A stretch of 44,286 bases of DNA from Atractiella rhizophila (Eukaryota): NCBI GenBank assembly GCA_021432655.1, contig MU271480.1, positions 11,600 through 55,885 of the forward strand. The letters run 5' to 3'. The notes beneath the pieces were generated by a model, which saw only the letters and a list, made by a program, of their open reading frames with translations, searched no databases and had not been told where the DNA came from. Both the position numbers and the translations under genes were made by a program. The number at the start of each line of letters is the position of its first letter. Positions within the stretch are counted from its first letter, which is position 1. Positions 1 through 44,286 of the stretch are shown here, piece by piece.

Positions 1-793
1 ACCCTCAGAGCATGCAGTCACGAACTGGACGGCTCCTTCTCGGGTCGAGGTCGAGAAGCATTAGGATATCCTGTACCGACTGCTCAGGTGAAGAAGATTG
101 TCTCAGAAGATGCGACCTGAAAACAGCTGATTCTCCAGACGCTGTACTGGGAAAGGTAGGATGATGCGCCGGAAAGGGTTCCATCTGGACCTGTCCTGCT
201 TCGAGTCCCAAGGCCGTTAATGACCAGCCCAAGATGGACAATGGTACCAGATGTTAGTACCTTTGGTCACATCTCCCCCGTAATTTGCCAGATCATGTAA
301 CCCATCCCGGGTTCTAGCTTCCATCAAAGAATGACCACGAAATAAAGGTTTCCCCATTCCTGCCAGGAGCAAGGATTGGCACTCGAAGATGTATGATATC
401 CGGGATATCAGCCAATGGCTGGTTCTTCGAGTTAGGAATGTAATCCTTTCAATTCATCTTCTTGAAACCTGACGGAATGCCTCCTCACGTCAAAGGGCAG
501 TCAGAGTCAGTCAGACCTTTCATTTCCATCCCCTTGTCATGAGCCAATCTCTAATGGAGTCGTTGACTTCAAGATAGTTCGGATTACGGGGAAAGGAACT
601 GAAATAATTTCCTCCTTGCATTGCTGATGGCGGGGATCAGCTCAAGTCGCACTTCCCCGTCTTTGCTTTCACGCTTCAGGATCATTTCACGCTTCATGGA
701 CAGAAGGGTTCATTCTCCCAGTTCCAAGTCGCGAGGGGACTGGTCTGCCATCAGGTCCCTCATCAACCTTGAAAATCTCTTCATCTGCGTTCT

Positions 794-1663
794 NNNNNNN
801 NNNNNNNNNNNNNNNNNNNNNNNNNNNNNNNNNNNNNNNNNNNNNNNNNNNNNNNNNNNNNNNNNNNNNNNNNNNNNNNNNNNNNNNNNNNNNNNNNNNN
901 NNNNNNNNNNNNNNNNNNNNNNNNNNNNNNNNNNNNNNNNNNNNNNNNNNNNNNNNNNNNNNNNNNNNNNNNNNNNNNNNNNNNNNNNNNNNNNNNNNNN
1001 NNNNNNNNNNNNNNNNNNNNNNNNNNNNNNNNNNNNNNNNNNNNNNNNNNNNNNNNNNNNNNNNNNNNNNNNNNNNNNNNNNNNNNNNNNNNNNNNNNNN
1101 NNNNNNNNNNNNNNNNNNNNNNNNNNNNNNNNNNNNNNNNNNNNNNNNNNNNNNNNNNNNNNNNNNNNNNNNNNNNNNNNNNNNNNNNNNNNNNNNNNNN
1201 NNNNNNNNNNNNNNNNNNNNNNNNNNNNNNNNNNNNNNNNNNNNNNNNNNNNNNNNNNNNNNNNNNNNNNNNNNNNNNNNNNNNNNNNNNNNNNNNNNNN
1301 NNNNNNNNNNNNNNNNNNNNNNNNNNNNNNNNNNNNNNNNNNNNNNNNNNNNNNNNNNNNNNNNNNNNNNNNNNNNNNNNNNNNNNNNNNNNNNNNNNNN
1401 NNNNNNNNNNNNNNNNNNNNNNNNNNNNNNNNNNNNNNNNNNNNNNNNNNNNNNNNNNNNNNNNNNNNNNNNNNNNNNNNNNNNNNNNNNNNNNNNNNNN
1501 NNNNNNNNNNNNNNNNNNNNNNNNNNNNNNNNNNNNNNNNNNNNNNNNNNNNNNNNNNNNNNNNNNNNNNNNNNNNNNNNNNNNNNNNNNNNNNNNNNNN
1601 NNNNNNNNNNNNNNNNNNNNNNNNNNNNNNNNNNNNNNNNNNNNNNNNNNNNNNNNNNNNNNN
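794..1663. other. Assembly gap (870 N)
   Basis: Run of N in the sequence; ORFs spanning it are artefacts. Confidence 0.99.
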
Positions 1664-3641
1664 CTCTAAAACTCAGCTCCGACACATCTCCTTCTCTTCG
1701 GGCTTCCTTGGCTTGCTTCCCCTCTTTTTGCCCAACATTCCAGGTCACTGCAACGCACCAGAACGAGGGCGGGCTGGATTGGGATTCAGCCCGTCTCCGC
1801 TTGCCCAGTTTGGTGATCGAGCCCCATCCCACGCACGCGTATTGACATCACGAAATCAAATGAGTTCCCTTCGATTGGGTGCTGGACAGCATCACTGTGA
1901 TCCACAGGCCATTCAGTGGCTGAGGCAAACGAAGGTCAAAATCTGGGGCAGCAAACAGGAAGCGATATGATATCGATTGAGTGACCTGAAAGATCGTCGT
2001 GCAAATCACCACAGACGTCAATCAATCCCATACCATAAATACCCTGAGCAAGTCTTCCCGTCGACTTCAAACTTTCCCAGTTTCTTCTTCCCTTTCTCTT
2101 CGAGCGCCAAAAGCTCGCCCATCCACAGCGACATCCCCAAGACATCCATCAGCATAGCGACAGGCAAACCGAAAAAAGCGACACACGGAACCAGACAAAA
2201 TTTCGGCCGAACGCCGCTTGCCAGACAAAACAACGAAAAACGACGCACCTCTCTACTTAACCCAGCCCAACTCCCGCTTCCCTTCCGCCTCCCTACGCCA
2301 CTCTGTCACCTCCATATTCTACTTGCCAAACCTCTTTCCCAACCTCTTTACTCCATCAACCCCAACAAAGCAGAACGCCGGTCCGTTAGCCCGCCAAGGG
2401 AAATCACACATCATCATCAGCATCTTTAGGAGGATAGGAGGGCAGCGTCGTGCAGGAAGATAGAGAGGCGGTTATATAGTGTGTTTTTTTTGTCTTCCTC
2501 GTGAAGTCGATGGGCAAGAGCGGAGGATCCTTGGACCGCGGAGCATCAGACTTCTTTTCTTTTTTCTATTTCATGTTGCTTTTTAATCGAGGTATGGATT
2601 GATACGATACGATTATTATTCCTTAGGGCTCTTGTCCTATTCTACCGATAAGCATTCCACGCAGATTGTGGCGTGGGCAGCAATCAGCCGGAGGATGAGG
2701 ATGCGGAGCTAACCGCATGTGATTGTTGTTTTCACGCTCCTTTCACATCCATAAGAGAGAACTTCCTCCTTCTATGTCTGCTTTTGCACTTCTCTCTTTG
2801 CTTTTGTTGGTGGTGTTCCTTTTGTGGCGAAGAAAGGCAGAGAGAACAGTATTACGGATGTGGGAGTTGACTGGGACAGAGGACGGTTCATGAGACATAT
2901 AGTGCGGTATCCACGTTTCTTTTTGGATTCAAGAGTTCGTTAAAGAGTAGTGTTATTGTTCCCCATCGAGCAAATTAACGCTTGCCTCTTTCAAATTCGA
3001 GCTGTGTTGGGTTCGGCGAAAGAGGGGAGGAGCATCAACTGCAGATGTATGGACCGAAACCAGGGGAAAAGGGAGGGAAATCCGCAGCGGAACAGAACTC
3101 CCTCTTGTCTGTTTTCTGTACTACAGATGCTGTGGATGTTTTCAGCCGTGATCATAACCCATTCTAGCATCGTAAAGCTGAGTTCCAGATGCCGAGGCAT
3201 GAAATGTCTTCATTGTTTAGCCGAGAACGGGATAGACGTCAGGAAGGTGGGGTATTGTGTGCCAGCCATTCCTGCACGTCTTATCCTTCCTCCTTTGACT
3301 GGCTGGACTACTACATGGGGTAGAAGACCAAGTTACACTTCTGGATCCTTCCGTCGCAAGGATTCAGTGTGGAGGATGCGGGAGTGATTATTCGGCCTTC
3401 TTCCCCCAAGGATTTTAGTTTCTTGTTACGAGGAGATAAAGATCATGCTTAAAGTTGCATTTCGCCTTCAGCCATGATCTTCACTCTGTCGATATAACCC
3501 AGTTTTTATATTCTGCATTGTGGATGCGAAGTTCAAGGTTTTAACTCCCGTGACTCCCCGCTGGCCCTGTTGCTGCCACATCTTACTGCGGGTATAAAGA
3601 TCTCCCTGCTGACTCCGCTCTGTTCCAGCCCCTCACATAGC

Positions 3642-5183
3642 ATGTCAAGTCGAACTCGAACTCAAACTCAACTGCCACCGTCACCTCCTCATATCGTCGC
3701 CTCTCGCCCAATCCGCTCTCCCCTTAGACCCATCAATCCACCACCCAACAATCCCCGTTACGCTGCTCCTCGCAGTGTTATCCAGTCTGTTCAACAGATC
3801 GAGCGACCCGGTTCAACTCCACCTCGAACCATGAAAGCAGACTATCGTTCCCTCGGCTCAGTAGCGAAGAGTGACGGTCGTCCAGGCAGCTCTGACGGCT
3901 ACTTTGCGGTTGGAAATACCATCAATCGCACCTCTTCTCCTCTCAAACGAGCGATCGGTGAATCTGCAGACGAAGGCTCTGGACGCTCCAAGCGGGCGAA
4001 CAGTCCTCACTTCTCCTCGTTCTATGGCGGTCATGGCCAAAGCGTCCCTTACGTCGATCAACCCAACTTGATCCGAACCTCCAGGCCACAACAAGTCAGC
4101 GGCAGCCACGCCCATGCTCCCCTCTACCCAAGCGGATTGGGATACGGATACGGAGGCGAAGGTTACAGGCGGTCGTCTTCTGCCGTGTCGCCCCACCTGC
4201 ACCGAAACAAGTCCGGACATTCATCCAGGAAGGAGCAGCAGGAGAGGGAGCGGACCAATAAGGAGAGAAGGGATACGAATGATAGTGAGAGCGACGACGA
4301 CTTCGGGGACTTCAGAACGTTGAATGTTTGGAGGAAGCCGAGCGCGAATAAGAAGTGGCAGTATCAACTGGATAGCGATGAAGAAGGAGACTACGAGGAA
4401 GAAGAAGGAGACGAAACTGTGTCGTACGACAATATGACGCGAACAAAGACGCTTCCTGTCGTGCCGCAGGCCAAAAAACCTCTGACGCCACAAAAGAAGT
4501 CGAGATCTTCACCAATCGTCTCTGCCTCATCGGTTGCCATCTCTGCGAAGATGACAGAAATCAAAGCTCCCGGGGTTCCTTCGACAGGTATCGCAAACAA
4601 GCTATCTGCTTCACCAAGCAGGCGTTCCTCTAGTGCTCACGGAAGGTCTTTGTCCTTTCACTCCATGAACGCGGCGATTGCCCTTGGGGGGACTGGCACG
4701 GATGCGAAGACGAGTGACTTCGCCGTCGAGTGTCAATTTAGCGTGGAGGAGAGGGGAAGGAGCAGGGATGCCTTGCGCAGGCTTGCTCAGGGTGCTGTGT
4801 CCGGTAGTGACAGCGAGGCGAGTTATGCCCTTCTACAGTCGCCAACTTTTCTGACAAAGCAATGATAGCCTACTTTTCTGGTTACGCCTCCTAGACCTTC
4901 GCAATCCCCAATGCGGATGTCCCGTGAAATTCAACTGCGCGTTCCCATCCCGTCCAGCATCACGGCAACCTCCTCCTATTCCTCCCCTCCACTCACTCCT
5001 CCGCACTCCAGTCCCGGCAGCTACTTCGCTTCTCGCACACATCTCACCAAGCGACATTCTCCTGATAGCGACAGACCCTCCCTTCATAGTTACACGAGCT
5101 TCGAGCACGATTTCAACATGAAGCCTCCCTCCAGCCCTTCCCTCGAGGAAGCGGATAAGAAGAAAGGTTGGTGGGGGAGATGA
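3642..5183 (+). CDS. Hypothetical Ser/Pro/Arg-rich, probably disordered protein (2 exons: 3642-4817, 4869-5183)
   Basis: Long ORF with ATG at 3642 downstream of TATAAA at ~3593. A 51-nt GC-AG intron (gcgagt...ctgac...tag, 4818-4868) joins it in frame to the 4911-5183 ORF. No domain recognised. Confidence 0.7.
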
Positions 5184-6519
5184 GGTTTGAACAACAACTC
5201 ATAGAAGTCAGTTTTTTTACATTTTGGGCTCCTGGTTTAATTCGGCTTCACAATTGTCAAAGTGTTTTCGATTAGAAAAAAAGGTTTTTGTTTCATTACC
5301 ACAAAACAAGTCGTGTTGTTCTCATAGATACCTCACCTCATTTAATCCTTCACTCTTCACGAAGGAACTCACTCTCTCTGCTCAATCACGTCAGACAGAG
5401 GCTCCTCTTGGAGTGCATTCTGTGTCTTCTTCCCTTACCTTGGGTTGTCATTAACATACGTACTGGAAAGTTCTCGTCCGTTTGGGTTCAGAATGCGCTT
5501 TCTACTTTCTTCTCTCAACGAGCATTTCTTTCGATTTTCAGAACATCATTCCAGCGCATCAAGTCAGCAGTGGTTGTTCTTTCTGTCACCCACCAATCTC
5601 TCCTAATGCCTCCAAGGTACATAACCTACCATATGCCCTTCCTTTCCGCTTTCCTTTCCATTTCAAAGTTCCACAACAGATCTCCATTACAAATTTTCTT
5701 CGACGTTAGCTCCAGATATGTGATGGACTACTCTTTGCATTTATTCTGCGATTTAACATGGGGATACCCTTCTACTGCTACATTCTAACCATTCTTTTCT
5801 GCCTCATTTCGTTCTTTACCTTCCTTGCAATAGTTTTAACGAGTCGTCTTCACATTTCTCAGGCGACGTTCTGCCCTTCCTCTTCCCTTCATCGTTCCTT
5901 CAAAATGTTACTTTCAGATGCAATGGGATTCTGGTTTCTCTCAGTTCCTCTGGGAACAGCGAAGTTGCCGTTATCAATCAGGGAACACCAATCGATCAAC
6001 GGTGGAACAACATCTGGCTGACAGCTGGACGCCATCTCTCTTCCTGCTTTCACCTGCGTCCGACTGTTTGACTGGTTCGATGTTGGAAAGTGTGCTTCTC
6101 TCCACATCCTCAGGCACCACAACCTGACGAATTGAGATAGTGCGTACATCGGCGAAGGTGATCCGGGTACCCAAGAGGTTACCGCTTACAGAGCTGCATT
6201 CGTGCAGTGCGGAACGCGTTTGAACCTTTATTTGCACCATTCGAAGCCGAAGCCAACCCAGAGCACTGAGACAAGCACTTCCCGCACCCTGTGACCCCTC
6301 AGCGCAGCATGTATCGTGATGGGGAAGAACGAGTCGTGGACGGTTGACGGTCCTCCTTCCGCCGGGGCTTGCTGTGTGTGTCCACATGGACCTGCTTCCC
6401 CATTTGTGGTAGCCACAGCCATAAAAGGCGCTGAGGTGGAGAAGGAACCAGCAGCGTCCCTTGATCTCCTTCTGCTGCCTTGAGGTCGCTGGCTCCGTGA
6501 CTACTGTTCTTTAAGCGTC

Positions 6520-8783
6520 ATGAAGTTTTCCTCGGTTGCGTCTATCGTCCTGTTCACGGTTCTGGCTCAAGCCGCTCCTCTTATTTCAAGAGCAGTTCTT
6601 ACACCCAGTAAGGATCCTTTCTATAAGGCGCCAGCCGGTTTCGCGAATGAGCCACTGGGAACCATTTTGGCCTCGCGAGAGGTTGACGTGGGGCTGCTGG
6701 GCCTACCTTCCGCGACACAAGCGTACCAGCTGCTCTATCGCACAGAGTCGCAAAACGGAACAGCCATGGTTCGCCAATATCTCTCTCCTTCAACATCGCG
6801 CTGAAGAGAAATACAGGCGACGGTGACGACAATTTTCGTTCCTGCTCAACCCGCAGCTGGCGCCGCCAAACTGTTGGCCTTCAATACTGCCGAAGATTCC
6901 ACGGGAAGCATTTGTGCACCGAGGTGAGAGGTCTCGATCTTCGCGAGCATGACTGACATTGCTTCAGTTATGCATATCAAACTGGCTCGACTCAGATCTC
7001 TATCATAGTGACCTTCGAGTATTTGATACTCCAAGGTTTCTTGAACCAAGGCTGGTCAGTGCTTACTGCTTTATGTTGAACCTACTAAACTTCGCCTAGG
7101 TACGTGGTGAGCCCAGGTATCCGATCGAGTCTTCAGGCTGAGACCACCAACTAACAACCTGAGGGACAGACTATGAAGGCCCCAATTCCGCATTCGGGGC
7201 GGGAAGGCTTGCAGGAAAAGGTGTTCTTGGTGCGTATATTGGTCCCGCAGTTGCGAACTCAATGTAACTGCTCATCTGGTTTAGACTCGATTCGCGCAAC
7301 GTTGAATTACAAGCCTCTTGGATTCTCAGCGGATACACAGATTGGAATCGCAGGTTACTCTGGGTTCGTATTACTTTCTGCCGCGTGTAAATGTCTCTGA
7401 AACTCAGTGATATCTACAGCGGAGCTATTGCAAGTGGATGGGCAGGAGCTCTCCAGCCCACAGTTAGACTTCGGCTTCTCTATCTCTGCACTCCACTAAC
7501 TGAAAACGTATAGTACGCCCCGGAATTGAACATTGTTGGTATTACCCAAGGTGAGTTTTTTGCCCACCTATTCAGGATAAGGGTTGACGGGAAGCAGGGG
7601 GAACCCCTGCAAATATCTCGTGCGTAATCATAACTCCTTTCATGAGCCGATGACTGAGAACATCTCAGTGGCACGCTGCAGTACTTGGATGGCACGCTTT
7701 TTGCTGGTTCGTTTGTCGTCTTCGGCCTCACCATCCTCTCACAAATAACGACAGGCTTCGGCGTTGGTGGTATAACTGGCTTGAGCAACTCTTATGCCTG
7801 TTTGTCCAAACCCACAAATTTCTTAACCCTGACACAAAGATGTCAGCTATCAACACTCTGTTGAACAGTATTGGCACCATCCTAGGCAAAGCGGCTTTTG
7901 CTTTGTCGAATGCACAATGTGCTATTGGCAACCTGGCTTCCTTTGCCTTTCAAACAGTGCAATCAAAATTGTACACCTCTGCAGGTTTGTATTAGCCAGA
8001 TTGACATTATCAATGAGGCTGACAACCGTGCAGGCGCCAACCTTCTGTACCTTCCCGCCGTCCAAGTGAGCTGCTTACTTTTTGATTGTGCAAGGCTAAA
8101 TGTCATGCCAGGCTGTTACGAAGGTTCATTCATTTTTAAGTGATGTTCGACCAACTCAGAATCCTTTAGGAAAATACCCTAGGAGTCAACTCTGCAGAGA
8201 CTCCCGGCGCACCAACTTACGTTTATCATGCACTATACGACGAAATGTGAGTATCTGGGGTGACGGTAACAATTTCTGACTTTGCGCCTTGTAGCATTCC
8301 TGTTGGAGATACAGATACCATGGTGAATGCGTACTGTTCTAACGGAGGCAACATTATCTATGAGGTTCGTCTCTGCATCAGCATTCCTCCTCCTGCTAAC
8401 GAAACAAAACAGAAAAACATCGGTATTTTATACCCTTGTAATCGACTTAATGTCTGATGAAGTGCCTAGGACTGGCCGAACACGCCACTCTAGAAATTCT
8501 AAGCATCGGTATATTTTCCCTTTTATCTCAGCCGTCATATGTCAACCAATCACCATAGGTCGGGTCACGAATTTCTTTATTGACAGATTCGCTGGGAAGG
8601 CCATTGCTGCAGGATGTACCAGGCGTAAGTGCTTTGCGTTAGCGCGATGGGTCGGTGGATCACCGATTGTGATTTATAGGCAATATCACGACGGCTGAAA
8701 TGCTCGCAGACCCTCAGGTTGCAGGGACGGGAATGCAGGCTGTTTGGAGTCAGCTGCTTGGATTTGTGGGCAAGGAGCTCTAA
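6520..8783 (+). CDS. Secretory lipase, LIP family (copy 1, multi-exon)
   Basis: Signal peptide MKFSSVASIVLFTVLAQA, then PSKDPFY, AYQLLYRT, spliced PDYEGP, nucleophile motif GYSGG, YAPELN, GGTPA, HALYDEI (Asp) and LAEH (His). Last exon ends GKEL-TAA at 8783. Confidence 0.9.
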
Positions 8784-9131
8784 TTATTCTCTAACAAAGT
8801 GAGGATCCAAGTTTGTCGTTGAATTTAGCAAGTAAACACACGGGTTTGGGCAGATCACGATAACGACCAGAAGAACCGGACGACGACGAGCTCAGAGAGC
8901 TTATGGAGGAGAGTCAAAGATGGCTCTCATTTGCGCCAAAGTGCACATCAAATTCGTGTAATATCTTGAGGAACTCGTGCAAGCAAAATGTATCTGCTAT
9001 TCAGTCAATAAGTTCACAAGTCACCTCGATGAAGATAAACTAATCCCAATGGTACAGTTGGCTATAGTCATGATGTTGATGTTCAAACCAGGAAAGCAGC
9101 CAAGAAGCTATCTTCAAACTTTAAAAGAACG

Positions 9132-11135
9132 CCCGCAGCGGTGATCCGGCCAAGAGGTTGCCGCCGAGCCACCACTCGCGAAGGTGCAGAACGCGTTTGA
9201 AGCTTCATTTCGAAGCCGAAGCAAAGCCAAACCAGAATCTTCGCGCACCGTGTGACCACTCATCGCAGCATGGGGAGAACGAGGTGTCGACGGTTGACGG
9301 TCCTCCTGCCGCCGGGGCTTGTTGTCTCCATCCACATGGAAGCTCCTCCCACAACAAGCCAGCCATAAAAGGCATGGGTGGAGAAGGAACTAGTAGCGTC
9401 CCCTCGCTGTTCTTCTGCTCACTCGAAGTGGCTGGGTCCGTGACTGCTATTTTTTGAGCGTCATGAAGTTTTCCGCTTTATCGTCCATCGCTCTACTCAC
9501 GGCTCTCTGTCAAGCCGCTCCTCTTGTTTCAAGAGCAGTTCTCACACCCAGCAAGGATCCCTTCTACAAAGCGCCAGCCGGTTTCGCGAATGAGCCACTT
9601 GGGACCATTTTGGCGTCGCGAGAGGTGGACGTAGGGCTGCTGGGTCTACCTTCCGCGACACAAGCGTACCAGCTGCTGTACCGCACTGAGTCGCATAACG
9701 GGACGGCCATGGTTCACCATTTATCTTCCTGTCCGAGTACGGCACTGAAAAGGAATGCAGGCGACAGTGACAACAATTTTTGTTCCTGCTCAACCCGCAG
9801 CTGGCGCTCCCAAACTGTTGGCTTTCAATACCGCTGAGGATTCGACGGGAAGCATTTGTGCACCAAGGTGAGAGATTTCAATCTCTCGAGAGTATTAACT
9901 GACTATTGCCTCAGTTACGCATACCAAACTGGCTCGGCGCAGATTTCTCTCATAGTGACGTTCGAGTATCTGATACTCCAAGGTTTCTTGAACCAAGGCT
10001 GGTCAGTACTTGCCGTTTCTTATTGATCATGTTCTAAACTTTGTGTAGGTATGTTGTGAGCCCAGGTATCCATTTCAGTTTTTACGGTGAGTCTACCAAC
10101 TAACGACCTGGGCAACAGACTACGAAGGACCCACCCGCAGCGGTTATCCGGCCAAGAGGTTGCCGCCGAGCCACCACTCGCGAAGGTGCAGAACGCGTTT
10201 GAAGCTTCATTTCGAAGCCGAAGCAAAGCCAAACCAGAATCTTCGCGCACCGTGTGACCACTCATCGCAGCATGGGGAGAACGAGGTGTCGACGGTTGAC
10301 GGTCCTCCTGCCGCCGGGGCTTGTTGTCTCCATCCACATGGAAGTTCCTTCCACAACAAGCCAGCCATAAAAGGCATGGGTGGAGAAGGAACTAGTAGCG
10401 TCCCCTCGCTGTTCTTCTGCTCACTCGAACTGACTGGGTCCGTGACTGCTATTTTTTGAGCGTCATGAAGTTTTCCGCTTTATCGTCCATCGCTCTACTC
10501 ACGGCTCTCTGTCAAGCCGCTCCTCTTGTTTCAAGAGCAGTTCTCACACCCAGCAAGGATCCCTTCTACAAAGCGCCAGCTGGTTTCGCGAATGAGCCAC
10601 TTGGGACCATTTTGGCGTCGCGAGAGGTGGATGTAGGGCTGCTGGGTCTACCTTCCGCGACACAAGCGTACCAGCTGCTGTACCGCACTGAGTCGCATAA
10701 CGGGACGGCCATGGTTCACCATTTATCTTCCTGTCCGAGTAGAGCACTGAAAAGGAATGCAGGCGACAGTGACAACAATTTTTGTTCCTGCTCAACCCGC
10801 AGCTGGCGCTCCCAAACTGTTGGCTTTCAATACCGCTGAGGATTCGACGGGAAGCATTTGTGCACCAAGGTGAGAGATTTCAATCTCTCGAGAGTATTAA
10901 CTGACTATTGCCTCAGTTACGCATACCAAACTGGCTCGGCGCAGATTTCTCTCATAGTGACGTTCGAGTATCTGATACTCCAAGGTTTCTTGAACCAAGG
11001 CTGGTCAGTACTTGCCGTTTCTTATTGATCATGTTCTAAACTTTGTGTAGGTATGTTGTGAGCCCAGGTATCCATTTCAGTTTTCACGGTGAGTCTACCA
11101 ACTAACGACCTGGGCAACAGACTACGAAGGACCCA
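9132..11135 (+). repeat. Head-to-tail tandem duplication, 1002-bp unit (9132-10133 / 10134-11135)
   Basis: Sequences align at a constant offset of 1002 with about ten substitutions seen by eye. Junction reads ...gaaggaccca|cccgcagcgg... Confidence 0.95.
9463..10133 (+). pseudogene. 3'-truncated LIP lipase (copy 2)
   Basis: Near-identical to the 5' part of copy 3, but cut right after DYEGP, before the GYSGG nucleophile, by the duplication junction. Confidence 0.85.
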
Positions 11136-12874
11136 ATTCTGCATTTGGGGCGGGAAGACTTGCAGGAAAGGGTGTTCTTGGTGCGCGTACTATCCACGAC
11201 GTAGTGAAGCCATTTTAACTGCTGATTTGGTTTAGACTCAATTCGTGCGACGTTGAACTACAAGCCTCTTGGATTGTCAGCGGAGACACAGATAGGAATC
11301 GCGGGCTATTCCGGGTTAGCATTTCTTTCTTCTCCCTAACAATATCTTTGAAGCTGACCGTATTATAGGGGAGCTATTGCAAGTGGATGGGCGGGAGCGC
11401 TCCAGCCCACCGTTAGTCTAGCCTTGCTTATTTTTACAATCAGCTGATACAGAACCAGTACGCTCCGGAACTGAATGTCGTTGGAATTACCCAAGGTGAG
11501 CGCTTTGTCCAATGTGCAGGAAAAAATTTGACCTAGAGCAGGTGGAACTCCCGCAAACATCTCGTACGGTTTCAGTTTCCCCCCTCCCTTAGTCAACTCA
11601 TGAACCCCGGACATCATAGCGGCACACTGGAGTACTTAGACGGCACACTTTTTGCTGGTACAATTTTTGTTATAGCTCCAACCTCCACTGACGTTCTGGA
11701 AGGTTTCGGTGTAGGTGGTATTACCGGCTTGAGCAACTCTTACGCCTGTCCGTCCCTTTACGCAAGTTATTTGGACCTCACGTAGCGTACCAAACTAGCC
11801 ATCAACTCTCTCTTGAATAGCATCGGCACCATTTGGGGCAAAGCAGCTTTCGCTCTCTCGAACGCCCAATGTGCTATTGGCAACTTAGCTGCCTTTGCCT
11901 TTCAAACAGTGCAATCAAGGCTGTACACCTCCGCAGGTTTGACGCCTCAAATTTGAAAATGCCGCAAGCTAAAGATGCTACAGGTGCCAACCTTCTATAT
12001 CTCCCCACCGTCCAAGTAAGTCTTCCATTTTCTTGAGAAGACAAGACCTGAAAGATCAATCCAGGCTGTTACGAAGGTTCATATGGTTTTAATTCATAAT
12101 TAAACTACTGAGTGAACTTGCAGGAAAATACTCTGGGAGTGAATGCTGCAGAGACTCCCGGTGCGCCAACTTACGTTTACCATGCGCTCTACGATGAGAT
12201 GTGAGCATCCTAACATTGTGATAATAACGTTCTGATTGCCGGACAGCATACCCGTTGGTGATACCGATACCATGGTGAACGCATATTGTTCTAACGGAGG
12301 CAACATTATTTACGAGGTTTGCCTCCTCGAAAGTATTCCTCCTATAACTAATCTAAGCGAACTAGAAAAACATCGGTAGCGCTATGTCCTTGTAAATTGG
12401 CTGCGGTTCTGACAGCGCAACTAGGACTGAGCGAACACGCTAGCCTAGAAATTTTAAGCATCGGTACAATCCTTTATTTCAAAAGCTCATAATGCTAACT
12501 AGATTCCAGGTCGTGTCACGAACTTCTTCATTGATAGGTTCGCCGGAAAGGCTATTTCTGCAGGATGTACCCGACGTAAATGCTCGACCTCTGCCAGTCA
12601 CCAGGACTAATGCGAAGTGTAGGCAACATCACAACAACTGAATTGCTCACAAACCCACAAGTTGAAGGGACGGGAATGGAGTCAGTTTGGAATCAGTTGC
12701 TTGGCTTTATGGGCCAGGAGGTTGGGGATAAATCTGAGGGAAATGACAGGTAAATTCCTCTTACTACGCTCTATGTCAAAGTCACTGATCTGTTGCAGGA
12801 TTTGGAAAGAGAACACAAGGGAAGCGTCGACAGAATACAATTCTACGACGACGACGATGAGGACACGATGGTAA
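10465..12874 (+). CDS. Secretory lipase, LIP family (copy 3, multi-exon)
   Basis: Same exon layout and motifs as copy 1 (signal peptide, DYEGP, GYSGG, YAPELN, HALYDE, LSEH). Stop is TAA at 12753 if unspliced, or 12874 if the gtaaat...tgcag intron is used. Confidence 0.9.
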
Positions 12875-13524
12875 CGAGTGATGAGCCGATTCAGCGCTTA
12901 TGCAGGGGAAGGAGAAGGAAAGGCGTCTCATTTTCATGAAGTGCCAATCAATATCAATATGGAGTACGTGCAAGCGCGTTGTCACCTTGTATCTTTGAAA
13001 TTACAAGTGTTGTGAGTGAACTTGAAAAGTCGCTACTATCACGCTACCTATTAGTGTTCCGACACCGTCCTATCCATATCCATCACTCTGAGTCGACTCG
13101 TAATGTCTCGTGGGTCAGGACGATGCCACTAGTTCAAATTCGACTAGTCCGCACATTCAAGCTTCAGGTCATCATCCTGATGACTTATGGTACTATTCCA
13201 GCCTTTAAGCGCCTTCAAGTTCTCCAACTGCAACATCATGATCACATCCCTAGTGGCAATTGATGCGGGACCACGAGTGCTCAAATGTTCACCTATGGCT
13301 TCTTCAAGCTATTCATTCAACACTCCTCTGAGGCGGATAAATGACCAATTTTGCCGAACCACATTTTGGATGATATGATAGAGAAAGTGAAATTGGTATC
13401 TCTTGGTCAGTGTTTCTCTTTCTCCTCACCAGATGGACCATGCTAGTGCCAGACCAAAATCCGAAGGTAACAGACATAAAAGCCGTCCTGCATTGGCTGT
13501 TCTCCCAGCTGCCAGAGTAACAGT

Positions 13525-15004
13525 ATGTGGATCACAATCCTCTTCAGCTTACTGCCGTTCGTCACCCCCTTTCCATTCTCTGGAAATAGGAAGCATAGTC
13601 CCACACTCAAGGGAGCCGCCCCTCAAGGCTTGTTGGTCGGGGCAGCTCTCAATACGTCCTATCTACGCAATCCCTCTCTGCCAGAATATGCTAAAGTAGC
13701 TGGAGCTCAATTCTCCATTTTTACCCCGGAGGTGCGCGGCTTCTCCCTTTGCGTGGAAAATAATAGAAATCTGGGACGGATAGAATGCCATGAAGTGGGA
13801 GACAATTGAACCTCAACCTGGAGTTTTTAATTTCACTCCTTGCGATCAGATTGTAGAGTAAGGATTCCAAACCTTTGTTCTCATGTTCATATATAATATC
13901 ATCGGCTGACCGACGCAATAGTTTTGCAGTGAATATTGGAGCAAAGGTCCATGGTCTGTACACCATTGTTGTTAACCCGTTTTGAGCTCCTCACGACATC
14001 GAGAAGGACACACATTTATCTGGCAAAATCAAAGGGCCCCATGGGTCAACGAATCACTTTCCTCTTCGGAGCTTGACAAAGCCCTGAGAAACCACATTTT
14101 CAAAATCATGGATCGTTATAAGGCCTGTTTCCGTCTTGCCGATGCTGCCTCGTCCTAACGCTGAACACAGGGTAGGGTGCAAGCATACGACATTATTGTA
14201 GGCTTGTCCTCGTCGTTTTATGAACTCCAATAGATGATATATGATTTAGAACGAGCAAATTGCAGACAATGGAACCCTTAAAGACACCATTTGGTCAAGA
14301 GCTTTCGGTTACGACTTATTCGAGAAGGGTTTAAGATACGCAAGGTGTGCTGCTCATGTCTCCGGATTGCAAACTAGCTGAGATCCAGAATAGGGCTGCA
14401 GATCCGAAGGCAAAGCTCTTGTCCGTTGAGTTTTTGTGGGAATTTTGTCTCAGCACTGACGTAGAAGATGCGAAGCATTAACGACTGTGAGATAGTCGCC
14501 TTTTCCCAATTAAACTAAGAAGGGAAGCAGATAACATTGAAGGAATCAATAACAAATCTGACGCACTGTATGCTCTAGCAAAACAGTTACTTACCAAACG
14601 TTAGTCCTTTCTTCCATGTATTGGTTCTGATGAATGAAAACACCATCGCAGGTGTCCCCCTGGATGGAGTAGGCTTCCAAGCCCACTTCACACTAGGTTC
14701 CATCCCACCGACATTGAAAGAAAACTTGCGTCGATTCTCCGACTTGGGTTTACAAGTTGCGATTACGGAACTTGATATTCGACAGCCGCTGAATGCTACC
14801 AACCCCGAGTTGCACTATCAAGAATACAAACAAGTTGTACAAGCCTGCCCGCAGTGTGTTAGCATCACCAAGTGGGGAGTATGGGACGCAGGGAGTTGGA
14901 TACCTGGTTTCTTTCCGGGTTACGGAAGCGCGTTGACCTATGACAAAGAGTTTAGGACGAAGAAGGCTTGGTATGGATTCAGGGACGGTTTAGCTTCATT
15001 ATAG
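13525..15004 (+). CDS. Glycoside hydrolase family 10 endo-1,4-beta-xylanase, secreted
   Basis: Signal peptide; spliced TPENAMKW, HTFIWQNQ, YDIINE (acid/base Glu), DPKAKL-INDYNIE, LDGVGFQAH, ITELD (nucleophile Glu), WGVWDAGSWIP. Confidence 0.93.
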
Positions 15005-16653
15005 CTACCAAGTATGATCACGTGAAAATGCTCGTTGCGTTGCTTGCCAAGGGAAAGGAACGGTTTTGTGGCTTTGCTGAATACAGAATGAAGTTTGACA
15101 TCCAGAATACGTCTGCGGCAATCGTGGCTTCTTCCTTGATCCTCATGTGGCCTTCTCTCCCTTGATAGGCTAAATGTAGGGAAAAGAATCCCTCTTCGAT
15201 CCTCCATATTTCTCGACGTATGTCATTTCTTCACTCCGATGAATGAGGAGGGGAGGAGGGATAGTTCTCTCGTTTTTATATTAGTTGCTTTCGTTTCCGT
15301 TCGTTTCCATCTCTGGCTTCCATTCCTCAGTTTGGCTCTTACATTGGCCACATTTAGCGTCGTGATCAAGGACAATACATAGATTTATATCTCGACCAAA
15401 CGGATGTGTGTCTCGTTATAGAACCCAAAAGAGGGCTTTACAGAAGGGCATGACTTCCTTCCGTCCTGCGAAGTTTGCTGGTTGTTTCAACATTGGAGAA
15501 TTCGGGACAGTTCTACATCCTTTGGCGAATCTCACAACCTTGGCGCTATCCCTGCTCTGTGCTATCGCGAAAGCTAGACAGCGCACCCCAAGACTTTGGA
15601 ATAGTTGAATACCCTCCAACCTGCCGGTTGACGAGTTGAAGCAACGAAGAAAGGCATCAATGCAAAGGACTGAATGATTGAGTTTAGAATGCTGCCAAAG
15701 TCCACCAAAAATATGCCAGCGATTTAAAAGACATTGTTACAGACTCCAATATGCCACCTGTGCGCCCTTCGTAGTATTTTCTAATGCATTATATCGACTT
15801 TGGGCTCTTCCAGAAGTCTCAGAAGAGGAAGTCCTCGACAGGTGAATGTGGAAGAAAATACGAAGGTCAGTCCCTGTTGTCCTCTGAAGCAGGTGCCTCC
15901 GCGTTGGAGATGTTGATCCAGACGCCACGAATCAACCAGGAAACGGAAGGGCAAAGTAGTCATCGAATCATCTGAAGAAGAAGATTGAAGATTTTTCATC
16001 ATGAAGTGAGCACATTCATCGTAATTTTCGCAATATTTTGCTGTCGCGCGAAAGATTGTGGTTGATATTTGTCCTTTCAGGTAAATCCATTCCGTCCCAC
16101 ATTTAGCGAGTAACCAGAAATTATCATTTTGAGGCAAAAATAAAAAAATGCTGTCTACTTGTGTCGAATCAACTGTTGGTGCATCATGTTCTCCATATAT
16201 GCCATTTGCGTTGCCCTAAGTTCATTGCCTTGTTTCGTATCAGCTAACCTAGGAAGTTGCGGATGAGGCTGAGCTTCGGTAGCTGAGGAAGGCTTGATAC
16301 GAAATCTAGCACTCTCATTGTGCAACTATTGGAAGTCCCTGAAGGTGAAGTAAGAATTCCCTCCCATAGGACGCTGGCAGTTGGATACTCGATCTCTTTT
16401 CCGGCTTTTGGAGCGCCTTCACTTACGATGAAGAGTCCCGTAAGAAGGCTCGGGAGCCTGTGTATTCAGGAACTATCAAGCTTCGTTGTAGGACCGCAGT
16501 TGACATGTTGCTTCAGCTTCAGGGTGTAAGTTGAAATGGGTTAGGTGGTACATTTCATCGTCATAGCTTCCAGGAAGCATCCCATCATCGAACAGTTACA
16601 ATCATTCCGTTCCATCATTCATAACGTTACCAACCTTAAGGCACAAGTACCCA

Positions 16654-19600
16654 CTAAGACGTCAGTCGCATGCAGTAATCTAGAGCAACCCATCAGGCTC
16701 TGACGGTACAAGGAAAGGAATTGAGACCCACCAGGATTGCCTGCAGGATTCAAAGCCCATTGTGGAAAGCTCGTGACCTTCCCTCCGGCTCCTCCAACAG
16801 CGAAAGAGTAAATGAAAATCATAACCTCAGTCCCGCCATCCAAAGCCGCCGAAACTAAACAACAATCAGTCCTGTCAGGAATGAGCAAGTATGGTAGTGT
16901 ACCCAGGAAATTGTACTAGACCATATCGGTCAATGATGGTTCGAAGGGAAGTACGGAAAAATGTACTTTACGGAACCATCTTGGGTGATACTTCCTCAGC
17001 CAGAACTGGGATACTAAGCAGAGGAGGAAGGTAGTGAAGATTGAAGAGTTGATTCCTCCACTCAAATAACCGATACTTGCTGCCACCATGGGTGTAATGA
17101 CGGTATTCGCACGGAGATGTGGGAACTTCTGATGGATGAGCCAGAATGGGACTGGAAGTGCGAGACCAATGAAGATTGAGAGGGGTATGATTCCATATCG
17201 GGAACTTGGCCTGCAGAACCTATTCATCCACAAAGATAAGGTGCCACAAGATCAAACATACGCGTAAAGGTGTTTTGCAAGTGCACCCCAGGAAACAGCG
17301 TTTGAATTGAAGCTTTGGACTCCAGCTCCGGACCATGTATTTGTTCCTTGGACCGAAAGAAGGATCTCACGATGCGAATCGACTACAGTCCTCATTATGA
17401 CATAGTTCAAAAGTGCGCTGTAAGAGCAATAAGTAATACGTCTCTTCAGTAAGAAAAACTGACCCAATAACGGCTCCCAAGTTTTGCATGGTGAATGTTA
17501 CTCGTGGGGGCAGTTTGGTATACTAAAACTAGATGAGAACCAATATTGTATGTTCGATGGAATTGCGTACTTGTCCCATCTTTAAATCTCTAGTCATAGA
17601 CCGTCCTTGCTCTGTTGAGTTGTACGCATAAAGCGAGAAATACCTGTTTGGATAGTTCAGCGCAATCACACCTAACAGCGTCCTACGGACATGTTTGCAA
17701 TCGGCTTTCCAGGCAAGATAGCAGCAGCAATCATTTGCGCCACCTTCGAGACAAGTTAGTTTGAGAAATGAAAAGCCGCAACTTGCTCACATCTTGTGTT
17801 CCAGGTACGAAGCAAAGGACTCCATAGAGAGTAGAAATGATAGGCAGGAAAATAGCGGCAAAGAGAACTGAAACAATCAATCCCCACCAAGGAAGTTGAG
17901 AATGTCCGGCTTTCCCAGTGCGAATTAGCCTCGACAAGAGGAAAGAAAGCTAGATGCGTACTATAACAGGTAGCAAATGCAATGGCGAGTGATGCAACAA
18001 ATAAACCAACATACCACAAATAAGGAACCTGCATATGTTCACCCATGCGTTCTCGTTCACTAAGAAGTCAGTACTAACCTCCTTATACACCTTCATCTTC
18101 TCGTAATGCGCATCCTCAATTGTCCCACGCCTACTCTTTATAACGGCATCTTTGATATCCTTCCAGTACCATAAAATGAGATGGGTGACCGTTGCACCGA
18201 AGCTGAGGGAATTCCCAATGGCTGTGACCGTTTGAGTGGCTGAGAACCAGGGCAGACCGACTTCAGCTAGTTTAGCTTCATCAAGCTCGAACTTGTCCGT
18301 GAGAATTGTAGTTTGATCGAACACACTTCCTAATAATACATACCGTCATCAACCACATTCATGCATGCAGGCATTAGGACCCTTACCATTTTCAAGGAAG
18401 AGAAGCTGCGACAGGAACGGAAAGTTTTGCGCTTTCCTACACGCAGTTCGCTCTTTCAGTGCCGTCACTAATAGCCAGACAAAACGCACCAGACGTTGTT
18501 GGCATACACCGCGCAGAAGCTGATGATGCAGATTAACACTCCGACATAAAGTGAAAGCTGGGTTTGGATAGGCTGGAACACTGGACCAACGACAAACCAT
18601 TATGTTTGCAGCTTCCGAAAGGAGATAGTGCCTACATGCTCCATACGCAGAGCCGCCCGACCCAACGTATTGCCAATCGAGACAAATGGCAAACAGCCCC
18701 AAACCTTCATTTCCGGCGGCGCCACCAAAGATCCTCGTGACCCATGGCGAATTCTGTCTTGCGAGACAAAAGATGGAGATCCCCGTCAAAGTTGGCGCGA
18801 TGTATTCAGGAAACCATTCTGGACACGCTTCAGAGGTCTTGACGGGTGAAAACAGAAGGAAAGTTACCCCAGACAAGAGCGATGCAGAACAAAGACCAGA
18901 AGAACTTTAGCCTCTTCTTCTGTAGTATGCTGTCTGCTCCACGATGTAACACATCGAACATCTGGATCGTGGGCATGAGGTTGGGGAAGACCTGGTGGGT
19001 CGGATACACGAGGAAGGAACGATATATTCCTGCCAATCCATACCCAATGAGTTGAGAACCAAGTAAGGTAAAGATGGCGATGGCGACGTTTGGTTTGAAG
19101 TGATAAAATCTTCACGAGTAAGAACTGAGCTGGATATCGATAGGAAAGAGCAGGATCGACGCACAAGTCATCGGCTGCAAAGATGTTGATGGCCAACGCG
19201 CCATGAGTGGCAGCTGCAGCCATGCTATAAAACCATCAGACTCGCCCTTCCCTCAAGGTGGATGACACGAACATAAGAGTTGCGACGTGTTCTTTGATGT
19301 TGAACTTTCCCGGATTGAGCCACCTGAAAAAGGCAGTGTCGTTCGTTTGGAAAAGCTTCCCCTCAGGACCAGGGAGGAGATATTCAAGCCCTCTCCCCAT
19401 GATATACGAAAACGTTTGAAGGAACAGTTGTGACTATTTCGATCCGATGCGGACACATTGGTTAAAGTTCTTTGAAAGGGAGTACGAAGGGGAACTAACC
19501 ACATAGACGGTCTGGGGACGGAAAGCAAAGATTTGGGAGAGTACAGCGCCAAAGCAAGAGAGCCCAATGGCGATGAACCACATCCTGAACGTCCAAACTG

Positions 19601-20045
19601 GTGCGCTTGGGTCATCAGCTAGAGAGACGAGTCGGTAGCCCCAGTCCTCGCTGTACAGCCATTAGTAGAAAACCTATAGGGAGATTGAGGCAAAACGTGC
19701 GAGGTTTCTACTGCCCTCTCTTTGCCAGTTGAATCGAGGTCAATCTCTCGTACATCTACCAACATTTCCTAATCAAAATGGCAAAGAAAGGAGATGGACG
19801 GCTCGCGCACCTTCCCACACGTCTCCGAGAGCTGCGATATCCTCCAGATCCGCTCATTCATTAGCAAAGCTCAAAGGAAACAAGGAAGAGCACACCTGCT
19901 TGACAGAAACGATCCCACTGCCAATCCCGCTGCCCAACTCATCCTTCAAACTTGCTTTCTCATCGAACTTCTCGTCCATCCCGTCACTTTGGACAGAGAA
20001 AGTGCGTTCTGGCTTCTTCGGCTGGCTTTGGATAGTCTCAGCCAT
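16654..20045 (-). CDS. OPT family oligopeptide transporter (complete, multi-exon)
   Basis: ATG at 20045 (MAETIQ). Motifs include EWFPEYIAPTLTGISIFCL, NEGLGLFAICLDWQYV, HYEKMKVYKEVP, PGKPIAN, YTKLPPR, YHPRWFRKYNFLVSAALDGG and terminal NPAGNPDYCMRLTS-TAG at 16654. Confidence 0.93.
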
Positions 20046-21758
20046 CCTCCTCAATGCTTTTTGGCCGCAGTTGTGAGATGCAAGTGGCGACGAGCAGAGG
20101 TCTACGAATAGCCTAGGGAAGCGAAGCAGATGGATTGTTGCGCTCTTTTATGACGGGACAGCGCTAGCAGACGTGGGGAAGCTTATCACACGGTCCTGTT
20201 CGTGTGTCGATCAGTGACCTGCGGGTATGCACCGACGACGAAGGCGAGTTATCAAATGCCAATCAACTGATGATATCCTTCGCAGATAAAAGATGAAAAT
20301 AGCCTGGCCCAGGTGACAAGAGACATTGGAGATGGAGATATCACTGTCTTGGACAGAGCCGAGCTCCAGTGTGGAGCATCCGACTGGTAAGGTTGGAGAA
20401 CGAAGGACAGGAAATAACGCAGGATACAGGAGCCTTGTAGAGCATTATTACTCTGAGCTCGGTATTGCAAGGCTGCGGCACTGGGTAGGTTTATCATAAC
20501 CTGTGGCATTCTCAAAGGTGATGAAAACTGGAGAACGCTAAACTCTAAATGACTGCCTCATCCATTCGAGCGACGCAGCACCGTGGCGGATATAGTTATC
20601 CAGAAGATAGGCGATAAGCACATCGCGCGTCACGACTCGATTCGATAACAAGCAATTTGAAGAATCCCAGTTGGTGGTTGCTTTTACCTGTTTCCCATCA
20701 CGTGAGTGCTGAAACTGACAACCAAAGAGGGACGAGGGAGAGGGGACTGGTGAGGAGATAAAGGATAAAGGGATATATCTCGATACAACTTCTCCGAAGC
20801 ACCTTGTAACAAAGCTTTGTTGCTGGTTGCAACGTACGCAGACACTTGCAAAGGAGGGCACTAGCTGAATACTCTCGAGTGAGCGAGCCGAAAATGTTTA
20901 AATATGCAAAAAGCCGTCGCAGACTCACACTACACGCTGCATCGATGGTCGAGAACGAACGCGATTAGAAGAGCAACATCGACTGGGAGCACGATAGTGA
21001 CCCCTACCGTGCACATATTCACATCTGTGGGCGATCACATGTACACATGTCTGTGACCCTCACGCCTCCCTCGACAGTTATTGCAAGTATCTCACAGAGG
21101 TGGCTACTTTCAGATTCTTAAAGATTGTCGTTGAAACTGGTTGAGCCGTGACCTGAACGTTGAGTGCCGTTTTGTGGTGTCATCATTAAATTGTTCTTTT
21201 GCAGTTATGTTCCTGAACGCGTGGACATTGAGTCGTGTGGAGTGAGGGGAAGGCGGGCTATAATAGGGGCACGCTGGCAGCTGTGATCTTTATGATTATG
21301 GTGCTGTCGTCAATACTGCTTCGAATAGATGCGCGAAAGCAATATGAACACATGAAGGTTCTGACTGTTGAGGGCAAAGAGGCGGGAGCTGGAGCTTGTC
21401 TGGCTGGAGTTGGGAAGGTACATCAACAACTCGGACGGGGGTGCTGCCAACAAAAGATCGCCCCGCCCAGAACATCACGCTTCTGTTGATTGCCGCAGGC
21501 ATGCCTTTTGCAGCACGCGAGCAAACGTTTGTGCTCCGCCGAGCCATAAGAATGGTGGGGCAATTAACGTGGCTGCCGACTTTCGCTTCAAAGGATCAGC
21601 TTCGACAAAGCTCCTTTGTTCGAGTGATTGTCAATTTCGTCCAGCACTCCCATACCCTCCTTCGTTCGCGTTTTGCCAACTGCTCCCTCTCAAGTGTCGA
21701 GAAAGTCGAGAACCGCAAATAGGAGTCTCCTCGACGTCATAACTCAATCTGGCCAAAC

Positions 21759-23735
21759 ATGCTCTCCTCATTCCTTTCCCTCTCCTTCTTGGCTCTTTCA
21801 GCCCACTCAGCCCCCTCCCCTTTCACGCGTCGCGCAACCGCTCCATCTCAGGACCCATTCTACATTCCTCCAGCGGGCTTCGAGTCTGCAGCTCCTGGTA
21901 CCGTCTTCGCAAGTCGGTCGGTTGACGTCTCTTCTTTCGGCTTCAAGGAGACTGTTCAGGCCTGGCAGTTGCTTTATAGGACAGAGTCACAGAATGGGAC
22001 TGCCATGGTTTGTTTCCTCGGGGCATTGAGCCGCCTGTTTTGCGGACGTGGATGGACTGATGAGGTTGGGAAAGGCAACTGTCACGACTGTGTTCCGTCC
22101 TCCTCCGGTCAATTCGCATGATCCATATCACCTTCTAGCATGGAACATTCCTGAAGATGCTAGTTCCTTCGACTGCAGTCCTTCGTACCTGTTCAACCAA
22201 GGAGAGACAGGATTGGGCGATAGCTCCACGACTGAACTATCCGCTTTCCTCTCTCAAGGTTCGTCCCTTTGTCCTTTACGTTCCTATGTACTCTGCTGAC
22301 AGTAACGTGAAGGGTGGATTGTGACAGCACCAGACTATGAAGGACCAAGCTCTGCGTTTGGGGCTGGAAGAATAGCAGGGAAAGGAGTTTTGGATGCTGT
22401 ACGAGCGACCTTGGGCTTCCGAGGGATGAGTTTGACCAAGTTCAGCAAAGTCGGCATTACTGGTTATTCTGGGTTGGTCTCTTGCCTTTCAGCCAACCTT
22501 TCAGATTCTCACAAGATGCGTAGTGGTGCGATTGCAGCTGGGTGGACAGCAGCGTTACAGCCTACAGTGCGTTGGATTACTTTCTTGGGATATTGCGATC
22601 GCTTAGATCCGTCTATAGTACGCACCAGAACTCAACATCGTCGCCGTTGCCCAAGGCGGCACCCCAGCAAATTCGACTGGTACCTCGGTATACCTGGATG
22701 GAACGCTTTATGCAGGTTCGTCTTTTCTTGATAAATCGAATAGGAGCTGAATTCATCGACACTCAAGGCTTCGCTGTTGGCGGCATCGCCGGTTTCACCA
22801 ACTCGTACAAAAGTGCGTGACTCGTGTTGTCGATTGTTGCCAAAGTTGATGGTTGGGCAGGCATCAATACTCTCTGGGGCAAGATCGCGACGCAACATGG
22901 AAAAGAAGCCGTGGAATTCTCCAACAGTCATTGCACGACGGATATGCTCATTGCCTACGCTTATCAGAAGATACAATCTACGGTATTTACCTCTGCAGGC
23001 GACCGACTATTGTATCTTCCAGAAGTCCAGGTACGAGGTTCTCCTGAACTGTTGAAGATATAGCTGAAGAAGCTTTCGTTGGTGGACAGAAAGTAGGAAA
23101 AGATAACACTCTTGGGCTTGTTGCTCACGAAACGCCGACTGCTCCTCTTTACGTTTACCACGCCGTGAATGACGAGATGTACGCGCTGCCCTTCGTATCT
23201 TAGTCAACCTGACACTTGTCTTGTGTGAAGCATCCCGATTGTCGATACAGAGACTATGGTCGCTTCCTACTGCTCCAATCACATCCACAGCCTCATTTTC
23301 GATGTTCGTTTCCTTCCACTCTTCGTTCCAATCGAGTTTTGGGTTATTGATACAGTGACATTGGGCATGTAGAGAATAACAGGCGACGCGGGACATACGA
23401 ACACATATGGTCTCAACTTTGCCAACGTGATTGCATTTCTGTCTGGCCATTTTGCTGGGATAGAGGCTTCGAAAGGATGCACCATCCGTATGTTCTTCCC
23501 TTCGCTCTCAAACATACCTGAGAGAGTATTGATGTTGCTGTGGGATGAAGGTGATGTGGATAGCAGCACGCTCTCCTCCGCTTCGAACTCGACCAGTGAC
23601 GCAACTTTGAATGCCTTGCAAAGCAAGCTTCTTCAGATCACCCAAGACAGGATAGGCTTGAAGAACGACAATGTGATGAAGGAGACTTTGCGACTTGAGT
23701 TGGAGAGGAAAGCTGACGCTGCAAAACGGGCATAA
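21759..23735 (+). CDS. Secretory lipase, LIP family (copy 4, divergent)
   Basis: Signal peptide, [46 protein letters not shown]; stop at 23735. Confidence 0.9.
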
Positions 23736-24884
23736 GCACCGCCATTGAGGGCATGTGAAGATTCCTGAAGTTGTGATACCCAATAGTCAAGCTAATCTTT
23801 TGAATCAACTACCAAACCAAAGATGATGCCGCGAGCAGAATAACTTGTTGAAGTGCTCAAAGCTTTCAGAAAGAAAGGATTCCAGCTATTTGCTCTAGGC
23901 TGCAAACTGCAGTTATTGCTCCTTTAGAGAAGCGCTAGAAGTCATCTAGTCATCTCGCGTCTCAACACATCAGGTCAAGTGACACTGTAGGAGTCACGAG
24001 CGACATTTCGGTCAGCCTTGCCTTGGTTCCGATTTCGATCAGAAAAAAACGACCCCAACGCAAACGCCACCATCGACCATCAGTCTTCCTTTTCTGCAGC
24101 ACATCACAGCCGAGTCACAGAAGAAGTCACAGGAAATGGCTGATAAAACACCGTCGAGACCTCTGAAGAACAGGGGAGAGGATCTGGTGGCACCGTATGT
24201 TCCTTCCTTTGTGCCAAATCTAGTCACAGTGAACGGTTTGATGAGACTGATTGACAATGCTCTGCTTTCTATTTTGCAAGTACAAGAACATCCTTCAAAA
24301 GGGTGAAAAGATTTCAAGTACTCTAATCAATGAATTCAGTTTGTGGGACCGTGCTTCTCTGGTGGAGGTGGTGCTCCTCATTCTGCTGTCAAGGATCTAC
24401 ATGTTTCCTGACACAGGGTTTATGAATGACCCGAGACGTGGCTACTTTCTACCCCTTTGTAGAAACAGCCTCGACACTTTGTCGACAGTGATTGCAGTTC
24501 TGGGAAAGAGAGGCGCTTAGCGTCACTGTTCGTAGATCAGGCAATTTGCCTCTCATCAGACGAAAGACAGGAGTCAGTGAGGCTACTTTGGGAACGTTGG
24601 ATTTTGCACTGGGTTGATGCCACTTCCGATCTCCACTTTTTGGATTGCTGTTTCAAGAACTTACCTTCTTCTCATTTCTGTGGTTGATTCCATCTGAGGT
24701 CAAGTGAGCTCTGATTTCAGGTTGAGCTATCAAGCAGACCATGTTGTGGATCAGATGGATGTGATTGGATGATCTGAGACTGTTCCCACCGCCTTGTGTT
24801 TCTCCGGCTTGCTTGATTTTCGCTTCCCTGATATCTGCTCGAAACATTTCGTCTCATTTCCCATACTGACAACACATTTGCAGA

Positions 24885-26428
24885 ACCCCTCAAAACACTC
24901 CTGCTACGCACGCGACACCAAATGCTCTGTCGTACGTCTCCTATCCCAAATTACACCACACTGATTTTCAATGGAATAGCCGACCCCAAGTTCCCACTAC
25001 TGTAGATGAGGAAGAGGAAGAGGATGATGAAGATATCCCTGTCATCAGCAGCGGAAACAATGGAGGAGATCAAGCCGCACGAGTCGCTCAACTCGTCAAT
25101 ATGGCTGGTGGCGGAGCTCTCCTCAGTTCGTTTCTCCTATCGCACACCACAAGGAATTAGCGCTCATTGCCTCATCTGGTATATAGCGAACATGGTTCAA
25201 AGCCGTTTTAACAGTCTGCTTGGACAGTCCAGTGGTTACATCGAATCCCTGGATCAGAGCGTCAAGTCAAGACTCACGGGTCTGAAAGGGCTTCAAGCGG
25301 AGCAGTTCGAGATCGAGTCGGAGCTGAAGAAGGAGATTCTGGAGTTGAAGAAGAAGTACACGGCCAAATTTGATCCTCTCTTCGCTCGGAGGAAAGAGAT
25401 TGTCTTGGGTTTGAGTGAGCCAAATGACAAAGAATTCGAGAAGGGTTTGGAGGAAGAGGAGAAGGATGACGACGAGGACGATGAGGAAGAGTCTGATGAC
25501 GAAGAAGAGGAGCAAGAGAAACCGAAGAGCCGAAGAGCGACCAAGGAGGAGATCGAGAAAGGGCCGAAGGGTGTGCCTGAGTTCTGGCTTACAGCGATGA
25601 AGAATCATGTGGGACTTTCGGATTTGATCTCTGAACGGGACGAGATGCTGCTGAAGCATCTGATCGACTTGAGAGTGTCTTACGATTTGGAGGAGAAGGG
25701 AAAGCTGGGCTTCAAGCTCATCTTCGAATTCGATAAGGACATCGTCGGGAAGGACTGGTTCGACAATGAAGGAGGCTTTCTAGAGAAAACTTATTATTAT
25801 CAAGATAAAGTTGCCTACGATGGGGATTTTGTTTATGATAAGGCGGTGGGAACGCAGATCAAGTGGAAGGAGGGGAAGGATCTCACTGTGAAGGTGGAGA
25901 AAAAGCGCCAAAGGAATAAAAGTTCGCTTCCTGTTTTCCCCCAATCGCCATCGTTGATCAGTTGTGATCTAACAGATACTGGTCAAACGAGAACGATCAA
26001 GAAAACCGTCCCCACCCCTTCATTCTTCACCTTCTTCTCTCCTCCTGACCCAGAAGAGATTGATGACGAGGATGAAGATGAAGAAGATGACCTGCGAAAT
26101 AAGCTCGAGCTCGACTACCAAATCGGAGTCGACATCCAGGAGCGCGTAAGTTGTTCTGACCTGTCTTTCATCTTGTTTTTTGGTGAGCAGTAATGCTGAA
26201 TTGTCATTTGCAAAGTTGATACCGAGGGCGATTGACTACTTTACTGGACGAGCCCTCGAGTTCGATGAGACAGATTTCGACGACGACGACGATTATGCCC
26301 TCGATGACGATGAGGACGAAGAAGAGGAAGATGAAGAAGATTTCGCCCCGAGGAAAATCAAGAAGGCGCCCAAGCCACCTATTAGTGGAGTTACACCCAC
26401 CGAGCCTCAGGAATGCAGGAATCAGTAA
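24885..26428 (+). CDS. NAP1: Nucleosome assembly protein 1 (start not resolved)
   Basis: TPQNTP exon at 24885, then LLGQSSGYIESL, KGVPEFWLTAMKNH, GDFVYDKAVGTQIKWK, KKRQRNK, SFFTFFSPP, LELDYQIG, LIPRAIDYFTG and a C-terminal ECRNQ. Introns resolved by hand; first exon/ATG not found (in-frame ATGs at 25101 and 25192). Confidence 0.92.
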
Positions 26429-26787
26429 TTCCCACACCGTGCTAACATATTGTTTGTCGCCCTTCCTTCATTCAAAAGTACTATAATTGACGGACAGAAT
26501 ATTGGGTTGCAGGTGGAAGAAGGTTGCTTGTTTTCCATTCCCTCATTTTGCTTTCAGTCTTTTGATATGATGTTTGAACCACGAAAGAATGATGTACCAC
26601 ACTTCTGCCTGATTGAATGCTCTCCCCTTCCGAATCATCGCAATGGATAGAATGCATTGACCGCGATCACTTGCTCTCATGTTCACGCCTTCATCGTCTT
26701 TTGTTCCAACTCCATCTCCCCATACCCGATGTCGTGCCGTTCTTGTTCTCCCCCCTGTTTGACTCTCATGCGCTGTCGATCACTCAG

Positions 26788-26821
26788 GTCTGCCAAAATT
26801 CCTTGTCTGCCAAAATTCCTT
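26788..26821 (+). repeat. Perfect 17-bp tandem repeat (gtctgccaaaattcctt x2)
   Basis: Directly visible in the intergenic region between NAP1 and the WOPR-bZIP gene. Confidence 0.9.
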
Positions 26822-27337
26822 ATTTAGGCACAGATTTTAGTTACTGCTGTGGTGGGAAATAGTCGTCACTGCAAGCACTGACATGATAAGACGGGATGCC
26901 TCGGTGATAAGGACAAAGGAGTTGTGAGTCCACAAGGGCTCGGAGGGGTTTGAAAAGCTGTTTGAAAGGGCGAAGAAAAGAAGTTTCCATCGGCGATGTC
27001 GTGTTCAATATCTCGAGTTCTTGACGTGCGGGTAAGAAATTTTTACGGTCGAAATTTCTTATCTCGACTGATCAGTTGACGTGTATGTAATATTGTTGTA
27101 AAATAGGAGTAAGAGGGCGGTATCGTATGGCGTGTGATGACGGGATGTTGCAGCAATCTGGAACACGAATAGATAGATAATGTAGGAGCTCGGTGAGGTC
27201 CAAGTTCGAGATGTCAGATCGCATCAGCGTCTCTGAGCTCGAGCTTCCGCGTGTGGGCACAAATATAAAGCATCTTTGGAAACATTCTTGATCCCCCTCT
27301 GACTGCCATCACCTGCATTCCTTCTTGACGAGGCAGA

Positions 27338-28725
27338 ATGAGCTCTTCCCCCATGCTCCCAACATGGAATGGGACTGTCAGCACCTTCGAGGACGCGTGC
27401 ACACTCATCCTCGCCGTTCGAAAAGGGTTGCTACCAGAAGTCAAGAGAAAGCTGAACAAGAGGGAGAAGGCGGAGTTGATACGCCCTGGCAATGTTTTCG
27501 TTTTCGAGGAGGGAAGGAGCGGAGTAGTGCGCTGGAACGATCATCTCAAGGTACGCCATTTTTACGTGATTGTCGCAGCTCGCTTCGGTCGCACGAATAT
27601 TCAATAATGAGTAATTGTTGTCGGGAGTAGTGGTACGGAGCTAGATATTCTGGTTGTTTCATTCTCTATGACGAACGACCGGACGACACTTCCAATACCC
27701 AGGGAATGCTGACGAGAAAGACTGTGTCTGTCAACTGTGCGGGAACGGACGAGAGATATCACGTCATTGCTTATTTGGATGGAGAGGAGAAGCGCCGCGT
27801 GACCATGGATGACCGTCTTCGAGGATTAGTTGTGAACGTTGCCGACTTCAGCCACTCAAGGAGCGCGAAGAGGGCGAAGGAAGAACCAGAGGACGACCTG
27901 GATGGACTGCCAACGATCAAATCGCCGCCTAAGCGCAGGCAGAGCACAGGTTCGGTTGCAGTCATCCATGCCCCTCCAGCTCCTCAGCAATCGAAGACTC
28001 CTCCAACCCCAATCCCAACTCCTCAACACCAACCAGAAAAGCTGAAGCAGATTCCCTCTCTCCCCCAATCGACAGACGGACCGCAGGATCCCCCTCTTCC
28101 CACCCCTCCACTTTTTTCACACCTCCCGCCTCCTTCATCAGAACCCTGGACGTCTCTCCCCCTGCCAGACCCTACCCCAGTCCGAACACTGCTCATTCCC
28201 TCCCGACCCCTACCTCGCTCAGAGAGCGAAGATTCCCTCGCATCTGGGGATGGGGAGCGTGAGGCTCCTGCATCGTCGAGGCCGAAGAAGCGACGAAGGA
28301 CGTCGAATCTAAGCGCGGTAGGCGGTGGAGAGGAGACGACGGAGACATTGGTAGAGAAGGAGGAGAAAGCGGAGGAGAGGAGGAGGAAGAATGCGCTCGC
28401 AGCGAGGAAGTGCAGGGCACAAAAAGCGTCCTATATTGAGAGTCTTGAGAAGAGACTAGCAGAAGCGACTTCGTTGCTAGGAGCGAGTGAAAAGGAGCGC
28501 GAGATGTTGAAGACGGAGAACGAACGGCTGAGGTTAGCGGAGAGCGTGGAGGAGGTTGAAAGATGGAGGGAGAGGTGTCGGCGCCTGGAGGTAGAAATGA
28601 AGGCGCTGAAGGAAAGAGAAATTCAGGAGAGAATGGCGAAGAAGCAGGCGTTGGAGCGAGTGGAATTGATCGGGAGGGATTTGAGCATCTGGCTGATGGA
28701 TCAGAGGAGGATGGATGCCGCCTAA
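27338..28725 (+). CDS. Gti1/Pac2 (WOPR) domain plus bZIP transcription factor, ~435 aa (exons 27338-27550, 27631-28725)
   Basis: WOPRa-like PTWNGTVSTFEDACTLILAVRKGLLPEVKRKLNKREKAELIRPGNVFVFEEGRSGVVRWNDHLK|WYGARYSGCFILYDE; WOPRb-like GMLTRKTVSV...YHVIAY; Pro-rich linker; bZIP basic region RRRKNALAARKCRAQK followed by a heptad coiled coil. A phase-0 GT-AG intron (27551-27630) keeps the frame. Confidence 0.85.
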
Positions 28726-29259
28726 AACCCCAACTTCTTTCTCCTTTTTTAAGTCCTGTGTGTTTCGTTACAATCTTGGATTAACACCAACCAAATCTTT
28801 TCGATTTCTGTTTGGGCTTCTCAGTGTCGGTGTTGTTGGATTAGATTATTCTGAACCTAGCTTGGAAGTTTGACCGCAGGTCAAACTACATTTCTCTGGG
28901 AATGTTTCCGTCATCAGTGCCAGATTCCCTATTGCAATGGAATATTCTGTGGCTCGCGACATATTCATGCTGTCACTACGCAGATAATAATTTGTGCATG
29001 ATCCTCTCATGGATACTACGCGCACCCTCCGTGTTCTAACAATGCCAACGCAGAATTAACGCAACTAGGGCAATATCACAGCGCAATTAATAATGGGAGG
29101 TAATTATATCCTCAAATTTGATGATCGGCGCGCGTTTTAGGGTCAGGGTCATTGTCGGGACGCAACCTCATTTTCCCAGCACTCTTCCGCCCAGTCTTCC
29201 GCCGACATCCACAACGTCTCGACCTAATACTCACCAGATTTTTATTTTATCACGATACA

Positions 29260-30503
29260 ATGGAGTTTAAAGAACTTTTTATTACCCCCACCAAGAAAAT
29301 AAAAGGCTGGGAAAGCGGTCTGAACATCCGAGAGGACGACAGTACCTGTTTGGCAACGCACTGCTTTGGATTACCTCAATGTCTCAAAGAGATGGCCAAG
29401 AAAGACTATATTAGATATTCAATTGATTTGCGCGCTGAGGTTATACGAAAATATGAGCTGCGAGAGGAGGAAACGATCAGGATCGGAGCGTGGTGCACGA
29501 ACCATTTGTTTGTGTCCAGTACGGTCATTTCTTTCCACTTCTTCTGCATGGGCTGAGATGTATCCCGTGATCCACATAGTAGATTGCGATGTTGAAGAGG
29601 CGCTAAATATGAGACACAGATCTGTACCTTTCGCTCAAGGTCAGAGTCTTCTCTCTCTATTCGACAAGATTCTAAAGCCTTCACTGCTTTCATAGGGCCG
29701 TTGGAATCAATGGACATTGAATTTGGACCCCCAGGTTTAGGAATAGACGTTGGAATTCCTAATCCTCCTCCCACTTTGGCCGAAATTGGAGCCATGAGAG
29801 AACAGTGGAGAGAGAGAGAGAGTTTGTCTTCTTCCTCCCAAGGCTGCTTCCATGACTCAATCTTCCTCATAGATTTTGGCTCTTATACATTTGGCTCTTA
29901 TACATTTACTCAAGATGATCCGTGCCCTGGAAAACAAATCCAGTCTATTCCAAACGGTAAGTCACTTTGAACGTTCCTTCAGGAAATGTTGTTCACCAGG
30001 ACGCAGTTCCAGCGCCGGTGGTCTCTATCCCCCATTCGATTTCTCCCAGAACGTCGTCACACGCTTCCAATCGCTGGTCACTTTCCGCAATAGCTTCTGC
30101 AGTTTCCTACGTCCTATCCTTCAAAAAGGAATCCGGCAAAGCAGACAGTACTCCTTTCTATGCTGCATACTCGATCTTCACGCCTTCCACTTTATCAGCT
30201 TCTGTCAGCGCGCAAGCTTCCCGCCTCACTATCCCTGCTATGGAGGCGGAAGAACTGGAACGGAACGTGTCCGAGGGAGATGAAGTCAAGGAAGCGACGG
30301 TCATAAATACTCGGGAGGTCTTGGCTGAAAGGACCGTGAATGAAATCGATGACGATGAAGATTCGGAGACGGAATTTGAAGGAAATTCCTCGGCTACTCT
30401 CTGTGACCAGCAGTGGGAAGGAGGGAAGCATGAGGATCTACATTTGAATAAGCCGTCCCAGATTAGGCAGACCACAACTGAACGCGTTGAGATATTGTTC
30501 TGA
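29260..30503 (+). CDS. Hypothetical protein (about 4 exons), copy A
   Basis: ATG at 29260 (MEFKELF). Plausible ~50-60-nt GT-AG introns link the ORFs at 29152-29556, 29366-29695, 29701-29970 and 29967-30503 in frame. No domain recognised. Confidence 0.55.
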
Positions 30504-31729
30504 GGAACTGGTCAATTGACCCTTCTTCGAAGGAGTTGCGCTTGCCGTTTCTCTTCCGCTTCTTGCCTCGTTACTTCATCAGCAGCATCGTGCACATATT
30601 TATATTATCTTTATGGTATTATGACTTCGATCAGCGGTTGTGTCGATCTTGACCTGCCAAAATCTCTTCATCTCCCCATGTTTCTAATTACTCCTTTCTG
30701 ATCATATTAGGTCGACCGTGTCACTCGTCTACTATTCTTTGTTCTTTGGTTTGTGATAGTTATGTGTCCATAAATAACATTTATTTCATCTCAAACTCTC
30801 GTGCAGATGCCGGCTCAACATGGGCTATTCCTCGACTCCAAACTGTCCCAATTCTTATATTTTCAACTTCCGTTGATCTTATTTCAAGGGTGGTTCTTCC
30901 ACAAGGCGTGCTGTCCTATCTCTTGGAGCGTAACGAGAGCGGGAAAGCAGAGCTGAGTATAGAGACGTTTCGGAGATAGCAACGCATCGTCCTGTTCCGC
31001 CTAGGAGGAAAGGTGTCGCATAGAAAAGGACGTGTCGCTGTCAAAGAGAAGCTGCGGGACAACTAAAGAAGGTGAGATCGGCAAAGAAGTGGAAAGCAGA
31101 CCTCTGAACCAGCATCAGGCGTTAGGTGCCGGACTAGAAGAGCTAGCATTGCCTTTCCAGTACCTTCTGTCAAGTCAGTTTATTTTCTAGAGATTATCAC
31201 AACAACTTTCGGCAATGGTTACTCTCCAACATCTCCCCTCCCCTCCTGGTCTTTCTGATCAGATGAACAGTTGTTTCCTGGCTTTGTTGCAAAGCTTGTT
31301 CCAGTTGAAACCGTGTACCTGAACGCCTAATCGTCCCTTCTGCAACAAGCTGAATTGGCTCACGAGTGGTAGAAAAGTGGTGCTTACTTTAGGATTCATT
31401 TAAGAAGACGTAAAAGGAATGTATACACCGTCGATTCCTGCATCTGAAATTTATTGTAGGATGGCTCCAGCATTCAAGGGAGAAAGTGATCCAACCTGAG
31501 AGCTTGCTCTTGGTGAACTGATCCCAATCGTGGAACGACAAACGAAAACGCCTGACCTTGGGATATCCCCGTCGAGTTGAGCTTCTATCGTCCTCATTCA
31601 CTCAGGTTCATACGCAAAATGCGGAAATACATACATCGAAGCCACAATCATAGTTAATGGAGGGATGGCAATTCATGACATTAGCTAACAGTGTGCAACA
31701 AGCAGGACTGATGAATGCTCATGGATTTG
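29291..31729 (+). repeat. ~2.44-kb direct repeat, copy A
   Basis: Near-identical to 32751-35192 (offset 3459-3464; scattered SNPs and small indels). Confidence 0.95.
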
Positions 31730-31900
31730 ATTCGGTCTCAGTGTTGAGCTTCAAGGAGGTGAAGTTATCACCTTGTTGTTGAGTCAGGAAGAAATATAAG
31801 TGCGGAGACAGTCATGCTGAATGCCCAAACAAACTCGCCCATCAAGCTCAGGCAAGGAAAACGATCGAGCAGTATTGATCCACAGAATAAATCAAAAAGT

Positions 31901-32640
31901 ATGGTTGCAATAAGCACGTAGGTGCCTCATCATGACCTTTACTAACTTCACACCCCGAGCTGTGTCATTATAGTTCCGATAACGTACGATTTGAAGTCCC
32001 TCTGGACACCGTTCGTCGTTTCGGAATATTCAAGGAATTCGATGGTAAGACAGTAAGAGATTCTTGAAAGGAGTCAATGATTGATTCGTTTGTAGACTCT
32101 TCCAAATCGGAAGAAGAGGTTCTCCCTCTGCCATCTGTTCCAGCTTCAGCATTCAGAAAGGTGTTAGAGTGGGCGGACAACACTCCCATTCAACTCACCC
32201 CACCCCCGGATTTGGAGCATGCTCAACGCAGGCCTGTCGGAGCCACGGCATGGGAAAAGGCATTCGTAGAGGAGATGGAACAAGATCCTCTCTTCGAACT
32301 TATTCTGGCTGCTAATTATCTCGACCTGAAACCATTGCTGTTGGTTCACTGGCAGTTCCTTTGAAGGAGTTGATGACAAAGATGCCAGTGATCTTTGCTG
32401 CGGCGACGTTGGCAGGAGAATAAAGGGCAAGAGTCCCGAAGAAATCAGGACCTTGTTTAATATCAGTGCGGTTTTTACACTTGTCGGATTGTGGGAAACT
32501 GAGTTCAGCTTAGCCAATAACTTTACGCCAGAGGAAGAAGCTCAAATCAGGCAAGAAAATGTGAGAGCAGACGAAAGTTAATCCTGGAAAACAACTTCCC
32601 ATTCAATAGTCCACAGTGGCTTTGTTTGGAGTGGGCTGAC
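31901..32640 (+). CDS. Divergent SKP1-like protein (3' end uncertain)
   Basis: Spliced product MVAISTSDNVRFEV...LPLPSVPASAFRKVLEW...[71 protein letters not shown], with 4-5 short introns. Confidence 0.88.
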
Positions 32641-32717
32641 AAGCAAAGCCCCGAAATACGTGTTATAGAAATCTTGAAAATACGAAGTACGAGCACTTTC
32701 CGAACTGATATGATTTT

Positions 32718-32718
<1 letters not shown>

Positions 32719-32750
<32 letters not shown>
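32719..32750 (+). repeat. Poly(A) tract, 32 nt
   Basis: Directly visible; abuts the start of repeat copy B. Confidence 0.97.
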
Positions 32751-32752
<2 letters not shown>

Positions 32753-33962
32753 AAGAAATTAAAAGGCTGGGAAAGCGGTCTGAACATCCGAGAGGACGAC
32801 AGTACCTGTTTGGCAACGCACTGCTTTGGATTACCTCAAAATCTCAAAGAGATGGCCAAGAAAGACTATATTAGATATTCAATTGACTTGCGAGCTGAGG
32901 TTATACGAAAATATGAGCTGCGAGAGGAGGAAACGATCAGGATCGGAGCGTGGTGCACGAACCATTTGTTTGTGTCCAGTACGTCATTTCTTTCCCCTTC
33001 TTCTGCATGGGCTGAGATGTATCCCTTGATCCACATAGTAGATTGCGATGTTGAAGAGGCGCTAAATATGAGACACAGATCTGTACCTTTCGCTCAAGGT
33101 CAGAGTCTTCTCTCTCTATTCGACAAGATTCTAAAGCCTTCACTGCTTTCATAGGGCCGTTGGAATCAATGGACATTGAATTTGGACCCCCAGGTTTAGG
33201 AATAGACGTTGGAATTCCTAATCCTCCTCCCACTTTGGCCGAAATTGGAGCCATGAGAGAACAGTGGAGAGAGAGAGAGAGTTTGTCTTCTTCCTCCCAA
33301 GGCTGCTTCCATGACTCAATCTTCCTCATAGATTTTGGCTCTTATACATTTGGCTCTTATACATTTACTCAAGATGATCCGTACCCTGGAAAACAAATCC
33401 AGTCTATTCCAAACGGTAAGTCACTTTGAACGTTCCTTCGGGAAATGTTGTTCACCAGGACGCAGTTCCAGCGCCGGTGGTCTCTATCCCCCATTCGATT
33501 TCTCCCAGAACGTCGTCACACGCTTCCAATCGCTGGTCACTTTCCGCAATAGCTTCTGCAGTTTCCTACGTCCTATTCTTCAAAAAGCAATCCGGCAAAG
33601 CAGACAGTACTCCTTTCTATGCTGCATACTCGATCTTCACGCCTTCCACTTTATCAGCTTCTGTCAGCGCGCAAGCTTCCCGCCTCACTATCCCTGCTAT
33701 GGAGGCGGAAGAACTGGAACGGAACGCGTCCGAGGGCGATGAAGTCAAGGAAGCGACGGTCATAAATACTCGGGAGGTCTTGGCTGAAAGGACCGTGAAT
33801 GAAATCGATGACGATGAAGACTCGGAGACGGAATTTGAAGGAAATTCCTCGACTACTCTCTGTGACCAGCAGTGGGAAGGAGGGAAGCATGAGGATCTAC
33901 ATTTGAATAAGCCGTCCCAGATTAGGCAGACCACAACTGAACGCGTTGAGATATTGTTCTGA
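32751..33962 (+). pseudogene. 5'-truncated copy B of the hypothetical gene at 29260
   Basis: Lacks the promoter, ATG and first ~10 codons of copy A (poly(A) lies in their place); the remaining exons are still open. Confidence 0.5.
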
Positions 33963-35192
33963 GGAACTGGTCAATTGACCCTTCTTCGAAGGAGTTGCGC
34001 TTGCCATTTCTCTTCCGCTTCTTGCCTCGTTACTTGCCTTCATCAGCAGCATCGTGCACATATTTATATTATCTTTATGGTATTATGACTTCGATCAGCG
34101 TTGTGTCGATCTTGACCTGCCAATATCTCTTCATCTCCCCCATGTTTCTAATTACTCCTTTCTGATCATATTAGCTCGACCGTGTCACTCGTCTACTATT
34201 CTTTGTTCTTTGGTTTGTGATAGTTATGTGTCCATAAATAACATTTATTTCATCTCAAACTCTCGTGCAGATGCCAGCTCAACATGGGCTATTCCTCGAG
34301 TCGAAACTGTCCCAATTCTTATATTTTCAACTTCCTTTGATCTTATTTCAAGGGTGGTTCCTCCACAAGGCGTGCTGTCCTATCTCTTGGAGCGTAACGA
34401 GAGCGGGAAAGCAGAGCTGAATATAGAGACGTTTCGGAGATAGCAACGCATCGTCCTGTTCCGCCTAGGAGGAAAGGTGTCGCATAGAAAAGGACGTGTC
34501 GCTGTCAAAGAGAAGCTGCGGGACAACTAAAGAAGGTGAGATCGGCAAAGAAGTGGAAAGCAGACCTCTGAACCAGCATCAGGCGTTAGGTGCCGGACTA
34601 GAAGAGCTAGCATTGCCTTTCCAGTACCTTCTGTCAAGTCAGTTTATTTTCTAGAGATTATCACAACAACTTTCGGCAATGGTTACTCTCCAACATCTCC
34701 CCTCCCCTCCTGGTCTTTTGATCAGATGAACAGTTGTTTCCTGGCTTTGTTGCAAAGCTTGTTCCAGTTGAAACCATGTACCTGAACGCCTAATCGTCCC
34801 TTCTGCAACAAGCTGAATTGGCTCACGAGTGGTAGAAAAGTGGTGCTTACTTTAGGATTCATTTAAGAAGACGTAAAAGGAATGTATACACCGTCGATTC
34901 CTGCATCTGAAATTTATTGTAGGATGGCTCCAGCATTCAAGGGAGAAAGTGATCCAACCTGAGAGCTTGCTCTTGGTGAACTGATCCCAATCGTGGAACG
35001 ACAAACGAAAACGCCTGACCTTGGGATATCCCCGTCGAGTTGAGCTTCTATCGTCCTCATTCACTCAGGTTCATACGCAAAATGCGGAAATACATACATC
35101 GAAGCCACAATCATAGTTAATGGAGGGATGGCAATTCATGACATTAGCTAACAGTGTGCAACAAGCAGGACTGATGAATGCTCATGGATTTG
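32751..35192 (+). repeat. ~2.44-kb direct repeat, copy B
   Basis: Near-identical to 29291-31729; homology ends at ...ctcatggatttg. Confidence 0.95.
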
Positions 35193-35443
35193 CGATTTAT
35201 AAACTCTCGCTACTGAGTGGAACTCATGTGAAGATGAGGATGAGAAGAACGTGACCTGGAAATACAAAGAAGGTATATGGCACTGCAATCTGCTTAAAGT
35301 TGTGCAAAAACAAGGATCCAGCGATGATATAAGACAGTCGGAATACAAATGGAACTTTGAAGCCTGGGTAATACGAAGAACGATAACAATACATCCAACT
35401 GTACCGCCGATCTAAACGTGTCCACTCGATCCTCTTCGCCAAA

Positions 35444-37459
35444 TCAGAAGTGGAACTCCCCAACCGCCTGTCATGAAGTAAATCAGTAATTTCCTTTAGG
35501 GGGTGAGAGGAAAAGGAAGCGTACAGGTCCGAAGCCATCTGGTGGCAGTTCGAGTCGTGGGCATTTGCGTCCATCGCAGTTATCTGCCATAGAGTTCAGA
35601 TTAAAAGGTACCCAAATGGTAAAAATCTCACCCTCCCATACGGTATTGCCCCACCAGACCGGTTGGTGATCCACAAACTGGAGAGAGAAGAACCATATCA
35701 CGCCAAAGATAGCGACCGACGCGGTCAGGGCAGTTGCGAGGACGTAGTTATCTGGAAGTGTGCCGTTGTTAGACTTTGGCATACACCTGAGACAAAAGAA
35801 ACGAACATTTGGACCACCACGCGAGATAGCGCTTCCTGACGAAATACTGGAAGAATATGGCGAACCACAGGCCAGGGAAGGCCAGATGGCTCAAGTTGTA
35901 AGGCGCCCATCCGAGTCCACCATCTGTCGGTGAAGGCTAATCAGCAAGTGGCTGTCAACGAAGAGAGGGGAAGACGCACTGAAGAAGGCGGGGACATGAA
36001 CGTATTTGAACCAACTTCGTGGATATCGTCGTGCGAGGAACCAGAAGGGGATCGGAGCGACGGCGCCAATGAGGAATCCATATGTGCATACATGGTATAT
36101 CTGCTCTCACGTTCAGCGTCGATCCCATTTCGCAAAAACCAGGCTAAACGTACCCCTCCCTGAGAGTACATTTTTGCGGGTCCAATCACGCCCCTGCGCT
36201 CACCATCAGCTAGTACTCGACGTCGTAATGAATTGTGCGGACCAAACAACAGCAGCGGAGAAGAAGGTATTGTATCCTGGACAAGTGAAGTGAGCACTTT
36301 GGTTTGGTGTACATAGGTTATCGATGTGTAGAATTTGCCAGCTATTACAAAGTCAATGATCGGCTGTCTTCGATGAAGGAAATGGACAGACTTGATGACA
36401 CCTAAAGAAACAAAAGCGGCCCAAACGGTAGCAATTGTTTGAGCCCAAAACTGCAGTCTGCACACGAAGATCCTCCATCAGGTCTATCCAAGGAACTATG
36501 GGAAAGACATACCTTGGAGACAACTTGAGATAGTGCCCCAGCTTGAGGTCGGATGCGTAAGTGATAGCTTGGGACGTGACGAGAAGACCATAGGATTTGA
36601 AGAGCATGTTGGCGAGTGGTTTTCCGGGAAGAGCGTAGCCACCGATCAGTTCAGCTATGGTTCCCAAGTCAATCAATCTGCTCAAATGTTGTACAAGGCA
36701 AGGCGATAAGACGCACCAATGACGTTGAGTGTGATTTGGACATTTCCAACAGCGGTGATCATTCCAGCAGGGACGACAAAGATGAAAGCGAGAGCAATGC
36801 AAATGACAAATCCCCAAATTGGGAACTGGGTATCGTAGACTGTTGTCATTGTTCAGTACCACGACCTCTTCGATGGTTGCAGGAGTTACTTACTCTCGAC
36901 CATGACGATTCCGCAAGTCAAGGAAACAACCATGATACAACCGAACCCTTCAACCGACCAGATGAGCCTTGACAAACGTGGATAAGACAGAAAGACATAC
37001 ACCACTCCGGGACCCTGCCATTGACATCAACTCAGAAACCAGAAAAGAGAGAACGAGCAGGTAGACGCACTCGGCATAATTTCTCATCAATCGGTTGTGA
37101 AGGTCATTATAACCCGTCTGTGCGTTCTTCCACTCCTTCATCGCGCGGAACCCATCGATAATGGGCTTATAATGGTACAAGGCGGCATGTACGAGACCCG
37201 CGGTGTAGAAGGCGAAGAAGAATCCGTACAGGAGCGCGTTAGCCGCTCCCCAATATGCTTCATGCCATCCATTAGAAAGAGGACAAGAAATAGATGAGGT
37301 GCCAAGAAAGACGAACCGGGACTATAATTGTTGTAAGCCTCCTTGTCGAGTGTATGCTCGCTTGTCAGGATCCTCGATACGTTGTATCGATGTCCGTTCC
37401 GGTCCCAAAGGTGATTATCGTTCAATGGCAGATATCCTGTCTGCCAGATGTTCGAGTAC
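35444..37459 (-). pseudogene. OPT family oligopeptide transporter, C-terminal half only
   Basis: YSNIWQTGYLPLNDNHLWDRNGHRYNVSRIL, HNRLMRNYAE, AELIGGYALPGKPLANMLFKSYG, DLKLGHYLKLSPR, YVLATAL, WWGNTV, terminal GPAVGEFHF-TGA at 35444. No N-terminal OPT exons found upstream within the window. Confidence 0.8.
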
Positions 37460-38356
37460 CTACCGCGCGACATCAGCCCCATCCCACCTACCCACGAGAA
37501 CGAGGACGAGGACGACGATCCGGCGACACTCAGCACTTTTAGGAAGAAGGAGAATCCAGAAGTGCGAGTAGCTGAAGCAGTGAGTCAACCGGAGGAATTC
37601 ACTCTCAAGGAAGGCTTCATCAAGGTGCCACTGCAACTCCCTGCGGACGACGAAACAAGGGCTTCTGCCACTGGGTTTTTGAGAGTGGTTTGGAAGGGCT
37701 GGTACGAGTTCGCGTGGGGTGAACTCCAAGGTCGCTGGAAGAAGTGGTCAGACGAGACTACTTTGGCGCAAGTCACGTTCGTAGGTTTGGTGCTTTTGGT
37801 TCAAGCGACGTTCTTCTCCTTCTTCGGAATGACGCTTTTCGACGGTGAATATCTCTTCAAGATATTCGCACCGATTTCCAAGCAGGTACCTGTCATTTGG
37901 AACGCAGCGTCAGCCCAATGCATCGCAGCACTCCACTACGCGCACTCTACCGTTTTCTTTGTCATCGACTTCTGTATTAAAGTGTTCAAGATGCTGCTCA
38001 ACCTCTTCCAGATCTACATGGAATCGCGCCAATTGGGATACGTGCCCCTCTTTCGCCCTATTCCATCGCTTCGAGATCTTTTTCTCGTCACTGCACCGAC
38101 TTGGATGGGCGGAAAACGCTCCTCAGTGTGGACGGACGCGATGATGACGACTTTCTATTGGCACAACCTCTACGTCAAGGTTCCTTTCGGTTTCATCACG
38201 ACTAATGGTCTCATTGGATATGCCTGGACGCTGGGATGGTTGTATTTCTTCCTTTCCTTCCCTATAATCGCCGCTCTATACGAGCTGAAAGTGTACGGGA
38301 GGGTCGTCTGTGCCTTGATTGCTCTAAGGCTGGTAAAGGCGATGCTTTATACTTGA
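37448..38356 (+). CDS. Uncharacterised multi-pass membrane protein, probably 5'-incomplete
   Basis: Intronless 302-codon ORF with several hydrophobic segments, homologous to the ORF at 43959-44285. Its ATG lies antisense within an OPT exon, so it may not be the true start. Confidence 0.65.
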   Translation: MFEYLPRDISPIPPTHENEDEDDDPATLSTFRKKENPEVRVAEAVSQPEEFTLKEGFIKVPLQLPADDETRASATGFLRVVWKGWYEFAWGELQGRWKKWSDETTLAQVTFVGLVLLVQATFFSFFGMTLFDGEYLFKIFAPISKQVPVIWNAASAQCIAALHYAHSTVFFVIDFCIKVFKMLLNLFQIYMESRQLGYVPLFRPIPSLRDLFLVTAPTWMGGKRSSVWTDAMMTTFYWHNLYVKVPFGFITTNGLIGYAWTLGWLYFFLSFPIIAALYELKVYGRVVCALIALRLVKAMLYT

Positions 38357-39502
38357 TTGTCGGGCAAAGTTATTGGCTTGCTTCGAATTTCTTTTTTCCT
38401 TTTTTTGCTTGAGTCAAAAATGGCCAAGATCAGAGCGTCGATGTATGAGTAAATTGTGATCCTTATCAGTGAAATGAAAACTTTTGTACCTGACCAACTC
38501 TGGGTTCCAGCGACGGGCAAATTACTGGTTTCAAATCCCGAGCAGATCACTCTCGTCTAGCGAGTGCTTCAGATAGTACAACCGATCAAGCTACTGCATG
38601 TCTTCATGAAACAACTGCAACGCAGATCAGCTGTCACAAGTACAGGTTCTTTTCAGGCAGATGGAAGAACACCGACTCCGAATAAATGCATATTTGTCCG
38701 TTGTATATTAAAGTCGGAAAATTGTCGAAAACGGTCAGGACAACTACTATCTTCTATTCGTTCTACAGCGAGGATTTTGATGAAAAAGAGAAACAGGGGG
38801 TAATAATTGCAAGCAAGTAGAGTGTCAGGTTGCAATGGACTAAGCATGTAAGGTCGACACAAGCGACGGTACCAACGAAGTGGTGTAGCGACAATTCTCT
38901 TTGCAATGGTGTAATGGCAATTCCTCTCATCACAGAAATCACTGGAACGACAATTCCTTGTACCCCAGCGTAATGACAATTCCCTCTTTACGCTTGCTTG
39001 ACCAATCTCCACTCTGCGATAATAAACATAGAGTTTTATCCTTTCGTTGCACGCTTCACGTTAATGCCAGGAAGCTCGCAAACGACATCAGCCCAAGATC
39101 AGCCACCACCGTCACCTATTTGCTTCCCAATAGACGAACTAACGTCGAACTAGAAATTTTCCTCATCAATCTGATTGACCGTGTACATTTCAAGTAAAGA
39201 AATCTTTCGCTGATGACTAGCCCATGCTGTAATCGTCTTTGCAGAATTTTGGATGAAATTTTTTGGCTCCAGTGACAGACAGGTAATTCCACTTTCTCGC
39301 CAAAACAACACCAGAAAATGATTCAAAAGCTCACTATTCTGCCAATCAGCGGTAGCGCAACAAGCCAAGAGCCTTTCCTCCTCTAGTATAGTAAAATGCC
39401 AGGGTTTGCGTTGGTCGTCCTTGAGTGTGCCCAGCTTTAGGGTTCGTAGTGAGCAGCTTAAAACCACCATCTCCTCCATCAGGCAGCATCTGGGCATCAG
39501 TC

Positions 39503-43192
<3,690 letters not shown>

Positions 43193-43958
43193 ATCAATCG
43201 GGTTTGGCGATCCATGAATCGGCTGGTTTAGTTTTTTAGACTCGAGCTCGCTCTGCTTCTTATCTTTCTACTTCTCTGTGTGTTGTGTATTCATTGACTT
43301 GCTTTATCCCTTCTCCCGCCCTCGTCTACAAAATACTAAAAAAGACCGGTCAGATACCCATACAAGTTCATATTCCTTTCCTTCTCAGATTCTCTTTTCA
43401 CTCAGCCTGTTTTGTTCACTTCCATTGACGCTTCACTTTCAGAATACGTCTTATGCCTTTGAGATGTCGAAAGCATGACGAGAGGAGGGTGGAAGGAGCT
43501 TTCCAAGCTCTGGAAGCTCGTGATGGATGACATTTGATTGATTGGCGTTGGCTCTGAATTGGTTTGCTTGGTTTGATTGCGATGAGGTTTGCGATGCGGT
43601 TGCGCGATGTACATTGTTATACGACTGATGAAAGAGTTATCCTCCTACTTCTAGCTGGCTTCAAACGATTCTGTTGGAAGGTCTGCTCCCATATGCATCA
43701 TGCTTGCTGTACCTTGTGCTCTTTGCCTTCTTGTAATCAAATCATCTACTGATCAGTGCTTTTCACTACGCAACCATCAACAATTCCACTGTCCCTTCAG
43801 CTGGTCCAGAAATCTGAGAGGTTCAAACATCATTTCAGTATAATAATAAGATAAGATACCTATTACATGCCATCACAGCGTGAGTAATACTCATCAAACC
43901 ATCACCATCAAAATAAATCTTCAAACCATGACCAAGCGTTCAAACCATCAGTTATGCA

Positions 43959-44285
43959 CTAAAGCAGAAAACCAATACCTCTCCAAACATCAAAAGCCAG
44001 GAATCCCACAGCTGTCACAACTTTGGTCTTCCCGAAGATTCCCTTTTCTCCCCAGAAATACCAAGTCGCAAGGCCGCACATGAGAGCGGGCCAACCTCCA
44101 AAGCGTACCAAGCCGACCATCCAATACATGGCAAAGAACCAAAGGATTGGGATCCAGATATAGAGGTTGAACCAGTGGAAAGCATACTGATGCTCTTCGT
44201 CCACCTTCGAATGAGGAGGTAGACCACCGAGCCAGGACGGGGCGAGAACACGATAAATGTTGAGAAGTGGAGGTGGACGGGCGAG
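43959..44285 (-). CDS. Uncharacterised membrane protein, C-terminal fragment running off the window
   Basis: Frame open from 44285 to TAG at 43959: LARPPPLLNIYRVLAPSWLGG...FHWFNLYIWIP followed by hydrophobic helices; shares motifs with the 37448-38356 product. Confidence 0.65.
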   Translation of the reverse strand, partial: LARPPPLLNIYRVLAPSWLGGLPPHSKVDEEHQYAFHWFNLYIWIPILWFFAMYWMVGLVRFGGWPALMCGLATWYFWGEKGIFGKTKVVTAVGFLAFDVWRGIGFLL

Positions 44286-44286
44286 C

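Follow-up and report, generated by a model that had tools for sequence, protein, structure and literature searches.

WOPR proteins act as master switches in fungal morphology and in interactions with hosts. The characterised members carry, to our knowledge, a single DNA-binding domain followed by an unstructured tail. Pax (paired domain plus homeodomain) and POU proteins combine two different DNA-binding domains in a single chain. The WOPR regulators Wor1 of Candida albicans, YHR177W of S. cerevisiae, Pac2, Ryp1, Sge1 and Ros1 have a two-part N-terminal WOPR domain in common. In the available parts of two published descriptions, this domain is defined as a WOPRa region of about 80 amino acids and a WOPRb region of about 50 amino acids, which form one interdigitated beta-sheet domain (PMC13729134, PMC4567300).

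The gene described here was located in a window of 44,286 nt, i.e. the whole stretch of DNA that was analysed. The gene is genuine, expressed and kept by selection; it encodes a 435-aa protein with a WOPR and a bZIP-like module on one chain, which is probably a transcription factor. The predicted fold of its N-terminus was that of DNA-bound Wor1, and a long low-complexity region followed the domain as in other WOPR members. The closest named relatives were annotated Pac2-like proteins of rust fungi. Unlike the 150 other WOPR proteins scanned, the protein carried a second, C-terminal bZIP-like module.

Gene model and transcripts

The gene consisted of two exons and was delimited as follows:

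27338-27550 + 27631-28725, + strand: gene (open reading frame, ATG and spliced contigs)
27338..27550, + strand: exon 1, 71 codons (aa 1-71), with the ATG at 27338 and most of WOPRa
27551..27630, + strand: intron, 80 nt, GT..AG, phase 0
27631..28725, + strand: exon 2, aa 72-435 plus TAA, with the rest of WOPRa, WOPRb, the linker, the NLS-like motif and the bZIP region

Exon 2 formed one open frame of 364 codons plus TAA. The spliced product comprised 435 aa with a single terminal stop and was identical to the annotated NCBI hypothetical protein P0001 of Atractiella rhizophila. A preliminary description, made from the DNA sequence, had proposed a single protein with WOPR and bZIP domains, and this was borne out by the identity of the spliced frame with P0001 and by HMM matches to both domains. 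It had also placed WOPRb, a Pro-rich linker, RPKKRRR, a basic region and a coiled-coil tail in one uninterrupted exon, where all of them were found at the positions claimed.

The proposed GT..AG intron was absent from the contigs of runs X16, X4 and X1 (one contig each), i.e. it had been removed in all three covered runs. Its description as 'in-frame' was loose, because 80 nt is not a multiple of three and the intron sits between codons; the splice itself was correct. RNA-derived contigs tiled positions 27268-28914, overlapping throughout and without any indel in the coding sequence, and exon 1 was covered by the spliced contigs of X16, X4 and X1. Single contigs spanned 27288-28073 (X16, record 8) and 27859-28457 (X4, record 13). 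From 27000 to 29000 the contigs of these three runs showed no further splice joint, and no polyadenylation-like loose ends were present in the contigs across the gene. Transcripts separating the two domains had been named as evidence that would speak against a fusion; the contigs ran through WOPR domain, linker and bZIP region without a separating joint. The spliced mRNA was present in the root metatranscriptome X4, and the spliced sequence also in X16 and X1, which are runs of other studies with no library type on record.

Part of the window was also present in 16 other runs. About 6% of the one poly-A RNA-seq run with raw reads, X24, yielded 0 reads, which does not count as evidence in either direction. 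The neighbouring genes were ordinary, with NAP upstream and OPT transporters elsewhere. An antisense frame of 195 aa (28193-28780) was taken as a by-product of purine-rich sense codons.

Upstream of the gene, one candidate element was recorded:

27021..27090, + strand: candidate promoter element, with TTGACGTG at 27021 and 27076 (two copies, 55 bp apart)

The two copies flanked a perfect 10-nt inverted repeat (27033-27042 / 27052-27061), and the 5' ends of the RNA contigs followed about 180-250 bp downstream of the element. TTGACGTG occurred four times in the window at 1.4 expected copies; four copies were reached in 7 of 100 shuffles, which is not significant alone. A link of this element to the bZIP module is speculation. 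The Wor1-type WOPR motif is TTAAAGTTT and the CRE is TGACGTCA; neither was enriched in the window, and no copy of either was found near the gene.

The bZIP-like C-terminus

The C-terminal module was subdivided into the following features:

28360..28434, + strand: bZIP basic region, aa 315-339 (Pfam matches, alignment with CREB1, ATF-2 and JunD)
28390-28416, + strand: N-x2-AA-x2-C-R signature (NALAARKCR), aa 325-333
28435..28683, + strand: leucine zipper and extended coiled coil, aa 340-422 (homodimer model, AF2 helices)

The C-terminus is best described as bZIP-like and borderline by curated cut-offs, and it may bind DNA. Scanning of the segment alone against Pfam yielded matches to three families of the bZIP clan at E-values of 1.8e-4 to 5.8e-4, all with scores below the curated cut-offs (bZIP_2, 21.9 bits, cut-off 22.3; bZIP_Maf, 21.9 bits, cut-off 22; bZIP_1, 20.4 bits, cut-off 27.6). 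In the scan of the full-length protein the bZIP matches reached only 15-17 bits. In the HMM check proposed in the preliminary description, the isolated segment thus gave a modest match, significant by its E-values, with scores slightly short of the curated cut-offs.

Residues 321-333 read RRRKNALAARKCR, with the signature exact at aa 325-333 and RRRK just before it. The assignment of this signature to the AP-1/ATF type agreed with the PDB search, in which it was in register with CREB1 (5zko), ATF-2 (1t2k) and JunD (5vpa); bZIPs aligned on the signature made up five of the six matches, at E-values of 0.07-0.33. The counterpart of L343 in CREB was the first Leu of the zipper. The heptad zipper was contiguous with the basic region at bZIP spacing, and its core positions were occupied by I340, L343, L347, A350, L354, S357, R361, L364, N368 and L371, of which A350, S357 and R361 (three of ten) are atypical. 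In the AF2 monomer, helices were predicted at aa 311-354 and 367-434, with a break at aa 355-366 (pLDDT 66-77). The ESM-Atlas clusters nearest to the C-terminus were all bZIP (0.79-0.86), a result to be read as a lead only. Structure-based Atlas neighbours were generic long helices or coiled coils and nothing specific.

A parallel, in-register homodimer was predicted, with an ipSAE of 0.47 versus 0.01 for the best control, which is in line with the earlier proposal of a dimerising factor. Among proteins solved as pairs of one chain, 21 of 30 reach the ipSAE mark applied; among those solved as single chains, 0 of 23 do. Contacts ran from 340:340, 343:343 and 347:347 onward, the interface comprised aa 336-422, and the runs agreed in at least 91% of contacts with a partner pLDDT of at least 81. 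The basic region was outside the predicted interface and left free. The pass of the homodimer model may reflect likeness to well-represented solved bZIP dimers and not binding. In its signature register, in the spacing of the coiled coil and in the predicted parallel dimer, the module resembles CREB1, ATF-2 and JunD. It is unlike CREB/ATF/AP-1 proteins in that the similarity is marginal, Ala, Ser and Arg occupy three core positions, the coiled coil extends over about 85 residues, and a WOPR domain is fused to it.

The length and composition of this coiled coil are also compatible with a different reading, i.e. a WOPR factor with a dimerising tail, in which the WOPR domain alone binds DNA and the basic region is a remnant or a chance likeness. 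The coiled coil (aa 336-422) extends far beyond the bZIP profile match and has an atypical core, all three bZIP scores are under their curated cut-offs, and the structure-based neighbours are coiled coils of a generic kind. The paralogue P0002 gets by without the signature Arg (R333T) and also has changes at three core positions (I340T, L354P, L364S). The basic region was the least conserved part between P0001 and P0002 (18 of 25 residues), and these losses in basic region and zipper core indicate that the bZIP module is not constrained in every copy. However, P0002 has decayed elsewhere too: besides the damaged bZIP, its WOPR core is short of 24 residues in the model and its C-terminus is shifted. 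The exact N-x2-AA-x2-C-R signature after RRRK, the alignment of the first zipper Leu with CREB and the matches to three bZIP families at E-values below 1e-3 argue for a genuine bZIP module. Moreover, 40 of the 54 differences between the gene and the contigs were classified, and among these 40 none, even synonymous, was listed within aa 309-395. A tail serving for dimerisation alone is considered unlikely.

WOPR domain and linker

The N-terminal and central parts of the protein contained:

27353..27867 (intron included), + strand: WOPR (Gti1/Pac2) domain, aa about 6-150; WOPRa aa 6-92, WOPRb core aa 96-121
27868..28329, + strand: Pro-rich linker, aa about 151-304, disordered by prediction; pLDDT <50 over most of aa 155-304
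28279..28299, + strand: RPKKRRR, NLS-like basic cluster, aa 288-294, read in the sequence

The full-length protein matched Gti1_Pac2 (PF09729) in Pfam with 82.5 bits (E 5e-23, aa 9-92; cut-off 23.6). This is far beyond chance and well above the cut-off in the HMM check that had been suggested for this domain. Exon 1 alone scored 66.7 bits. Searches of the PDB with phmmer returned YHR177W (2.5e-12) and Wor1 (8.9e-12). The WOPRb consensus was matched at aa 96-121; the WOPRb part of exon 2 alone gave only a chance match against the PDB (Robo1, E 0.77). In the AF2 model the pLDDT was mostly >90 over aa 11-140, with strands from both WOPRa and WOPRb, and Foldseek aligned the model with 4qtj_A (Wor1) at an E-value of 1.4e-12 and a TMt of 0.75 over 148 columns (148 of 154 residues). 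Both WOPR regions were thus present and predicted as a single domain. By sequence and model, the WOPR domain at the N-terminus is complete, and it may bind DNA.

Residue conservation was counted among 87 WOPR relatives. The near-invariant residues G12, R37, G51, F54, R65, W66, D68, W72, R76, F81, Y84, H115 and Y119 were retained. The protein is unlike typical WOPR proteins in three respects: VRWNDH replaces KRWTDG, the near-invariant WSPSR loop reads WYGAR (with W72 and R76 kept), and WOPRa and WOPRb are joined by a very short linker. V64 stands at a position occupied by K or R in 76 of the 87 relatives, and N67 at one occupied by T in 77. The departures in the loop are Y73 (S in 72 of 87), G74 (P in 57 of 87) and A75 (S in 82 of 87). 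KRWTDG is given as a conserved putative PKA phosphorylation motif characteristic of WOPR proteins in the portion of the source available (PMC13729134). The PKA motif is a characteristic regulatory feature that the fold does not require. As the conserved motif is missing, the WOPR module is probably not regulated through the PKA site. The departures at the near-invariant positions V64, N67, Y73 and A75 suggest that DNA binding by the domain may be altered or weakened. The Pucciniomycotina relatives P0003, P0005 and P0006 have the variant motif in part (DH after W-T/N), so that the deviation is partly lineage-typical.

These four departures, all in or beside KRWTDG and WSPSR, bear on a second reading, a bZIP factor with a WOPR fold re-purposed for regulation or protein interaction and with DNA targeting by the bZIP alone. 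KRWTDG being described as characteristic of WOPR proteins (PMC13729134, as far as available) fits this reading, as does the lack of a match near the gene to the Wor1-type motif. A very confident predicted fold that superposes on DNA-bound Wor1, the retention of R37, R65, W66, D68, W72 and R76, and the partial occurrence of the variant motif in P0003, P0005 and P0006 speak against it, and a WOPR fold without a role in DNA binding is regarded as quite improbable.

In the linker, the strain differences were nearly all synonymous. RPKKRRR was unchanged in the paralogue P0002 and, judged by its sequence, may serve as a nuclear localisation signal.

Paralogues, selection and proposed function

The paralogue P0002 and P0004, a frameshifted fragment of 103 aa, are decaying sister copies in the same genome. 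No orthologue outside A. rhizophila was found by homologue searches and two metagenome scans; the homologue searches depend on shared words, with E-values scaled to a database of 5.8 billion sequences, and absence in them is not proof. Word-indexed searches with exon 2, the full-length protein and the C-terminal region returned only P0001 and P0002, and a close bZIP relative as possible donor was not found in the search with the C-terminal region.

A gene limited to one species in all searches, with one damaged and one fragmentary sister copy, could be regarded as a young, functionless chimera heading for the same decay. The strain differences point in the opposite direction. Among the 40 classified, 35 were at codon position 3, and 32 were synonymous versus 8 nonsynonymous, corresponding to a rough dN/dS of about 0.1 (own estimate, about a quarter of sites assumed synonymous). 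No indels in the coding sequence were present across three divergent haplotype sets, the frame of 435 aa was intact, and the spliced mRNA was found in the root metatranscriptome and in the two runs of other studies. The whole frame is under purifying selection, and the gene is expressed and maintained, which leaves a functionless chimera very improbable. An annotation artefact, in which adjacent WOPR and bZIP genes were wrongly merged, would draw only on the general risk of automated models (P0127 is a possible example) and is essentially refuted by the location of WOPRb, linker and bZIP within one 364-codon exon and by overlapping contigs with neither a joint nor polyadenylation-like loose ends.

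The combination had been put forward as unusual, and it was not encountered elsewhere in the material searched. Among 151 WOPR proteins scanned, i.e. the query and the top 150 WOPR matches, with roughly 1,600 further matches ranking lower, a bZIP match was obtained for the query only. No ESM Atlas cluster containing both families was listed among the searched clusters of at least 50 members, and no paper describing the pairing of WOPR and bZIP was found in the literature searched. The architecture is new, assembled from known parts and of moderate interest, with one species so far.

Other modules next to a WOPR domain were observed in two proteins. P0003, from a metagenome, had a tandem WOPR-WOPR arrangement. 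P0127 of Cordyceps javanica had a partial Zn_clus match ahead of the WOPR domain (20.9 bits, cut-off 21), found via Cys counting; simple regular expressions for a Zn2Cys6 cluster matched nothing. P0127 is a predicted gene model that might have been merged. Both resemble P0001 in combining a WOPR domain with a further DNA-binding module (borderline Zn2Cys6 in P0127), but the partner modules differ from that of P0001, and neither has a bZIP.

We propose, as the most likely origin of the gene, a fusion within the Atractiella lineage of a duplicated Pac2-like WOPR gene with a bZIP-coding segment. The product would be a nuclear transcription factor consisting of a WOPR domain, a disordered linker of about 150 residues with an NLS-like motif, and a CREB/ATF/AP-1-like bZIP with a long coiled coil. 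The zipper would form a parallel homodimer, the two basic regions of which may clamp a CRE/AP-1-like site, and the dimer would hold two WOPR domains on flexible tethers. Composite promoters with a bZIP site and nearby WOPR sites could then be read with higher avidity than by a lone WOPR domain. By analogy with Pax and POU proteins, two modules and a flexible linker would make recognition of composite sites possible. The protein differs from these in that the folds are unrelated and one module would also enforce dimerisation, giving four DNA-contacting elements per predicted active unit. As suggested in the preliminary description, the fusion protein could link stress-type bZIP signalling to a developmental switch.

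In its fullest form the proposal is tentative: a lineage-born obligate dimer, in which WOPR and bZIP modules bind DNA jointly, would be anchored at CRE-like sites, perhaps at the TTGACGTG pair of its own promoter with resulting autoregulation, and the tethered WOPR domains would scan the nearby DNA. If this is true, a developmental-switch regulator that is normally linked to PKA would be under different control during root colonisation.

The importance of the finding is limited, as the gene is known from one species and its function is a predicted one. A. rhizophila is a root endophyte. In the parts of the literature available it is named mostly in surveys of root and rhizosphere microbiomes, and the gene provides a candidate regulator for a fungus associated with plant roots that has almost no molecular genetics. 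It would represent a recent case of a transcription factor born through the fusion of domains, to which its decaying sister copies can be compared within one genome, and would offer a natural test case for the effect of enforced dimerisation and of an added DNA specificity on the target choice of a WOPR protein.

Gene model and surroundings

The gene and its surroundings comprised the following features:

794-1663, run of N (870 bases)
18349-18906, minus strand, match to OPT oligopeptide transporters (31.2 bits)
25006-26193, plus strand, nucleosome assembly protein (NAP) gene, upstream neighbour (Pfam, 236.7 bits)
27338-27550, plus strand, exon 1, ATG at 27338 (71 codons)
27551-27630, plus strand, intron (80 nt, GT..AG, phase 0)
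27631-28725, plus strand, exon 2, single exon of 364 codons, TAA at 28723-28725
35941-36889, minus strand, match to OPT oligopeptide transporters (58.9 bits)

The spliced product of 435 aa was identical to P0001, which NCBI lists for Atractiella rhizophila (Basidiomycota, Pucciniomycotina, Atractiellomycetes) as a hypothetical protein. Coordinates, intron, length and motifs in the preliminary description were all correct; its term 'in-frame intron' applies to the phase, but is loose for an intron of this length. WOPRb, linker and bZIP region were located in one exon. The window is ordinary gene space with the NAP gene and OPT transporter fragments, and the two OPT stretches may represent two OPT genes within 20 kb. 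The run of N accounted for the low GC content across the initial 2 kb as well as for the six-frame 'ORFs' in this part.

The 17-mer GTCTGCCAAAATTCCTT was present as a perfect tandem duplication (26788-26821) in the stretch separating the NAP gene from the WOPR-bZIP gene. Two copies of TTGACGTG(n)GTAA (27021-27035 and 27076-27090; 55 bp apart, 80% alike) flanked a perfect 10-nt inverted repeat, TAAGAAATTT/AAATTTCTTA (27033-27042/27052-27061). The RNA contigs have their 5' ends approximately 180-250 bp downstream of this element (27021-27090). Its 8-mer occurred four times in the window vs. 1.4 expected, a count reached in 7 of 100 shuffles. TGACGT is a CRE-like half-site.

The WOPR and bZIP-type modules

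The C-terminus is made up of a basic region of the bZIP type, followed by a coiled coil. Full-length P0001 matched bZIP families of Pfam at 15-17 bits. Scanning of aa 300-381 alone yielded 21.9 bits for bZIP_2 (cut-off 22.3, E 1.8e-4), 21.9 bits for bZIP_Maf (cut-off 22, E 2.6e-4) and 20.4 bits for bZIP_1 (cut-off 27.6, E 5.8e-4), all three below the curated cut-offs. Of the profile matches anticipated for both domains, that to Gti1_Pac2 was obtained at 82.5 bits vs. a cut-off of 23.6; those to bZIP were significant by E-value, yet did not reach the cut-offs. Five of the six matches in a PDB search (E up to 10) were bZIPs (CREB1 0.069, ATF-2 0.074, JunD 0.23, CREB 0.33, BACH1 1.6). N325-x2-AA-x2-C332-R333 was matched in register in the four alignments shown (CREB1, ATF-2, JunD and CREB), with L343 of P0001 opposite the first zipper leucine of CREB. 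The closest ESM-Atlas clusters by features were all bZIP (0.79-0.86, scores below 0.9 being leads only).

The postulated dimerisation was supported by a controlled homodimer prediction for aa 305-435 (ipSAE 0.47, 0.46 and 0.47 vs. 0.01 for the best control), a pass that may express likeness to the many solved bZIP dimers and not binding. Among proteins with known structures, 21 of 30 solved as pairs of one chain attained this ipSAE mark, compared with none of 23 solved as single chains. Contact agreement between runs was at least 91%, and partner pLDDT was at least 81. The predicted contacts were parallel and in register (340:340, 343:343, 347:347, 350:350, 354:354 onward), and the predicted interface (aa 336-422) left the basic region free, which corresponds to bZIP geometry. 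The zipper core has atypical residues (A350, S357, R361), and the helix of the AlphaFold2 monomer is broken at 355-366. The strongest rival explanation, a coiled-coil-only tail, was considered unlikely when set beside the in-register basic signature. The C-terminus is very probably a bona fide bZIP-type domain; that this domain would also bind DNA was graded lower.

A complete two-part WOPR domain is present, as evident from the results of Pfam, phmmer, AlphaFold2 and Foldseek. PDB matches by phmmer were YHR177W (4m8b, 2.5e-12) and Wor1 (4qtj, 8.9e-12). In the AlphaFold2 model, based on alignment A2 of 89 WOPR proteins, most of aa 11-140 exceeded a pLDDT of 90, and both WOPRa and WOPRb contributed strands. 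The model was superimposed by Foldseek on DNA-bound Wor1 (4qtj_A; E 1.4e-12, TMt 0.75, 148 columns for the 154-residue chain). The linker connecting WOPRa and WOPRb is unusually short. Near-invariant residues were kept in comparison to 87 relatives (G12, R37, G51, F54, R65, W66, D68, W72, R76, F81, Y84, H115, Y119). Four positions deviated: V64 (K/R in 76 of 87 relatives), N67 (T in 77), Y73 (S in 72) and A75 (S in 82). Due to V64 and N67, the putative PKA site KRWTDG is lost. The canonical WOPR protein of A. rhizophila, P0005 (430 aa, 38% identical to P0001), and the Pac2-like P0006 of Puccinia have the 'DH' variant in common with P0001, but kept the Thr. With these substitutions on one side and the near-invariant residues and the Wor1-like model on the other, a WOPR fold without remaining DNA binding, ranked second, was regarded as quite improbable.

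Constraint and transcription of the fused frame

The region 27000-29000 was compared with sequence records of four sequencing runs (X16, X4, X1 and X24). The contigs differed from the window by 1-3%. Among the 40 CDS differences listed (of 54 differences in all), 35 affected third, 3 first and 2 second codon positions; 32 were synonymous and 8 nonsynonymous (R60M, D132E, D162E, I167V, H184N, Q190H, P284L, A396T). None of those listed, of any sort, was located in the bZIP core (aa 309-395). The Pro-rich linker had the same mostly synonymous pattern as the domains; therefore, purifying selection acts on the whole 435-aa frame and not just on the domains.

Two further copies of the gene, P0002 and P0004, were found on other contigs of A. 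rhizophila. P0002 (398 aa) is 84% identical to P0001 in alignment A1 (WOPRa 60/66, WOPRb 50/55, linker 121/146, basic region 18/25, zipper 76/87). Its model is without the 24 residues carrying W72-E86, its bZIP region is changed (R333T, a Pro insertion, I340T, L354P, L364S), and its C-terminus enters another frame. P0004, annotated as a protein, is a fragment of 103 aa that shares 83% identity with the linker and shifts frame. The two copies probably represent pseudogenes or duplicates in decay. The window copy is intact and constrained and the other two are decaying, which indicates a recent duplication; since two copies decay, constraint on the window copy was not automatic. Weighed between this decay and the constraint on the intact frame, a young chimera without function, the third alternative, was held very improbable.

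Exactly 80 nt were skipped, with GT..AG ends, in contigs of each of the runs X16, X4 (recorded as a root metatranscriptome) and X1, which confirmed splicing of the intron proposed in the preliminary description (27551-27630). Library types are absent from the records of X16 and X1; an RNA origin is implied by the spliced form. No further joint, loose end or indel was detected in the coding region in contigs of these three runs over the region compared; indels were confined to 28745-28760 in the 3' UTR. Overlapping pieces covered 27268-28914, including:

27288-28073, X16 record 8, WOPR into linker
27859-28457, X4 record 13, WOPR end, entire linker and basic region
28125-28886, X16 record 11

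X24, the sole raw poly-A RNA-seq run, had 0 reads at the locus in the approximately 6% of its data sampled, a result that carries no weight either way. The contigs alone fall short of proof for a single molecule. Because WOPRb, linker and bZIP share an exon, the domains could be transcribed apart only from an internal promoter, and none was indicated. One polypeptide carries WOPR domain, linker and bZIP-type C-terminus, and an annotation merge, ranked last, has hardly any probability left. The fusion is real, in support of the interpretation in the preliminary description.

The stretch 28044-28148 was covered in X16 by two alternative contigs, each at a depth of 2.5, apparently from two alleles or from two strains sampled together. 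Diversity along the gene was uneven in X1, silent sites included: 3 of 531 bases differed from the window in the piece 28219-28749 (linker end and bZIP) and 16 of 522 in the piece 27720-28241 (WOPRb and most of the linker).

Rarity of the pairing and proposed mode of action

With P0001 as query, HMMER was run exhaustively against 1.84 billion representatives and yielded 1767 matches at E<=1e-3, 199 at <=1e-10 and 2 at <=1e-30. The statements on rarity cover the best 150 of these, with about 1,600 weaker ones outside; these 150 matched via the WOPR part, except P0002 (whole length) and P0004 (linker fragment). The Pfam scan of WOPR proteins (E<=0.05) comprised the sets A2 (n=89; P0001-P0003 and P0005-P0090) and A3 (n=62; P0091-P0152, P0152 being a cluster member). 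Gti1_Pac2 was matched in all 151, and a bZIP-clan family in P0001 only. P0004, outside both sets, matched no Pfam family when scanned separately, and P0002 matched no bZIP family of Pfam even at E up to 1. Only P0001 and P0002 were recovered by phmmer with aa 286-435 against P0001-P0151 (P0004 included, P0152 excluded) and by a word-indexed search with aa 305-435 (E up to 10); a relaxed bZIP signature regex over P0001-P0151 recovered P0001 only. Two metagenome scans revealed no relative. No paper on a WOPR-bZIP fusion emerged from the literature searched; in passages of PMC8778692, PMC5140021 and PMC11645254, the WOPR and bZIP terms refer to separate proteins.

The closest relative outside A. 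rhizophila among the matches listed (128 bits) was P0003, a JGI/IMG metagenome protein of 289 aa whose contig is 1828 bases long. Two WOPR domains are arranged in tandem in its single chain (Pfam match of 210.5 bits over 3 stretches), and the second has the W-N-D-H variant in common with P0001. In P0127, the 567-aa 'pac2' of Cordyceps javanica, a full WOPR domain (aa 136-304) is preceded by a match to the Zn(2)-Cys(6) cluster that is only partial (aa 38-65; 20.9 bits vs. a cut-off of 21); either WOPR is fused here as well to another DNA-binding module, or the gene model of P0127 is a merger.

The linker of approximately 150 residues is predicted to be disordered and bears RPKKRRR, a basic cluster through which the protein would enter the nucleus. 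A parallel homodimer would form through aa 336-422, and the paired basic regions would bind a CRE/AP-1-like palindrome, proposed because the signature class matches the aligned CREB and JunD chains. The two flexibly tethered WOPR domains would then contact nearby sites, which would add avidity and make the protein selective for composite sites. With the PKA motif lost, regulation through this site has probably been given up.

WOPR-bZIP is to be regarded as a new domain architecture built from two well-known transcription-factor modules. The gene is expressed and selectively maintained, so far in one species only, and its function is putative.
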